The notes under the pieces: generated by a model
The model's database searches: none
What the model was told of the DNA's origin: nothing
The model's input: the letters and a program-made list of their open reading frames with translations, nothing else
Assembly: GCA_040767195.1 (NCBI GenBank)
Contig: JAXGPA010000001.1
Location: 160,001-224,000 of the forward strand
DNA from: Syntrophales bacterium
GTDB taxonomy: Bacteria; Desulfobacterota; Syntrophia; Syntrophales; UBA6807
Reading direction: 5' to 3'
DNA length: 64,000 nucleotides
Shown here: piece by piece, positions 1 through 64,000 of the stretch
Layout of the letters: every line of letters starts with the position of its first letter
Position numbering within the stretch: position 1 is the stretch's first letter
Program-made: the position numbers and the translations under genes

Positions 1-137
1 TGGACGCCTTCTTCGACACGGTCCTCGTCATGGCCCCGGACGAAAAGGTACGCTTCAACCGCCTCTCGCTCCTGCAGGGCCTCGCCGGGCTTTTCTACCG
101 GGTCGCCGATTTCTCGAGGATCGTCACGGAGCGTTAG
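1..137 (+). CDS. glyS: Glycine--tRNA ligase beta subunit, 3' end (partial)
   Basis: Frame starting at nt 3 reads [44 protein letters not shown], the typical GlyS C-terminus (FFDxVxVMaxDxxvRxNRLxLL...ADFS). Not in the ORF track. Confidence 0.85.
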
Positions 138-163
138 GCCTTAAAAAAAACGGACGTTTTGTG

Positions 164-209
164 AAAAAACCCCGGCTTCGGGCGATCGGCCCTTTGCCGG
201 GGTTTTCTT
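164..209. terminator. Probable bidirectional intrinsic terminator
   Basis: AAAACCCCGGC (166-176) / GCCGGGGTTTT (196-206) inverted repeat with A and T tracts, between convergent genes. Confidence 0.75.
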
Positions 210-231
210 ACGTTCAGACTGCACAGGAGGT

Positions 232-1035
232 TCACGGACTTTTGACGATTTCTCCGTAGAATCCGGGTCTACGGTCACGAAAAAGGTCGTTGTACCTATT
301 GATTGCCTTATCCGTGGCCAACCCCGGGTCGATGTCGACAATCCCCACCGTTTCCTCTTCCTCCCCCGCCCGGAGGAGAACCTCGGAACGGAAATTCACC
401 GCCTGGCTTTTTCCCGTGTAGGCCAGGCTCTTGCCGCCCCGGTTTTCCATCCCGGTCCGGTTGCAGGTCACGGCGAACAGACGGTTTTCCAGGCACCGGG
501 TTTTCATGGCCTCCTGGCAGTAAGGCAGAACCAGGTTGGACGGGTGGCCGATGACCTGGGCCCCCTTGAGGGCCAGGACCCGGGCGGCCTCGGGAAAGAA
601 CCAGTCGAAACAGATCATCACGCCGAGCCGGCAGTGTCCGATGTCGAAAACGGGAAACGCCCCGTCCCCCGGGGTGAACCAGATCGTCTCCTCGAAAAAA
701 AGATGGACCTTCCGGTACGTTCCGGCATAGCCCCGGGGCGACACGAGGACGGCGGAATTGTAAAACCGGTCCCCGTCTCTCTCGGCCAGTCCCCCCAGGA
801 GGTGCATCCCCTTTCTTCGAGCCAGGCGGACCAGGAATTCGGTGGTCTTTCCGGCGGGAATTTCCTCCGACAGGCCGCCTACCTCTTCGGCCTTCACGAA
901 GAGATAGCCCGTGTTGAAAAGTTCCGGAAGGACGAGAAGATCCGCGTCGACGGCGTCAACAAGCCTTTCCACCGTTTCCAGGTTCCGGTCCACCTCGCCG
1001 AACCGGGGGTTGAACTGGACAAAACCGACCTTCAT
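232..1035 (-). CDS. Carbon-nitrogen hydrolase (nitrilase/amidase superfamily)
   Basis: Glu-Lys-Cys triad motifs VLPELFNTGY, YRKVHLF and MICFDWFFPE. Confidence 0.9.
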   Translation of the reverse strand: MKVGFVQFNPRFGEVDRNLETVERLVDAVDADLLVLPELFNTGYLFVKAEEVGGLSEEIPAGKTTEFLVRLARRKGMHLLGGLAERDGDRFYNSAVLVSPRGYAGTYRKVHLFFEETIWFTPGDGAFPVFDIGHCRLGVMICFDWFFPEAARVLALKGAQVIGHPSNLVLPYCQEAMKTRCLENRLFAVTCNRTGMENRGGKSLAYTGKSQAVNFRSEVLLRAGEEEETVGIVDIDPGLATDKAINRYNDLFRDRRPGFYGEIVKSP

Positions 1036-1157
1036 GAAAGACTCCTCTCTTCTCCTTTTTCATAAGCCCGATCCGGAGGGAACGGGAAACCAGTATACGG
1101 ATTTTTCTCTTTCCCATCGAGTTTTTTCCGGGCCTTTCACCAGGGCCCTTTCAAGGG

Positions 1158-2237
1158 TCACAGCCGGAACCGCTTCCGCTCCCCCATGCCGAAACAGGCA
1201 TCGACGGAAACCTTCCCCCCTCCCCCGGACCGGATCCACCCGGAAAAACGGCCGAAGGAAGCCCGGTAATCGATCCGCGCGACGAGGAAGTTCCTCTTTT
1301 CGGCGACTTCCCATCGGGGATGGAAATCCACGTGGACGGAACCGGCGTCATCCCGAACGGACCAGACCTCCTGTCCCCCTTGGCGGGTCCGGGTGAAGCT
1401 GACCGGCGGCAGCGGGGTCATTTTCCCGTCCAGCCAGAGGCAATTCTCGTTGTATTCCTCTGGGCAGAGGACCTGGTTACGGGTCAGGTTGAATCCCAGA
1501 AGACCTCTTTCGGGAGATCGGACGGCTCCGGTCACCCAGTCGAAGGCCATCCGGTAGGGGTAAAAGCCCTTGTGATCGTCGATGATGGCGAAGGCGTCCT
1601 CTTCCCCGAAGAGAATTCTCCGGTCCCCCGTAATGAGATGCCCTTCCGCGGGCATCAGGGCCTTGTGGGAATAGAGAGCCCGGTTGTCGGTGAAAGGATG
1701 ACAGATGACGATGGGCTCCGTGACATGGTGGCACCGGACGGACAGCGTCACCGGCAGCCGGCCCCCCGTCGCCGGGATGATTCCCTCGACATGGATCCGA
1801 TTTTCCGCCAGGCGGTTCTCGATCCGGAGGCGCGCACGCCCGGATCGGCACTGGGAAACGCTTTCCTTCATTCCGTTGCCGAGGCGCATGCGAGAGGGAG
1901 CGCATTCCAGAAGATATTGCGTTCCCCTCCCGGAAGGAATATCATGAATGACGAGGACCAGGAGCCTTTTCCATCGGATGTTGTAAACGGCACCGAGAAC
2001 GAAAACATCCCGGTTTCCGACCTGGAAGGCTTCCCATTCCTTCAGGCGTAGCCTCTTGAACCAGGCGGGAACGGGGAAGATTCCCGGTCCATCGAGCATG
2101 TTGACGAACGTAAAGGGGGTGTTGAATGTTCCGAACTGAAACCGGCCGTCTTTAACGGGTGATGGGGGGGCGGGCGTGACCGCCCGGGGCCGTCGATCCC
2201 GGCTTTCAAGGGAACAACCCTCCTGTCTTCCATCCAT
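1158..2237 (-). CDS. DUF2804-like protein
   Basis: LKEWEAF N-terminal motif, DDHKGFYPY, FNLTRNQ...NENCLWLDG, and YRASFGRFSG near the C-terminus resemble DUF2804. Confidence 0.65.
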   Translation of the reverse strand: MDGRQEGCSLESRDRRPRAVTPAPPSPVKDGRFQFGTFNTPFTFVNMLDGPGIFPVPAWFKRLRLKEWEAFQVGNRDVFVLGAVYNIRWKRLLVLVIHDIPSGRGTQYLLECAPSRMRLGNGMKESVSQCRSGRARLRIENRLAENRIHVEGIIPATGGRLPVTLSVRCHHVTEPIVICHPFTDNRALYSHKALMPAEGHLITGDRRILFGEEDAFAIIDDHKGFYPYRMAFDWVTGAVRSPERGLLGFNLTRNQVLCPEEYNENCLWLDGKMTPLPPVSFTRTRQGGQEVWSVRDDAGSVHVDFHPRWEVAEKRNFLVARIDYRASFGRFSGWIRSGGGGKVSVDACFGMGERKRFRL

Positions 2238-2336
2238 GGAAACACCTCCCGGATCCGGATCGGGTCTCGCGTGTCACCCTTTTTCTTGTACGACAAAAAA
2301 ACGGACAGGCAAGAAGGAAGAAAAACCGGAAGCGAC

Positions 2337-3101
2337 ATGAACGTGACGGAAATAACGGTCAGGACGGCCCTGGTCCGTTCGGGCATTCCCGGGGTGGACT
2401 ACGGGATCAACCCCTACCTGGGCTGCGGCCACGGTTGCCTTTACTGCTACGCCGCTTTCATGACCCGGTACGCCCGGCACCACGCCTCTTTCCGGTGGGG
2501 GACCTTCGTGGAGGCCAAGGTCAACATCGTCCAGGTCCTTCGGAATGAACTCTCCCGAAAGCGGAAGAAGGGCTCGGTGATGCTGTCCACCGTCTGCGAC
2601 CCCTACCAGCCGGCCGAAGTCCGATACGGGCTCACCCGGGGCTGCCTGGAAGCCCTTCGAGAGTCCGGCTGGGGCTTCGACATCCTGACCCGATCCCCCC
2701 TGGTCAACCGGGACAAGGACATCCTGCAAGCAACTCCCGGTGTTTCCGTGGGAGTCACGATCCCCACGGACGACGACTCGGTACGTAAAATCCTGGAACC
2801 GAACGCCCCGCCCATCGAAAGCCGCCTGGAAGCTCTTGGAAAGCTCCGGGACGCCGGCATTGACACGTGGGCCTTCATCGGACCCATGCTTCCCATGGAC
2901 CCGGCAAGGCTCTGCGAGGCCCTCGATCCCCTGGTGAATCACGTCTTCATCGACAGGCTCAACTACCGGTCTAAAGTGGCAGGCCTCTTCAGAAAACACG
3001 GCTGGGAATACGCCCTCACGGAGCGGTACGCCCTGGACACGGAAAAAGCCCTCCTTCGCCTCTTCGGCGAAAAAGCCGACAGCGTCTCGTCGCGTCCCTG
3101 A
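2337..3101 (+). CDS. Radical SAM protein, SplB-like family
   Basis: NPYLGCGHGCLYCYA (CxxxCxxC), STVCDPYQPAE, LTRSPLV and EPNAPP..RL motifs; ATG at 2337 preferred. Confidence 0.85.
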   Translation: MNVTEITVRTALVRSGIPGVDYGINPYLGCGHGCLYCYAAFMTRYARHHASFRWGTFVEAKVNIVQVLRNELSRKRKKGSVMLSTVCDPYQPAEVRYGLTRGCLEALRESGWGFDILTRSPLVNRDKDILQATPGVSVGVTIPTDDDSVRKILEPNAPPIESRLEALGKLRDAGIDTWAFIGPMLPMDPARLCEALDPLVNHVFIDRLNYRSKVAGLFRKHGWEYALTERYALDTEKALLRLFGEKADSVSSRP

Positions 3102-3158
3102 TGAGCCCGGACTTCCGGGGCGTCTTCATGGCATGCTTTAAAAGCGGCCCCCGGGCTT

Positions 3159-3608
3159 TCAGCCTTTCTGCCGCCTTTTCAGAATCTGGATGCCGATGCA
3201 GTGGAAAACCTCTTCATCCCGCTGGTTCCGGCTCGAATAGCGGAACCGCACCGTCCCCCGGTCCGGTCGCTTTGTCGAAGCGGTCGTTTCCAGAACTTCC
3301 GCTTCCGCCGTCAGGGTGTCGCCGGGCTTCACGGGCATCGTCCACCGGACTTCGTCAAATCCCGGGGACCCCAGGTTGTTCGCCAGGATCCCCGACATGA
3401 GAAGAAGCCGGAAAGTCAGGGCCATCGTGTGGATGCCGCTGGCCACGAGACCCCCGAAGATGGACTCCCGGGCCGCTTCCACATCGGTGTGAAAAGGCTG
3501 GGAATCGAACGTCATGGCGAAATCGATGATCTGGCTTTCCGTAACGGTCATGCCGGGCGACCGGAACCGGTCGCCGGCCTTGAAATCCTCGAAATACAAA
3601 GACCTCAT
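3159..3608 (-). CDS. MaoC-family (R)-enoyl-CoA hydratase/dehydratase
   Basis: YFEDF...FDSQPFHTD..AA..SIFGGLVASGIHT hot-dog-fold signature; ATG at 3608 follows a GGAGAA RBS. Confidence 0.85.
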   Translation of the reverse strand: MRSLYFEDFKAGDRFRSPGMTVTESQIIDFAMTFDSQPFHTDVEAARESIFGGLVASGIHTMALTFRLLLMSGILANNLGSPGFDEVRWTMPVKPGDTLTAEAEVLETTASTKRPDRGTVRFRYSSRNQRDEEVFHCIGIQILKRRQKG

Positions 3609-3921
3609 TGTTCTTTTCTCCTTCGGCACATCCGCCGCCGGGATGTTCCGCTCTTCGAATTCCCGGGTCAGACGGCCGGGACGCCTTCAGGGATTTGAGG
3701 CTGTCCGACAGGGCCGCACGAGTCAGGCTATAGAATTTCCCGGAATCTGTCAACAGGAGCCCTGGCAACGGGCCCGCCCGCTTTCCCGGTCCCCGCTTTC
3801 CGCCGGCCGGTCCTTTACCTCATGAATAAAAGCTACCGAGGGGAGATGAGGCAGAGGGGTCGTTGCCTCATGAAAAGTGTTACTCAAAAAGAGTTGAGTC
3901 CATTCGCCGGCTATTTTGATC

Positions 3922-3951
3922 TTGACAGAAGGGCTCCCGGTCAACTATAGT
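3922..3951 (+). promoter_or_regulatory. Putative sigma70 promoter of the phosphoesterase gene
   Basis: TTGACA-18 nt-TATAGT. Confidence 0.5.
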
Positions 3952-4038
3952 TCGCCGCCGAGTCACGCCGCTGATTCGCGAAAGACCTCTTGCCTGCCGG
4001 GTTTTCGGACTTTTCTTCCCTCCCGGCCCACGGGATCG

Positions 4039-4623
4039 ATGAACGACATTTCGACGACAGCCCGTTTCCTTGTCCTGTCGGACACCCATGACGACCCGGC
4101 GGCCATGGAATGGACCCTGGATTTTCTCGAAAGGGAACCCTTCGACGGGGTCATCCACCTGGGCGACTACTACAGCGATGCCGACATCCTGGACCGGAAC
4201 GGCCACCGCCTCATCCGGGTCCCGGGCACGTGGGACACCTGCTATTATCCCAACCCGGAGGTGGAAAACCGCAAGTTCATCCGGGTGGGGCCGTGGCGGG
4301 TCTTCCTCACCCACACCCCCCACAGCCATTACAACGACCTGGCCTCGGACATCAACCCCGAATTCATCATCACCCGGGGCGAGGCGGACATATTCCTCTA
4401 CGGACACACCCACATCGCCGAAATCCAGCGGAAAAACGGAATGGTCTTCATCAACCCCGGACACATGACGCGCGACGAAAGCCGGGGCTGCGGCATGTCA
4501 TGCGGGCTTCTCGAGTTCGACGGCCACACGCTGACGGCCCGGATCATCCGGATCCGGGACAACCAGGTCCGGCTCAAGGGAACCTTTAAAAAGGACTCTC
4601 TGAAAATGCCCACGGGCATCTGA
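4039..4623 (+). CDS. YfcE/MJ0936-family metallophosphoesterase
   Basis: SDTH, HLGD, LTH, YGHTH and INPG motifs; the usual GN motif appears as GT(WD). Confidence 0.85.
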   Translation: MNDISTTARFLVLSDTHDDPAAMEWTLDFLEREPFDGVIHLGDYYSDADILDRNGHRLIRVPGTWDTCYYPNPEVENRKFIRVGPWRVFLTHTPHSHYNDLASDINPEFIITRGEADIFLYGHTHIAEIQRKNGMVFINPGHMTRDESRGCGMSCGLLEFDGHTLTARIIRIRDNQVRLKGTFKKDSLKMPTGI

Positions 4624-4753
4624 TCCCGAACACCCCTCTTTCCCCACGATCAGGAACCGCCCTGTAAACACTGGGCCTGACGGCAAAACAGGACTTGCGA
4701 CCTTCTTTTTTTGCAGCGATAGAAGCCGCAGTGGCCGAAGATGAAGGTCGAGA

Positions 4754-4934
4754 AAGGGGCGGGACGTGTCTGCGAGGCGAATTAACCGCCTTTTCACAAC
4801 GGTTCCTTTCGATGCGAAACGAAAGCAACGCCGTGTGTCTGAGCCCGAAGGGCGAGTTTACGGCGTTGCCGTGGAGCGAGAAACGGAACCGTCGAAAAGC
4901 GGTTCCTGAGCCGGCAGACACGGACGCGCCCCTT
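4754..4934. repeat. ~180-nt nested imperfect palindrome (structured intergenic element)
   Basis: Successive complementary blocks: 4754-61/4927-34, 4765-73/4914-22, 4784-95/4894-4904, 4799-4806/4885-92, 4825-34/4860-69, with apical GCCC-GAA-GGGC. Confidence 0.75.
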
Positions 4935-5012
4935 CCGGTTTTCGGACGAAAAAAAACATGCCGGGCCTGACGTGCCGCTGCGCCGCAATGACGAAGGATG
5001 AAGGGCGACTAT

Positions 5013-5055
5013 AAAAAAGAGGGGCCCCGGTCTTCTTCGGACCGGGGCCCCTCTT
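5013..5055 (-). terminator. Intrinsic terminator of the beta-oxidation operon
   Basis: Perfect 16-bp stem AAGAGGGGCCCCGGTC/GACCGGGGCCCCTCTT followed by a U tract on the minus strand, about 20 nt after the thiolase stop. Confidence 0.85.
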
Positions 5056-5076
5056 ACGTTTCAGACGGAATGTCCG

Positions 5077-6264
5077 TTACAGGAGCTCGTAGATGCCCGC
5101 GGCACCCATGCCGCCGCCGATGCACATGGAAACGATGCCCCGTTTCGCTTTCCGGCGCTTCAGCTCATGGAGAAGCTGGGCCGTCAGCTTGGCGCCGGTG
5201 CATCCCAGGGGGTGGCCCAGGGCGATAGCGCCGCCGTTGGGATTGATGTCCCCCTTCCAGTACCGCTCCTCGATCCCCAGGGTCCGGACGGAGTAGAGGG
5301 CCTGGGAGGCGAAGGCCTCGTTGATTTCAAAAACCTCGACATCATTCAGCGTCAGTCCCGCCTGTTCAAGCACCTTGGGAATGGCGTAGGCCGGTCCCAC
5401 GCCCATCTCATCGGGCTCGCACCCCGCCACGGCATAGTTGGCGAGACGGGCTACGGGTTTCAGGCCCAGTTCCTTCGCCTTTTCCGCCGACATGAGAAGC
5501 GTGAAAGCCGCCCCGTCGGTCATCTGAGAGGCATTCCCCGCCGTGACGGACCCGCCGTTCTTGAAGGGCGATTTCAACTTGCCCAGGGAGTTGAGGTCGG
5601 TAGGCCACCGGACGCCGTCGTCCGTGTCGAAGACGACCTCTTTCTTCACCCACCTGTTATCCTTGTCTTTTTCATGCTTCCAGGCCTGGATGGGGATGAT
5701 CTCCTCCTTGAATTTCCCCGCCTTGATGGCCTCGTAGGCCCGGCGGTTGCTTTCCACGCCCATCTTGTCCTGATCTTCCCGGGAAACGCTGTATCGGGCC
5801 GCCACGTTTTCCGCCGTGATACCCATGGAAACGTAGGTGTTGGGACGGTCCCCCCACTCGGGATGGGGCCGGAAAATGGACCCCCCCATGGGGATGTGGC
5901 TCATCGTTTCGACGCCCCCGGCAATGACGACGTCGGACCACCCCGCCCGGATCTTCGCCGTGGCGTCGGCAATGGCCTGCAGCCCGGAGGAGCAGAACCG
6001 GTTGATGGTCATCCCGCAGGTCGACACGGGAAGACCGGCCCCGAGGGCCACCACCCTGCCCAGGTTCATGCCCTGCTCCGCTTCTGGGAAGGAGCAGCCG
6101 CAGATGAGATCATCCACGTCCCCCGGCTTCAGCGCGGGAACCCTCGCCATGAGCCCCTTGAGAACCTGGATCCCGATTTCATCGCCTCTCGTTTCCGCAA
6201 GACCACCCCTGCGGTACCGGCCGCCCGGACTCCTCACGGATTCAACAATAACAGCATCACGCAT
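5077..6264 (-). CDS. Acetyl-CoA C-acyltransferase (3-ketoacyl-CoA thiolase)
   Basis: NRFCSSG, INEAFA, GHPLGCTG and CIGGGMG motifs. Confidence 0.95.
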   Translation of the reverse strand: MRDAVIVESVRSPGGRYRRGGLAETRGDEIGIQVLKGLMARVPALKPGDVDDLICGCSFPEAEQGMNLGRVVALGAGLPVSTCGMTINRFCSSGLQAIADATAKIRAGWSDVVIAGGVETMSHIPMGGSIFRPHPEWGDRPNTYVSMGITAENVAARYSVSREDQDKMGVESNRRAYEAIKAGKFKEEIIPIQAWKHEKDKDNRWVKKEVVFDTDDGVRWPTDLNSLGKLKSPFKNGGSVTAGNASQMTDGAAFTLLMSAEKAKELGLKPVARLANYAVAGCEPDEMGVGPAYAIPKVLEQAGLTLNDVEVFEINEAFASQALYSVRTLGIEERYWKGDINPNGGAIALGHPLGCTGAKLTAQLLHELKRRKAKRGIVSMCIGGGMGAAGIYELL

Positions 6265-6326
6265 GATTATTCCTCCTTATGGTCAAAGTGTTCGTTCCTG
6301 AATTTCCTGGACACAGGCCGTCTTCA

Positions 6327-8744
6327 TCAGTTCCTCAGGGGTTTACCCGTCGTGAGCATGTGCATGATCCGGTCCTGGGTCTTCTGTTCCCCGGCGAGAC
6401 TGAGGAAAGCCTCCCGCTCCAGGTCCAGAACCTGGTCTTCCGTGACGTAGGTCCCTTCGGCGCACTGCCCGCCGGCGATCACTTCGGAGAGCTTCATGGC
6501 CACGTGGAAATCGTAATCGGAAATGTAATTCCCCGCCTTCATGTTGAAGAGGATCGACTCGGCCATGCCGACGAAGTTTTCGCCCATGACGGGGATCATG
6601 GCCTTTTCGGCTTTCCGGTAGAACCGGGAAAGGCCGAGGACGACTTCCTTGGCATCCCAGATCTGGTGATCCCGGTTCAGGCTGATGGTGTCGGTCTTCC
6701 GGACGTACCCGAGATCCTGGGCCTCCACGGCGCTTGTGGCCACCTTGGCCATACCGATATTCTCGAAGACCTTCTGGTAGAACTGCTGGAGGTTGAGTCC
6801 CCCTTCCACGGCGCCCTTTGGAATCCCCTCGGTCATGCGGACCATGAGTTCCTTCGTTCCGCCGCCGGCGGGAATGACGCCGACGCCGACCTCGACAAGG
6901 CCCATGTAGGTTTCACCGGCCGGCTGGCACCGGGTGCCGTGCATGGCGATCTCGCAGCCGCCGCCCAGGGTCATGCCGGCCGGGGCGGTCACCACCGGTT
7001 TTTCGCAGTACTTCATCCGCATGTTGGCGTATTGGAACTCCCGGATCAGCTTTTCCAGGAGATCCCAGTCCCCCTTCTGGATGGCCACGAGAACCATGAA
7101 GATGTTGGCGCCGACGGAAAAATTCGAGCCGTGGTTGGCCACCACGAGTCCCAGGTAATCCTTCTCCACGATGTCGCAGGCATCGTAAATTCCCTGGATG
7201 ACGTCCTGATCGATGGCGTTCATCTTCGTGTGGAACTCGAGACAGGCCACACCGTCACCGATATCCACGAGCGTGGCCCCCAGGTTTTCCCGGATCACCT
7301 TCTTCCTCTCCTTCAGGGGCGGGAGGAGGATGATCTTGGGTTTCGCATCCATCTTCTCATACTGTTTCGTCTTGAAGTCGTAATAGTATTTGCCGTCCTC
7401 CTTGCTCACATAGAAGGATTTGAAACCCTTTTTGAGCATTTCCTCGATCTTCTTCGGAACGGGAAGCTTGAGATCCTTCATGACCGCCACGGCCTCGGCA
7501 ACCCCCACGGCGTCCCACATCTCGAAGGGGCCGAGTTCATGATTGAATCCCCACTTCATGGCGTTGTCGACAGCCACCACGGTGTCGGCGATCTCGGGAA
7601 TCCGGTTGGCGGCGTATATGAAGTTCCGGCACAGGTACTCCCGGACGACCTCGGCAGCCACGTCCTTGCCCTGGAAGAACGGTTTCAGCCGGTCCGCCAT
7701 GTCTCCTTCGACCTTTTTCGCCGCCGAAACGGAGTCGAACCGGGGCTTCGCCGCGGGGCGGTATTCCATGGTGTTGTAGTCGAGGACGAGCTTCGCTTTT
7801 TTGCCCTTTTCGTCCTTGGTCCGCTTGTAGAAGCCCTGTTTCGTCTTGTTGCCGAGCCACTTCTTTTCCATCATCTCCTTCATGAAATCGGAGGGGACGA
7901 AGTAGTCCCGCATTTCGTCGTCGGGGACGGCGTTGTAAAGGTTGTTCATGACGTGGTAGCCCACGTCGAGGCCGACGAGATCGAGGGTGCCGAAGATGGA
8001 CGACCCGGGACGGCCGACGGCCTTCCCGATGACGGCATCGAGCTCGTCCACGGCAAGGCCCTTGTCAATCATGATCCGGATGGCGTTGGAGATGTCGAAG
8101 ACACCGATCCGGTTGGCCACGAAGTTGGGGACGTCCTTGCAGATGACCACGCCCTTCCCGAGAACGTCCTCGCAGAACCGGGTGACATAGTCGACGACCT
8201 CTTTTTTCGTTTCCTTTCCCGGGATCACCTCGACGAGCTTCATGTAGCGGGGGGGGTTGAAAAAGTGGATCCCGAGAAAATGCTCCTTCAGGTTCTTTCC
8301 GAATTTGGCGGAGATGTCCCCGATGGGGATTCCCGAGGTGTTGGTGCTGACGATGCAGTCCGGGCGGACGGCTTTCTCCACTCTCGCGAAAAGGTCCTGC
8401 TTTATTTTCAGGTTTTCCACCACCGCTTCGATGACGAGGTCGGCATCGGCCAGCCAGCCCAGGTTGTCTTCGAAGTTCCCCGGCGTGACCAGGGCGGCCT
8501 TCTGCCTGGCGTAGAAGCTCGCCGGCTTGGATTTCCGGACGTTCTCCAGTCCCGTCACGGCGAAACGGTTCCGCCAGGCGGGACTTTTCTCCGTCAGTCC
8601 TTTTTTCTTGTCCTCCTCCGTCAATTCGAAGGGAACGATATCGAGCAGGTAGCAGGGAATCCCCGCGTTGGCCAGGTGGGCGGCGATGGACGCCCCCATG
8701 ACACCCGCTCCCAGAACAGCTGCCTTTTTGATTTCAAAAGCCAT
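6327..8744 (-). CDS. 3-hydroxyacyl-CoA dehydrogenase/enoyl-CoA hydratase (FadN-like)
   Basis: GAGVMG Rossmann motif, IEAVVE, HFFNPPRY, and a C-terminal crotonase domain (GGGCE, GLVEVGVG). Confidence 0.92.
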   Translation of the reverse strand: MAFEIKKAAVLGAGVMGASIAAHLANAGIPCYLLDIVPFELTEEDKKKGLTEKSPAWRNRFAVTGLENVRKSKPASFYARQKAALVTPGNFEDNLGWLADADLVIEAVVENLKIKQDLFARVEKAVRPDCIVSTNTSGIPIGDISAKFGKNLKEHFLGIHFFNPPRYMKLVEVIPGKETKKEVVDYVTRFCEDVLGKGVVICKDVPNFVANRIGVFDISNAIRIMIDKGLAVDELDAVIGKAVGRPGSSIFGTLDLVGLDVGYHVMNNLYNAVPDDEMRDYFVPSDFMKEMMEKKWLGNKTKQGFYKRTKDEKGKKAKLVLDYNTMEYRPAAKPRFDSVSAAKKVEGDMADRLKPFFQGKDVAAEVVREYLCRNFIYAANRIPEIADTVVAVDNAMKWGFNHELGPFEMWDAVGVAEAVAVMKDLKLPVPKKIEEMLKKGFKSFYVSKEDGKYYYDFKTKQYEKMDAKPKIILLPPLKERKKVIRENLGATLVDIGDGVACLEFHTKMNAIDQDVIQGIYDACDIVEKDYLGLVVANHGSNFSVGANIFMVLVAIQKGDWDLLEKLIREFQYANMRMKYCEKPVVTAPAGMTLGGGCEIAMHGTRCQPAGETYMGLVEVGVGVIPAGGGTKELMVRMTEGIPKGAVEGGLNLQQFYQKVFENIGMAKVATSAVEAQDLGYVRKTDTISLNRDHQIWDAKEVVLGLSRFYRKAEKAMIPVMGENFVGMAESILFNMKAGNYISDYDFHVAMKLSEVIAGGQCAEGTYVTEDQVLDLEREAFLSLAGEQKTQDRIMHMLTTGKPLRN

Positions 8745-8777
8745 AATTTTCCTCCTTTACGTTGAGGGGTCAGCAAT

Positions 8778-10637
8778 TTAAAAGGATGCTTCGAGCATCT
8801 CGATGGGGGTTCTGTCCCCAAGCCCGACACTCTGGCAGCGTCCCTGAACCGTCGGAAGAACGGCAGCGGCAAAATACACGGCCGAGGCGATCTTCCCCTG
8901 GTAGAAAGCCACCTCCTCGCTCTCCCGGGCCAGAGCCCTCTGTTTCGCCTTGGACTTCTCGGCGCCCTTTTCCCTGTAGAGGCCTTCCAGTTTTTCCGCG
9001 GCGATGGCGCCGGCTTCGAGGACAAGCCACCCCACCACGAGATCCCCCATGATCATGAGGTAGGGGCGGGCGTTGAGAACGGGGATCATGAAGCTCGCGC
9101 TCTTTCCCCAGCGGCCGAACTGCTGGGTCAGCTGCACCATGGCCCCGAGGGCTTCCTCGAGATGTCCCGCCTCTTTCTTCAAAGCGGGTATCTTTTTGGC
9201 CCGGGCCACCGTCTCCCCGATCTTCTGGAAGAGCTTCGTCACGTGGGCCCCCTTGTTGGCGCCCAGCTTCCGGCCCACCAGGTCGAGAGCCTGGATGGCG
9301 TTGGTCCCCTCGTAGATCGTGGCGATCTTGCAGTCCCGCATGTACTGTTCCACCGGGTATTCGGCGCAGTAACCGTACCCGCCGTGCACGTCGATGGCAT
9401 AGGAGCAGATGTCCATGGCCTTGTCGGACGTGTAGGCCTTGCACAGGGGGGTGAGAATCTCCACGAATCCGTTCCAGAGGGCTTTTTCCTCGTCGCTCTC
9501 GGCCACGTGGGTCATGTCGAGGGCGTAGGCGGCGAAATAGTTCATCGCCCGGAGTCCCTCCACGTGGGACTTCATCCAGAGGAGCGTCCGGCGGATGTCG
9601 GGGTGCTCGATGATGGAAACGGGCTTCGCCGCGGGGTTTTTCATTTCCCAGACCGGCGGGCTCTGTATTCTCTCTTTGGCGTACCGGAGCGCCCGCTGAT
9701 AGGCCGCCGATGCGTGACCGAGGGCCTGCATGCCCACCTCGAGGCGGGCTTCGTTCATCATCTGGAACATGATCCGCATGCCCTGCCGTTCCCGGCCGAG
9801 GAGCTCACCGATGCATTTGCCCTCGTCACCGAAATTGAGGGTGCAGGTGGCGGAGCCCTTGATGCCCATCTTGTGCTCGATGTTTCCCGTGTGGACGTCG
9901 TTCAGCTCGCCCAGGGAACCGTCGTCGTTGACCCGGTATTTAGGGACGAGAAAAATGGAAATCCCGCCCGTCCCGGGAGGGTCCCCCTCGATTCTCGCGA
10001 GAACGGGATGAATGATGTTTTCCGCCAGGTCGTGGTCCCCGCAGGAGATGAAGCACTTGGTCCCGGTAATGCTGAAGGTCCCGTCAGGGAGGCGTTTCGC
10101 CGTTGATCTGAGCGCGCCCACGTCGCTTCCCGCGCCGGGCTCGGTGAGGCACATGGTGCCCGTCCATTCGCCGGAGAGCATTCGGGTAAGGTATTTTTCC
10201 TTCTGTTCGCCGGTGCCGTACTTTTCCACGAGACCCGCCGCGCCGACGGTGAGTCCGGGATACATCATGAAGGCGAAATTGGCGGCGTCCATCATCTCGA
10301 CACAGGCGGAGAAAATGACGGCCGGCATACCCTGGCCCCCGATTTCCGGGTCCTTGGTCGGGCACAGCCACCCGCCTTCACAGAACTTTCCGTAGACCTC
10401 CCGGAAACAGGCCGGAACGCTCACCTGGCCCTCCTTGAAGGTGCAGCCTTCCCGATCCCCCACGTCATAGGTGGGCAGGAGGACTTCCTCGGCCATTTTC
10501 TCGGCCTCGCCGAGCATCATGTCCACAACGTCCTTCGAGTAGTCCCCGAACTTCTCGTAGCTGAACAAATTTTCAACCTGGAGCTGTTCATAGAGGAGAA
10601 ACTTCTGATCCCGCGATTTTACCAGTATATCGCTCAT
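8778..10637 (-). CDS. Acyl-CoA dehydrogenase
   Basis: MCLTEPGAGSD, GTKCFIS, EHKMGIKGS and HGGYGY...IYEGTNAIQ motifs; ATG at 10637 follows AAAGGAGG. Confidence 0.93.
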   Translation of the reverse strand: MSDILVKSRDQKFLLYEQLQVENLFSYEKFGDYSKDVVDMMLGEAEKMAEEVLLPTYDVGDREGCTFKEGQVSVPACFREVYGKFCEGGWLCPTKDPEIGGQGMPAVIFSACVEMMDAANFAFMMYPGLTVGAAGLVEKYGTGEQKEKYLTRMLSGEWTGTMCLTEPGAGSDVGALRSTAKRLPDGTFSITGTKCFISCGDHDLAENIIHPVLARIEGDPPGTGGISIFLVPKYRVNDDGSLGELNDVHTGNIEHKMGIKGSATCTLNFGDEGKCIGELLGRERQGMRIMFQMMNEARLEVGMQALGHASAAYQRALRYAKERIQSPPVWEMKNPAAKPVSIIEHPDIRRTLLWMKSHVEGLRAMNYFAAYALDMTHVAESDEEKALWNGFVEILTPLCKAYTSDKAMDICSYAIDVHGGYGYCAEYPVEQYMRDCKIATIYEGTNAIQALDLVGRKLGANKGAHVTKLFQKIGETVARAKKIPALKKEAGHLEEALGAMVQLTQQFGRWGKSASFMIPVLNARPYLMIMGDLVVGWLVLEAGAIAAEKLEGLYREKGAEKSKAKQRALARESEEVAFYQGKIASAVYFAAAVLPTVQGRCQSVGLGDRTPIEMLEASF

Positions 10638-10757
10638 AAAGCCTCCTTTCATTGTATCTCGGCTGTGTCTGTGACAGCGAATCCCTGATTTCGGCGATTC
10701 CGTGAAAAGCCCGCTCAAAAAGCATCGTCGCGGGACCGGTCACCACGTCGCCGTCTT

Positions 10758-11411
10758 TCACCCGTCGAAAACGGTTTTTCTTCTGAACCCCTCGATCAGT
10801 ATCTTCATGCCTTCCCGGACATTCGACCGGATCCGCTCTTCCCGGGTCGACTCCTTTCCCGTAAAAACATGAAGGGAGATGATCCCGTTCAGAAGCCCCC
10901 AGACGGCGTTCCGGCTTTTTTTCAGATCGTTGGTGCAGGCGAACTCCCCTGACGAGAGGCCCAGGTTGAAAATTTCCTCGATGACCCTGATGGTTTGGTT
11001 TGTCGCCCCGATAAGGTCACGCTTTATCTCTTCGGAAAAATTGAAAGGAACGGTCTGAAGCATGAAGTTCATGAGTATCCGGAAAAGCTCCCGGTCGGAC
11101 AGGAAGAAATCCACGTAGGCTTCGGCGAAGCGGGCCAGCATTTCCGAGGCCGGCGCTTCCGTCTCCCGGAGTTCGCGCATCTTTTCATTGAATTTCTCGA
11201 TGTCGGTGAGGAGAACGTGGGCGTAGATTTCCTCCTTGCTCTTGAAATAGAGGTAGATCGTTCCCTTGCTGAAGCGGGCCTCCCGGGCGATGCCCTCCAT
11301 GGTCACTTTCTTGAAGCCCCGCTCCAGGAACTGCCTGCGGGCGGCCCGGAGGATGACCCGCTTGCGCTGTTCCTTTTCTTTCTTCCGCCTCTGTTCGACC
11401 CTTGCCGCCAT
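10758..11411 (-). CDS. TetR/AcrR-family transcriptional regulator
   Basis: ILRAARRQF..RGF..VTMEGIAREARFSKGTIYLYFKSKEE helix-turn-helix. Confidence 0.92.
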   Translation of the reverse strand: MAARVEQRRKKEKEQRKRVILRAARRQFLERGFKKVTMEGIAREARFSKGTIYLYFKSKEEIYAHVLLTDIEKFNEKMRELRETEAPASEMLARFAEAYVDFFLSDRELFRILMNFMLQTVPFNFSEEIKRDLIGATNQTIRVIEEIFNLGLSSGEFACTNDLKKSRNAVWGLLNGIISLHVFTGKESTREERIRSNVREGMKILIEGFRRKTVFDG

Positions 11412-11433
11412 GAAACGCCGCTTGAAAAGTTTT

Positions 11434-11482
11434 TGACCACCGGTTATTTTTTGAATTATGGTCATTTAATGACCGACGGTCA
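11434..11482. promoter_or_regulatory. Three tandem palindromic operator boxes (TGACC-N3-GGTCA type)
   Basis: TGACCACCGGTTA (11434), TGAATTATGGTCA (11452) and TGACCGACGGTCA (11470), with exact 18-bp spacing directly upstream of tetR. Confidence 0.65.
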
Positions 11483-11621
11483 GAAAAGAACATACAGAAT
11501 GCATTCTTCAAAGTCAAGAAAAAAATAACCGGAAAAAATAAGGACGCTTGAAAGCCTTGTCCGCCCCCCCCTGACTCTCTGTCTCCCCGGCGATCCGGGA
11601 GGCCTGACACGCGAAAAACCA

Positions 11622-11671
11622 TTGACAGGCCTACCCCTTTGTGCTACCCAAGAAGGCGAAATATTTCATAA
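11622..11671 (+). promoter_or_regulatory. Putative sigma70 promoter with a downstream Rex-like box
   Basis: TTGACA-17 nt-TACCCA with an upstream TG, then AGGCGAAATATTTCATAA (14/18 to TTGTGAAATATTTCACAA). Confidence 0.45.
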
Positions 11672-11752
11672 TCACAGAAAATTACCCCGGGTGGAGAAAC
11701 CCTTTCAACGGCCGGGGTTCTTTTGAAAACGAAGGGGACAGGGCAGGCTCAC

Positions 11753-12130
11753 ATGACGCTCTTCGAAGTGATGGACATACTGAACGCCAGGCTTCTTGTC
11801 GGCCGGAAGCTTCTCAACACGGAGGTGAAGACGGCTTTCTCCGCCGACCTGCTGAGCGACGTTCTCGCCTATGCCCGCCCCGGGAGCGTCCTCCTCACGG
11901 GCCTGACCAATCCCCAGGTCGTTCGAACGGCGAGCGTCCTCGACATCGCCGCCATCATCCTCGTGCGGGGAAAGATACCGCCCGCGGAGACCCTCCGCCT
12001 GGCGGAGGAACTGGGGGTTCCCATGATGGCCACCCATTACATCCTCTTCGAGTCATCGGGGCGGCTTTACAGCCGCGGCATGGTCGGCTGTATCCAGAAG
12101 GTCGGGAACGATGAGATTATGGCCCTATGA
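11753..12130 (+). CDS. DRTGG-domain protein
   Basis: AFSADLLSDVLA...LLTGLTNPQVVRTA...IILVRGK, typical of hydrogenase-associated DRTGG proteins. Confidence 0.85.
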   Translation: MTLFEVMDILNARLLVGRKLLNTEVKTAFSADLLSDVLAYARPGSVLLTGLTNPQVVRTASVLDIAAIILVRGKIPPAETLRLAEELGVPMMATHYILFESSGRLYSRGMVGCIQKVGNDEIMAL

Positions 12131-12558
12131 GCCTGATATGTGAAGCGTCATTCCCCGTCCGGGGAGGGGATTTCAAGGACGCGGGGAAAGTGGCTGTCCA
12201 GATAAAAGCGACCCTGAAGAAGCTGGGCATCGACCCTGAAATCCTGCGAAGGGCCGCCATCGCCGCTTATGAATCGGAAGTCAACATCATCTCCTATGCC
12301 CGGCTTGGGAAAATTCACCTGCAGGTGGACCCCGACAGAATCCTGATGAATGTGGAGGACGAAGGCCCCGGTATCGAAGACATTGAACTGGCCATGAGGC
12401 CGGGGTATTCAACGGCGAGCGACCTGATCCGGGAACTGGGGTTCGGGGCGGGCATGGGGCTTGTCAACATCAAGCACTGCGCCGACGAGTTCGAAATCAC
12501 GTCAATGGTGGACCAGGGGACGAAGCTCAGGATATTGATTCACGTCCCTGACGGATAA
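12127..12558 (+). CDS. Anti-sigma factor/Ser-Thr kinase-like ATP-binding protein (RsbT/RsbW-like)
   Basis: YESEVNII, DEGPGI, GYSTA and GFGAGMGL HATPase motifs; ATGA overlap with the previous gene. Confidence 0.85.
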   Translation: MSLICEASFPVRGGDFKDAGKVAVQIKATLKKLGIDPEILRRAAIAAYESEVNIISYARLGKIHLQVDPDRILMNVEDEGPGIEDIELAMRPGYSTASDLIRELGFGAGMGLVNIKHCADEFEITSMVDQGTKLRILIHVPDG

Positions 12559-12583
12559 ACAAAAAAACCGAGGGTGGGCGAAA

Positions 12584-12925
12584 ATGAACCTGGCTTCCGT
12601 GGTGGAAAAATTGAACCTGAGAGTGGCCTGCGGACAGGGAGGGCTTGAACGGCCCGTCCGGGGCGGGTATGCCGGCGATCTTCTCAGCGATGTCCTGGCG
12701 AACAGCAGCGAGGGGGATCTCTGGATCACCCGGCAGAACCACCAGAACATCGTGGCGGTGTCGAGCCTCAAGGATCACGCCGGGATCCTCCTGGTCCAGG
12801 GGAAGGAGCCGGAGGCGGATACCCTGGAAAAGGCCGTCAAGGAAGGCATCCCCATCCTTGTCACCGAGCTGACCACCTTTGAAATAGCGGGCCGCCTGCA
12901 CCGGCTTCTTCACGGGCCTTCGTAA
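12584..12925 (+). CDS. DRTGG-domain protein
   Basis: GGYAGDLLSDVLA...WITRQNHQNIVAV. Confidence 0.85.
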   Translation: MNLASVVEKLNLRVACGQGGLERPVRGGYAGDLLSDVLANSSEGDLWITRQNHQNIVAVSSLKDHAGILLVQGKEPEADTLEKAVKEGIPILVTELTTFEIAGRLHRLLHGPS

Positions 12926-13025
12926 GCGGGACCTTTCAAGGGTCGAAGGGGCGGACCCTTCGGGAAAGTCCGTCATCCCGACAGGGAGGTCGACAAAAGG
13001 ATGACAACCGGAACGATCAATCGAG

Positions 13026-13763
13026 ATGATACAGGAATTCCGATGCGATCTTCATATCCACACGTGCCTGTCGCCGTGCGGGGACCTGGGCATGTATCCC
13101 ACGGCCATCGTGACGAGAGCCCTCGAAGCGGGTCTCCATGTCATCGCCGTCTGCGACCATAACGCGACGGAAAACGTTCCCTCGGTCATCCGGGCCGCGG
13201 CGGGGAAGCCTCTCACCGTCATCCCGGGGATTGAGGTGACCAGCCGGGAGGAAGTGCATCTCCTGGGGCTCTTTGATAACATGAACGCTCTATCGGAACT
13301 TCAGGACATGGTCTACCGCTCCCTCAAGGGGTCGAACCGGGAAGAGAAGTTCGGCTGCCAGGCCGTCGTCAACGAATATGACGAAGTCGAAGGGTTCAAT
13401 GAACGGCTCCTCATAGGGGCGTCGGAGATTCCTCTTCGCCGTGTCGTTGAAGAGATTCACCGCCTGGGAGGGATTTCCATCGCGGCTCATGTCGACAGGG
13501 AAAGCTTCAGCATTCTCGGGCAGCTGGGCTTCATACCCGAGGATCTTCCCCTTGACGCGCTGGAACTTTCCCGCCGAACGGGACCGGCGGAAGCCCGGAA
13601 GTTGTTTCCCCGCATCGCCCGCAGGCCCGTTCTTCGAAGCTCCGACGCCCATTTTATCGAGGACATCGGCAGTGCCTCGACGGTCATCGCCATGAAAGAA
13701 CCGGTTATGGAAGAGTTCAGGAAGGCTTTCCGGGGTGTGGACGGGAGGTACATCAAAACGTAG
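13026..13763 (+). CDS. PHP-domain metal-dependent phosphoesterase
   Basis: DLHIHTCLSPC, CDHN, PGIE..SREEVH, AHVDR and SSDAH motifs. Confidence 0.88.
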   Translation: MIQEFRCDLHIHTCLSPCGDLGMYPTAIVTRALEAGLHVIAVCDHNATENVPSVIRAAAGKPLTVIPGIEVTSREEVHLLGLFDNMNALSELQDMVYRSLKGSNREEKFGCQAVVNEYDEVEGFNERLLIGASEIPLRRVVEEIHRLGGISIAAHVDRESFSILGQLGFIPEDLPLDALELSRRTGPAEARKLFPRIARRPVLRSSDAHFIEDIGSASTVIAMKEPVMEEFRKAFRGVDGRYIKT

Positions 13764-13766
13764 CCC

Positions 13767-14315
13767 ATGCTCGAACTGTCCATGCACATTCTCGACATCG
13801 TGGAGAACTCGATCCGGGCGGGGGCGACCCTGGTCTCCATAGCCATCGAGGAAGACCTGGAGGGGGACCGTTTCCGCATCGAAATCACGGACGACGGCTC
13901 GGGCATGGACGCGGAAACCTGCCGGAAGGCCGTCGATCCCTTTTACACGACCAAGACGGTGCGGCGGGTCGGCCTGGGCCTTCCTCTCTTCCGGCAGGCC
14001 GCTGAAATGACCAACGGATCCTTCTCCATTCGTTGCGGTTCTTCGGGAGGAACGACCGTCTCGGCGGAATTCCAGAGAAGCCACATCGACCGCCAGCCCC
14101 TGGGAGACATGGCTTCCACCCTGAAAGCCCTGTTGGCGGGGAACCCCGCCATGGACCTCGTCTATACACACGGGAGAGCCGGCGCCTCCTACCGTCTCGA
14201 CACCCGGGAAATCCGAGGGGCGCTGGACGGCATCCCCATGGATCACCCGGAGGTCCTGCGGCTGATCGGGGAAAATGTTCGGGATGGGCTTCGGGAAATA
14301 AAGGCGAACCAGTAA
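13767..14315 (+). CDS. Histidine kinase-like ATPase (HATPase_c) of hyd/hnd clusters
   Basis: ELSMHILDIVENSIRAGA, DDGSGM, DPFYTTK..RVGLGLP and HIDRQPLGD motifs. Confidence 0.85.
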   Translation: MLELSMHILDIVENSIRAGATLVSIAIEEDLEGDRFRIEITDDGSGMDAETCRKAVDPFYTTKTVRRVGLGLPLFRQAAEMTNGSFSIRCGSSGGTTVSAEFQRSHIDRQPLGDMASTLKALLAGNPAMDLVYTHGRAGASYRLDTREIRGALDGIPMDHPEVLRLIGENVRDGLREIKANQ

Positions 14316-14354
14316 GTTTAAGATATAGAGATACATAATAAGGAGGAGAAATGA

Positions 14355-14849
14355 ATGAAACCCGGAAATGACGATCAACTGAAAGAATTTACACCGGAAC
14401 AGATCCAGGAACTCGACCGGATCATCGAGGATCACAAGGGCAGGCCGGGAGGTCTCATCCCCGTCCTTGAAAAGGCCCAGGTCGCTCTCGAGTACCTTCC
14501 CATGGCGATTCAGAAACGGATCGCCCGGGGATTGAACCTGCCTCTCAGCCAAGTCTACGGTGTCGTCACCTTCTATTCCTTTTTCACCATGACGCCCCGG
14601 GGACGCCACACCTGCCGGGTGTGCCTGGGAACGGCCTGTTACGTCCGGGGCGGAAAGAGCATCGCCGATAACATTCAGAAAACCTATGGCGTCACGGAAG
14701 GGGAAACGACACCCGATCGCCGGTTCACCTACGAATCGGTCCGCTGCCTCGGAGCGTGCGGGCTCGGTCCCGTGGTCGTCGTGGACGAGGACGTCCACGG
14801 CCGGGTCAAGCCGTCCAAGGTCAGGGAAATCCTCAACCAGTACAGTTAA
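14355..14849 (+). CDS. NuoE/HydC/HndA-like [2Fe-2S] subunit
   Basis: VYGVVTFYSFF, CLGTACYVRG and CLGACGLGP motifs. Confidence 0.92.
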   Translation: MKPGNDDQLKEFTPEQIQELDRIIEDHKGRPGGLIPVLEKAQVALEYLPMAIQKRIARGLNLPLSQVYGVVTFYSFFTMTPRGRHTCRVCLGTACYVRGGKSIADNIQKTYGVTEGETTPDRRFTYESVRCLGACGLGPVVVVDEDVHGRVKPSKVREILNQYS

Positions 14850-14876
14850 CGAAAAGCACAGGCACGGAGCGCAATC

Positions 14877-15260
14877 ATGGGAAAGATAAAAATCGAAGAC
14901 CTCAAGAAGATCAAGGAACGGATCGGTTCGGAAAACGCCCTCCGGGCGGGCGAACGGCGGGTCAAGGTGACCGTCCACATGGGAACCTGCGGAATCGCCG
15001 CGGGCGCCAGGGAGGTCATGAATTCCCTGATCAATGAAATCAACGAGTCGGGTGTGAACGACGTGGTGGTCACCACGTCGGGATGCATGGGCCTCTGCAG
15101 CCGGGAACCCCTCGTCACCGTCGAGGTTCTCAGCGAGGAACCGATCAAGTACGAGCATGTGGACCCGAACAAGATGCGCCAGATCTTCAAGCGCCACATC
15201 CTGCAGGGTGAAGTCCAGACCCCCTTCGTCCTGGCCAAGGGCCGGGAAAAGACCGAATGA
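14877..15260 (+). CDS. Thioredoxin-like [2Fe-2S] ferredoxin (HydD/HndB-like)
   Basis: MGTCGIAAGAR...GCMGLCSREP. Confidence 0.88.
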   Translation: MGKIKIEDLKKIKERIGSENALRAGERRVKVTVHMGTCGIAAGAREVMNSLINEINESGVNDVVVTTSGCMGLCSREPLVTVEVLSEEPIKYEHVDPNKMRQIFKRHILQGEVQTPFVLAKGREKTE

Positions 15261-15280
15261 CATAAGGAGGTTCATATCCG

Positions 15281-18200
15281 ATGAAGGTATTCCGCTCTCA
15301 TATATTGCTCTGCGGGGGAACGGGCTGTCACGCCTCCGGCAGCATCGCCGTCCGGAAAGCTCTTCTGGAGGAGCTGGACAAAAGGAAACTTTCCGATGAA
15401 ATCCGCCTGGTGGAAACGGGGTGCAACGGCTTCTGCGCCATGGGGCCGATCCTCGTCGTCTACCCCGAGGGGATCATCTATATGCTCGTCCAGCCCGGCG
15501 ACGTGCCCGAGCTGGTGGAGGAGCATTTCATCAAGGGACGGCCCCTGGAGAGGCTCTTCTACAAGGAGCCGACGACGGAAGAAGTGATCCCGACGATGCA
15601 GGAGATCCCCTTTTTCGCCCTTCAGGAGCTCCGGGTTCTTCGGAACCGGGGGCTCATAGACCCCGAGAAAATCGACGAGTACATCGCCCGGGACGGTTAT
15701 TCCGGCCTGGCCAGGGCCCTGTCGGAGATGACCCCGGAAGAGATCGTCGATGTCGTCCTCAAGTCCGGCCTCCGCGGCCGGGGAGGGGCGGGGTTTCCCA
15801 CGGGACTGAAATGGAAATTCGCCGCCCAGTCTCCCGGGGACATCAAGTACGTGCTCTGCAACGCCGACGAGGGTGATCCCGGGGCTTTCATGGACCGGAG
15901 CGTCCTGGAGGCGGACCCTCACTCGGTCCTCGAGGGCATGGTCATCGGGGCCAAGGCCATCGGGGCCCACAAGGGTTACATATACTGCAGGGCCGAATAC
16001 CCCCTGGCCCTGAAACGGCTTGACATCGCCATCGAACAGGCACGGGAGTACGGGCTTCTCGGCCAGGACATCCTGGGGACCGGCTTCGACTTCGACATCG
16101 AGGTCTACCAGGGCGCCGGCGCCTTCGTCTGCGGTGAGGAAACGGCTCTCATGACCTCCATAGAGGGGAAGCGGGGAATGCCCCGGCCACGGCCGCCTTT
16201 TCCCGCCCTGAAGGGCCTCTGGGGAAGACCGAGCGTCCTGAACAACGTGGAGACCCTATCCAGCGTCCCCGAGATCATCCTGAAGGGCCATGAGTGGTAT
16301 GCCTCCGTGGGAACGGAGAAAAGCAAGGGGACCAAGGTTTTCGCCCTCACGGGGGACGTGAACAACGTCGGCCTCGTGGAAGTGCCCATGGGAACGACCC
16401 TGGGGACGATCATCTACGACGTGGGAGGCGGGATCCCCGGCGGCAAAAAATTCAAGGCCGTTCAGCTCGGCGGGCCCTCGGGAGGCATGATCCCCGTCCA
16501 GCACCTGAACGCTCCCGTGGATTACGAAACCATCTCCGACCTCGGGGCCATCATGGGCTCCGGCGGCATGATCGTCATGAACGAGGACAAGTGCGCCGTC
16601 GACATGGCCCGCTTCTTCATGGACTTCTGCCAGGAGGAATCCTGCGGGAAATGCACGCCCTGCCGCGAAGGAACGAAGCGGATGCTCGAGATCCTGACGA
16701 ACATCTGCAACGGAAAAGGCAAGGAAGGGGACATCGAGCTTCTCGAGGAAATGGCCGCCATCATCAAGGATGCCTCCCTGTGCGGCCTCGGCCAGACGGC
16801 TCCCAACCCCGTCCTGAGCACCATCCGTTATTTTCGAAGCGAATACGAAGCTCACATACGGGACAAGAGGTGCAGCGCCGTGGTCTGTTCCGCCCTCTTC
16901 AAGTCGCCCTGCCAGCACGCCTGTCCCATCGGCATGGATGTTCCCTCCTACGTCGCCCTGATCCGGGCCGACCGCCTGGAAGACGCCTACAAGGTCATGC
17001 TCCGGACGAACCCCTTCCCGTCTGTCTGCGGGCGGGTGTGCGACCACCAGTGCCAGTCCAAGTGCCGCCGGCAGACCCTGGACGAACCCGTGGCCATCAA
17101 GTTCCTGAAGCGGTTCATCACCGACAGCGCCGACCGGCCCAAAGTGGAGAAAGTTCCCGTGACGAGGAACGAAAAGATCGCCGTGGTCGGCGCCGGGCCG
17201 GCGGGCCTCACCGCCGCCAAGGACCTCGCTCTCAGGGGTTACTCGGTGGTCGTTTTCGAGGAGCTTCCCGAAGCCGGCGGCATGCTCCGTTACGGGATTC
17301 CCTCCTACCGGCTTCCCCGAAACATCCTGGCGAAGGAAATTGAGGCCATCGCCGCCCTGGGTGTGGACATCCGGTGCAACACCCGGATTGGACGGGACAT
17401 CTCCCTGGAACAGGTCCGGAAAGAATTCGATTACCTCTACCTGGCCCCGGGGGCTCACAAAAGCCAGCGCATGGGCGTGGAAGGAGAAGACCTCCAGGGC
17501 GTTTACGGCGGTGTCGAGTTTCTGCGGGACTTCAACCTTGATGAGGAGAAGTGGCTCAAGGGTGAAAAGACCCTGGGCCGGAAGGTGGCCGTGGTGGGCG
17601 GGGGGAACTCGGCTATCGACGCCGCCCGGTGCGCCTTGCGCCTGGGTGCGGAAGTCACCATCCTTTACCGACGCCTCCGGGCCGACATGCCCGCGGCGGA
17701 AGAGGAAATCGTCGCGGCGGAACACGAAGGCATCAAAATCGAGTACCTCGTGGCTCCCCTCAAAATCGTCGGAAAGGACGGCAACGTGACGGGCATCCGC
17801 TGTCAACGGATGGAACTGGGCGACTTCGACCGCTCCGGCCGAAGGCGGCCCGTGGCCGTTCCCGGTTCCGAGTTCACCCTGGACGTGGACGCCGTCGTCG
17901 CCGCCATCGGCCAGGCGCCGGACGTCTCCTTCGTTCCCGGTGACAGCGGGGTGGCCGTGAACAAGTGGGACACCTTCGATGTGGAAAAGGGCACGAAAGC
18001 CCAAACCAGCCATCCGAAAGTCTTTGCCGGGGGGGACGCCGTCACGGGACCCTGGACGGTCGTCGGCGCCATCGCGGCAGGACACCAGGGAGCCGAAGAA
18101 ATCGACAGCGCCATCCGGCTGGCCAACGGCGAACCGCCCTACGAGGCCCCCGCCGAGGAAGCCATCGACATCCCCGCCGTCATTGACGAGGAGACGGAAG

Positions 18201-18337
18201 AACGCCCCCAGGCGGCCATGCCGGAGCTGGAACCGTCGGAGCGGAAAAGCAACTTCCGGGAAGTGGAGACGGGGTTCGCCAAGGATGTAGCCATCCAGGA
18301 AGCGATCCGCTGCCTCCGGTGCGACCTGGAAATCTGA
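15281..18337 (+). CDS. NuoF/HydB-like NADH/FMN subunit fused to a GltD/NfnB-like FAD/NADPH oxidoreductase
   Basis: N-terminal CGGTGC...GCNGFC, then GRGGAGF, NADEGDPGAFMD, GGPSGG and ESCGKCTPCREG. These are followed by CQHACP, CGRVCDHQCQSKC, GAGPAG, GGGNSA, YRR, FAGGD and terminal RCLRC. Confidence 0.9.
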   Translation: MKVFRSHILLCGGTGCHASGSIAVRKALLEELDKRKLSDEIRLVETGCNGFCAMGPILVVYPEGIIYMLVQPGDVPELVEEHFIKGRPLERLFYKEPTTEEVIPTMQEIPFFALQELRVLRNRGLIDPEKIDEYIARDGYSGLARALSEMTPEEIVDVVLKSGLRGRGGAGFPTGLKWKFAAQSPGDIKYVLCNADEGDPGAFMDRSVLEADPHSVLEGMVIGAKAIGAHKGYIYCRAEYPLALKRLDIAIEQAREYGLLGQDILGTGFDFDIEVYQGAGAFVCGEETALMTSIEGKRGMPRPRPPFPALKGLWGRPSVLNNVETLSSVPEIILKGHEWYASVGTEKSKGTKVFALTGDVNNVGLVEVPMGTTLGTIIYDVGGGIPGGKKFKAVQLGGPSGGMIPVQHLNAPVDYETISDLGAIMGSGGMIVMNEDKCAVDMARFFMDFCQEESCGKCTPCREGTKRMLEILTNICNGKGKEGDIELLEEMAAIIKDASLCGLGQTAPNPVLSTIRYFRSEYEAHIRDKRCSAVVCSALFKSPCQHACPIGMDVPSYVALIRADRLEDAYKVMLRTNPFPSVCGRVCDHQCQSKCRRQTLDEPVAIKFLKRFITDSADRPKVEKVPVTRNEKIAVVGAGPAGLTAAKDLALRGYSVVVFEELPEAGGMLRYGIPSYRLPRNILAKEIEAIAALGVDIRCNTRIGRDISLEQVRKEFDYLYLAPGAHKSQRMGVEGEDLQGVYGGVEFLRDFNLDEEKWLKGEKTLGRKVAVVGGGNSAIDAARCALRLGAEVTILYRRLRADMPAAEEEIVAAEHEGIKIEYLVAPLKIVGKDGNVTGIRCQRMELGDFDRSGRRRPVAVPGSEFTLDVDAVVAAIGQAPDVSFVPGDSGVAVNKWDTFDVEKGTKAQTSHPKVFAGGDAVTGPWTVVGAIAAGHQGAEEIDSAIRLANGEPPYEAPAEEAIDIPAVIDEETEERPQAAMPELEPSERKSNFREVETGFAKDVAIQEAIRCLRCDLEI

Positions 18338-18356
18338 AATCACCCGTGCTTTGCGA

Positions 18357-18390
18357 TAAAAGCCCCGCCTTTCCCGGCGGGGCTTTTTTA
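18357..18390 (+). terminator. Intrinsic terminator closing the oxidoreductase operon
   Basis: AAAAGCCCCGCC-tttccc-GGCGGGGCTTTTTT, about 20 nt after the stop codon. Confidence 0.85.
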
Positions 18391-18499
18391 TCGGCAAGCC
18401 GGTCGATCCGATGGTCCCGTTTGACAAAACGGGATCCGTTACCAAAATTAAAAAAAAGGATTGCAATCAACCGGCTAACCCGGTGAGAGGGAATAACGG

Positions 18500-18964
18500 A
18501 TGGATCACAGCCTGTTTTTTCGGGAATGGACCTGGGACGGCCGGGGAAAATACATCGACGACAAGGGACAGATCATGCCCTTTGAAGGCACGGCGAGAAC
18601 CTTTCACGAGGAAGGCCTGTGGCTCCACGAAGGAAAGATGACTCTCACGCCCGTAGAAGGGCCGCCCCTTTCCATTGTAAACCGACAGGAGGTCCTCCCC
18701 TTCGAAAAGGAAACGATGATAACAGAATGGACCACACGGAATCCCCATCTCGGGGTCCTGACGGGACACTTGGTCATCGTCGACGAGGCCATTCTGTCCC
18801 TCTGCCGCTCGGAAAACGGCCTTTTTACAGGCTGCGAGACGTTCCTGCGGATTGACGATGAAATGTACGGCAGCTGGGGAACCCTATTCCGGCAAGGGGA
18901 GCGGATCTCGTCGTGGACGCTTCGATTCAGGAAAAAGGCCCAGGTCGATAAGCCTAATGAATGA
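18500..18964 (+). CDS. Hypothetical protein (predicted beta-rich)
   Basis: 154-aa ORF with a GAGGGA RBS and genome-like codon usage, ending 6 nt before msrA. Confidence 0.65.
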   Translation: MDHSLFFREWTWDGRGKYIDDKGQIMPFEGTARTFHEEGLWLHEGKMTLTPVEGPPLSIVNRQEVLPFEKETMITEWTTRNPHLGVLTGHLVIVDEAILSLCRSENGLFTGCETFLRIDDEMYGSWGTLFRQGERISSWTLRFRKKAQVDKPNE

Positions 18965-18970
18965 GCGACA

Positions 18971-19780
18971 ATGAGAAAGGGTGTCCTGATTTTCACTTTT
19001 TTCCTGGGGATTGCCGCGTTCTTCCTGATCACCGGAATTCCGGGGACGTCGATTGTCAAAAATGCACCGGACTCGGATTTCCCGGGAAAAGAGAGAAAAG
19101 AACCCATGATTGAAATACGGAAAAAGGCTTCTCCGCAAAGGTCGCTCCCCCTGATGGACCTGGCCCGTCCCGAGAATGTGGAAACAGCGACTTTTGCCCT
19201 CGGCTGATTCTGGGGACCCGACTCCCGGTTCGGGAGCCTGCGGGGCGTAATCCGGACGAAGGTCGGGTACGCCGGCGGGAATAAGGAAAATCCCACCTAT
19301 TACAGCCTGGGCGACCACAGTGAAACCGTCCAGGTCGTTTACGACCCCACCGTCATCAGCTACGGGGATCTTCTCGACATCTTCTTCGAAAGCCACGATG
19401 CTGTGAAACCATCCTGGTCCCGCCAGTACGCTTCGGTCATCTTCTACCATGACGATCGTCAGAAAATGCTGGCGGCGGAAAAGAAAAAAGCCCGGTCCGA
19501 TGTTCTTGGGACGCGGCTCTTTACGGACATCGTCCCCTTTACCGTCTTCTATCCGGCAGAGGACTACCACCAGAAATATCACCTGAAACGGCACGGGGAA
19601 CTTGCCGGCTCGTACGAGGCCATCTACCCGGATCCGGAAGATTTCGTCCGGTCCACCGCCGTGGCCCGGGTCAACGGTTATGCCGGGGGATACGGCCTCG
19701 CCTCGCAGCTCAAGGAAGAAATCGACCTTCTCGGCCTGTCGGAAAAGGGACGGGCCGTCCTACTGAAACTTGTTCGGTAA
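18971..19780 (+). CDS. msrA: Selenocysteine-containing peptide-methionine (S)-S-oxide reductase with an N-terminal signal/TM segment (269 aa, U79)
   Basis: ORF-track pieces 18971-19207 and 19403-19780 are in one frame, with only the TGA at 19205-07 between them. Read-through gives ATFALG-U-FWG...VGYAGG...PTY...HSETVQVVYDP...QYASVIF...FYPAEDYHQKY. Confidence 0.9.
19217..19244 (+). promoter_or_regulatory. Bacterial SECIS-like hairpin
   Basis: CTCCCG-GTT-CGGGAG (19222-36) stacked on CCCG/CGGG (19217-20/19241-44); the G-initiated loop lies about 20 nt after the UGA. Confidence 0.7.
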
Positions 19781-20555
19781 CCGCCGTCGACGGCAAATGA
19801 GAAAACCGGGTTCCATCCCCCGTTCGAATCCGTCCCGGTCGGCCTGGAAAAGGGGAAATTGGAGATCCGGCGACCGCTGAATTATGGGCCGCCTGGTTAA
19901 TTCGATGTCCCGTTTTCAAAAGCGCTTTTTGAAGATCGCCCTTTAGAAAAGCCCCCTGTTGGACGAGAAAGTCGGCGATGGCCGCCGCCATTCGGGCATA
20001 CCCTTTCCCGTTGGGGTGAATGTAATCGGCCTTGAGATCCCCCGATGACAGGATTTCCGTCAGCGTGTCCGCCAGGTAAGGGGTCTTCGTCTCTTCCGCC
20101 ACGGTTTTGTACACGGGCGACGTCCGAAGCCCGAGGCCCAAAGCGGGCACCCCGATGAGGACGACCTGGGCTCCCCCGTTCCGGATGATGGCGATCATGG
20201 TTTTCAGGTTCTCCGCCGTCCGCCGGAGATCCCGCCTTCGGAGCAAATCGTTCCCGCCATGACAGAGAATAACCAGGTCGGGCCTCACGGCGTCGAGAAC
20301 CGACGGAAGCCGCTTCAGCCCGGCTTCCGTCTCCTCCCCGGGCACCCCGGACCGGACTACACGCCGGCCCGTTATTCTCTCCAGCACCTCGGGGTAGCTC
20401 TGCCCCGCCGCCGCCCCGGTGCCGTAAGTGAGGCTGTCACCGAAAGCGAGGATCACGCCGTTTTCCGGGAGAAAATTCAGCGGCCCCTTTTCTCCCCCGC
20501 ATCCTCCGGGAAGAATCAGGGCGAAGACAATGAGTGCCAATAGCATCTTTTTCAT
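19710..20555 (-). CDS. SGNH/GDSL arylesterase lipoprotein (TesA-like); 3' end probably over-extended
   Basis: Lipobox-like LPGGC, FGDSLTYG, GGND and DYIHPN motifs; the family-like sequence ends near 19945. Confidence 0.85.
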   Translation of the reverse strand: MKKMLLALIVFALILPGGCGGEKGPLNFLPENGVILAFGDSLTYGTGAAAGQSYPEVLERITGRRVVRSGVPGEETEAGLKRLPSVLDAVRPDLVILCHGGNDLLRRRDLRRTAENLKTMIAIIRNGGAQVVLIGVPALGLGLRTSPVYKTVAEETKTPYLADTLTEILSSGDLKADYIHPNGKGYARMAAAIADFLVQQGAFLKGDLQKALLKTGHRINQAAHNSAVAGSPISPFPGRPGRIRTGDGTRFSHLPSTAVTEQVSVGRPVPFPTGREGRFLP

Positions 20556-20864
20556 CGATTCCCCCTGCCTGTCGAGCGGAACCGGTTGGCGGCACGGGGC
20601 GGTGCGCCTCCGACCCGCCCTTCCAAGCGATTTCGGCGGATTTATCTCAATCTCAGAAACGTCATAATCCTTTTGATTTTTCATGTCCCCTTGTTTATTA
20701 TCCTCCGTAACTATTTTTTTCAAGGCGCAGGAGGTACGTCCTTGATGAAAGGAGACCCTTCCCTCAACCCCGCGGGAGGGGAAAGAAAGCGTCGACCCTG
20801 AAGGAAGAAGCGCTCAGGATTGTTTTTAACCGAGTATGAACAGGTGTTCCCATGGGAGGAAACC

Positions 20865-22406
20865 ATGAACCGTCTTCTCAAAAAAGTTTTTTTGCCTTTT
20901 GCCGCCATCCTGCTCCTCATCCCGGGATGCTCCAGCAATGACGATTCATCCGCCGGCAGCCCGTCCGCCGCCGTCGAGGCCTATGTCCAGAAAATTACCG
21001 ATGACCTGACTTCCCGGGGATTCGATGTCATGAGAGGCTATTTCAAGCTTTACACGCAGGATGACTGTTCCTACTCCTATGAAAAGATGAAAAGCTGCTT
21101 CGGCAACAATCCCGCCGCACCTTACGTTCTCCCGATCGTACCGCTGTGGCCGGACGAATTCGCCGATCCGGCGACCCACTGGGTCTTCGGCCCGACGAAG
21201 GACGGGCACGAAGCCACCTACCGGTTCGATCCGAGGGAAGCGGTCGTCATCGTCGGTTTTCTCCCTCCCCCGGCGGCTTACATGGGACTGCAGACCTACC
21301 TGTTCACCCGGGAAGGCACCTTCGACACGGAAAGTGCCACCTATCAGTTCATCGCAAATAATTTCCCGGGCTTTCTCGATTTCCTCTTCTCCAAGGTCCC
21401 CGAAAACCCGGATCGCCTTCTCATGCTTGCGAGCCTGAGCAACAGCAACAACAACGTCGTCATCGAGAGGCAGTCGGGCGGTGCTTTCGGCCGGCTGCGG
21501 TTCTTTATCATCACGCCCGACCAGGTCATGGATGACGCGGTGAGAAACAGCCTGACGAGGATATCCGTGGACAGCGAAGACGTTTTCACGGAACCCATTC
21601 CCTTGACGATGCGGACGGGTCTCGATGAACAAGCCGATGATTTCGTGACGGTCATGCGCTATGCCATGCCTGAAAACGACGTCGACGCCGAGTCGTGGAG
21701 AAAGGACCTGCCCCTAGTCGCCCTTCGCGTCAGGGATGCCCGGAGCGACCGCGCCGCCGTTTCTTATCCCCCTGTCGTCATCGATACCAGAACGGCGAAA
21801 CCCGAGGCCGGGCTGGAAAAGGACCTCACCGACCTGGTCGTCGAAATCAACAGGACCTGGGGCCAGCCCTGCTCGGAGAGCGACTGCTCCGACCGCTCCT
21901 TCACCTTCATCGACATGCAGCGGCCTCCCGTCAATCTCGTGGGGCCCGCCTGCACGGAAATCGGAATGAACTGCCTCGGCGACACCCAGGACACGACCTA
22001 CCAGGCGACGTTCAACCTGGGCCTCGACGCCGGAGAGATCTACGCCGTCGCCGGCACGCTCGGCACGGAAACGGGAAACGCCGTCTATGTGGGCCTTTCC
22101 GTCAACGAAAGCGCCATGCTGGAAGGGATCGAGAACATTGAAAACGGTATTCTCAAAAATACCGCGAGCCGGTATGCCGGCACGGTGAACAACACGGACA
22201 AGCTCTACGTGTATTACCTGACCCGGGACTGCTCAGGCCTCGACGACCTCACCGACGGGAACTGTTTTTCCGTTTCCGAAGACGTCATCCCCGTGTCCGA
22301 TTTCTTCAAGCTCATTCAACGCCTTTACATACACAGGGGAACCCAGCGCGGCCCCGACTCAACGCTCACCCTTCCGCCCCGGCTCATCATGCTGAAGAGG
22401 AATTGA
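20865..22406 (+). CDS. Hypothetical lipoprotein
   Basis: GGAGG RBS, signal peptide with IPGC lipobox, 513-aa ORF with several Cys pairs; no family recognised. Confidence 0.75.
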   Translation: MNRLLKKVFLPFAAILLLIPGCSSNDDSSAGSPSAAVEAYVQKITDDLTSRGFDVMRGYFKLYTQDDCSYSYEKMKSCFGNNPAAPYVLPIVPLWPDEFADPATHWVFGPTKDGHEATYRFDPREAVVIVGFLPPPAAYMGLQTYLFTREGTFDTESATYQFIANNFPGFLDFLFSKVPENPDRLLMLASLSNSNNNVVIERQSGGAFGRLRFFIITPDQVMDDAVRNSLTRISVDSEDVFTEPIPLTMRTGLDEQADDFVTVMRYAMPENDVDAESWRKDLPLVALRVRDARSDRAAVSYPPVVIDTRTAKPEAGLEKDLTDLVVEINRTWGQPCSESDCSDRSFTFIDMQRPPVNLVGPACTEIGMNCLGDTQDTTYQATFNLGLDAGEIYAVAGTLGTETGNAVYVGLSVNESAMLEGIENIENGILKNTASRYAGTVNNTDKLYVYYLTRDCSGLDDLTDGNCFSVSEDVIPVSDFFKLIQRLYIHRGTQRGPDSTLTLPPRLIMLKRN

Positions 22407-22441
22407 CAGCCGGGGGAGTGACAGCGGAAACACTATCAAGG

Positions 22442-22482
22442 TGCGGTCCCGGCCCGGTGTGAAAAGCGGGTCCGGGACCGCA
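22442..22482. terminator. GC-rich hairpin between convergent genes
   Basis: TGCGGTCCCGG-CCCG...CGGG-T-CCGGGACCGCA inverted repeat. Confidence 0.5.
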
Positions 22483-22541
22483 TCTTCGAAAAGGGTTCTT
22501 CCCGCAGTCCAGACCGGTGAAAACAAAAGGCGCCGGTGCCG

Positions 22542-23885
22542 TCAGGTTCCGGCCACCCCGTACTGATCCTCGGCAAAAGGAAGCAGCCCCAGGTGCTCCA
22601 GGCGGTCCAAAGGAACCCGGAACGTGACCTGGACAACCCCGGGATGGCGGCCGATTTCGATGGCCCCCGTTACGGTGGCCCGGTTCAGGACCTCGGGAAG
22701 GGGCATTTTGAAAAGCTTCGCCGCCCGGGCCAGGCCGTTGTCGGTCGCGGCATTCAGATTTGCCCCCGTGCCGATGACGGAAACGGGAACCGTCTCTTCC
22801 AGGACATCCAGTCCCCACATCCGGGCCAGGCGCTCCGCCTCTTTCCTCTCCTTCCCGGACAGGGGCCGTGCCAGGAAGGGCAGATCCTCGAGGATCGGGA
22901 AAAGAACGGGGCCCTCCAGTTTCAACCCCTTGACCAGGTGGACCTGCACCGTGATCGTGCCGGCAACATCGACGGTGTGACCGGCGATTTCACCGTCTCC
23001 CTGAAGGGCGTGCATGTCGCCCATGTAGACGCCGCCTCCCGGCACTTTCACCGGGCAGACCAGGATGGCGCCGGCCCGGACGGCATCGATATCCATGTGA
23101 CCGTCCGTGCGTTTTTCCAGCTCCTCGGCGGTGAGGCCGTAATCATGGGGGGCATTGATCAGGAAAGACCCGAAATCCCCCGCATTGTGGGAGTCCGGGA
23201 TGGGAACGGCAGGGGTGGTCCCCAGCTGTCCCATGAAGGGCCGAAGACGGGCGACAATCCCCACCAGGTCGTGGGGAGCGAACGTGAGGATCGGGTGCTG
23301 TACGGAATGTTCGGGAAGCGATGAAAAGTGGCCGGCCTGACGGGCGATTTTTTCCGCCCCCTTGCGGTCCAGGGTCAGGCCGAGGGTGTAATTGCCGTCA
23401 AAAACCATCGTGTAGCCGCTGGTGAAGGTGAACGGGGAAATTTCCTCCCCGCAGGCGGCGCAGCGGACCGCTTTCCGTCCGATGCCCTTGACGATCGTTT
23501 TGGGATGCATGGTGTCACAGTGAGGACAGCGGCGGGCCACGTAGGGGTCCCCGACGAAACGGTCCGCCGAGACGACGGTGTCGTTGCCGGAAGCGGCGGC
23601 CAGGGACGTCACCGTTATGTTTTTGATCCGGATGACGACGGCGTCCCCCGGCTCCGCGCCCTCCACGGCCACAGGCCTTGTCACCTCGTGTCCTCCCTTG
23701 ATTTCCGGCGTGATCATCGGTCCCCAGCAGCCCGGCACCGTGTTCGCCACGATATGGCCGCCGTCCCGGACAGGCCCCAGCATGGGTTTTCCGGGATCGA
23801 GAATCCCGTCGGTAAACTGGTTCACAAACACCGTCGCCGGGCATTTCGACGCCCGCTTTTTAACCGAACGCCTCGCGGTTTTCAT
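22542..23885 (-). CDS. Acetamidase/formamidase family protein with a Zn-ribbon insert
   Basis: PVAVEGAEPGD, DGHMDI, GDMHALQGDGEIAGH motifs, CPHC...CAAC insert; ATG at 23885 follows AAGGAG. Confidence 0.85.
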   Translation of the reverse strand: MKTARRSVKKRASKCPATVFVNQFTDGILDPGKPMLGPVRDGGHIVANTVPGCWGPMITPEIKGGHEVTRPVAVEGAEPGDAVVIRIKNITVTSLAAASGNDTVVSADRFVGDPYVARRCPHCDTMHPKTIVKGIGRKAVRCAACGEEISPFTFTSGYTMVFDGNYTLGLTLDRKGAEKIARQAGHFSSLPEHSVQHPILTFAPHDLVGIVARLRPFMGQLGTTPAVPIPDSHNAGDFGSFLINAPHDYGLTAEELEKRTDGHMDIDAVRAGAILVCPVKVPGGGVYMGDMHALQGDGEIAGHTVDVAGTITVQVHLVKGLKLEGPVLFPILEDLPFLARPLSGKERKEAERLARMWGLDVLEETVPVSVIGTGANLNAATDNGLARAAKLFKMPLPEVLNRATVTGAIEIGRHPGVVQVTFRVPLDRLEHLGLLPFAEDQYGVAGT

Positions 23886-24415
23886 CGCCCTTTCTCCTTT
23901 CTCCATTAAACGTCCGTTTCTTTCCACCTGCCCCGAGAGGGGAACACTTCCACGGTAACCCCTTGCTTTTACAAGATGAGTATAATGGCGGGCTTTTTCC
24001 GTGTCAACACGAAACCGGGGAGAAGACCGGCGCAACCGACGGGAATCGCGGCAAAGCCATACAACCGGACCGGGTTGTCCGGCGGGCGGTGAGGCGTGGA
24101 AATATCTTTTTCCCTTTTCATAAGAACGTTTCAATCGGGCGGTTAAAGTGCCCGGCGGATTGACGGACCGATAAAAAACACATATCTATTGAAACAGCAG
24201 GCATGCAAATGGCGCAGGAAGCAAAGCGGTAATCGCAGGAATATTTCAAAAAGCCCGTCTGAATCAAAGGCATTACGGCGGGACGCAGGGGAACCGGGAA
24301 ATGAAACGAACGCTCCCGGCCTTGGAAGGAATCCGATTCGACGGAAAGAACCGGGCCTGCAAGGAACGTTATGTCACCTTCAGAAAAACCTGATACGGGA
24401 AGGGAGGGGATCGCC

Positions 24416-25294
24416 TTGAAAACAGAACTCAGCCCGGAAACAAGAAAAAAAATTTTGGCGGCACAGCGAAACGAGCTGACGGAACACTTTTTTTACCTGA
24501 AACTGTCCAATGCGGTGAAAAACCCCGAAAGCCGGGATGTCCTGAAAAAGCTGGCCCAGGACGAACTGGCCCACTACCGGTTCTGGAAGGGAATCACGGG
24601 AACGGATGTGAAGGCGTCCGGGTTCAAGCTCTGGTTCTTTTACATCATCTCCCTTGTCTTCGGGATCACCTTCGGAATCAAGCTCATGGAAAAGGGGGAA
24701 GACAGGGCACAAAACAACTACCATGACCTGGCATCCATCATCCCGGAGGCGAGCAGAATCGCCGAGGAAGAAGGCGACCACGAAAAAATGCTTGTTGAAC
24801 TCATCGACGAAGAACGACTCCGGTACGTCGGTTCCATCGTCCTCGGGCTGAATGACGCCCTCGTCGAGCTGACCGGGGCGCTCGCGGGATTCACCCTGGC
24901 ACTCCAGAACACCCGGTTGACAGCCATGATGGGTCTCATAACCGGAATCGCCGCATCCCTGTCCATGGCCGCCTCGGAATACCTGTCGACCAAATCGGAA
25001 GGAAACGGCCGTCATCCCGTGAAGGCCAGTTTCTACACGGGCGCCGCCTACATGGCGACGGTCTTCCTCCTCGTTCTCCCTTTTTTCATCCTCAGCCATT
25101 ACATGGCCGCCCTGGGCCTGACGCTCCTCAGCGGGCTCCTCGTCATTGTCGTCTTTTCCTATTACACGTCCGTCGCGAAAGACCTGCCCTTCTGGAGCCG
25201 TTTTTTCGAGATGGCGGCCATCAGCCTCGGCGTGGCGGCGCTCAGTTTCGGCATCGGGTATCTCGTCAGGCATTTCATGGGAATCGAAATATAG
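24416..25294 (+). CDS. Rubrerythrin-like/VIT1-CCC1 membrane protein (probable iron exporter, MbfA-like)
   Basis: Ferritin-like N-terminus (DELAH, EEGDH) plus the VIT1 motif VLGLNDALVE...SMAASEYLS; TTG start after GGAGG. Confidence 0.82.
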   Translation: MKTELSPETRKKILAAQRNELTEHFFYLKLSNAVKNPESRDVLKKLAQDELAHYRFWKGITGTDVKASGFKLWFFYIISLVFGITFGIKLMEKGEDRAQNNYHDLASIIPEASRIAEEEGDHEKMLVELIDEERLRYVGSIVLGLNDALVELTGALAGFTLALQNTRLTAMMGLITGIAASLSMAASEYLSTKSEGNGRHPVKASFYTGAAYMATVFLLVLPFFILSHYMAALGLTLLSGLLVIVVFSYYTSVAKDLPFWSRFFEMAAISLGVAALSFGIGYLVRHFMGIEI

Positions 25295-25529
25295 AGGAAC
25301 GGGCAGCCCTTTCCAAATTGTTTTTTTCATCCTTTTGTGAGAAGAGTTCAAAGGGGAATTCGAATACCCGCTTCGGGAGATGGCAACATGAAACGCTTTT
25401 TTGTCCTTGTCCTGGCCGCAGGATTCCAAAAAAATGATCCCGGTCGGTTTGATTTTGACGGAACGGGGCATTATATTGCAGGTGGCGCTCACAAGGCGAT
25501 AAACTCAAAAAGAGAGGCGCAGGAATCCC

Positions 25530-27338
<1,809 letters not shown>

Positions 27339-27485
27339 TATTTCCCGTTGACAGGACCGGGAGTTTCTCCCTATAGTTCAGCCTGTCCCCCCGAACGGTA
27401 AGGAGGGCGTCGTCCCCGGGATATCGGCCCGTTTACACGAAAACCCGGGGAAACGGGGTTTAAAGACGTAACGGATAACGCATTC

Positions 27486-28685
27486 ATGAGAGACCTGACA
27501 CTTGAACGGGTAGCCATCGTCGGACCGGGGCGCCTGGGAACGGCCCTGTCCTATAAATTCGCCCGGGACGGCAAGGAGGTGGCCCTGTATTACCACAATG
27601 CGGATTTCTGTCGCGAACTCAACGAGACCCGCCTCAACCCCCGTCATCTCACGAAAGACCTGGCCAGGCTTTCGGGGACCCTTGAAAAGGTCCCCAGGCT
27701 CCCGAATAACGTTCAGGCGACGAACGACCTGGAAAAGATCGTGGAGGAAAACGACACGGTCGTCCTCTCCGTCACCATGCAGCGACTGCCCGATGTGCTC
27801 ACCTATCTGAAGCCGCTCATGGCACAGAAAAAAAAACCGACCCTCCTCATCTCCCCCATCAAGGGCCTCGCCTCCGATGAAAAGACAAAGTCCCTCGTCA
27901 CCCCGTCCCAGGTCATTCAGAACCACCTGTTCGACATTCCGCACAAATATGAGCTTCTGTGCATCGGGGGACCTTTTTTCGATGTCGACATCGCCCTGGG
28001 GAAACCCGTCTGTGTCACCATCGCGGGAAACAAGAAGACGGCCCGGACCGTGAAAAAAGAGCTGATCGAACTGAACCGGAGGGAACTGGCCGCTTTTTAC
28101 AATTTCGACATGATCGGCGTGGAAGCCTGCGGGGCCCTGAAAAATATCGTGGCCAATCTCAAGGGCGTTTTTCAGGGCATCCACCTGGGCAATTCCATTC
28201 CTGGAACGCTCTTCGCAAGGTCCGGCGTGGAAATCCGGTCGCTCTCCAAAATTCTCGGGGGCAGTTTCCAGTCTTTTTACAGCCAGGCGGGCGTCGGGGA
28301 TATGTATGTCACCCTGTCGTCGGACGCCAGCAAGAATTACCGGTACGGCGTCCTGTATTACGAGAACTACACGGGGAACCCCGTGGAAACCCACATGAAG
28401 GTGCTGGAAAAAATCGACGGCACGCCGGAAGGGCCGAACACCATCCGAAACGTTCACCTCTACCTGGAACGAAAAAACATGTACAGTCCCCTCTTCCACT
28501 GCGCTTTCAAGATATTCAACGAAATCCGGAAAAAAGATGAGATCGAGGAGCGGATCATCCAGGCCTGTCAGTTCGACCAGAGGGAAAAGGAATACATCGG
28601 AATCTTCTCGCGAGTCCTGTACCGCCTGTTCCCGGCCCTGTGGTATCGCCGCCACAAGGGAATCCTGTCCAGGTTTCAGATCTGA
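27486..28685 (+). CDS. gpsA: NAD(P)H-dependent glycerol-3-phosphate dehydrogenase family protein (divergent)
   Basis: GPGRLG Rossmann motif, IKGL, GVEACGALKN, AGVGDMYVT..S.NYRYG and EG motifs, with a C-terminal extension. Confidence 0.7.
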   Translation: MRDLTLERVAIVGPGRLGTALSYKFARDGKEVALYYHNADFCRELNETRLNPRHLTKDLARLSGTLEKVPRLPNNVQATNDLEKIVEENDTVVLSVTMQRLPDVLTYLKPLMAQKKKPTLLISPIKGLASDEKTKSLVTPSQVIQNHLFDIPHKYELLCIGGPFFDVDIALGKPVCVTIAGNKKTARTVKKELIELNRRELAAFYNFDMIGVEACGALKNIVANLKGVFQGIHLGNSIPGTLFARSGVEIRSLSKILGGSFQSFYSQAGVGDMYVTLSSDASKNYRYGVLYYENYTGNPVETHMKVLEKIDGTPEGPNTIRNVHLYLERKNMYSPLFHCAFKIFNEIRKKDEIEERIIQACQFDQREKEYIGIFSRVLYRLFPALWYRRHKGILSRFQI

Positions 28686-28802
28686 CGGGATCTTTTGAAG
28701 GAGTGCCCTGTTCCCCCCGAAAACTTTGGAAAGCACGGGCCAGCCGCTGAAAAGCTGGGGGGCGGGGAAGTGAAAAGCCCTTGACCGGTCGAACGACCGT
28801 TT

Positions 28803-29735
28803 TCAGCTTCGTCTCGATTTGTGTGTTTCCTCTATTTTCTTCAATGTTCCCAGATACCGGTCACGATATTCCAGGCCCTTCTGGTTGGAGATGTCGTCCA
28901 TGAGGAGGGCCGCCTGGGGAAGGATGTCGATTCCGTATCGATTCAGTCCTTTCCTGTCGGCCTCGTCGAGAATCAGAATGGAATAATACTTGACGAGGAT
29001 TCGCGTCCGGGAATCCCGGCGGGCCAGGTAGGCCTTCCCACCGAGGGTTTCGAGAAAAAAAGAGGAATAGATGTAAAGATCCTTGAGGGACGTTCGGATT
29101 TCAGGGTTTCTCTCCTGAACGCCCGCCATGATCCATTCGTATAAAAGCTCGAAGAGGGGCTCCGTGGCCTCCTTTTCCTCGTTCAGAACAGCCTTGGCGA
29201 GGGCGATTCTCTTTCCCTTCAATTCCCGGTAAAAGTGGGCAGTGTTCTTCATCAGGATGTACACATCCCTCGTCTCCCCGGATATGACGGGCGGATTCCG
29301 GGAAAGCAGGGTGATCGCCCAGAGAAGGGTATCGTAAACGCCGCCTTCCAGACGATAGGATTCCACGTAGGGCTGGTGATCCAGATAGTCGCAGAAAAGA
29401 ATGACTTCCTTTTGAAGGGCCCCGTATAAATCGCCGTCCCGGGGGGCGCCCGCCCCCTGAGGGCCTTTCCCTCTGAAGGCACCGTTTTCTTTCAACAGCC
29501 CTTCGCTGATCTTTTTTCTAAAGACACCGTCGTGGGTCGTCCCTTCCCTTTCCCCGGAATCTTTTTCCTGGAGCAGGGAAAGAGGGTTGCCCGTTTCGAT
29601 GAAACGATGTCCCCTCTCCTGGACTTCATTCCAGTTGACGGCCAGAAACCCGCCCCCCACTACCAGGAGAAAGATGACGACCATCCACAGGGTCCCCTTC
29701 CCGCCAGACATGTCGCCCCTCGTTTCTTTTTCCAT
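28803..29735 (-). CDS. Hypothetical membrane-anchored protein
   Basis: 310-aa ORF with one N-terminal TM helix; the start may be at 29711. Confidence 0.7.
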   Translation of the reverse strand: MEKETRGDMSGGKGTLWMVVIFLLVVGGGFLAVNWNEVQERGHRFIETGNPLSLLQEKDSGEREGTTHDGVFRKKISEGLLKENGAFRGKGPQGAGAPRDGDLYGALQKEVILFCDYLDHQPYVESYRLEGGVYDTLLWAITLLSRNPPVISGETRDVYILMKNTAHFYRELKGKRIALAKAVLNEEKEATEPLFELLYEWIMAGVQERNPEIRTSLKDLYIYSSFFLETLGGKAYLARRDSRTRILVKYYSILILDEADRKGLNRYGIDILPQAALLMDDISNQKGLEYRDRYLGTLKKIEETHKSRRS

Positions 29736-30011
29736 GTCTCACCTGAGTGACGAATCTTTGAACAGCCCCATAGGAAACGGATGTATGTGGGTTTCCAGGG
29801 GGCCTTTATCAGCGTTTCCACGGCTGAACAAAAGGCCCCAGGAAGGCATGCGTCGGCTGTGACAACCAATTATTTTTCATCATTATGAAAAAAGCCCGAT
29901 GCTGTCAAGGTGAAACAGGGAAGGACTCGGTGCCTTTAATATTTCGTTGACATCATTTTCCGGGAAAGATAAGAGACATGCGAAAAAAACAGCCACAGAA
30001 GAGAGCGAATC

Positions 30012-31070
30012 ATGAAGATAAAGAACCTTTTGGTAACGGGCGGATGCGGTTTTATCGGCAGCAATTTCATCCGGTACCTCCTGGATAGGCCCGATTGCCC
30101 GGACAGGATCATCAATGTGGACAGGCTGACCTATGCGGGAAACCCGGAAAACCTGATCGACATTCCCGCCAGGTATCCCGACCGCTACGTTTTTGAACGG
30201 GCGGACATCTGCGACTTCGAGGGCTTGAAAGAGATCTTTGAAAAATACGAGGCCGACGGTGTCTGTCATTTTGCCGCCGAATCCCACGTGGATCGATCCA
30301 TCAAGCGGCCGGGAGCCTTTGTTCACACCAATATCATCGGTACTTACAACCTGCTGGAAATCGCCCGGGCCGTCCCGGACCGTTTTGTCCTCTTCCACCA
30401 CGTCAGCACCGACGAGGTTTACGGGAGCCTGGGGAAACGGGGCTATTTCCGGGAAAGCACACCCTACCGCCCCAGCAGCCCCTACTCGGCCTCCAAGGCT
30501 TCCTCGGACCACCTGGTCCGGGCCTATTACAGGACATTCGGGGTTCCCGTGACGATCTCGAACTGTTCCAACAATTACGGTCCCTACCAGTTTCCGGAAA
30601 AGCTCATCCCTCTCATGATTCTCTACGCCCTCCGGGGCAAGGCTCTCCCCGTTTACGGTGACGGCAAAAACGTCAGGGACTGGCTCTACGTGGAGGACCA
30701 CTGCGACGCCGTCTGGAGGATCATGCAATCGGGCAAAAAAGGGCAGACCTACAACATCGGGGGAAACATGGAGATGGAAAACATCGCCATCGTCGAGATG
30801 ATCTGCGATATCCTCGATGATCGGGTCGGCCTCCTGAATGGGGGCCCCCGCCGGCGTCTCATCTCTTTTGTCAAGGACCGGCCGGGCCATGACAGGCGGT
30901 ACGCCATCGACGCCACGAAGATCCAGAAGAATCTCGGCTGGACACCCCGGGAGTCTTTCCTCACGGGGCTGGGAAAAACCATCCAGTGGTATCTCGATCA
31001 TCCCCGTTGGGTCGAGAGAATCCAAACGGGTGAATACCAGTCATGGATCAAAGAACAGTATGACCCATGA
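30012..31070 (+). CDS. rfbB: dTDP-glucose 4,6-dehydratase
   Basis: TGGCGFIG, HFAAESHVDRSI, STDEVYG, YSASK and DRPGHDRRYA motifs. Confidence 0.95.
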   Translation: MKIKNLLVTGGCGFIGSNFIRYLLDRPDCPDRIINVDRLTYAGNPENLIDIPARYPDRYVFERADICDFEGLKEIFEKYEADGVCHFAAESHVDRSIKRPGAFVHTNIIGTYNLLEIARAVPDRFVLFHHVSTDEVYGSLGKRGYFRESTPYRPSSPYSASKASSDHLVRAYYRTFGVPVTISNCSNNYGPYQFPEKLIPLMILYALRGKALPVYGDGKNVRDWLYVEDHCDAVWRIMQSGKKGQTYNIGGNMEMENIAIVEMICDILDDRVGLLNGGPRRRLISFVKDRPGHDRRYAIDATKIQKNLGWTPRESFLTGLGKTIQWYLDHPRWVERIQTGEYQSWIKEQYDP

Positions 31071-31168
31071 AAGCCGGGCTTCGCAACAGCCTCCATAGGT
31101 CCTCGAGAGCGTTTTTCTCGGCTTTATGAAAAGCGGCGGAACCCTGGCCGCAATACCGCCGGGCAAGG

Positions 31169-31456
31169 TTACAAGCTCACCAGCCGCAAGGGTTTCACAT
31201 CGATTTCCCGCCACACGCCGCCGGTTACGTATGGGTCGGCCCTGAGCCAATCTTCCAGATCCTGCCGGGACGGGAAATCCATGAAAATGACCGATCCGAT
31301 CATTCCCCCTTCATCATCGAGAATGGCTCCCCCGTGAAGGAAGTGACCAAGCTCCCTCATCCTTTTCACATTCTCCAGGTGAGCCGGCCGGGCTTTCGCT
31401 CTCCGTTCCGCCGCCCCTTCGTCCCTGCCATCATAAGCCGTGACCAGAAACTGCAT
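31169..31456 (-). CDS. YciI family protein
   Basis: R...RPAHL...GGAIL...GS...DPYV..GVW pattern. Confidence 0.88.
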   Translation of the reverse strand: MQFLVTAYDGRDEGAAERRAKARPAHLENVKRMRELGHFLHGGAILDDEGGMIGSVIFMDFPSRQDLEDWLRADPYVTGGVWREIDVKPLRLVSL

Positions 31457-31483
31457 AAGCCCTCTCTCTTTAGCTCCAGCGCT

Positions 31484-32272
31484 CTATTGGCCCTCGAACC
31501 GGGGTTTTCTCTTCTCGAAGAAAGCCGCCGAACCCTCCCGGTAGTCCCGGGTTTTCCCTGCCTGCACCATGCCGGCCCGTTCCCTCTCGAGCTGCCTCTC
31601 CAGAAGATCCATCATGGAGTGATTCAGGTTGTCCTTGGCAATGGCGAAAGCCTTCGTCGGCCCTGCGGCCAGCCGTTCGGCCAGCTTTTTCGTCTCCGCC
31701 TCGAGAAGCTCGTCGGCTACCACGAGGTTCACGAAACCCCAGTCCAGGGCCTCTCGAGCGTCAAAAACGGGGTCCAGGAAAATCAGCTCGGACGCCTTGC
31801 CGAAACCGACGAGAAGAGGGAGGAGGAGTCCCCAGGCCCCGTCGGGAACGAGAGCCACGCTGGTGTATGCCTGGCGGAACTTGGCGGAAGAGGCGCAGAT
31901 CCTGAGGTCGCAGGAAGCGGCGAGACTGAGCCCCCCGCCTCCCGTGGCGCCGTTGATGGCGGCGATCACCGGCTTCGGCATGTTCCGGATGTTGATGATC
32001 GCGACATTCAGAAGCTTGATGACCTGCCGCAGGGGATCGGCGGGATCCCGATCCATGGATTCCCGGAAGGCCGCAAGGTCCCCGCCGGAACAGAAAGCCC
32101 TGCCCGATCCGGTGATCACGACGGCGCGCGTTTCATCATCGTCGGCCGCCATCTCAAGAGCGTGAACCAGCTCGGCGAGATGTTCCGAATCCAGGGCATT
32201 GAGAGATTTGGGGCGATTCAGCGTGATCGTCGTGACATTTTCCTCTTTTTGAAAAAGCAGATTTTGAAACAT
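31484..32272 (-). CDS. Enoyl-CoA hydratase/isomerase family protein
   Basis: LNRP..LNAL, FCSGGDL, PKPVIAAING...GGG and VPDG motifs. Confidence 0.9.
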   Translation of the reverse strand: MFQNLLFQKEENVTTITLNRPKSLNALDSEHLAELVHALEMAADDDETRAVVITGSGRAFCSGGDLAAFRESMDRDPADPLRQVIKLLNVAIINIRNMPKPVIAAINGATGGGGLSLAASCDLRICASSAKFRQAYTSVALVPDGAWGLLLPLLVGFGKASELIFLDPVFDAREALDWGFVNLVVADELLEAETKKLAERLAAGPTKAFAIAKDNLNHSMMDLLERQLERERAGMVQAGKTRDYREGSAAFFEKRKPRFEGQ

Positions 32273-32652
32273 ATTTCCCCTCACTTTTCTGCAGACGGCC
32301 TCGGAAATGGGAGCACCGTGGGATCATCCCTGGATGAAAATGGTTCCCTCTTTCAGCCTCTCGATGAAATGGAAAGAACTTTCGACAACTTTCGGAAAGC
32401 CATTTTAGATAAAGATCCCCGGCCTGTCAACCCGCTCTCCCCTTCCAGGGGCAACGGAAATTGTCTTGACAGAGCCGTCAAAGATGAATAGCGTTTTACT
32501 GGCCGTCGCGAAGAGCAACGCTCAGCAAACATCCAGACCCCTTTACGCAGGAACGCTTAACCCGCGCCTTGGAAGAGTCAAAAAGGTGCACCCCCTCTTT
32601 TTTTAAAATCGGCTCGATACAGGGACGGCTGGAGGACAAGAAACGGCGAACC

Positions 32653-33066
32653 ATGAAAGTCATCATGCAGCCTGTCGGTTTCGTCCGGACGGAGGCCCGG
32701 CAGATCCCGAAACATTTCTCCATTTCCCAGGTCGAAGGGGAACTGGTCATTGACGAAGCCTACCGGGACGGCCTGGAGGGGATCTCGCCGGGTGATCGAA
32801 TCGTCGTCCTTTTCTGGTTCCACAAGAGTGAAAAGTTTTCCCCGGCCTACCTGAAGCAGTATCCCCGGGGGGACCGGCAACGCAAGAAACGGGGTGTTTT
32901 CAATTTGTGCTCTCCCATTCGCCCGAATGCCATCGGCCTTTCCATCGTTCATGTCCTCGAAAAAAAAGGAACAACCCTGCGCGTCCGTGGCATCGACATG
33001 CTGGACGGGACACCGATCCTTGACCTGAAGCCCTGCACGGAAATCGAAGGGGATGGAAAGCCGTAA
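32653..33066 (+). CDS. tsaA: TsaA/TrmO-family tRNA methyltransferase-like protein (single domain)
   Basis: PVGFV, LFWFH, RGVFNLCSPIRPNAIGLS and GIDMLDGTPILDLKP motifs. Confidence 0.8.
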   Translation: MKVIMQPVGFVRTEARQIPKHFSISQVEGELVIDEAYRDGLEGISPGDRIVVLFWFHKSEKFSPAYLKQYPRGDRQRKKRGVFNLCSPIRPNAIGLSIVHVLEKKGTTLRVRGIDMLDGTPILDLKPCTEIEGDGKP

Positions 33067-33205
33067 AAACCATGGACATGGGGACCAACATCTTTTATAG
33101 TACGGTCCATCGGAAAAGGCCAAAGACCCCGGCATGGGCCCCTTGCCGGATAAGGAAGCGGCCGTTTAACGACCATGTCAACGGTGATACGGGACAGGAG
33201 GCAAC

Positions 33206-33610
33206 ATGGAAAAAAGTAGAACGGGCCTGATCTTCATTCTCATGCTGGCGGCCTGGCTGTCCGGCTGTGCCGCTCTGGGCGCTGGTGCCGCCGCTGTCAC
33301 GGCGGGGACGGGAACCTACCTGTATGTGAACGGAGAGATGAAGACCGATTACCCCTATTCCTTCGAACGGGTCTGGAAGGCCACTGAAAAGGTAATCGCC
33401 GCCATGAAGGGCACCGACGTGGTGCCTTCGAGAGAGATCAGCGAAGGAACCATCGAAGCCACCATTGACGGGGAGAGAGTCCGGTTTTTCGTGAAATACA
33501 AAGCCGTCAACGCCACCACCGTGGCGATCCGTGTGGGTGTTCTCGGAAGCGAGCAATCCTCCCAGTTTCTTCACGACAAGATTTCCCGTTTTCTGGCGGA
33601 CGGTTCTTAA
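33206..33610 (+). CDS. DUF3568-like lipoprotein
   Basis: LSGC lipobox, G/A-rich segment, YVNGE...IRVG..G pattern. Confidence 0.7.
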   Translation: MEKSRTGLIFILMLAAWLSGCAALGAGAAAVTAGTGTYLYVNGEMKTDYPYSFERVWKATEKVIAAMKGTDVVPSREISEGTIEATIDGERVRFFVKYKAVNATTVAIRVGVLGSEQSSQFLHDKISRFLADGS

Positions 33611-33627
33611 AAGCCGCTTTTCCTGAC

Positions 33628-34590
33628 ATGTGGAAAAAACTCCTTCCGGGAATCCTCCTTGGCATTGTCTTCGGGTTTTTCGCATTGAAGGACGTCCATT
33701 ACGGGGAGGTTCTGGAAGGCGTGAAAAACGCGAAAAGAGGGTTCCTCTTCCTGTCCGCCGGTCTCCTTCTCGTCATGCAGGTCTTGAGATCCTACCGGTG
33801 GGGCGTCATCCTGAAACCCCTGACGCCGGTGGCTTCCCTGACGCTCTTTTCTGTCACCAGCGTCGGGTTCCTGGCCATCGCCGCCGTTCCCGCCCGGATC
33901 GGCGAGCTGGCCAGACCTTATCTGATCAGCCGCAGAACGAATCTTCCCTTGTCGTCGGGCATCGGATCGATCATCGTCGAGAGAGTGCTCGACGTTCTTT
34001 CCATTCTTCTCGTTCTTTCCATCGCCGTTTTTTTCTTCCCCATACCTTCCTGGATGATCCGGGGAAGCGCCCTTTTCTTCACCGCCATGGCTCTTTCCGT
34101 CGTCGTTTTCCTCGCCGTTCTGAAAGCGAAGGCTCCCCGCCGGGTCCTGCTTGGCTGGATAAACAGGCTTCCGGAAAAACAGGCCGGGAAGCTTCGAACA
34201 TGGACGGGACAGCTCGTGGACGGTTTGACCGCCTTCCGGAAAAAAGGGCTTATTTTCTATCTCGCCATCCTGTCTCTGGTCATCTGGTCGGTGAACGCCC
34301 TGGCCCTCTATGCTCTTTTTCTGGCCCTGGACATAGCCCTGCCCCTGTCGGCCGCTTATGCCCTTCTGGCCATGATCATCGTCGGTATCACACTCCCCGC
34401 TGCGCCCGGGTTCGTCGGAAACTGGCATTTTTTCTGTGTTCTCGGCCTGACGCTTTTCGGCATTTCGAGAACGGAAGCCCTGACCTATGCCGTTCTGAAT
34501 CATTTCATCAGCATGGCCGTCATTTTCTCACTGGGTCTTCTCTTTCTTCCCTCGAACATGGACATGTTCTCCCTGGAGAGAAAATCATGA
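33628..34590 (+). CDS. UPF0104/lysylphosphatidylglycerol synthase TM-domain (flippase-like) protein
   Basis: RSYRW, PARIGELAR, ERVLD and PAAPGFVG motifs; polytopic. Confidence 0.85.
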   Translation: MWKKLLPGILLGIVFGFFALKDVHYGEVLEGVKNAKRGFLFLSAGLLLVMQVLRSYRWGVILKPLTPVASLTLFSVTSVGFLAIAAVPARIGELARPYLISRRTNLPLSSGIGSIIVERVLDVLSILLVLSIAVFFFPIPSWMIRGSALFFTAMALSVVVFLAVLKAKAPRRVLLGWINRLPEKQAGKLRTWTGQLVDGLTAFRKKGLIFYLAILSLVIWSVNALALYALFLALDIALPLSAAYALLAMIIVGITLPAAPGFVGNWHFFCVLGLTLFGISRTEALTYAVLNHFISMAVIFSLGLLFLPSNMDMFSLERKS

Positions 34591-34600
34591 CCTTCACGGC

Positions 34601-35977
34601 CTATCCGCCGGCATCTTCCTTTTTGACGTCAATCCCGTAACTGCGGATTTTACGGTGCAGGTTGCTCCGCTCCAGTCCGAGAGTCTTCGCCGTTCTCGAG
34701 ATGTTCCAGTCGTTTTCCTCGAGCTTTCGAAGGATGTACGTTTTTTCAAAATCGGCCTTCGCTTCCCTCAAGGACCCGGAGGGGTTCGACGCACTCTCGG
34801 CGGACGGCAGGTGTTTCTCTCCCAGGGGGGGGATGTCATCCTCCGTTATCAGATCGGCGGGTGTCATGATGACCAGTCGCTCGACGATGTTTTTCAGTTC
34901 CCGGACGTTTCCCGGCCAGTCATGTTTCTTGAAAAGCTCGATGGCTCCTTCGGTCATGTATTTTTCGGGAATACCCTCCTTTGCGGAAAACTCCTTCAGG
35001 AATCGTTGAACCAGGGGCGCGATATCCTCTTTCCGCGTTCTCAAAGCAGGGATATAAAGGGGTATGACGTGGAGACGGTAATAGAGATCCTGGCGGAACC
35101 GGCCTTCCTCCATTTCTTTTTCCAGGTCCTTGTTTGTCGCCGCCAGGACGCGAACATCCACGTCTATGTAACGGGCCCCGCCGACCCTCTCCAGCTTTTT
35201 CTCCTGGAGTATCCGGAGAATTTTCGCCTGGGCCTTGAGGCTCATGTCAGCCACTTCGTCGAGAAACATGGTCCCGCCGTCGGCCATTTCGAACTTCCCC
35301 CGTTTTTTCCCCGTCGCACCGGTAAAAGACCCTTTTTCGTGTCCGAAAAGTTCGCTTTCGATCAATTCCTCCGGGATGGCGGCGCAGTTGACCTCCACGA
35401 AGGGGGCGTCGGCCCTCCGGCTCTTCCTGTGAATGGACCGGGCCACAAGCTCCTTCCCCGTGCCGTTCTCACCCATGATGAGAACCCAGGCATTCGTCGG
35501 GGCAATAATCTGTATCATTTCACGGAGTTCATCGATCTCCCGGCTGCTCCCCGTCAGTTCATAATCATGCTGGATCTTTCTTTTCAGGAGCCTGTTTTCC
35601 TCCTCCAGGCGGGCCATTTCCAGGGCGTGACCGACAATGAGAACAATCTTCTCGAGAGACAGGGGTTTTTCCACAAAATCGAAGGCGCCCAGCTTTGTCG
35701 ACTTCACCGCCGATTCAATGGTTCCATGACCGGACATCATGATGACCTGGATCTGGGGATACCGGGATTTGACGACTTTCAGGACATCGACGCCGTCCAT
35801 GCCGGGAAGCCAGATGTCCAGCAGAATCAGGTCGGGCAGTTCGTCCTCGATGATCTGGAGACATTCCTCTCCGCTCCCGGCGGTCATGACATCATAGCCC
35901 TCGTCGGCAAGAATTCCCTTCAGGGAAAGACAGATGCTCTCTTCGTCGTCAACGACAAGAATGGACTTGTGTCTCAT
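34601..35977 (-). CDS. ntrX: Sigma54-dependent response regulator, NtrX-like
   Basis: Receiver domain (LDIWLP), GENGTGKE, GSFTGA, WPGNVREL and a Fis-type HTH. Confidence 0.85.
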   Translation of the reverse strand: MRHKSILVVDDEESICLSLKGILADEGYDVMTAGSGEECLQIIEDELPDLILLDIWLPGMDGVDVLKVVKSRYPQIQVIMMSGHGTIESAVKSTKLGAFDFVEKPLSLEKIVLIVGHALEMARLEEENRLLKRKIQHDYELTGSSREIDELREMIQIIAPTNAWVLIMGENGTGKELVARSIHRKSRRADAPFVEVNCAAIPEELIESELFGHEKGSFTGATGKKRGKFEMADGGTMFLDEVADMSLKAQAKILRILQEKKLERVGGARYIDVDVRVLAATNKDLEKEMEEGRFRQDLYYRLHVIPLYIPALRTRKEDIAPLVQRFLKEFSAKEGIPEKYMTEGAIELFKKHDWPGNVRELKNIVERLVIMTPADLITEDDIPPLGEKHLPSAESASNPSGSLREAKADFEKTYILRKLEENDWNISRTAKTLGLERSNLHRKIRSYGIDVKKEDAGG

Positions 35978-38220
35978 GCCTCAGCTCTTGCGATCTTTTC
36001 GGGGATGGGAAGTTTGAAGGCGATGGTCATTCCTTTCAAGGGATTGTCCCGGACAGTCACCGTTCCCCCGTGATCCCGGATGATGGAATCCACGATGGCG
36101 AGCCCCAGGCCGGTCCCTGATTTTTTTGTGGAAAAATAAGGTTCGAACATGCGGAGCCTGTCCGTGGGGGATATCCCGGGGCCGTCATCGGACACCTCCA
36201 CCAGGACCTTGTCTTCTCCCGCCAGCTGGGACGTCTTCACAGCCACCGTTCCCTCCCGCCGGGAGGACTGGATCGCTTCAACGGCATTGTCCAGGAGATT
36301 GACCATGATCCTCCGGATCTGCTCCCCGTCGAAGCTGAAAACGGGCAGAGATTCATCCTCGTGGAAGCGAAAAGCCACTCCCTTGTGGGAGTCCTGATAG
36401 AGCGCAAGGGTTTCACGGATAACGCCGTTGAGATCATTGGGCTCGGGATGCGTAACGGGCATCCGGGCGAACCGCGAAAATTCATTGACCAGGTTCTTCA
36501 AGGCCGCTACCTGGTTGATGATGGTTTTCGTGCACTCACTGAAAACGTCCCGATCAGCCTCGGCCACCGACTCTCCGTAACGTCTCTGAAGCCTTTCAGC
36601 ACAAAGCTGGATGGGTGTCAAAGGATTTTTAATCTCGTGGGCCATTCTACGGGCGATTTCCCGCCAGGCGGCCGCCCGCTCCGCCTTCTGCAGTTCCGTC
36701 AGGTCCTCGAAAACAACCACGAGACCCACATAATTGAGATCGTCGTCCCTGAGAACCGTCATGGCCACGAGAACCGTCATGATCCGATCCTTGACGGTGA
36801 TCTGAAGCTGTTTCTCCAGGCTGTCCAGGCCGCCGTCATTCAGTTCTTTCAAAAAGGGCAGGGCCATTTCCAGGTATTCCCCTTTGAGAACTTCCTCGTA
36901 CTTTCGAAAGAGGACCTTGTCCGTCTTGATCCCGAGCATCCGTTCCGCCGCCCGGTTGATCGTCGTGATAGCGCCGTTGCGGTCTATGGAAACGACCCCT
37001 GCGGAAACGTTCCGAAGAATCGTTTCCATGTACTTTCGGCGCTGATCCAGGTCCAGGTTGGCCGCCCTGAGGCTCGCGCTGCTCGTTGAAAGATCCCTGG
37101 TCATACGGTTGAACGAATCGACAAGAATCCCGATTTCATCATCGGCGAGGACATCGATGTGATGGTTCAGGTTTCCCCGGGCAACCTCCTTCGTCGCCTC
37201 GGCAAGGTCCTGGATAGGCATGGTGATCCCCCGGGCCAGGTAAATGCCGAACCAGGTGGCGGAAAAGATAATGAGGAGCGTTACGATGAAAAGGATGACC
37301 GTGTAGCTGATTTTGATGGGATTCTTCAGCAGGGCGAATTGTTTGTATTCTTCCGAGGTCCTGGCGATGATGGTCATCTTGTCCACAAGATCCTTGGGGA
37401 TGAAGTAACTCACAATGACGGCCCCGATAATTTCACTGGGGTTGAACGCGGAAAAGACGGGGGCAAAACCGCTGATGAGGTCCCCTGAACCCATCGATTC
37501 GACCATGGAAAAGTCTTTTCCCTTGTAAACATCGCCGAGAGCCTTGGGCTTCGATTTGAGTATTGATATCTCGGGATAGCCCGGTGTTCGAAAAATAAGT
37601 TCCCGCTTTCCCGGCTCAAAATAGATTTCCACACAATCAATGGGATTCAGGGACTGGCGGTTTTTCACCAGGGCGTCCAGGTACGAACGACGGTCTTCTT
37701 CATAGAGACGGTTCGTCGTAATCTCGGAGCCGAACTGCCGCGCGTATCCCCTGGCGGTGTCTGAAACGTCCTGGTAATAGTCCTGGGCGATTTCCAGGGA
37801 ACTGCTCAAGGCACCGGCGATTTTGACGTTGAACCACCGGTCGATGCTGTAGGACAGGAACTTTATGGCCACGAGAAACAGAACGATGGTCGGAATGAGG
37901 GACAGGCTTACGAAGGCAAGAACCAGCTTGGTGCTGAGCCGCGAGCCGAGAATCCCCTTCCGCCTGTCGAAAACGACTTTGACGATGTTTCGGACGATGA
38001 GAAAGATGAGAAGGAGTATGAGAATGAAATTGATGTTGATGAGGCCGAAAATGAGAACTTCGTTTGAAAAGGGAACGATTTTCTCCACCCTGGCCAGGTG
38101 GCTTTCCGTATAGGTGAGAAGAAGAATGACCGCGATGACGACAACGGCAATGATCCCTTCCCGTCTCCTGCGCCTTCTTTCGCGGTCTTCCTGTGTTGTG
38201 TTCCGGGCGCCCGTTTCCAT
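35974..38220 (-). CDS. ntrY: Sensor histidine kinase, NtrY-like (TM-HAMP-PAS-HisKA)
   Basis: SIDRWF, HAMP, PAS, AAWREIARRMAHEIKNPLTPIQL and GTGLGLAIV. Confidence 0.85.
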   Translation of the reverse strand: METGARNTTQEDRERRRRRREGIIAVVVIAVILLLTYTESHLARVEKIVPFSNEVLIFGLININFILILLLIFLIVRNIVKVVFDRRKGILGSRLSTKLVLAFVSLSLIPTIVLFLVAIKFLSYSIDRWFNVKIAGALSSSLEIAQDYYQDVSDTARGYARQFGSEITTNRLYEEDRRSYLDALVKNRQSLNPIDCVEIYFEPGKRELIFRTPGYPEISILKSKPKALGDVYKGKDFSMVESMGSGDLISGFAPVFSAFNPSEIIGAVIVSYFIPKDLVDKMTIIARTSEEYKQFALLKNPIKISYTVILFIVTLLIIFSATWFGIYLARGITMPIQDLAEATKEVARGNLNHHIDVLADDEIGILVDSFNRMTRDLSTSSASLRAANLDLDQRRKYMETILRNVSAGVVSIDRNGAITTINRAAERMLGIKTDKVLFRKYEEVLKGEYLEMALPFLKELNDGGLDSLEKQLQITVKDRIMTVLVAMTVLRDDDLNYVGLVVVFEDLTELQKAERAAAWREIARRMAHEIKNPLTPIQLCAERLQRRYGESVAEADRDVFSECTKTIINQVAALKNLVNEFSRFARMPVTHPEPNDLNGVIRETLALYQDSHKGVAFRFHEDESLPVFSFDGEQIRRIMVNLLDNAVEAIQSSRREGTVAVKTSQLAGEDKVLVEVSDDGPGISPTDRLRMFEPYFSTKKSGTGLGLAIVDSIIRDHGGTVTVRDNPLKGMTIAFKLPIPEKIARAEA

Positions 38221-38223
38221 GTG

Positions 38224-38796
38224 TCAGTATGTGAAATCCTCTCGCAGCCAGGGGGTTTCGAAATCCCAGAGGGATACGAAGAAAAAAACATATTCCATGT
38301 GAAGAGGGAGACGGAAGCGGTCCATCCGCGATTTGACGCGGACATAGTAACGGGCGCCCCTTTCCATCACCCCCAGGGAAGCGAGGACGATCCCGTTGAC
38401 ATCGGACATGGCATCCCTGGCCTCCGAGAAGCTTGTCAGCTGGTGCACTTCCTCTTCATTTCCGTCTTTCTGAAAGGTTACGAAAAATAGTTTCTTCACG
38501 GCATCGTACTTGATCGTGTGCTTCACTTCCACGGACGCTATTTCCTTGTCGAACCAGAAGCCCCTGACCCGCTTGAGTTCGACATAGGATGTGAAGGTAG
38601 TGGGAATGCCGGCGAGAATGGCTTCCTCCATCTTCTTCGTGAAACAGCCTTTCAGGCGGAAATACACAAGGAGGTGTTCCGGCGTGTTCGTCAGAAGAAG
38701 GTCCGATATGACAGCCTTGTCACCGAAGGCGCGACCGGGAGAGAGACTGGCTGCAAGGACCGCGACGAGAATAAAAAAAACGGAAAAACGTCTCAA
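38224..38796 (-). CDS. DUF4390-like exported protein
   Basis: Signal peptide, EAILAGIP..F, R.FWFD and WDFETPW motifs; usual position upstream of ntrY. Confidence 0.7.
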   Translation of the reverse strand: MRRFSVFFILVAVLAASLSPGRAFGDKAVISDLLLTNTPEHLLVYFRLKGCFTKKMEEAILAGIPTTFTSYVELKRVRGFWFDKEIASVEVKHTIKYDAVKKLFFVTFQKDGNEEEVHQLTSFSEARDAMSDVNGIVLASLGVMERGARYYVRVKSRMDRFRLPLHMEYVFFFVSLWDFETPWLREDFTY

Positions 38797-39026
38797 ATCG
38801 TTTCTTCCCTGAACAGGGCTCGGGGTCTTTCCGGGACCCCCGACGGATCACTGTCTCATGAGGCCAGGACCCGATCCGTTCATCAATCTCTAATTTGCCG
38901 ATATCCTAAGAGAAGGAGGGACAAAAAGCAAGGGCAATCTTGACGGGAGCAGGCGGACTTCACCGTTATTCTCGTTTTTTCAGTCTGCCTGAAAAGGGAA
39001 AGATGGGGAGAACACCTGTGTTCTTC

Positions 39027-39956
39027 TCAGAGAGGGGACCCGATCTCGAGAAAGGTCCCGGGAAATGCCTCATGGCCCCCCTGTCTGCCGTCGGTAACCA
39101 TCCCGTTCTCCAGGATTTTCCAGGAGTCCCGGGAGGCCAGGAGTTTTTCCAAAAGCATGTTGTTCAGCTTGTGCCCCGATTTTTTCGCCACGAAATGGCC
39201 GAGGATGGGCATACCCAGGAGAAACAGGTCGCCAACGGCATCCAGGATCTTGTGGCGGACGAATTCGTCGGGAAAGCGGAGGCCTTCCTTGTTGATGACT
39301 TTCTCATCATCCAGAACGACGGCCGTCTTCAGGGAGCCGCCGAGGGCAAGCCCCTTGGCCTGAAGATACTCCACGTCTTTCAGGAAGCCGAATGTTCTGG
39401 CGGGAGAGATTGATTTCTCATAGGCCTCGGGCGAAAAAACCATGGTGTAGGTCTGCTTTTTAACCAGGGGGTGGTTGAACTCAATGGTATAGGTGATCCT
39501 GAACTCCGGGGCGGGCAAAAAAGAGGCTTCGCCTTCCCCGTCGGTCACAGAAACGGGTTTCTCTATCACCATCCATTTCCGGGGCCTGTCCTGCCCGCGA
39601 AGCCCCGCGTTTTTAAGCAGACTGATGAACGGCCGGGAACTCCCGTCCATGATGGGAATTTCACAGCAGTCGATTTCAACGACGGCGTTGTCCACGCCGG
39701 CGCCGCGGAACGCCGAGAGAAGGTGTTCCACCGTGGAAATTCTTGTGCCGTTGGAGCCGATGGTCGTCGCCAGGGTCGTGTCGCACACGTGTTCAAGCCG
39801 CGCTTCAACGACGGGGTTCCTCGAAATGTCCCTGCGATGGAAAACCACGCCCGAATCGGCCTCGCCGGGCCGGATGGTCATGTTAATCTTTCTTCCCGTG
39901 TGAAGACCCACCCCGTGGCACCGGATGGCAGTGGCCACCGTCTTCTGATACTCCAT
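39027..39956 (-). CDS. lpxC: UDP-3-O-acyl-N-acetylglucosamine deacetylase
   Basis: QKT...GVGLHTG, TVEHLLSA, PIMDGS, ARTFGF, HKILDAVGDL and SGH motifs. Confidence 0.96.
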   Translation of the reverse strand: MEYQKTVATAIRCHGVGLHTGRKINMTIRPGEADSGVVFHRRDISRNPVVEARLEHVCDTTLATTIGSNGTRISTVEHLLSAFRGAGVDNAVVEIDCCEIPIMDGSSRPFISLLKNAGLRGQDRPRKWMVIEKPVSVTDGEGEASFLPAPEFRITYTIEFNHPLVKKQTYTMVFSPEAYEKSISPARTFGFLKDVEYLQAKGLALGGSLKTAVVLDDEKVINKEGLRFPDEFVRHKILDAVGDLFLLGMPILGHFVAKKSGHKLNNMLLEKLLASRDSWKILENGMVTDGRQGGHEAFPGTFLEIGSPL

Positions 39957-39998
39957 GTAAGCCTTCTCCCCGGTTTTTATTGTAATAAGTTAAAGCAG

Positions 39999-40014
39999 AG
40001 CAACTTTCGTACCA
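39999..40014 (-). promoter_or_regulatory. Sigma54 (-24/-12) promoter of lpxC
   Basis: Minus strand TGGTACG-AAAG-TTGCT versus consensus TGGCACG-N4-TTGCW, 42 nt before the lpxC ATG. Confidence 0.7.
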
Positions 40015-40173
40015 CCGTGGTCCCCGCCGACCCGTTTTTGAGGAGGTTATTTATCAGCAATATAATCAATTATATAGGAACTTTTTTTCTCAACACGCGT
40101 TCCCCGATCCCGATCCGGCGGACGCAACTGTATCAAACAGGACACAGGGACGTGAAAGAAAGGAATGAACCCC

Positions 40174-55866: not shown

Positions 55867-57903
55867 ATGGAGGCCAGGCGGTTTTTTCCCTTCCTTTTTA
55901 CAGCCGTTTTTCTCTTCCTTCTGCTTTGCCCTTCAGGCCGCGCATCAAGCGCCGTGAAGGTCCACAGGGATGTGTGGATGAAAAACGAATTCGGTGAAAG
56001 GATCACGCCGAAGGACAATTTCGAGGATCCATACAGTCCCAGAAACACGTGCGGGAGCTGCCACCCATACTCGACCATCACCTCGGGGTTCCACTTCCAG
56101 CAGGGGTTCGACGAAATGAGCGACACCTATGATCCCCGGAAACCCTGGATTCTATCCCCGGGAATGTACGGAAAGTGGTGACCGCCGGCCAATCGGTCCG
56201 GCCGTGCAGCCGCCAAAAAAAACAGCGACCCGAAACAGATCGACCTCACCGCCTATGACTGGATCGGCGGGTTCGGAAAATTGAACCCCGCCAAAAAGAT
56301 CAAGAGCCCGGCCTGCGGGTGGTGCCACCCCGGCGGCGGTTCCATGGAATACGGACGCAGGCCTGACGGGACGCCGGACTTCTCCATGAACCTGATCCAG
56401 GCGGAGAGACGGAACACGAACAGCCTGGACGGGGATTTCATGTCCCTCATTTCACCGGACGGCAAAAGCCATTTCAAGGAAAGCGGGGTCGTGGAGGGGG
56501 ACTGCCTCATCTGTCACACCGGAAGATACCAGTTCGGCAAGCGTAACCAGCAGATCAATCACATGAACTACCGGTGGGCCGCCACGGCCGGCGCCGACAT
56601 CGCAAAGATCGAGGGGTCCATCTTCAAATTCGACAATCCCGATGCCCCCCCGGGTGCCAAGGGTTTCATGGACGGCACCTGGAATTTCTCGGAAAGACCG
56701 AAAGTGACCTACCGATGGGACGACCGGAATCTTTTCAGCCGGGAAGGGCAGCTGAAAGGCACACTGATCTCAAAAACCGTGGAGGTTAAAAACTGCCTCC
56801 AGTGCCACCAGGGACCGGACGCCAAGAAGGTGGGGTGGGTTCACAAACCGGAATTCGACGCCCATTACAAGGCGGGATTCCGATGCACCGACTGCCACGG
56901 TCTGGTGGGAAACACCCGCTACGGCCGCATGGAACACCAGATCGCCAAGGGCTGGCATCCCCTGGGCAGTGTCCGGGACGACCTGGACGGCGTGGACATG
57001 ATGACGTGCCAGGCCTGCCACATCGCGGGCCGGTATCGGCCCAGCCGGCCCGGCCTGCCGGAAAAAGCAAAAGACCCGACGAAAAAGCACGCGGAGAAAT
57101 TCCCCGACGTGGCTTTTCACTTCAACCGGATCAGCTGTGCCAACTGTCACTCCACGGGGCAGCCCGGAATGTCCGGATACCTTCTCGACATGGGACCGGG
57201 GGGTCAGATCTGGTACACCGCGGCCACGCTGGAAACCATAACCTGGTCCGATGATTTCGGGAAACTCGCCCCGAAACCCTGGAAACCCTGGAGCACCCTC
57301 TTCGACGCCCGGAACGGCCTTGGAGAGCAGTACATCCCCCAGGTTCCCAAGGTGTCCCAGTGGTTCGGTGAGAAGATGGACAACCTGGAAGTTCGGCCGA
57401 TCTCTCTCAGGTACGTCAAGAAAGCTTTCGGGACCCTGAATTCCCGAACCGTCGTGGACGTCCGGAACACCGACGGCCAGGCGGTTAAAAAACCCACCGT
57501 GGCCAGGGAAGAGGAAATCCGGGCCATGATCGAGGCCCTGACAGGAATGGGGTTCACCAACGTGGTGTTTGTCTCCGACAGGGTTTACGAGCTGAGAGAC
57601 GGGCAGGTAACCGCCTATGAAGACCCGCTGACGGCCCACCCCCACACCTTCCCTGTCCATCACAACATCGTCCCTCTGGACCGCGGGACGACTTACGGGC
57701 AGAAAGGGAAACCGGAGGGCTGCCGGGACTGCCACTGGAAAGACTCGGAATTCTTCACCAAGATGCTCATTCGAAATCCCGGCCGGTTCCTACTGGAGGA
57801 CTACCCGGTACCCCGGGAGCCGAACGCGGAACCCCAGATGATCCCCTGGGGCTTTGACGAGGTCCCTGTTCCCCCGGAACTGAAGGCGAAAAAGGAACCC
57901 TGA
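55867..57903 (+). CDS. Exported octaheme c-type cytochrome with an in-frame UGA at codon 105 (probable selenoprotein, 678 aa)
   Basis: ORFs 55867-56181 and 56281-57903 share a frame, and the 33 codons between them are open. The only signal peptide is in the first part. CxxCH motifs: CGSCH, then CGWCH, CLICH, CLQCH, CTDCH, CQACH, CANCH, CRDCH. Confidence 0.78.
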
Positions 57904-57905
57904 AG

Positions 57906-58673
57906 ATGAAGCGGACCCTGGCCCTGATCGTTCTTGCCTTCCTCGTGGCGGCCATCCCGGAGAAAAGTTTTTCCCAGGAAGAGGCAACGGTCCCGGAGGT
58001 CACCCCGGCGGAGGTCTACCGGAAAATGGCGGAGGGGACACCCCCCCTGCTCATCAATACCATGAGTCTCATTGAATGCCGGGACCACCGGATTCCGGGA
58101 TCCCAGTGCGTCCCCGGGCCGGATGTGGCCGAGCGATGGAAAGGCCCCGAAGACAAGAGCAGTGAAATCATTTTTTACTGTGAAAGCCCGTGGTGCCTCA
58201 GAAGCCACCGGGCCGCCGAAACAGCGCTGAAACGGGGATTCCAGAAGGTGTCCGTCATGACCGGCGGCCTTCCCGCCTGGAAGGAAGCAGGGTACGACGT
58301 CTTTTCAGAGAAACGGATTCCCCGGGTCGGGATCGTTTCCATCAAACCGGCCTTTCTCTCCCAGTGGCTCTCGGGAGGAAACGGCCCCCTCCTTCTTGAC
58401 ATCCGAACCCCCGGTGAGTTCGAGGCGGACCACATGGCGGATTCGGTCAACGTTCCCTTTGAGATTCTCCACCAGGTGTGGCGGGACCTTCCCATGGACC
58501 GCTCCATCGTCGTTATCGACGACCGGGGACATCGCTCCTTTCTCGCCGCCTGTTACCTCTTTGAGAGAGGTTTCGTAGACATCCGTCGTCTTTTCGGAGG
58601 CATGTCGAACTGGAAGGCCTATCAATCCAAAGGAAACCAAAATCATGGCATCGAGAAGACAGCTGAGAATTGA
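57906..58673 (+). CDS. Exported tandem-domain rhodanese (sulfurtransferase)
   Basis: Signal peptide. Domain 1 has HRIPGS, FYCESPWCLRS and GGLPAW. Domain 2 has LDIRTPGEF and GGMSNW, with Asp at the catalytic position (IDDRGHRS). Confidence 0.88.
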   Translation: MKRTLALIVLAFLVAAIPEKSFSQEEATVPEVTPAEVYRKMAEGTPPLLINTMSLIECRDHRIPGSQCVPGPDVAERWKGPEDKSSEIIFYCESPWCLRSHRAAETALKRGFQKVSVMTGGLPAWKEAGYDVFSEKRIPRVGIVSIKPAFLSQWLSGGNGPLLLDIRTPGEFEADHMADSVNVPFEILHQVWRDLPMDRSIVVIDDRGHRSFLAACYLFERGFVDIRRLFGGMSNWKAYQSKGNQNHGIEKTAEN

Positions 58674-60543
58674 AACAGGCCTGGTCATCCCGCTCTTCCT
58701 TTCGGTCCTTTTCTTTCTGGGAAACCTTCCGCCCGCTCACGGGTCGGCGGATCCGGGCCAACCGGTCCTTAACGAGGGCCCCGTAAACTGTCTCGATTGC
58801 CATGATCACTTCCTTTACAGGACGGCCTTTCCCAAATCGGTCCACGGGCCTCTCGGTTGCCTGAGCTGCCACGGCGCGATCGAAGACCGGGAAAAGCACA
58901 TGACGGGCCTGAAAAAGCCGGAACTTCTCTCGTGCGCCCGCTGTCACGAGGAAATCGCCGCCTCCTATGTTAAAAACTACCACTACCTCTACCAGGACTT
59001 TCGATGCACCGACTGCCACCGGGACATCCACGCCGTCAAGCCCCCCGAGGGTTCTCAAAAGCAGGCCGTCCTGAAGCAATGCACCGAGTGCCACGGCAAT
59101 GACGAATACGCCGTTTCCGGCCACGGCCTGGCCGTCCTCGAGGGAAACGAGGACGCCGCCACCTGCTCGGACTGTCACGGCCTCCACAACACCCGGGTCT
59201 ATCACACCGCCCAGGACCTGTACCCCGCCGAGGCCCGGGAGTTCTACAGCCGGACCTGCATTCACTGTCACGGCGACCGGGACATGATGAAGAGAAACAA
59301 TCTTTCCCCGGACGTTGTCCGTTTCTATGAACTGACCTATCACGGCAAGGTCCAGGGCGTGGGCGATCCCAGCCGCGTGGCGGGATGCGCCGACTGTCAC
59401 ACGTCCCACAACATCCTGCCCAAGGACAACCCGGCTTCCACCATCCACCCGGACAACCTGGCGGCCAACTGCGGCAAATGCCACACGGGGTTCCATCCCC
59501 GTTTCGTGGAATACAAGGCTCACCCGGACTTCACGAACCGCCGGGAATACCCGTCCCTTTTCTGGACCAACATCTTCATGGAAGCCCTCCTCGTCGTGAC
59601 ATTCCTTTTCTTCTGGATTCACACGGCCCTCTGGTGGCGAAAGACTTACTGGGACAAGCACGATCTTGAAAGAAGAGGCGTCATTCCCGGCCCGCCTGTC
59701 GCCGGGTCCGAGGGCATTCAGTCCATAAGGCGTTTTTCCCGCCTGGAAGTCTCCCTTCATGTCATTCTCGTGCTTTCTTTCTTCACCCTCGTCCTCACGG
59801 GATTTCCCCTGAAATACTACGACGCCGGCTGGGCGAAACCCATCGTCCACTTCTGGGGTGGCGCCCACAAGGCCGGACTGTGGCACCGCGCCGCCGCCAT
59901 CGTCCTCATCGTTCTTTTCCTCTATGTCCTGGTCCGCTCTCTCCGATACCTCTTCCCGAAAGGCGGGGGAACCCGAGGCTGGAAAGATCGCCTCTTCGGC
60001 CCCGACTCCCTTTTCCCGAACTGGAAGGACTGGGAGGATCTCAAGGCCATGCTCCGCTGGTTCTTCAACCGGGGTGACCGGCCCCGATTCGACCGCTGGT
60101 CCTACTGGGAAAAATTCGATTTTCTCGCCGTCTTCTGGGGAATGACCATCATCGGGGGATCGGGTATTTTCCTCATGGTCCCCGAGTGGACATCCTACCT
60201 CTTCCCCGGGTGGGTCCTCAACATCGCGGCCCTCCTCCACTCCGAGGAAGCCCTGCTGGCGGCCCTCTTTATTTTCACGGTCCACTTTTTCAACACACAC
60301 CTCATCCCGACCAAATTTCCCATGGACAGGACCATTTTTACAGGCCGATACTACCTGAAGGAAATGGCGGAGGAACGTCCTCTTGAATACGAGCGGATGA
60401 AGAAAGAGGACAGGATTGAGTCGCTGAAGCAGAGGCACCCTTCGATCTGGGCGAAGCTCCTGGCCGCCTCGTTCGGTTACACGGGACTCCTTCTGGGGCT
60501 TTTCCTCGCCGCCATGATCCTGTGGACCATCGTCAGGACATGA
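58645..60543 (+). CDS. Nonaheme cytochrome c fused to a di-heme cytochrome b membrane domain (CbcL-like quinol oxidoreductase)
   Basis: Nine CxxCH motifs (CLDCH, CLSCH, CARCH, CTDCH, CTECH, CSDCH, CIHCH, CADCH, CGKCH), then TM helices with His ligands (SLHV, WHR, LHSEEA, VHFFN) and YWEKFDFLAVFWG. Confidence 0.88.
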   Translation: MASRRQLRIETGLVIPLFLSVLFFLGNLPPAHGSADPGQPVLNEGPVNCLDCHDHFLYRTAFPKSVHGPLGCLSCHGAIEDREKHMTGLKKPELLSCARCHEEIAASYVKNYHYLYQDFRCTDCHRDIHAVKPPEGSQKQAVLKQCTECHGNDEYAVSGHGLAVLEGNEDAATCSDCHGLHNTRVYHTAQDLYPAEAREFYSRTCIHCHGDRDMMKRNNLSPDVVRFYELTYHGKVQGVGDPSRVAGCADCHTSHNILPKDNPASTIHPDNLAANCGKCHTGFHPRFVEYKAHPDFTNRREYPSLFWTNIFMEALLVVTFLFFWIHTALWWRKTYWDKHDLERRGVIPGPPVAGSEGIQSIRRFSRLEVSLHVILVLSFFTLVLTGFPLKYYDAGWAKPIVHFWGGAHKAGLWHRAAAIVLIVLFLYVLVRSLRYLFPKGGGTRGWKDRLFGPDSLFPNWKDWEDLKAMLRWFFNRGDRPRFDRWSYWEKFDFLAVFWGMTIIGGSGIFLMVPEWTSYLFPGWVLNIAALLHSEEALLAALFIFTVHFFNTHLIPTKFPMDRTIFTGRYYLKEMAEERPLEYERMKKEDRIESLKQRHPSIWAKLLAASFGYTGLLLGLFLAAMILWTIVRT

Positions 60544-60613
60544 AAATCGCTTTGTGTACCGGGGGCACCCATGGTATCATGCGTGCACTGATGAAAAGGC
60601 CGGATTCTGACTC

Positions 60614-61783
60614 TTGAGCGATCATTCCCCGGAAACCGCGGCAGGCGGCATTAAGAAACGGACCCTTCCGGACAGGCTGTTGTCTTCACCAAGGCTTACC
60701 GTCGGCCTTCTCCTCGTCCTGTCAGTGGCATCGATCGTGGGAACCGTTTTCCCCCAGGGGGAACAGGCCCGTCACTTCCTCTCCCGTCTCGGCCCCGCCG
60801 CCCTTTCCTTCGTCGGCTTTCTTCAGCTTGACGACTTGTTCCATGCCACCTGGTACATGTTCCTCGGAGGGCTTCTCGCCCTCAATCTCCTGTTCTGCCT
60901 TTACCGCAGGTGGCCGTCCCTGAAAAAAACCCTTCCCCCGAGGGCTGTCTTCACGAGAGGGCTTTACCGTTTCGTCGTCCACGGGGGCGTCCTGATCATC
61001 CTCGCGGGAGCCGCCTTGAGCCATCTTTTCGGCATCGAGGCCTACATGGAAATCCCCGTGGGTGAAACGGTCGAACAGGCTTTTCTGCGGAAAGACGACC
61101 GCCCCCTGGATTTGGGCTTCCAGGTTCGCTGCGACGCCTTCCATTTTGAACGCTATGAATCGGGCATGCCGAAGGAGTACCGGTCGGAGCTCACTTTTTT
61201 CAAGGATTCGTCACCGGAGCGGAATGCCCCTGTCCGGGTGAACCAGCCGGTTTCGTTCAAGGGCATCACCTTCTACCAGTCGGACTTCCGAAAAATTCTC
61301 AAAGCGCGCCTGGCTGTACGAAACGAAGGCGAGACATGGGAGGTGGAAAGACTCGAAGGCCAGGCTTTCGATCTGACGGGAAAGGGGATGAACCTTTCCG
61401 TCCTCGTCGTTTCCATCATGGAAAACGTCATGACCATGGGGCCCGCCGTTAAACTTCTGGTCCGGTCACCGGAGGGATGCCGGGATCTGTACGTCTTCAG
61501 GGACATCGACCGGTTTCTCGAGAAGATTCCCGATCTTTACGAGCGATACCCCCCTTTCGATCCGGGAAACATCGCACCCTGGCGATTTGAACTGGCCGGG
61601 CTGGAGGAAACCTACGTGACGGGCCTCATGGTGAACAGGGATCCCGGGGCGCCCGTTGCCGCCGGGGGCGCCGCCGTGCTCATGGCCGGGATGCTTCTCA
61701 CCTATTTCAACCGCAAGAGGGAAGATAACGACAGGCGCGGCCCCGCGAAGAAGAACAGGCCAACCCGGGGAGGCGGCCCGTGA
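60614..61783 (+). CDS. resB: Cytochrome c biogenesis system II protein ResB/Ccs1
   Basis: SIVGTVFPQG, NLLFC, HGGVLIIL.G, EYRSEL, VNQPVSFKGITFYQSDF and RDPG motifs. Confidence 0.88.
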   Translation: MSDHSPETAAGGIKKRTLPDRLLSSPRLTVGLLLVLSVASIVGTVFPQGEQARHFLSRLGPAALSFVGFLQLDDLFHATWYMFLGGLLALNLLFCLYRRWPSLKKTLPPRAVFTRGLYRFVVHGGVLIILAGAALSHLFGIEAYMEIPVGETVEQAFLRKDDRPLDLGFQVRCDAFHFERYESGMPKEYRSELTFFKDSSPERNAPVRVNQPVSFKGITFYQSDFRKILKARLAVRNEGETWEVERLEGQAFDLTGKGMNLSVLVVSIMENVMTMGPAVKLLVRSPEGCRDLYVFRDIDRFLEKIPDLYERYPPFDPGNIAPWRFELAGLEETYVTGLMVNRDPGAPVAAGGAAVLMAGMLLTYFNRKREDNDRRGPAKKNRPTRGGGP

Positions 61784-62601
61784 ACACAACCCTTCTTGCC
61801 GGCACCCCCTTCGTTTACCTCGGCGCTTTCCTCATCGACCTGACGGGAAGGGTTACCGGTAAAACCGCCTTGTCACGAACGGCGAAAACAGTGGCAGCGG
61901 CAGGCTTCTGCCTCCACACGGCGGGATTGGCCCTGAGATGGGTGGAATCGTATCACCTCGGCTTCGGTCATGCCCCTCTTTCCAATTTTTATGAATCCCT
62001 CATTTTTTTCTCCTGGGCGATCCTCCTGGCCTACCTTATTCTCGAGTTCTGGAAAAAACCGGGGATTCTCAGTCCCTTCGCCCTCCCCGCCGCTTTTCTT
62101 CTCATCGCCTACGCATCTTACTCGCCGGACGTGGACAGCCGGATTCGACCCCTCATCCCGGCCCTGCAGAGCAACTGGCTCGTCACCCATGTCATCACCT
62201 GCTTTCTCGGATACGGCGCCTTCGTCATCTCCTCCATTTTCGGCCTCCTCTGTCTCATCAAGGGAAACGATCCCCTTTCGACCCGGGACGACATTCCGGA
62301 AAGGGATTCGCTCAGCCTTTATCTCTACCGAAGCGTCGCCGTGGGCTACGTGTTCTTCACCCTGGGCATCATAACGGGGTCCGTCTGGGCCCATTCGGCC
62401 TGGGGGTCCTGGTGGAGCTGGGACCCCAAGGAAACGTGGGCGCTCATCACCTGGATGATATACACGGCCCTGCTCCATCACCGCCTCGGGGGAAAGGACC
62501 GGGCGAAAGGCATGGCTATCCTGTCCCTGGTGGGTCTCGCCAGTGTTTTTTTCACCTATCTCGGGGTGAATTATCTTCCCGGCCTTCACAGCTACCTGTG
62601 A
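61780..62601 (+). CDS. ccsA: Cytochrome c biogenesis system II heme lyase CcsA/ResC
   Basis: HAPLSNFYES, PALQSNWL..H, WAHSAWGSWWSWDPKETW and GLHSY; GTGA overlap with resB. Confidence 0.93.
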   Translation: MNTTLLAGTPFVYLGAFLIDLTGRVTGKTALSRTAKTVAAAGFCLHTAGLALRWVESYHLGFGHAPLSNFYESLIFFSWAILLAYLILEFWKKPGILSPFALPAAFLLIAYASYSPDVDSRIRPLIPALQSNWLVTHVITCFLGYGAFVISSIFGLLCLIKGNDPLSTRDDIPERDSLSLYLYRSVAVGYVFFTLGIITGSVWAHSAWGSWWSWDPKETWALITWMIYTALLHHRLGGKDRAKGMAILSLVGLASVFFTYLGVNYLPGLHSYL

Positions 62602-62656
62602 CGGGTCATTGTCCCCTTTTTCCGTATCGGCACCGATGGTGCCTCGGGAACACCTG

Positions 62657-62965
62657 ATGACGACCGGCGGCTCATACGATGAACTGGAAATGCGATGCCG
62701 GGAGATTTCCGGCCTGCTTCGCCACGGCGACGCCTACAGCCCTTCCTTCCTGGCCTGGAGAAAGGACGTGGAACGCCTCCTTCAGGCCCTCTTCGGCACC
62801 GATTCGGAGCCCTTGGAGCGATTTCGCTCCATCTACTATACCCCCCTTTTTCTTTCCTGCCGAATCGACCTGGATGTGTTCCCGGAGGCTTTCCGGGACG
62901 GCCTGGGGGAGGCCCGGCGACTTCTCCAAGAACTCCTTGACAGGAGACCGTCCCATTGGACATAA
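62657..62965 (+). CDS. Small hypothetical helical protein
   Basis: 102-aa ORF with genome-like codon usage; start uncertain. Confidence 0.55.
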   Translation: MTTGGSYDELEMRCREISGLLRHGDAYSPSFLAWRKDVERLLQALFGTDSEPLERFRSIYYTPLFLSCRIDLDVFPEAFRDGLGEARRLLQELLDRRPSHWT

Positions 62966-62973
62966 GAAAAGCA

Positions 62974-63138
62974 TGACGGCTTCGTAAAAGTCCATAGGCT
63001 GTGTTGCCCTTCATCCCCCGTCATTGCGACGTACCAATAGGTACGTCTCATTCCTCGGGACTCGGGCGCCTTGCCTCTGGATCTTTATACAAAGCCGTCG
63101 GTAACGGAACATTTTTCGAGTTTTTACGAGTTCATCAA
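62974..63138. mobile_element. MITE-like non-autonomous repeat
   Basis: Left end TGACGGCTTCGTAAAAGTC. Right end reverse complement TGATGAACTCGTAAAAACTC. An internal inverted copy TTTATACAAAGCCGTC and a GACGTACC/GGTACGTC hairpin are present; no transposase. Confidence 0.65.
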
Positions 63139-63169
63139 GCATGACGTCCATGAAAAAGGGGGAAACAGG

Positions 63170-64000
63170 ATGACCGTATTCCGAAAAGGGTCTGTCCGCG
63201 TGGAGAGTTATCTGCGCCAGTCGGTCCTGAATGACGTGGTGGAGCTGGAAAAGCGGGTCTGGAACCGGGAGGGATACCGGGAAGTGAACGCCCCGATGCT
63301 TTATTTCGAACTGGCCTACCTGACCAACGGTCTCATTCTGACCGCTTTTGACGAAGGACTTTTCCCGCCCGAGGAAAAAGAGAAAATGGCCAAGGAGGAT
63401 TCCTGGTACGAAGGGGAGCATCCTATTGGCTTTGCGGCTCTTTTCGCCGATTTCGACGAGCGCGGCCCTTTCTGGTACGGCGCCCGGATGGGTGTCGACA
63501 GGCTTTACCGGGACAAGAACATCGGCGAGGCCATTCTCGACGCCCTTTATCGAAGCGCCAGAGAACGGGGAATCATGCGGGTGCGCTGGACTTATGACCC
63601 CCTGCAGTCAAGAAACGGGTATATCTACATCCACAAGATGGGCGCCCAGGTCCATGAAATCGGTTTCAATTACTACAGCGCCGTCTTCACCAACGACGAG
63701 TTCAACAGGGACATATCGACGGACCGCTTCATCGTGGAGTGGTTCATCAACACCGAGCGGGTCCGGAATCGCATGGAAAAAGGGGATTTTCCCGTCCATG
63801 ACCCTTCCACCATCACCCCCGAAAACACGGTCAACGAAATCGTCATCGACGAGGAAGGGTTGGAACAGGGGGGTGAAAAGCAGCGGTTTGACGCCGAGGA
63901 AACGACGCTTTATCTTGAAATTCCCTACAACCAGGACCGGATCCTGAAAACGGACAGAAAAAAGGCCCAGGCCCTGAGAAATCAGTGCCGGGCCCTCTTC
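63170..64000 (+). CDS. GNAT-family acetyltransferase, COG3375-like (partial, runs off the window)
   Basis: Hand translation from ATG 63170: ...VELEKRVW...RMGVDRLYRDKNIG...RVRWTYDPLQSRNGYIYIHKMG...STDRFIVEW. Absent from the ORF track because it has no stop in the window. Confidence 0.8.
   Translation, partial: MTVFRKGSVRVESYLRQSVLNDVVELEKRVWNREGYREVNAPMLYFELAYLTNGLILTAFDEGLFPPEEKEKMAKEDSWYEGEHPIGFAALFADFDERGPFWYGARMGVDRLYRDKNIGEAILDALYRSARERGIMRVRWTYDPLQSRNGYIYIHKMGAQVHEIGFNYYSAVFTNDEFNRDISTDRFIVEWFINTERVRNRMEKGDFPVHDPSTITPENTVNEIVIDEEGLEQGGEKQRFDAEETTLYLEIPYNQDRILKTDRKKAQALRNQCRALF

Follow-up and report, generated by a model that had tools for sequence, protein, structure and literature searches.

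An octaheme cytochrome of predicted OTR fold in a Syntrophales bacterium, with an in-frame UGA that is almost certainly read as selenocysteine

The window, which is the whole stretch of 64,000 nucleotides that was analysed, contains a gene for a c-type cytochrome with eight hemes that is interrupted by a single TGA. This codon is almost certainly read as selenocysteine by way of a SECIS element within the gene. The product would then be one exported octaheme cytochrome of 678 residues, to which modelling assigns an OTR fold. The original prediction of a selenocysteine at this site is supported by relatives that share the TGA column, by homologues with Cys, by a covarying SECIS, and by SelA and SelB.

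The frame runs from 55867 to 57903 on the + strand, as do all features of the gene and its operon given below. Its sole internal stop is the TGA at 56179-56181, which is codon 105, in the context GMYGKW-TGA-PP. The frame's own terminal stop is also a TGA. There are eight CxxCH motifs in total, at residues 62, 150, 213, 310, 340, 381, 424 and 619. The translation agrees with the original prediction that the TGA divides heme 1 from the other seven. The 33 protein-like open codons claimed past the TGA are there as well, as far as the TTG at 56281, from which gene callers start again.

By eye, an AGGAG resembling a Shine-Dalgarno sequence (55856-55860) lies 6 nt upstream of the ATG, and the hydrophobic N-terminus is a probable signal peptide of about residues 1-27 (55867-55947). 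Together with the one frame and the eight motifs, this N-terminus supports the earlier idea of a single exported octaheme protein. The heme 1 motif is CGSCH (residues 62-66, 56050-56064). The heme 2 motif, CGWCH (residues 150-154, 56314-56328), aligns with OTR heme II, and this is the probable catalytic heme. The motifs for hemes 3 to 8 follow at 56503-56517, 56794-56808, 56884-56898, 57007-57021, 57136-57150 and 57721-57735. The mature chain has no free Cys.

The TGA is not an assembly error, since contigs from runs X4 and X6 cross it and each differ only once, elsewhere (at 56364 and 56248, in that order). Run X6 is from a separate study. The codon is also not unique to this assembly: these contigs agree on it, and 39 other loci share the column. 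Public protein sets store the gene as two pieces, of 104 aa and of 519/540 aa. Contigs from RNA libraries cover it too, and transcription is not deducible from such contigs. A promoter scan upstream of the gene found nothing, and a plasmid search gave no match to it. The best DNA matches among runs are mostly metagenomes from anaerobic digesters and sludge.

A protein search matched 19 of 61 related genomes and 86 of the 401 genomes of the phylum, with the own genome in both counts. The best 30 loci per search were inspected, plus 29 further regions from the phylum-wide list. Among these loci, the 39 with TGA in the same column (L009, which is also L032, L018, L033, L034, L038-L061 and L111-L121) have 28-82% identity. 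Those with genome handles span 36 genomes and 20 families, and the named relatives at 69-82% identity carry the labels Syntrophaceae, Syntrophales and Desulfomonilia. Cys stands at this column in P0021, P0029, L097, L099, L101, L102, L105, L106 and several seven-heme forms. A homologue search of the kind originally suggested thus finds both TGA and Cys at this column.

Some of these loci are peculiar. In L018 (G015:C1:1738409-1740163) both the TGA and the SECIS are still present, but the heme 2 motif is broken (CGWTH) and a segment near the C-terminus is repeated. Seven others (L038, L039, L042, L111, L112, L115 and L121) encode far larger proteins of 1100-1800 aa with the Sec domain, and three of them (L038, L039 and L042) also contain another OTR-like multiheme domain. 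L015 and L024 were dropped as TGA carriers because their single TGA is not internal. P0078 seemed to be a fusion of octaheme and rhodanese, but was set aside, as its sequence looks error-ridden.

The original prediction took Trp, Arg or another non-Cys residue in the homologues as evidence against itself. Such residues partly turned up: in the majority of close full-length homologues the Sec105 column is occupied by Leu, Gln, Ser, Phe, Ala or Gly, while Trp and Arg are absent among the sequences scored. For the 120 best protein matches the counts are Leu 36, Gln 18, Ser 16, Ala 7, Phe 7, Cys 2, ten others and 24 gaps, with the seven-heme forms offset by one column. Databases store Sec forms as cut proteins, which biases this sample. 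All 15 of the N-terminally truncated database matches that were checked have the Sec-clade motif D-x-K-K-x-G.

In a quick tree of 85 rows, rooted at the midpoint only, a single branch with support 93 unites the 19 Syntrophales octahemes that have no thiol at the column, and this branch lies within Sec and Cys lineages. From these sequences the non-thiol forms appear to be a derived clade, in which the partner Lys has been lost too. Given that most close full-length homologues have neither Cys nor Sec, neither the fold nor the three-gene module described below depends on the residue.

The bacterial SECIS consensus, as summarised in a 2026 review (PMC13188914), is a stem of 4-16 bp and a loop of 3-9 nt, with a G in position 1-2, located 16-37 nt after the UGA. 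The hairpin CGGC-CGUGCA-GCCG at 56199-56212 fits these rules for stem, loop, G and spacing. It lies 18 nt past the TGA and has a 4 bp stem and a 6-nt loop, which starts 21 nt after the UGA and has GU at loop positions 2-3.

In the first 29 TGA loci aligned, a codon pairs with the Ala codon three codons on in 29 out of 29. The pairing occurs in the variants GGC/GCC, CGC/GCG and AGC/GCT, where the partner changes at a synonymous site. Over 22 distinct rows, pairing is seen in 93.6% of cells, and both sides have changed in 22 cells. None of 500 shuffles reaches the observed value, and slid controls range over 30-61%. The SECIS core pattern is present in 33 of 37 TGA loci, 1 of 7 Cys loci and 1 of 19 others; ten loci could not be scored, and the scoring is circular for the 29 rows behind the pattern. 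Among later TGA rows, which lie outside its derivation, the pattern is found in 4 of 8. As a background, 8 of the 1518 TGAs that end long frames in the genome have it. In L010 and L023, of which one has Cys and one has Leu, the core is still present, perhaps because Sec was lost recently.

The local hairpin has -6.7 kcal/mol (z 0.78), which is no more stable than shuffles, where the SECIS energy criterion is -7.5 kcal/mol or lower. The 48 nt from the UGA do get to -13.9 kcal/mol, but as another fold. The GC hairpin that had originally been drawn as the SECIS is indeed the minimum-energy fold of naked RNA and outcompetes the conserved hairpin, yet it is not conserved across the family. Covariation was therefore found as proposed, but at 56199-56212 and not at the hairpin drawn. 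If the first 12 nt from the UGA are omitted, the conserved hairpin has a probability of 0.94. A ribosome paused at the UGA would presumably cover those 12 nt.

The genome has SelA and SelB, both above cut-off, as well as four formate dehydrogenase genes with TGA in U-H-x motifs. The assembly yielded neither SelD nor tRNA-Sec, and a relaxed ARAGORN search gave noise. There is also no tRNA-Ser or tRNA-Asn among the assembly's 39 tRNAs. The same-genus genome G001 has both SelD and tRNA-Sec, and SelD is found in 53 of 61 related genomes. The 20 kb around the G001 selD have no close counterpart in the assembly, except for one repeated element. The simplest reading is an assembly gap, because tRNA-Ser and tRNA-Asn are missing too, as is the region in which G001 has its selD. 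The assembly is rated 98.8% complete, and yet tRNA-Ser, tRNA-Asn, tRNA-Sec and selD were not found in it. Genomes with the TGA have SelB in 36 of 36 cases and SelA in 34 of 36. The original expectation that the TGA occurs only in sel-positive genomes thus holds for SelB, but it does not discriminate: genomes without the TGA have SelB in 15 of 16 cases and SelA in 16 of 16.

The missing SelD and tRNA-Sec, and the two separate pieces in databases, are what one would see if the TGA were a true stop in a pseudogene or split gene, or were read as Trp or Cys. This is barely credible. The codon is shared with its covarying SECIS by the other loci, the scored sequences have neither Trp nor Arg there, and the octaheme gene itself terminates on TGA. 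What is missing from the assembly moreover goes together with all tRNA-Ser and tRNA-Asn and the selD region, while SelD and tRNA-Sec are present in the same genus.

The relation with OTR is not apparent from ordinary searches. NCBIfam models gave no family match at E 0.001. TIGR04315 scores 5.4 bits (E 7.8), far from its curated cut-off of 375 bits, and a TIGR04315 profile search of the genome gave no match. PDB searches with the protein sequence and with its alignment did not return OTR. It was found by comparison of folds and of profiles only. A structure model based on 124 sequences has a pLDDT of 94.7, and its only clear structural match is the Shewanella OTR 1SP3 (Foldseek E 1.2e-5; VIA Z 11.7, rmsd 3.8, 325 aligned). 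The VIA runner-up has Z 3.0. The family profile matches that of 23 OTRs with a probability of 98.5, over hemes 4-7. As modelled, the protein has the OTR fold with eight c-hemes.

Canonical OTRs of this phylum often carry a TGA as well. Inspection of 30 such loci showed TGA in 16 and Cys in 14 at N[NS]F[C/U], a position which corresponds to Cys64 of 1SP3. TGA-bearing canonical genes include L068, L070, L071, L076-L078, L084-L086 and L089-L094. Several canonical OTRs have an extra Cys right before heme 2 (NWCRCTSCH), possibly making a Sec-Cys redox pair. A further OTR-like branch, L129 (G252:C7:137843-139042), has a TGA at the Cys64 column (MMESY-U-APP).

Sec105 falls in the Cys64 column both with MAFFT and with hhalign when intermediate families are included (probability 92.9). 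With canonical OTRs alone, hhalign places the Sec region differently (probability 63.6). When the fragment from Pro98 was folded, its first 14 residues had pLDDT below 50. Its sole match was again 1SP3 (Z 3.8, rmsd 4.2, 166 aligned), with Pro98-residue 52 as the first pair, which is too weak to settle the register.

The motif D318-x-x-K321-x-G323 (56818-56835) is by alignment the counterpart of OTR D150-x-x-K153-x-G155, so that Asp318 and Lys321 align with Asp150 and Lys153. In OTR, the pocket of heme II is lined by Cys64, Asp150 and Lys153. Judging from the alignments, Sec105 quite probably replaces Cys64 in the heme 2 pocket, beside Asp318 and Lys321. This would suit the original suggestion of a catalytic residue or heme ligand between hemes 1 and 2, as the OTR alignment puts Sec105 at the catalytic heme. 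Among members with an intact heme 2 motif, Lys321 is present in all 39 scored sequences that have Sec or Cys (3 unscored), and in the absence of Sec and Cys the Lys is kept in 4 of 89 (1 unscored). This covariation represents few evolutionary events, and not 128 independent ones.

The axial ligands of heme 2 are harder to place. In OTR, according to PMC3769277, Lys56 is the heme II ligand. There is no Lys at that column here; by alignment it holds Met100 or Ser97. A multi-family alignment has Met100 (56164-56166) at or near this column, which makes it an uncertain candidate for axial ligand of heme 2. In relatives the Met100 position is Met, Gln, Asn, His or Lys. The 14 conserved His are enough for only seven bis-His hemes. 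In addition, His154 persists in 33 of the 34 relatives whose heme-2 cysteines are gone, which suggests that it ligates another heme and that heme 2 is left without His. It is conceivable, but doubtful, that heme 2 is instead held by Met100 and directly by the selenolate of Sec105. This would be a selenium-ligated c-type heme, and the catalytic centre of a sulfur-respiration module in syntrophs. To our knowledge no natural heme of this type has been described. If true, such a module has so far gone unrecognised; a search of this incomplete assembly for dsrA found none.

Downstream of the octaheme gene lies a tandem rhodanese (57906-58673, PF00581 twice) with a hydrophobic N-terminus, where the first domain has kept its Cys92 (YCESPWC). 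Next is a CbcL-like gene (58645-60543), with nine CxxCH and a cytochrome b membrane domain, an architecture as described for CbcL in PMC9129911. This is followed by a ResB-like cytochrome c maturation protein (60614-61783, PF05140) and a CcsB/ResC cytochrome c synthase (61780-62601, TIGR03144 above cut-off). The order octaheme, rhodanese, CbcL-like is found in 18 of the 19 near-clade loci that reach downstream, with or without Sec. In the remaining one, the contig edge falls inside the rhodanese. Of 17 covered loci, 14 have retained the rhodanese Cys92, and it is lost only beside non-Sec octahemes. Given that some of the 14 are also non-Sec, the rhodanese does not track Sec tightly.

More distant relatives have other neighbours. 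A scan of 20 distant loci found no rhodanese, and in six of them the octaheme is fused to a cytochrome b. In eight of the 20 (L145, L146, L147, L150, L155, L171, L172 and L173), a sister Sec/Cys clade sits with ArsR-, ArsC-, ArsP- or Acr3-type genes, thioredoxins and an alginate-export-type porin.

Upstream of the operon there are a DUF4412 protein (54340-55098, +) and a stand-alone CBM48 domain (55209-55517, -), which were not seen beside homologues. A 6S RNA gene is at 53316-53507 (-), and a partial 16S rRNA gene ends at 49074. Some 170 bp at 62969-63158 are bounded by a short direct repeat and show high contig depth and many loose ends. This is probably a small mobile or repeated element.

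By analogy with known systems, the favoured reading of the protein is a periplasmic selenoenzyme that reduces S-S bonds, fed by the CbcL-like quinol oxidase. We put this at about even odds. The CbcL-like protein would oxidise menaquinol, and the electrons would travel from heme to heme as far as heme 2. There, the Sec105 selenolate would attack an S-S bond in polysulfide, persulfide or tetrathionate, perhaps carried by the rhodanese. Electrons from the heme would then cleave the selenolate adduct, in analogy with what PMC13510729 proposes for MccSep.

The same selenoprotein might reduce or detoxify metalloid oxyanions such as selenite, arsenate or thioarsenate instead. The arsenic-resistance-type surroundings of the sister clade would fit, and selenite is also reduced by MccSep. 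None of the eight window proteins scanned is of that type, however, and the near clade is accompanied by the rhodanese and the CbcL-like protein, so metalloids seem an unlikely substrate. Activity as a nitrite or hydroxylamine reductase, or against nitrosative stress, is more improbable still. The modelled OTR fold and the retained D-x-x-K motif allow for it, and OTR takes nitrite besides sulfur substrates (PMC13510729). The OTR Lys56 column lacks its Lys however, and the rhodanese neighbour and the selenium would point to chalcogen chemistry.

It is also possible that there is no catalysis at all, in which case the protein would be a periplasmic electron conduit for the CbcL-like protein, and Sec105 would merely tune or ligate heme 2. 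Paralogues without Sec, Lys321 or even heme 2 do retain the same operon, and Geobacter CbcL is described as feeding periplasmic carriers. Yet Sec is kept across 20 families along with a SECIS that constrains codons, and roughly 9 kDa of protein per heme is the catalytic class according to PMC7096707, so this too is unlikely. Electrons might even flow the other way, from sulfide or other reduced sulfur to the quinone pool. Sequence does not fix the direction, and the related Cys-heme enzymes TsdA and SoxAX oxidise sulfur. But CbcL is described as a quinol oxidase, and the source runs are mostly from anaerobic digesters and sludge, where oxidants would be scarce, which makes reverse flow very improbable.

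Sec-bearing OTRs are already catalogued; the present branch is a widespread and unnamed one, with an OTR fold as modelled. A GenBank-annotated Sec form of the TIGR04315 octaheme, WP_331457571.1, is in PMC13188914. This 2026 inventory of 119 prokaryotic selenoprotein families has ExtKL and the TIGR04315 octaheme, and in the part used no entry was matched to this branch. A literature search, which covered main texts and mostly open-access papers, found no paper on it. In the literature found, MccSep (2026) is the sole multiheme selenoenzyme characterised. The branch would be a second multiheme selenoenzyme architecture, from at least 20 families of the phylum; protein databases store it in two pieces, and NCBIfam lacks a model for it. 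It suggests that the Cys64 position of OTR is a Sec/Cys redox site. The natural variants with Sec, with Cys, without a thiol and without heme 2 form a series for probing the function of OTR-fold enzymes in cells. For Syntrophales of anaerobic digesters, the protein is a candidate terminal reductase.

The original prediction named Geobacter ExtKL as the precedent, but the closest known system is the OTR family. OTR (Shewanella oneidensis SO4144, PDB 1SP3, TIGR04315) shares the modelled fold over the whole chain, with the Z, rmsd and aligned length given above. Both have eight CxxCH with 7+1 spacing, an aromatic residue followed by Cys or Sec between hemes 1 and 2, and D-x-x-K-x-G after heme 4. 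They differ in that identity is 14-18%, this protein is about 200 residues longer, and Met100 stands in for Lys56. The link from Sec to heme 2 is 45 residues here and 10 in OTR. The SECIS is different, and this gene is linked to a rhodanese and a CbcL-like gene.

MccSep/ExtKL (Geobacter sulfurreducens, NF040886) is likewise a periplasmic multiheme selenoprotein, split at a UGA, with Sec beside the catalytic heme. According to PMC13510729 it has five hemes, Sec325 is on a C-terminal Ig-like domain, and heme 2 is ligated by His122/Cys239. Here, there are eight hemes, Sec105 is near the N-terminus, and the mature chain has no other free Cys. NF040886 is absent from the 12 NCBIfam matches up to E 10. 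Outside both TIGR04315 and NF040886, the protein would thus work like an OTR without being filed as one. The product of 58645-60543, finally, is likened to CbcL of Geobacter sulfurreducens by architecture: both have nine c-heme motifs and a cytochrome b membrane domain. Unlike CbcL, this gene is encoded together with a selenoenzyme and a rhodanese.

Follow-up and report, generated by a model that had tools for sequence, protein, structure and literature searches.

We propose, with a probability of about 0.5, that five genes of a Syntrophales bacterium encode a self-contained, periplasm-facing module that passes electrons from the quinone pool to an octaheme cytochrome resembling octaheme tetrathionate reductase (OTR), where S-S bonds would be reduced with the help of a rhodanese. 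Such a cluster would provide relatives of syntrophic fatty-acid degraders with an unstudied way to respire, in which sulfur compounds would be the probable acceptors. The genes lie at 55867-62601 of the window, the whole 64,000-nt stretch of DNA that was analyzed. We consider the module self-contained because the only two open reading frames (ORFs) with more than two CxxCH motifs in the genome, which is 98.8% complete, and its only ResB match are all inside the cluster. The features are as follows.

55867-57903, + strand: octaheme c-type cytochrome, 678 aa when the TGA is read as U105
56179-56181, + strand: in-frame TGA codon, probable U105, in the motif G-K-W-U-P-P
56198-56213, + strand: candidate SECIS-like hairpin, first base 17 nt past the UGA
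57906-58673, + strand: tandem rhodanese, 255 aa, 2-nt gap from the octaheme stop
58645-60543, + strand: 9-heme c/cytochrome b protein of CbcL architecture, 632 aa, 29-nt overlap with the rhodanese gene
60614-61783, + strand: ResB (CcsB-type System II cytochrome c biogenesis protein), PF05140
61780-62601, + strand: CcsA (heme-handling System II subunit), TIGR03144 and PF01578, 4-nt overlap with the ResB gene

Gene order and cytochrome assembly genes

When we re-derived the coordinates and motif counts, they agreed with an earlier note on this DNA, which had described five co-directional genes, the 2-nt gap, the 29-nt overlap and 17 CxxCH motifs (8 in the octaheme cytochrome and 9 in the CbcL-type protein). 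Its statement that porin, molybdoenzyme and NrfD genes are absent likewise matched our gene calls from 49.4 to 64 kb: none was present among the cluster and flanking genes, the neighbors being TyrRS, YmdB, ZapA, DUF4412, a CBM48 protein and GNAT.

Of 301 Syntrophales genomes, 89 encode the octaheme cytochrome. Among 80 related loci, a rhodanese gene directly followed the octaheme gene at all 71 where 900 nt or more of downstream sequence was available, and a CbcL-like gene came next after the rhodanese at all 70 where 1500 nt or more was available. The invariance of this order indicates that the arrangement is not due to chance, and the conservation of the three core genes that the earlier note had proposed to check was thus borne out. 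Contigs from RNA libraries (metatranscriptomes) of two studies cover the cluster genes and bridge their junctions; as these libraries may contain DNA, the contigs are no proof of a single transcript.

55781-57000: RNA contig X17
56173-58096: RNA contig X3, 3 differences
57887-61662: RNA contig X18

ResB (PF05140, E = 4.3e-58) and CcsA (TIGR03144 [CcsB], 238.9 bits against a cut-off of 187.6; PF01578, E = 5.7e-49) would attach the 17 hemes. Of the 51 loci with 6 kb or more of downstream DNA, 29 have a ResB gene downstream on the same strand; at 5 more it is upstream and divergent. Because these two genes form the only System II of the genome, they need not be dedicated to the module.

Probable selenocysteine codon and kinship of the octaheme cytochrome

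The TGA at 56179-56181 very probably encodes selenocysteine, as the conservation of the codon and its surroundings suggests. The octaheme gene is single-copy in the genome, and its match to relatives continues across the TGA. The same TGA, in a conserved protein context, occurs at 8 of the 80 related loci (L015-L019, L023, L039 and L090), and one of these relatives is distant, with 39% identity. Cysteine occupies position 105 in L020, L053, L070, L072 and L074, and Leu, Gln or Ser does so in most family members, so the core chemistry of the family cannot depend on Sec or Cys at this position. The hairpin after the UGA has a 5-bp G+C stem and a 6-nt loop, CGUGCA, which conforms to CGUGYN at 7 of the 8 Sec loci. 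In the hairpin alignment, 90% of cells are paired, with one covarying pair (CG in 3 sequences and UA in 3). Four to five of the 5 pairs are kept in 8/8 Sec forms versus 11/37 non-Sec forms. The hairpin had no match in Rfam, and the folding energy of an 81-nt stretch was no better than that of shuffles (z = -0.40). SelA and SelB scored above their cut-offs in the genome, which also has two full-length FdhA genes with one TGA apiece; the assembly yielded neither SelD nor tRNA-Sec. The "seleno-octaheme" of the earlier note is supported by the conserved codon, the hairpin control, SelA and SelB, and the TGA-containing FdhA genes.

The octaheme gene is preceded by a ribosome-binding site (AAAGGAG, 5' of the ATG). 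Its product begins with a hydrophobic signal segment and has CxxCH motifs at C62, C150, C213, C310, C340, C381, C424 and C619. Pfam and NCBIfam returned generic multiheme matches only, and no model recognized the family: the score against TIGR04315, the OTR model, was 5.4 bits (cut-off, 375), and NF040886 gave no match at E values up to 10. An AF2 model (pLDDT 84.8, pTM 0.86) found 1sp3, an OTR structure, as its sole significant Foldseek match (E = 2.3e-5). VIA-align superimposed the model on 1sp3_A with Z = 11.0 and an rmsd of 4.6 Å over 342 of 436 residues, the runner-up having Z = 3.9. Alignment with TIGR04315 members in hhalign gave a probability of 93.8% (E = 1.7e-7), with hemes 4-7 paired one to one. 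For the N-terminus the probability was 57.5% (E = 1e-4); hemes 1-3 aligned, and the invariant lysine of the OTR GK motif fell on K138. These three methods led us to reject the view of the octaheme as an orphan. By profile and model comparison, it is a remote member of the OTR superfamily, predicted to be periplasmic and a putative terminal reductase.

OTR attaches its heme 2 through C74xxC77H78, with Lys56 as a further ligand (passages of PMC3769277). K138, which is nearly invariant in the octaheme family, is a candidate equivalent of that lysine, given the 57.5% probability of the alignment. The family has 7 invariant non-motif histidines for 8 hemes and, among 88 sequences, no invariant non-motif Cys. 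The shortfall of one distal histidine, together with the cytochrome b561 gene found beside genuine OTR genes (next in 8 of the 11 downstream ORFs tested), argues for an enzyme rather than a wire. U105 lies in an insertion (residues ~79-128) where model pLDDT is about 45-56, and not at the Cys/Sec position of OTR, so its proximity to heme 2 can only be conjectured. In the genuine OTR family, one TGA is present in 28 of the 67 matches above the TIGR04315 cut-off; it lies 10 residues ahead of the heme-2 motif in all 6 Sec forms examined, and forms other than Sec have an invariant Cys there.

Proposed electron path, likely substrate and alternatives

The 58645-60543 product is a putative menaquinol dehydrogenase, in which sequence features indicate that a nonaheme c domain is joined to a domain resembling cytochrome b561/FdnI. 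Its CxxCH motifs are at residues 49, 72, 97, 121, 146, 174, 205, 248 and 276, and 6 hydrophobic segments follow residue 300. The b-type domain matched TIGR01583 (E = 3.7e-8) and PF01292, cytochrome b561 (E = 6e-7; 29.8 bits, just under the cut-off of 30.1). H326, H372, H414, H532, H547 and H552 of the membrane domain are invariant in 28 sequences. The label "CbcL-like" in the earlier note therefore stands on the nine motifs, the six segments and these histidines. Menaquinone is plausible in this host, since MenA scored above its profile cut-off.

The rhodanese matched Pfam Rhodanese in two stretches (E = 2.3e-26). Its sole hydrophobic segment is N-terminal, and we predict that this tandem protein is secreted. 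In domain 1, the residue at the canonical catalytic position is Cys92, within the loop C92-ESPW-C97-LRS. Domain 2 has Asp at the catalytic position, as do 66/66 partners, and is, judged by this residue, inactive. Across the 66 partners, C92 is kept in 38, C97 in 34, C58 in 62 and C68 in 63; the canonical Cys is thus missing from 28. Cys92 is kept at 12/12 aligned loci of the Sec or Cys type, this cluster included. In relatives, a second rhodanese gene lies directly upstream at 45/66 loci, and its catalytic Cys is present in 51/51 sequences.

In the path that we propose, the CbcL-type protein would oxidize menaquinol, and electrons would reach the soluble octaheme cytochrome by way of the two b and nine c hemes of this protein. 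Catalysis would take place at octaheme heme 2, by analogy with the lysine-ligated heme 2 of OTR, and Sec105, on a flexible family-specific loop, may assist the active site in this lineage. The rhodanese most likely would bind sulfane sulfur (persulfide or polysulfide) on Cys92/Cys97 and present it to the octaheme. Given the OTR-like octaheme, Sec105 and a rhodanese always encoded between two cytochromes, the most likely reaction would be reductive S-S cleavage (of polysulfide, persulfide, tetrathionate or thiosulfate), in which Sec would act as the nucleophile. By analogy, sulfane sulfur, polysulfide or tetrathionate is the most likely substrate. The polysulfide/sulfide redox potential is more negative than that of menaquinone, so polysulfide reduction would need help from the membrane potential.

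The OTR fold does not fix the substrate, as OTR also reduces nitrite and hydroxylamine (passages of PMC3769277 and PMC7509429; PMC13510729). Like OTR and NrfA-type multihemes, the module might reduce these nitrogen compounds in respiration or detoxification, with the rhodanese as an accessory or structural protein. OTR is the sole structural relative of the octaheme, seven distal histidines for eight hemes are compatible with an open catalytic heme, and neither Sec/Cys105 in most members nor the catalytic Cys in 28/66 rhodanese partners is present. However, the obligate rhodanese (71/71) and the second, Cys-conserved one (45/66) have no known nitrite role, and it is in chalcogen chemistry that Sec/Cys nucleophiles typically act, one example being the Sec-containing multiheme polysulfide reductase MccSep (PMC13510729). 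We consider this reading unlikely, although it fares best among the alternatives.

We doubt somewhat more that the octaheme is a mere periplasmic carrier through which menaquinol electrons are exported to an extracellular acceptor or partner (EET or DIET). CbcL is known from Geobacter extracellular electron transfer (passages of PMC6148476 and PMC6295460), and multiheme cytochromes of Smithellaceae and Syntrophus have been treated as possible DIET components (PMC13685792; bioRxiv 10.1101/479683). The cluster, however, lacks both a porin and an outer-membrane cytochrome, and more than two CxxCH motifs occur in no ORF elsewhere in the genome. Moreover, the predicted fold of the octaheme belongs to an enzyme family, no conserved distal histidine is available for one of its hemes, and a Sec codon and a rhodanese partner would be unexpected in a wire.

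Electrons could also flow in the opposite direction, with periplasmic oxidation of sulfide, thiosulfate or persulfide feeding the quinone pool. Depending on the organism, CbcL/MtoC-type proteins run either way, and the two directions cannot be distinguished by sequence features (passages of PMC6295460); the MccSep mechanism is related to the reverse of TsdA/SoxAX thiosulfate oxidation (PMC13510729). We give this little credence: the taxonomy of the host points to a strict anaerobe from digesters, the 64-kb window revealed no high-potential terminal oxidase, and such a host would need sinks for electrons more than it would need donors.

The chance is similarly slim that in the cell the module acts on selenite, tellurite or another metalloid oxyanion and not on sulfur, although selenium, too, is handled by rhodanese-like proteins. 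MccSep also reduces selenite (PMC13510729), and the Geobacter ext cluster has been connected with the reduction of selenite and tellurite (passages of PMC6148476), but these oxyanions are probably scarce in digesters and MccSep prefers polysulfide (PMC13510729). Finally, it is highly improbable that the TGA is a true stop, with the octaheme gene broken or split and the module decaying in this genome: the undetected SelD and tRNA-Sec and a local fold no more stable than shuffles fit this, but 8 other loci, one at 39% identity, have the TGA at the identical codon with both flanks conserved, the upstream 104-aa piece holds the signal peptide and heme 1 that the downstream piece needs, and the genome has SelA and SelB as well as at least two FdhA genes that contain a TGA.

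Comparison with known systems

The module resembles known systems of several kinds. In the polysulfide respiration of Wolinella succinogenes, the Psr molybdoenzyme works with the periplasmic sulfur carrier Sud. The likeness is one of concept, a periplasmic rhodanese-type protein giving sulfane sulfur to a quinol-linked reductase; here there is no molybdopterin subunit or NrfD-type anchor, and the reductase is a multiheme cytochrome. Psr is mentioned in the description of MccSep (PMC13510729).

MccSep/ExtKL of Geobacter sulfurreducens (GSU2937-2936; PMC13510729) is also a periplasmic multiheme selenoprotein without a molybdenum enzyme, and a rhodanese-like gene, for the lipoprotein ExtH, is in the same cluster (passages of PMC6148476). 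In both proteins Sec precedes Pro on a mobile loop (G-U-P-T-P-N-R in MccSep; W-U-P-P-A-N-R in the octaheme). MccSep, however, has five hemes, one of them with His/Cys ligation that is strictly conserved, and an Ig-like domain, and its Sec is close to the C-terminus (PMC13510729), whereas the octaheme has eight hemes, Sec near the N-terminus, no invariant non-motif Cys and no NF040886 match, and its cluster has no porin. The resemblance is a possible way of working, not family membership.

Dethiobacter alkaliphilus, from another phylum, encodes an octaheme cytochrome (SirA/Otr-like) with rhodanese-domain proteins; it is without Dsr and molybdenum sulfur reductases, and the octaheme is upregulated on thiosulfate (passages of PMC10376724). 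These passages report neither Sec nor a CbcL fusion, and the likeness is one of gene content. The earlier idea of a "compact molybdenum-free pathway" holds in that no molybdoenzyme is at the cluster, but MccSep (PMC13510729) and Dethiobacter (passages of PMC10376724) are precedents for multiheme sulfur reductases without molybdenum.

Geobacter CbcL (GSU0274) shares the architecture, in which six membrane segments with conserved histidines come after nine CxxCH motifs, as does a 616-aa homolog from Syntrophus sp., with heme spacing within a few residues (Table S2 of PMC6295460). According to passages of PMC6148476, acceptors below -0.1 V require CbcL. Geobacter CbcL feeds extracellular electron transfer, whereas the partners of the protein here are a rhodanese and an OTR-like periplasmic enzyme.

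Another close system is OTR itself (Shewanella oneidensis SO4144, PDB 1SP3, TIGR04315), with its neighboring cytochrome b561. Both proteins have eight CxxCH motifs in the same order, and they share the fold, profile homology over hemes 4-7 and the alignment of K138 with the heme-2 lysine. Both are coupled to a PF01292 cytochrome b, a gene pairing described for OTR (passages of PMC7509429), and many OTR-family members are also selenoproteins. TIGR04315 was not found in 13 same-order genomes or the host genome. The octaheme here exceeds OTR in length by ~240 residues and contains an extra alpha/beta domain (~440-590) as well as the insertion bearing U105; it has no Cys/Sec 10 residues ahead of heme 2 and instead has Sec 45 residues ahead. 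Its cytochrome b is fused to nine c hemes, and a rhodanese gene is always interposed. Literature searches found no published description of an octaheme-rhodanese-CbcL cluster, and to that extent the "undescribed respiratory module" of the earlier note stands. Because the usual gene partner of OTR is a cytochrome b561, however, the design is a variant of a known module, from whose canonical form it differs in the rhodanese partner, the CbcL-type anchor and the placement of Sec on a different loop.

A conserved cluster of octaheme, rhodanese and CbcL-like genes

An earlier note on this DNA had described five co-directional genes, and translation of the window bore this out, with all five lying on the + strand:

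Genes of the cluster (window positions)
55867 (ATG) to 57903, +: octaheme cytochrome, 678 aa with the TGA read through; eight CxxCH motifs
after a 2-nt gap 3' of the octaheme gene, +: secreted tandem rhodanese, 255 aa
overlapping the rhodanese gene by 29 nt, +: CbcL-like protein, 632 aa; nine CxxCH motifs, then six hydrophobic segments
3' of the CbcL-like gene, +: ResB and CcsA; matches to PF05140 (197.7 bits) and TIGR03144 (238.9 bits against a cut-off of 187.6)

The octaheme ATG at 55867 is preceded by AAAGGAG, the N-terminus is signal-like in the window translation, and the reading frame contains a single in-frame TGA, at 56179-56181. The cluster is flanked by unrelated housekeeping genes (TyrRS, YmdB, ZapA, DUF4412, a CBM48 protein and GNAT). 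Horizontal transfer was considered on the basis of base composition and rejected, as the GC content of the cluster (58-61%) shows no anomaly relative to the genome mean of 59.8%. No ORF in the host genome other than the octaheme and CbcL-like genes has over two CxxCH motifs, and the sole ResB/System II copy sits beside them. The cluster thus unites every multiheme cytochrome of the host with its one heme-attachment system, which makes it a self-contained, easily transferred unit to express and assay.

We examined the neighborhoods of the best 80 of 254 octaheme relatives, on contigs representing one genome per species. The rhodanese gene comes next after the octaheme gene in 71 of the 71 loci with enough DNA, and a CbcL-like gene is then present in 70 of 70. 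ResB/CcsA genes are less constant: among the 51 loci that have 6 kb or more of downstream DNA, they are downstream in 29, upstream and divergent in 5 more, and missing in 17. CcsA1 is a dedicated heme lyase for MccA. A similar specialization of ResB/CcsA for an unusual motif was considered and set aside here, since the genome has no other System II, and their absence at those 17 loci also counters it.

Most relatives have a five-gene core composed of a cytochrome, a second rhodanese, the octaheme, the rhodanese and the CbcL-like protein. Where 2.3 kb or more of upstream DNA is available (66 loci), the second tandem rhodanese gene immediately precedes the octaheme gene in 45 cases (e.g., L020:5840-7816); the loop of its product reads CDTGKVC, and all 51 sequences retain the catalytic Cys. 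The upstream cytochrome is found in 42 of the same 66 loci, most often with 10 CxxCH motifs (27 of 46 sequences). Both genes are absent from the five selenocysteine (Sec)-clade loci examined (L015, L016, L017, L019 and L023) and from the more distant L090. Farther upstream are a TAT-signal FAD_binding_2 flavoprotein (24 loci) and a c3-type cytochrome (21 loci; e.g., L034:3041-4684 and L037:4396-5481); as a pair, they look like a periplasmic flavocytochrome reductase divided over two genes, and they may give the same quinol branch another outlet.

Overall, the octaheme occurs in 254 species-level genomes, and within the order in 89 of the 301 Syntrophales genomes sampled (58 of 201 high-quality genomes, 28 of 72 genera). 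Its distribution is patchy, with just one of nine other genomes in the window's own family encoding it. Our literature search found no description of an octaheme-rhodanese-CbcL cluster.

The rhodanese of the window contains two PF00581 domains (E = 2.3e-26). In domain 1, Cys92 occupies the canonical catalytic position; 38 of 66 partners share it, and 34 of 66 have Cys97. The active-site loop exceeds that of classical rhodaneses in length. In domain 2, an Asp stands in place of the catalytic Cys in all 66 partners. Another Cys pair is more widely kept (C58 in 62 and C68 in 63 of the 66). Twelve Sec- or Cys-type loci have a partner in the alignment, and Cys92 is present in 12 of 12, a statistic drawn from related and hence not independent loci. 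Complex prediction for the natural Cys-type octaheme and rhodanese of L020 gave a score of 0.00, which is evidence neither way.

The third protein has the architecture of the CbcL/MtrH/MtoC family, described in the cited portion of PMC6295460 as an N-terminal multiheme c-type part followed by a C-terminal b-type domain with about six transmembrane segments and conserved histidines. Its heme spacing matches that of a Syntrophus sp. CbcL homolog in Table S2 of the same paper (PMC6295460). Invariant histidines are H326, H372, H414, H532, H547 and H552; the PF01292 match (E = 6e-7) falls marginally under the cut-off, and that to TIGR01583 has an E value of 3.7e-8. The best 120 homologs listed are all close orthologs from metagenomes. 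Geobacter CbcL is needed for acceptors under -0.1 V, according to the cited section of PMC6148476. MenA in the host genome scores over its cut-off.

Metatranscriptome libraries from anaerobic digester and sludge, generated in two studies, contain contigs that cover the cluster and span its gene junctions. X17 covers 55781-57000, across the octaheme start codon and the TGA; X3 covers 56173-58096 with 3 differences; and X18 covers 57887-61662. Such RNA-library contigs can contain DNA and are not proof of one single transcript. Their depth cannot rank the genes, and the low-depth bins 55562-55842 and 62025-62305 were set aside.

Directly downstream of CcsA, at 62998-63137, is a 140-nt dispersed repeat containing the hairpin GACGTACC-AATA-GGTACGTC, with 16 full-length copies (89-100% identity) plus fragments in the host genome. 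The bin containing it has by far the greatest summed contig depth in all four of the RNA libraries, with contig ends loose on both sides. An Rfam rescan of 62850-63250 gave chance-level matches only. The repeat is probably a MITE- or REP-like element common to several organisms.

The octaheme protein as a remote relative of octaheme tetrathionate reductase

Searches of Pfam and NCBIfam with the octaheme protein returned generic multiheme matches only, and PDB sequence searches with the protein and with an 88-sequence profile gave no meaningful match. In a Foldseek search with an AlphaFold2 model built from the 88-sequence alignment (pLDDT 84.8, pTM 0.86), the sole significant match was 1SP3, octaheme tetrathionate reductase (OTR) of Shewanella (E = 2.3e-5). 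VIA-align, which is independent of Foldseek, gave 1sp3_A a Z score of 11.0 (rmsd 4.6 Å over 342 of 436 residues), with the runner-up at 3.9.

For profile comparison, genuine members of the OTR family TIGR04315 were gathered from genomes of the same phylum, and 14 were aligned. Comparison of the octaheme profile with these by hhalign gave a probability of 93.8% (E = 1.7e-7), with hemes 4-7 paired one-to-one. The N-terminal parts alone aligned with 57.5% probability (E = 1e-4), matching hemes 1-3 and setting the GK lysine that is invariant in OTR against K138. This residue, a candidate distal ligand of heme 2, shows at least 90% conservation in the octaheme family, and its match to the GK lysine of the 14 OTR sequences is that of a 57.5%-probability alignment. 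According to the cited part of PMC3769277, the second heme of Shewanella OTR is attached through C74xxC77H78 and has Lys56 as its ligand. The 88-sequence alignment also contains seven invariant non-motif histidines for the eight hemes, a number that fits one catalytic heme.

On these results, the octaheme is a remote relative of OTR. With TIGR04315 it scores 5.4 bits (E = 7.7) where the cut-off is 375, and a database would therefore not count it as belonging to that family; the TIGR04315 search gave no match in the host genome or in 13 genomes of the same order. What the two share is eight CxxCH motifs in the family order, the OTR fold and a PF01292 cytochrome b partner, which here is the C-terminal half of the CbcL-like gene. 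At genuine OTR loci, 8 of the 11 downstream ORFs tested encode a PF01292 cytochrome b561, and the pairing is also noted for an Ignavibacteria genome in the cited part of PMC7509429.

The window octaheme differs from OTR in having an alpha/beta domain inserted at about residues 440-590 and a further insertion at about 79-128. A role near heme 2 belongs to a Cys in OTR. OTR has Cys or Sec 10 residues before the heme-2 motif, whereas the K138-C150 loop of the octaheme is 7 residues shorter and without Cys.

Two variants were seen within the octaheme family. Long forms of about 860-900 aa (P0009, P0011, P0014, P0016, L039, L072, L074 and L086) carry the alpha/beta domain, with the motif WFGE...RPI, three times. 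In one clade (L020, L053, L070, L072, L074 and L039; L043, L049-L051, L055, L064, L066, L068, L071 and L091), the heme-2 motif is degenerate and varies in concert with the G-K-G loop: CGWTH pairs with G-K-G-C/U, and the Cys-free APGWTH or SAGNLH pairs with G-K-G-G. These sequences suggest that heme 2 may be singly attached or lost in this clade.

Probable selenocysteine at residue 105

The TGA of the window is conserved at the same codon in 8 of the 80 related loci. It lies within G-K-W-U-P-P in L015-L019, L023 and the distant L090 (39% identity), and within G-K-G-U in L039. Five of the 80 loci have Cys at position 105, and most members of the family have Leu, Gln or Ser. Sec is a minority state in the octaheme family. 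The Sec clade forms one group of 6 rows in the tree (SH-aLRT 96) and, together with L090, is basal under midpoint rooting, the true root being not established; this placement hints that Sec could be ancestral in the family.

A candidate SECIS-like hairpin of 5 bp starts 17 nt after the UGA, with 90% of cells paired and one covarying pair. Its loop is CGUGYN in seven of the eight Sec loci and CGGGCU in L023, and 4-5 of the 5 pairs are kept in 8 of 8 Sec forms versus 11 of 37 non-Sec forms. The hairpin bases double as codons for conserved residues. An Rfam scan of window positions 54000-64000 at E values up to 1 found no known SECIS or other RNA family, and single-sequence folding after the TGA gave a stability like that of shuffles (z = -0.40).

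The host genome encodes SelB (359.9 bits) and SelA (604.4 bits), both over their cut-offs, as well as at least two full-length FdhA genes that each contain a single TGA. SelD and tRNA-Sec were not found: the best match in the genome to the SelD profile scored 38 bits (cut-off 125) and that to tRNA-Sec 42.1 bits (cut-off 47), and Aragorn detected no tRNA-Sec. The assembly consists of 13 contigs with 39 tRNA genes. Because TGA-containing FdhA genes are present, we assume that the missing SelD and tRNA-Sec are assembly gaps. On balance, we take residue U105 to be Sec.

Selenoproteins also occur among genuine OTRs: by our own tally, 28 of 67 TIGR04315 matches over the cut-off contain one TGA, and the cited part of a 2026 review places the OTR family among GenBank-annotated selenoproteins (PMC13188914). 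In all six OTR Sec forms examined, Sec precedes the heme-2 motif by 10 residues, and other forms have an invariant Cys at this point. Sec105 of the window octaheme is instead 45 residues before heme 2, on an insertion modeled with low confidence. Sec-type genuine OTR genes (L097, L105, L106 and L107) have an ArsR-family regulator upstream and a cytochrome b561 gene downstream.

Proposed function and comparison with known systems

The earlier note had proposed a compact, molybdenum-free module. Its conserved gene order, CbcL architecture and probable Sec uphold that proposal in part; its novelty is reduced by the remote kinship of the octaheme to OTR, so that the module resembles the known pairing of OTR with cytochrome b. 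Our best reading is that the cluster would encode a quinol-to-periplasm reductase module of this OTR-plus-cytochrome-b kind, with three changes: a CbcL-type anchor, an obligate rhodanese-like partner and, in the lineage of the window, Sec.

The physiological substrate of the OTR superfamily is still debated. The main argument for sulfur chemistry is that the cytochrome-rhodanese pairing recurs, and we judge S-S bond reduction to be the most likely putative chemistry because of the precedents of MccSep, the Sec multiheme polysulfide reductase of Geobacter, and Dethiobacter. Set against that recurring pairing, reduction of nitrite or hydroxylamine by the OTR-like octaheme is unlikely. Slightly less likely still is pure electron transfer, in which the octaheme would perform no reduction itself; the histidine count, which fits one catalytic heme, speaks against this reading. 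Reduction of metalloids and operation of the module in the reverse, oxidative direction are both improbable, and equally so.

Combining these elements, we tentatively propose, with a probability of roughly 0.3, that many "obligate" Syntrophales syntrophs have a molybdenum-free, quinol-driven reductase of sulfane sulfur (polysulfide, persulfide or tetrathionate). In it, an octaheme resembling OTR would work with an obligate sulfur carrier of the rhodanese type and be anchored by a CbcL-type protein, with Sec, in a possibly ancestral form, at the heme-2 site on a loop unlike that of genuine OTR selenoproteins. Syntrophic degraders of fatty and aromatic acids are thought to depend on partners for electron removal. 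If our proposal is true, beta-oxidation electrons could be disposed of without a methanogenic partner. These organisms would then have, so far overlooked, an electron outlet of their own in the form of a conserved periplasmic reductase linked to quinol, and in digesters and sediments this would connect methanogenic carbon turnover with cryptic sulfur cycling. It would also set an OTR-like enzyme in a rhodanese genetic context, with a bearing on the substrate of the OTR superfamily, and extend the newly recognized heme-plus-selenocysteine sulfur reductases as a second case, independent of MccSep, in which Sec and heme are joined to cleave S-S bonds.

Among known systems, Dethiobacter has octaheme-plus-rhodanese clusters, with the octaheme upregulated on thiosulfate, as reported in the cited part of PMC10376724. 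In the cited part of a comparative paper on Smithellaceae, such cytochromes appear only as generic DIET markers (PMC13685792). MccSep is a Sec pentaheme polysulfide reductase (PMC13510729) whose gene adjoins a rhodanese-like gene, according to the cited section of PMC6148476. Membership of the octaheme in the MccSep family was rejected, as there was no NF040886 match at E values up to 10. The residues after Sec are P-P-A-N-R in the window (56185-56199) and P-T-P-N-R in MccSep (PMC13510729), at unrelated fold positions. The shared U-P-x-x-N-R is too short a string to indicate kinship, and the Sec clade is constant only in U-P and the Arg; the likeness may be due to chance or convergence. The two proteins are otherwise distinct: MccSep has five hemes, a C-terminal Ig-like domain bearing Sec and a conserved heme-ligating Cys (PMC13510729), whereas the window protein has eight hemes, with Sec at residue 105 of 678, and belongs to a family without an invariant non-motif Cys among 88 sequences.
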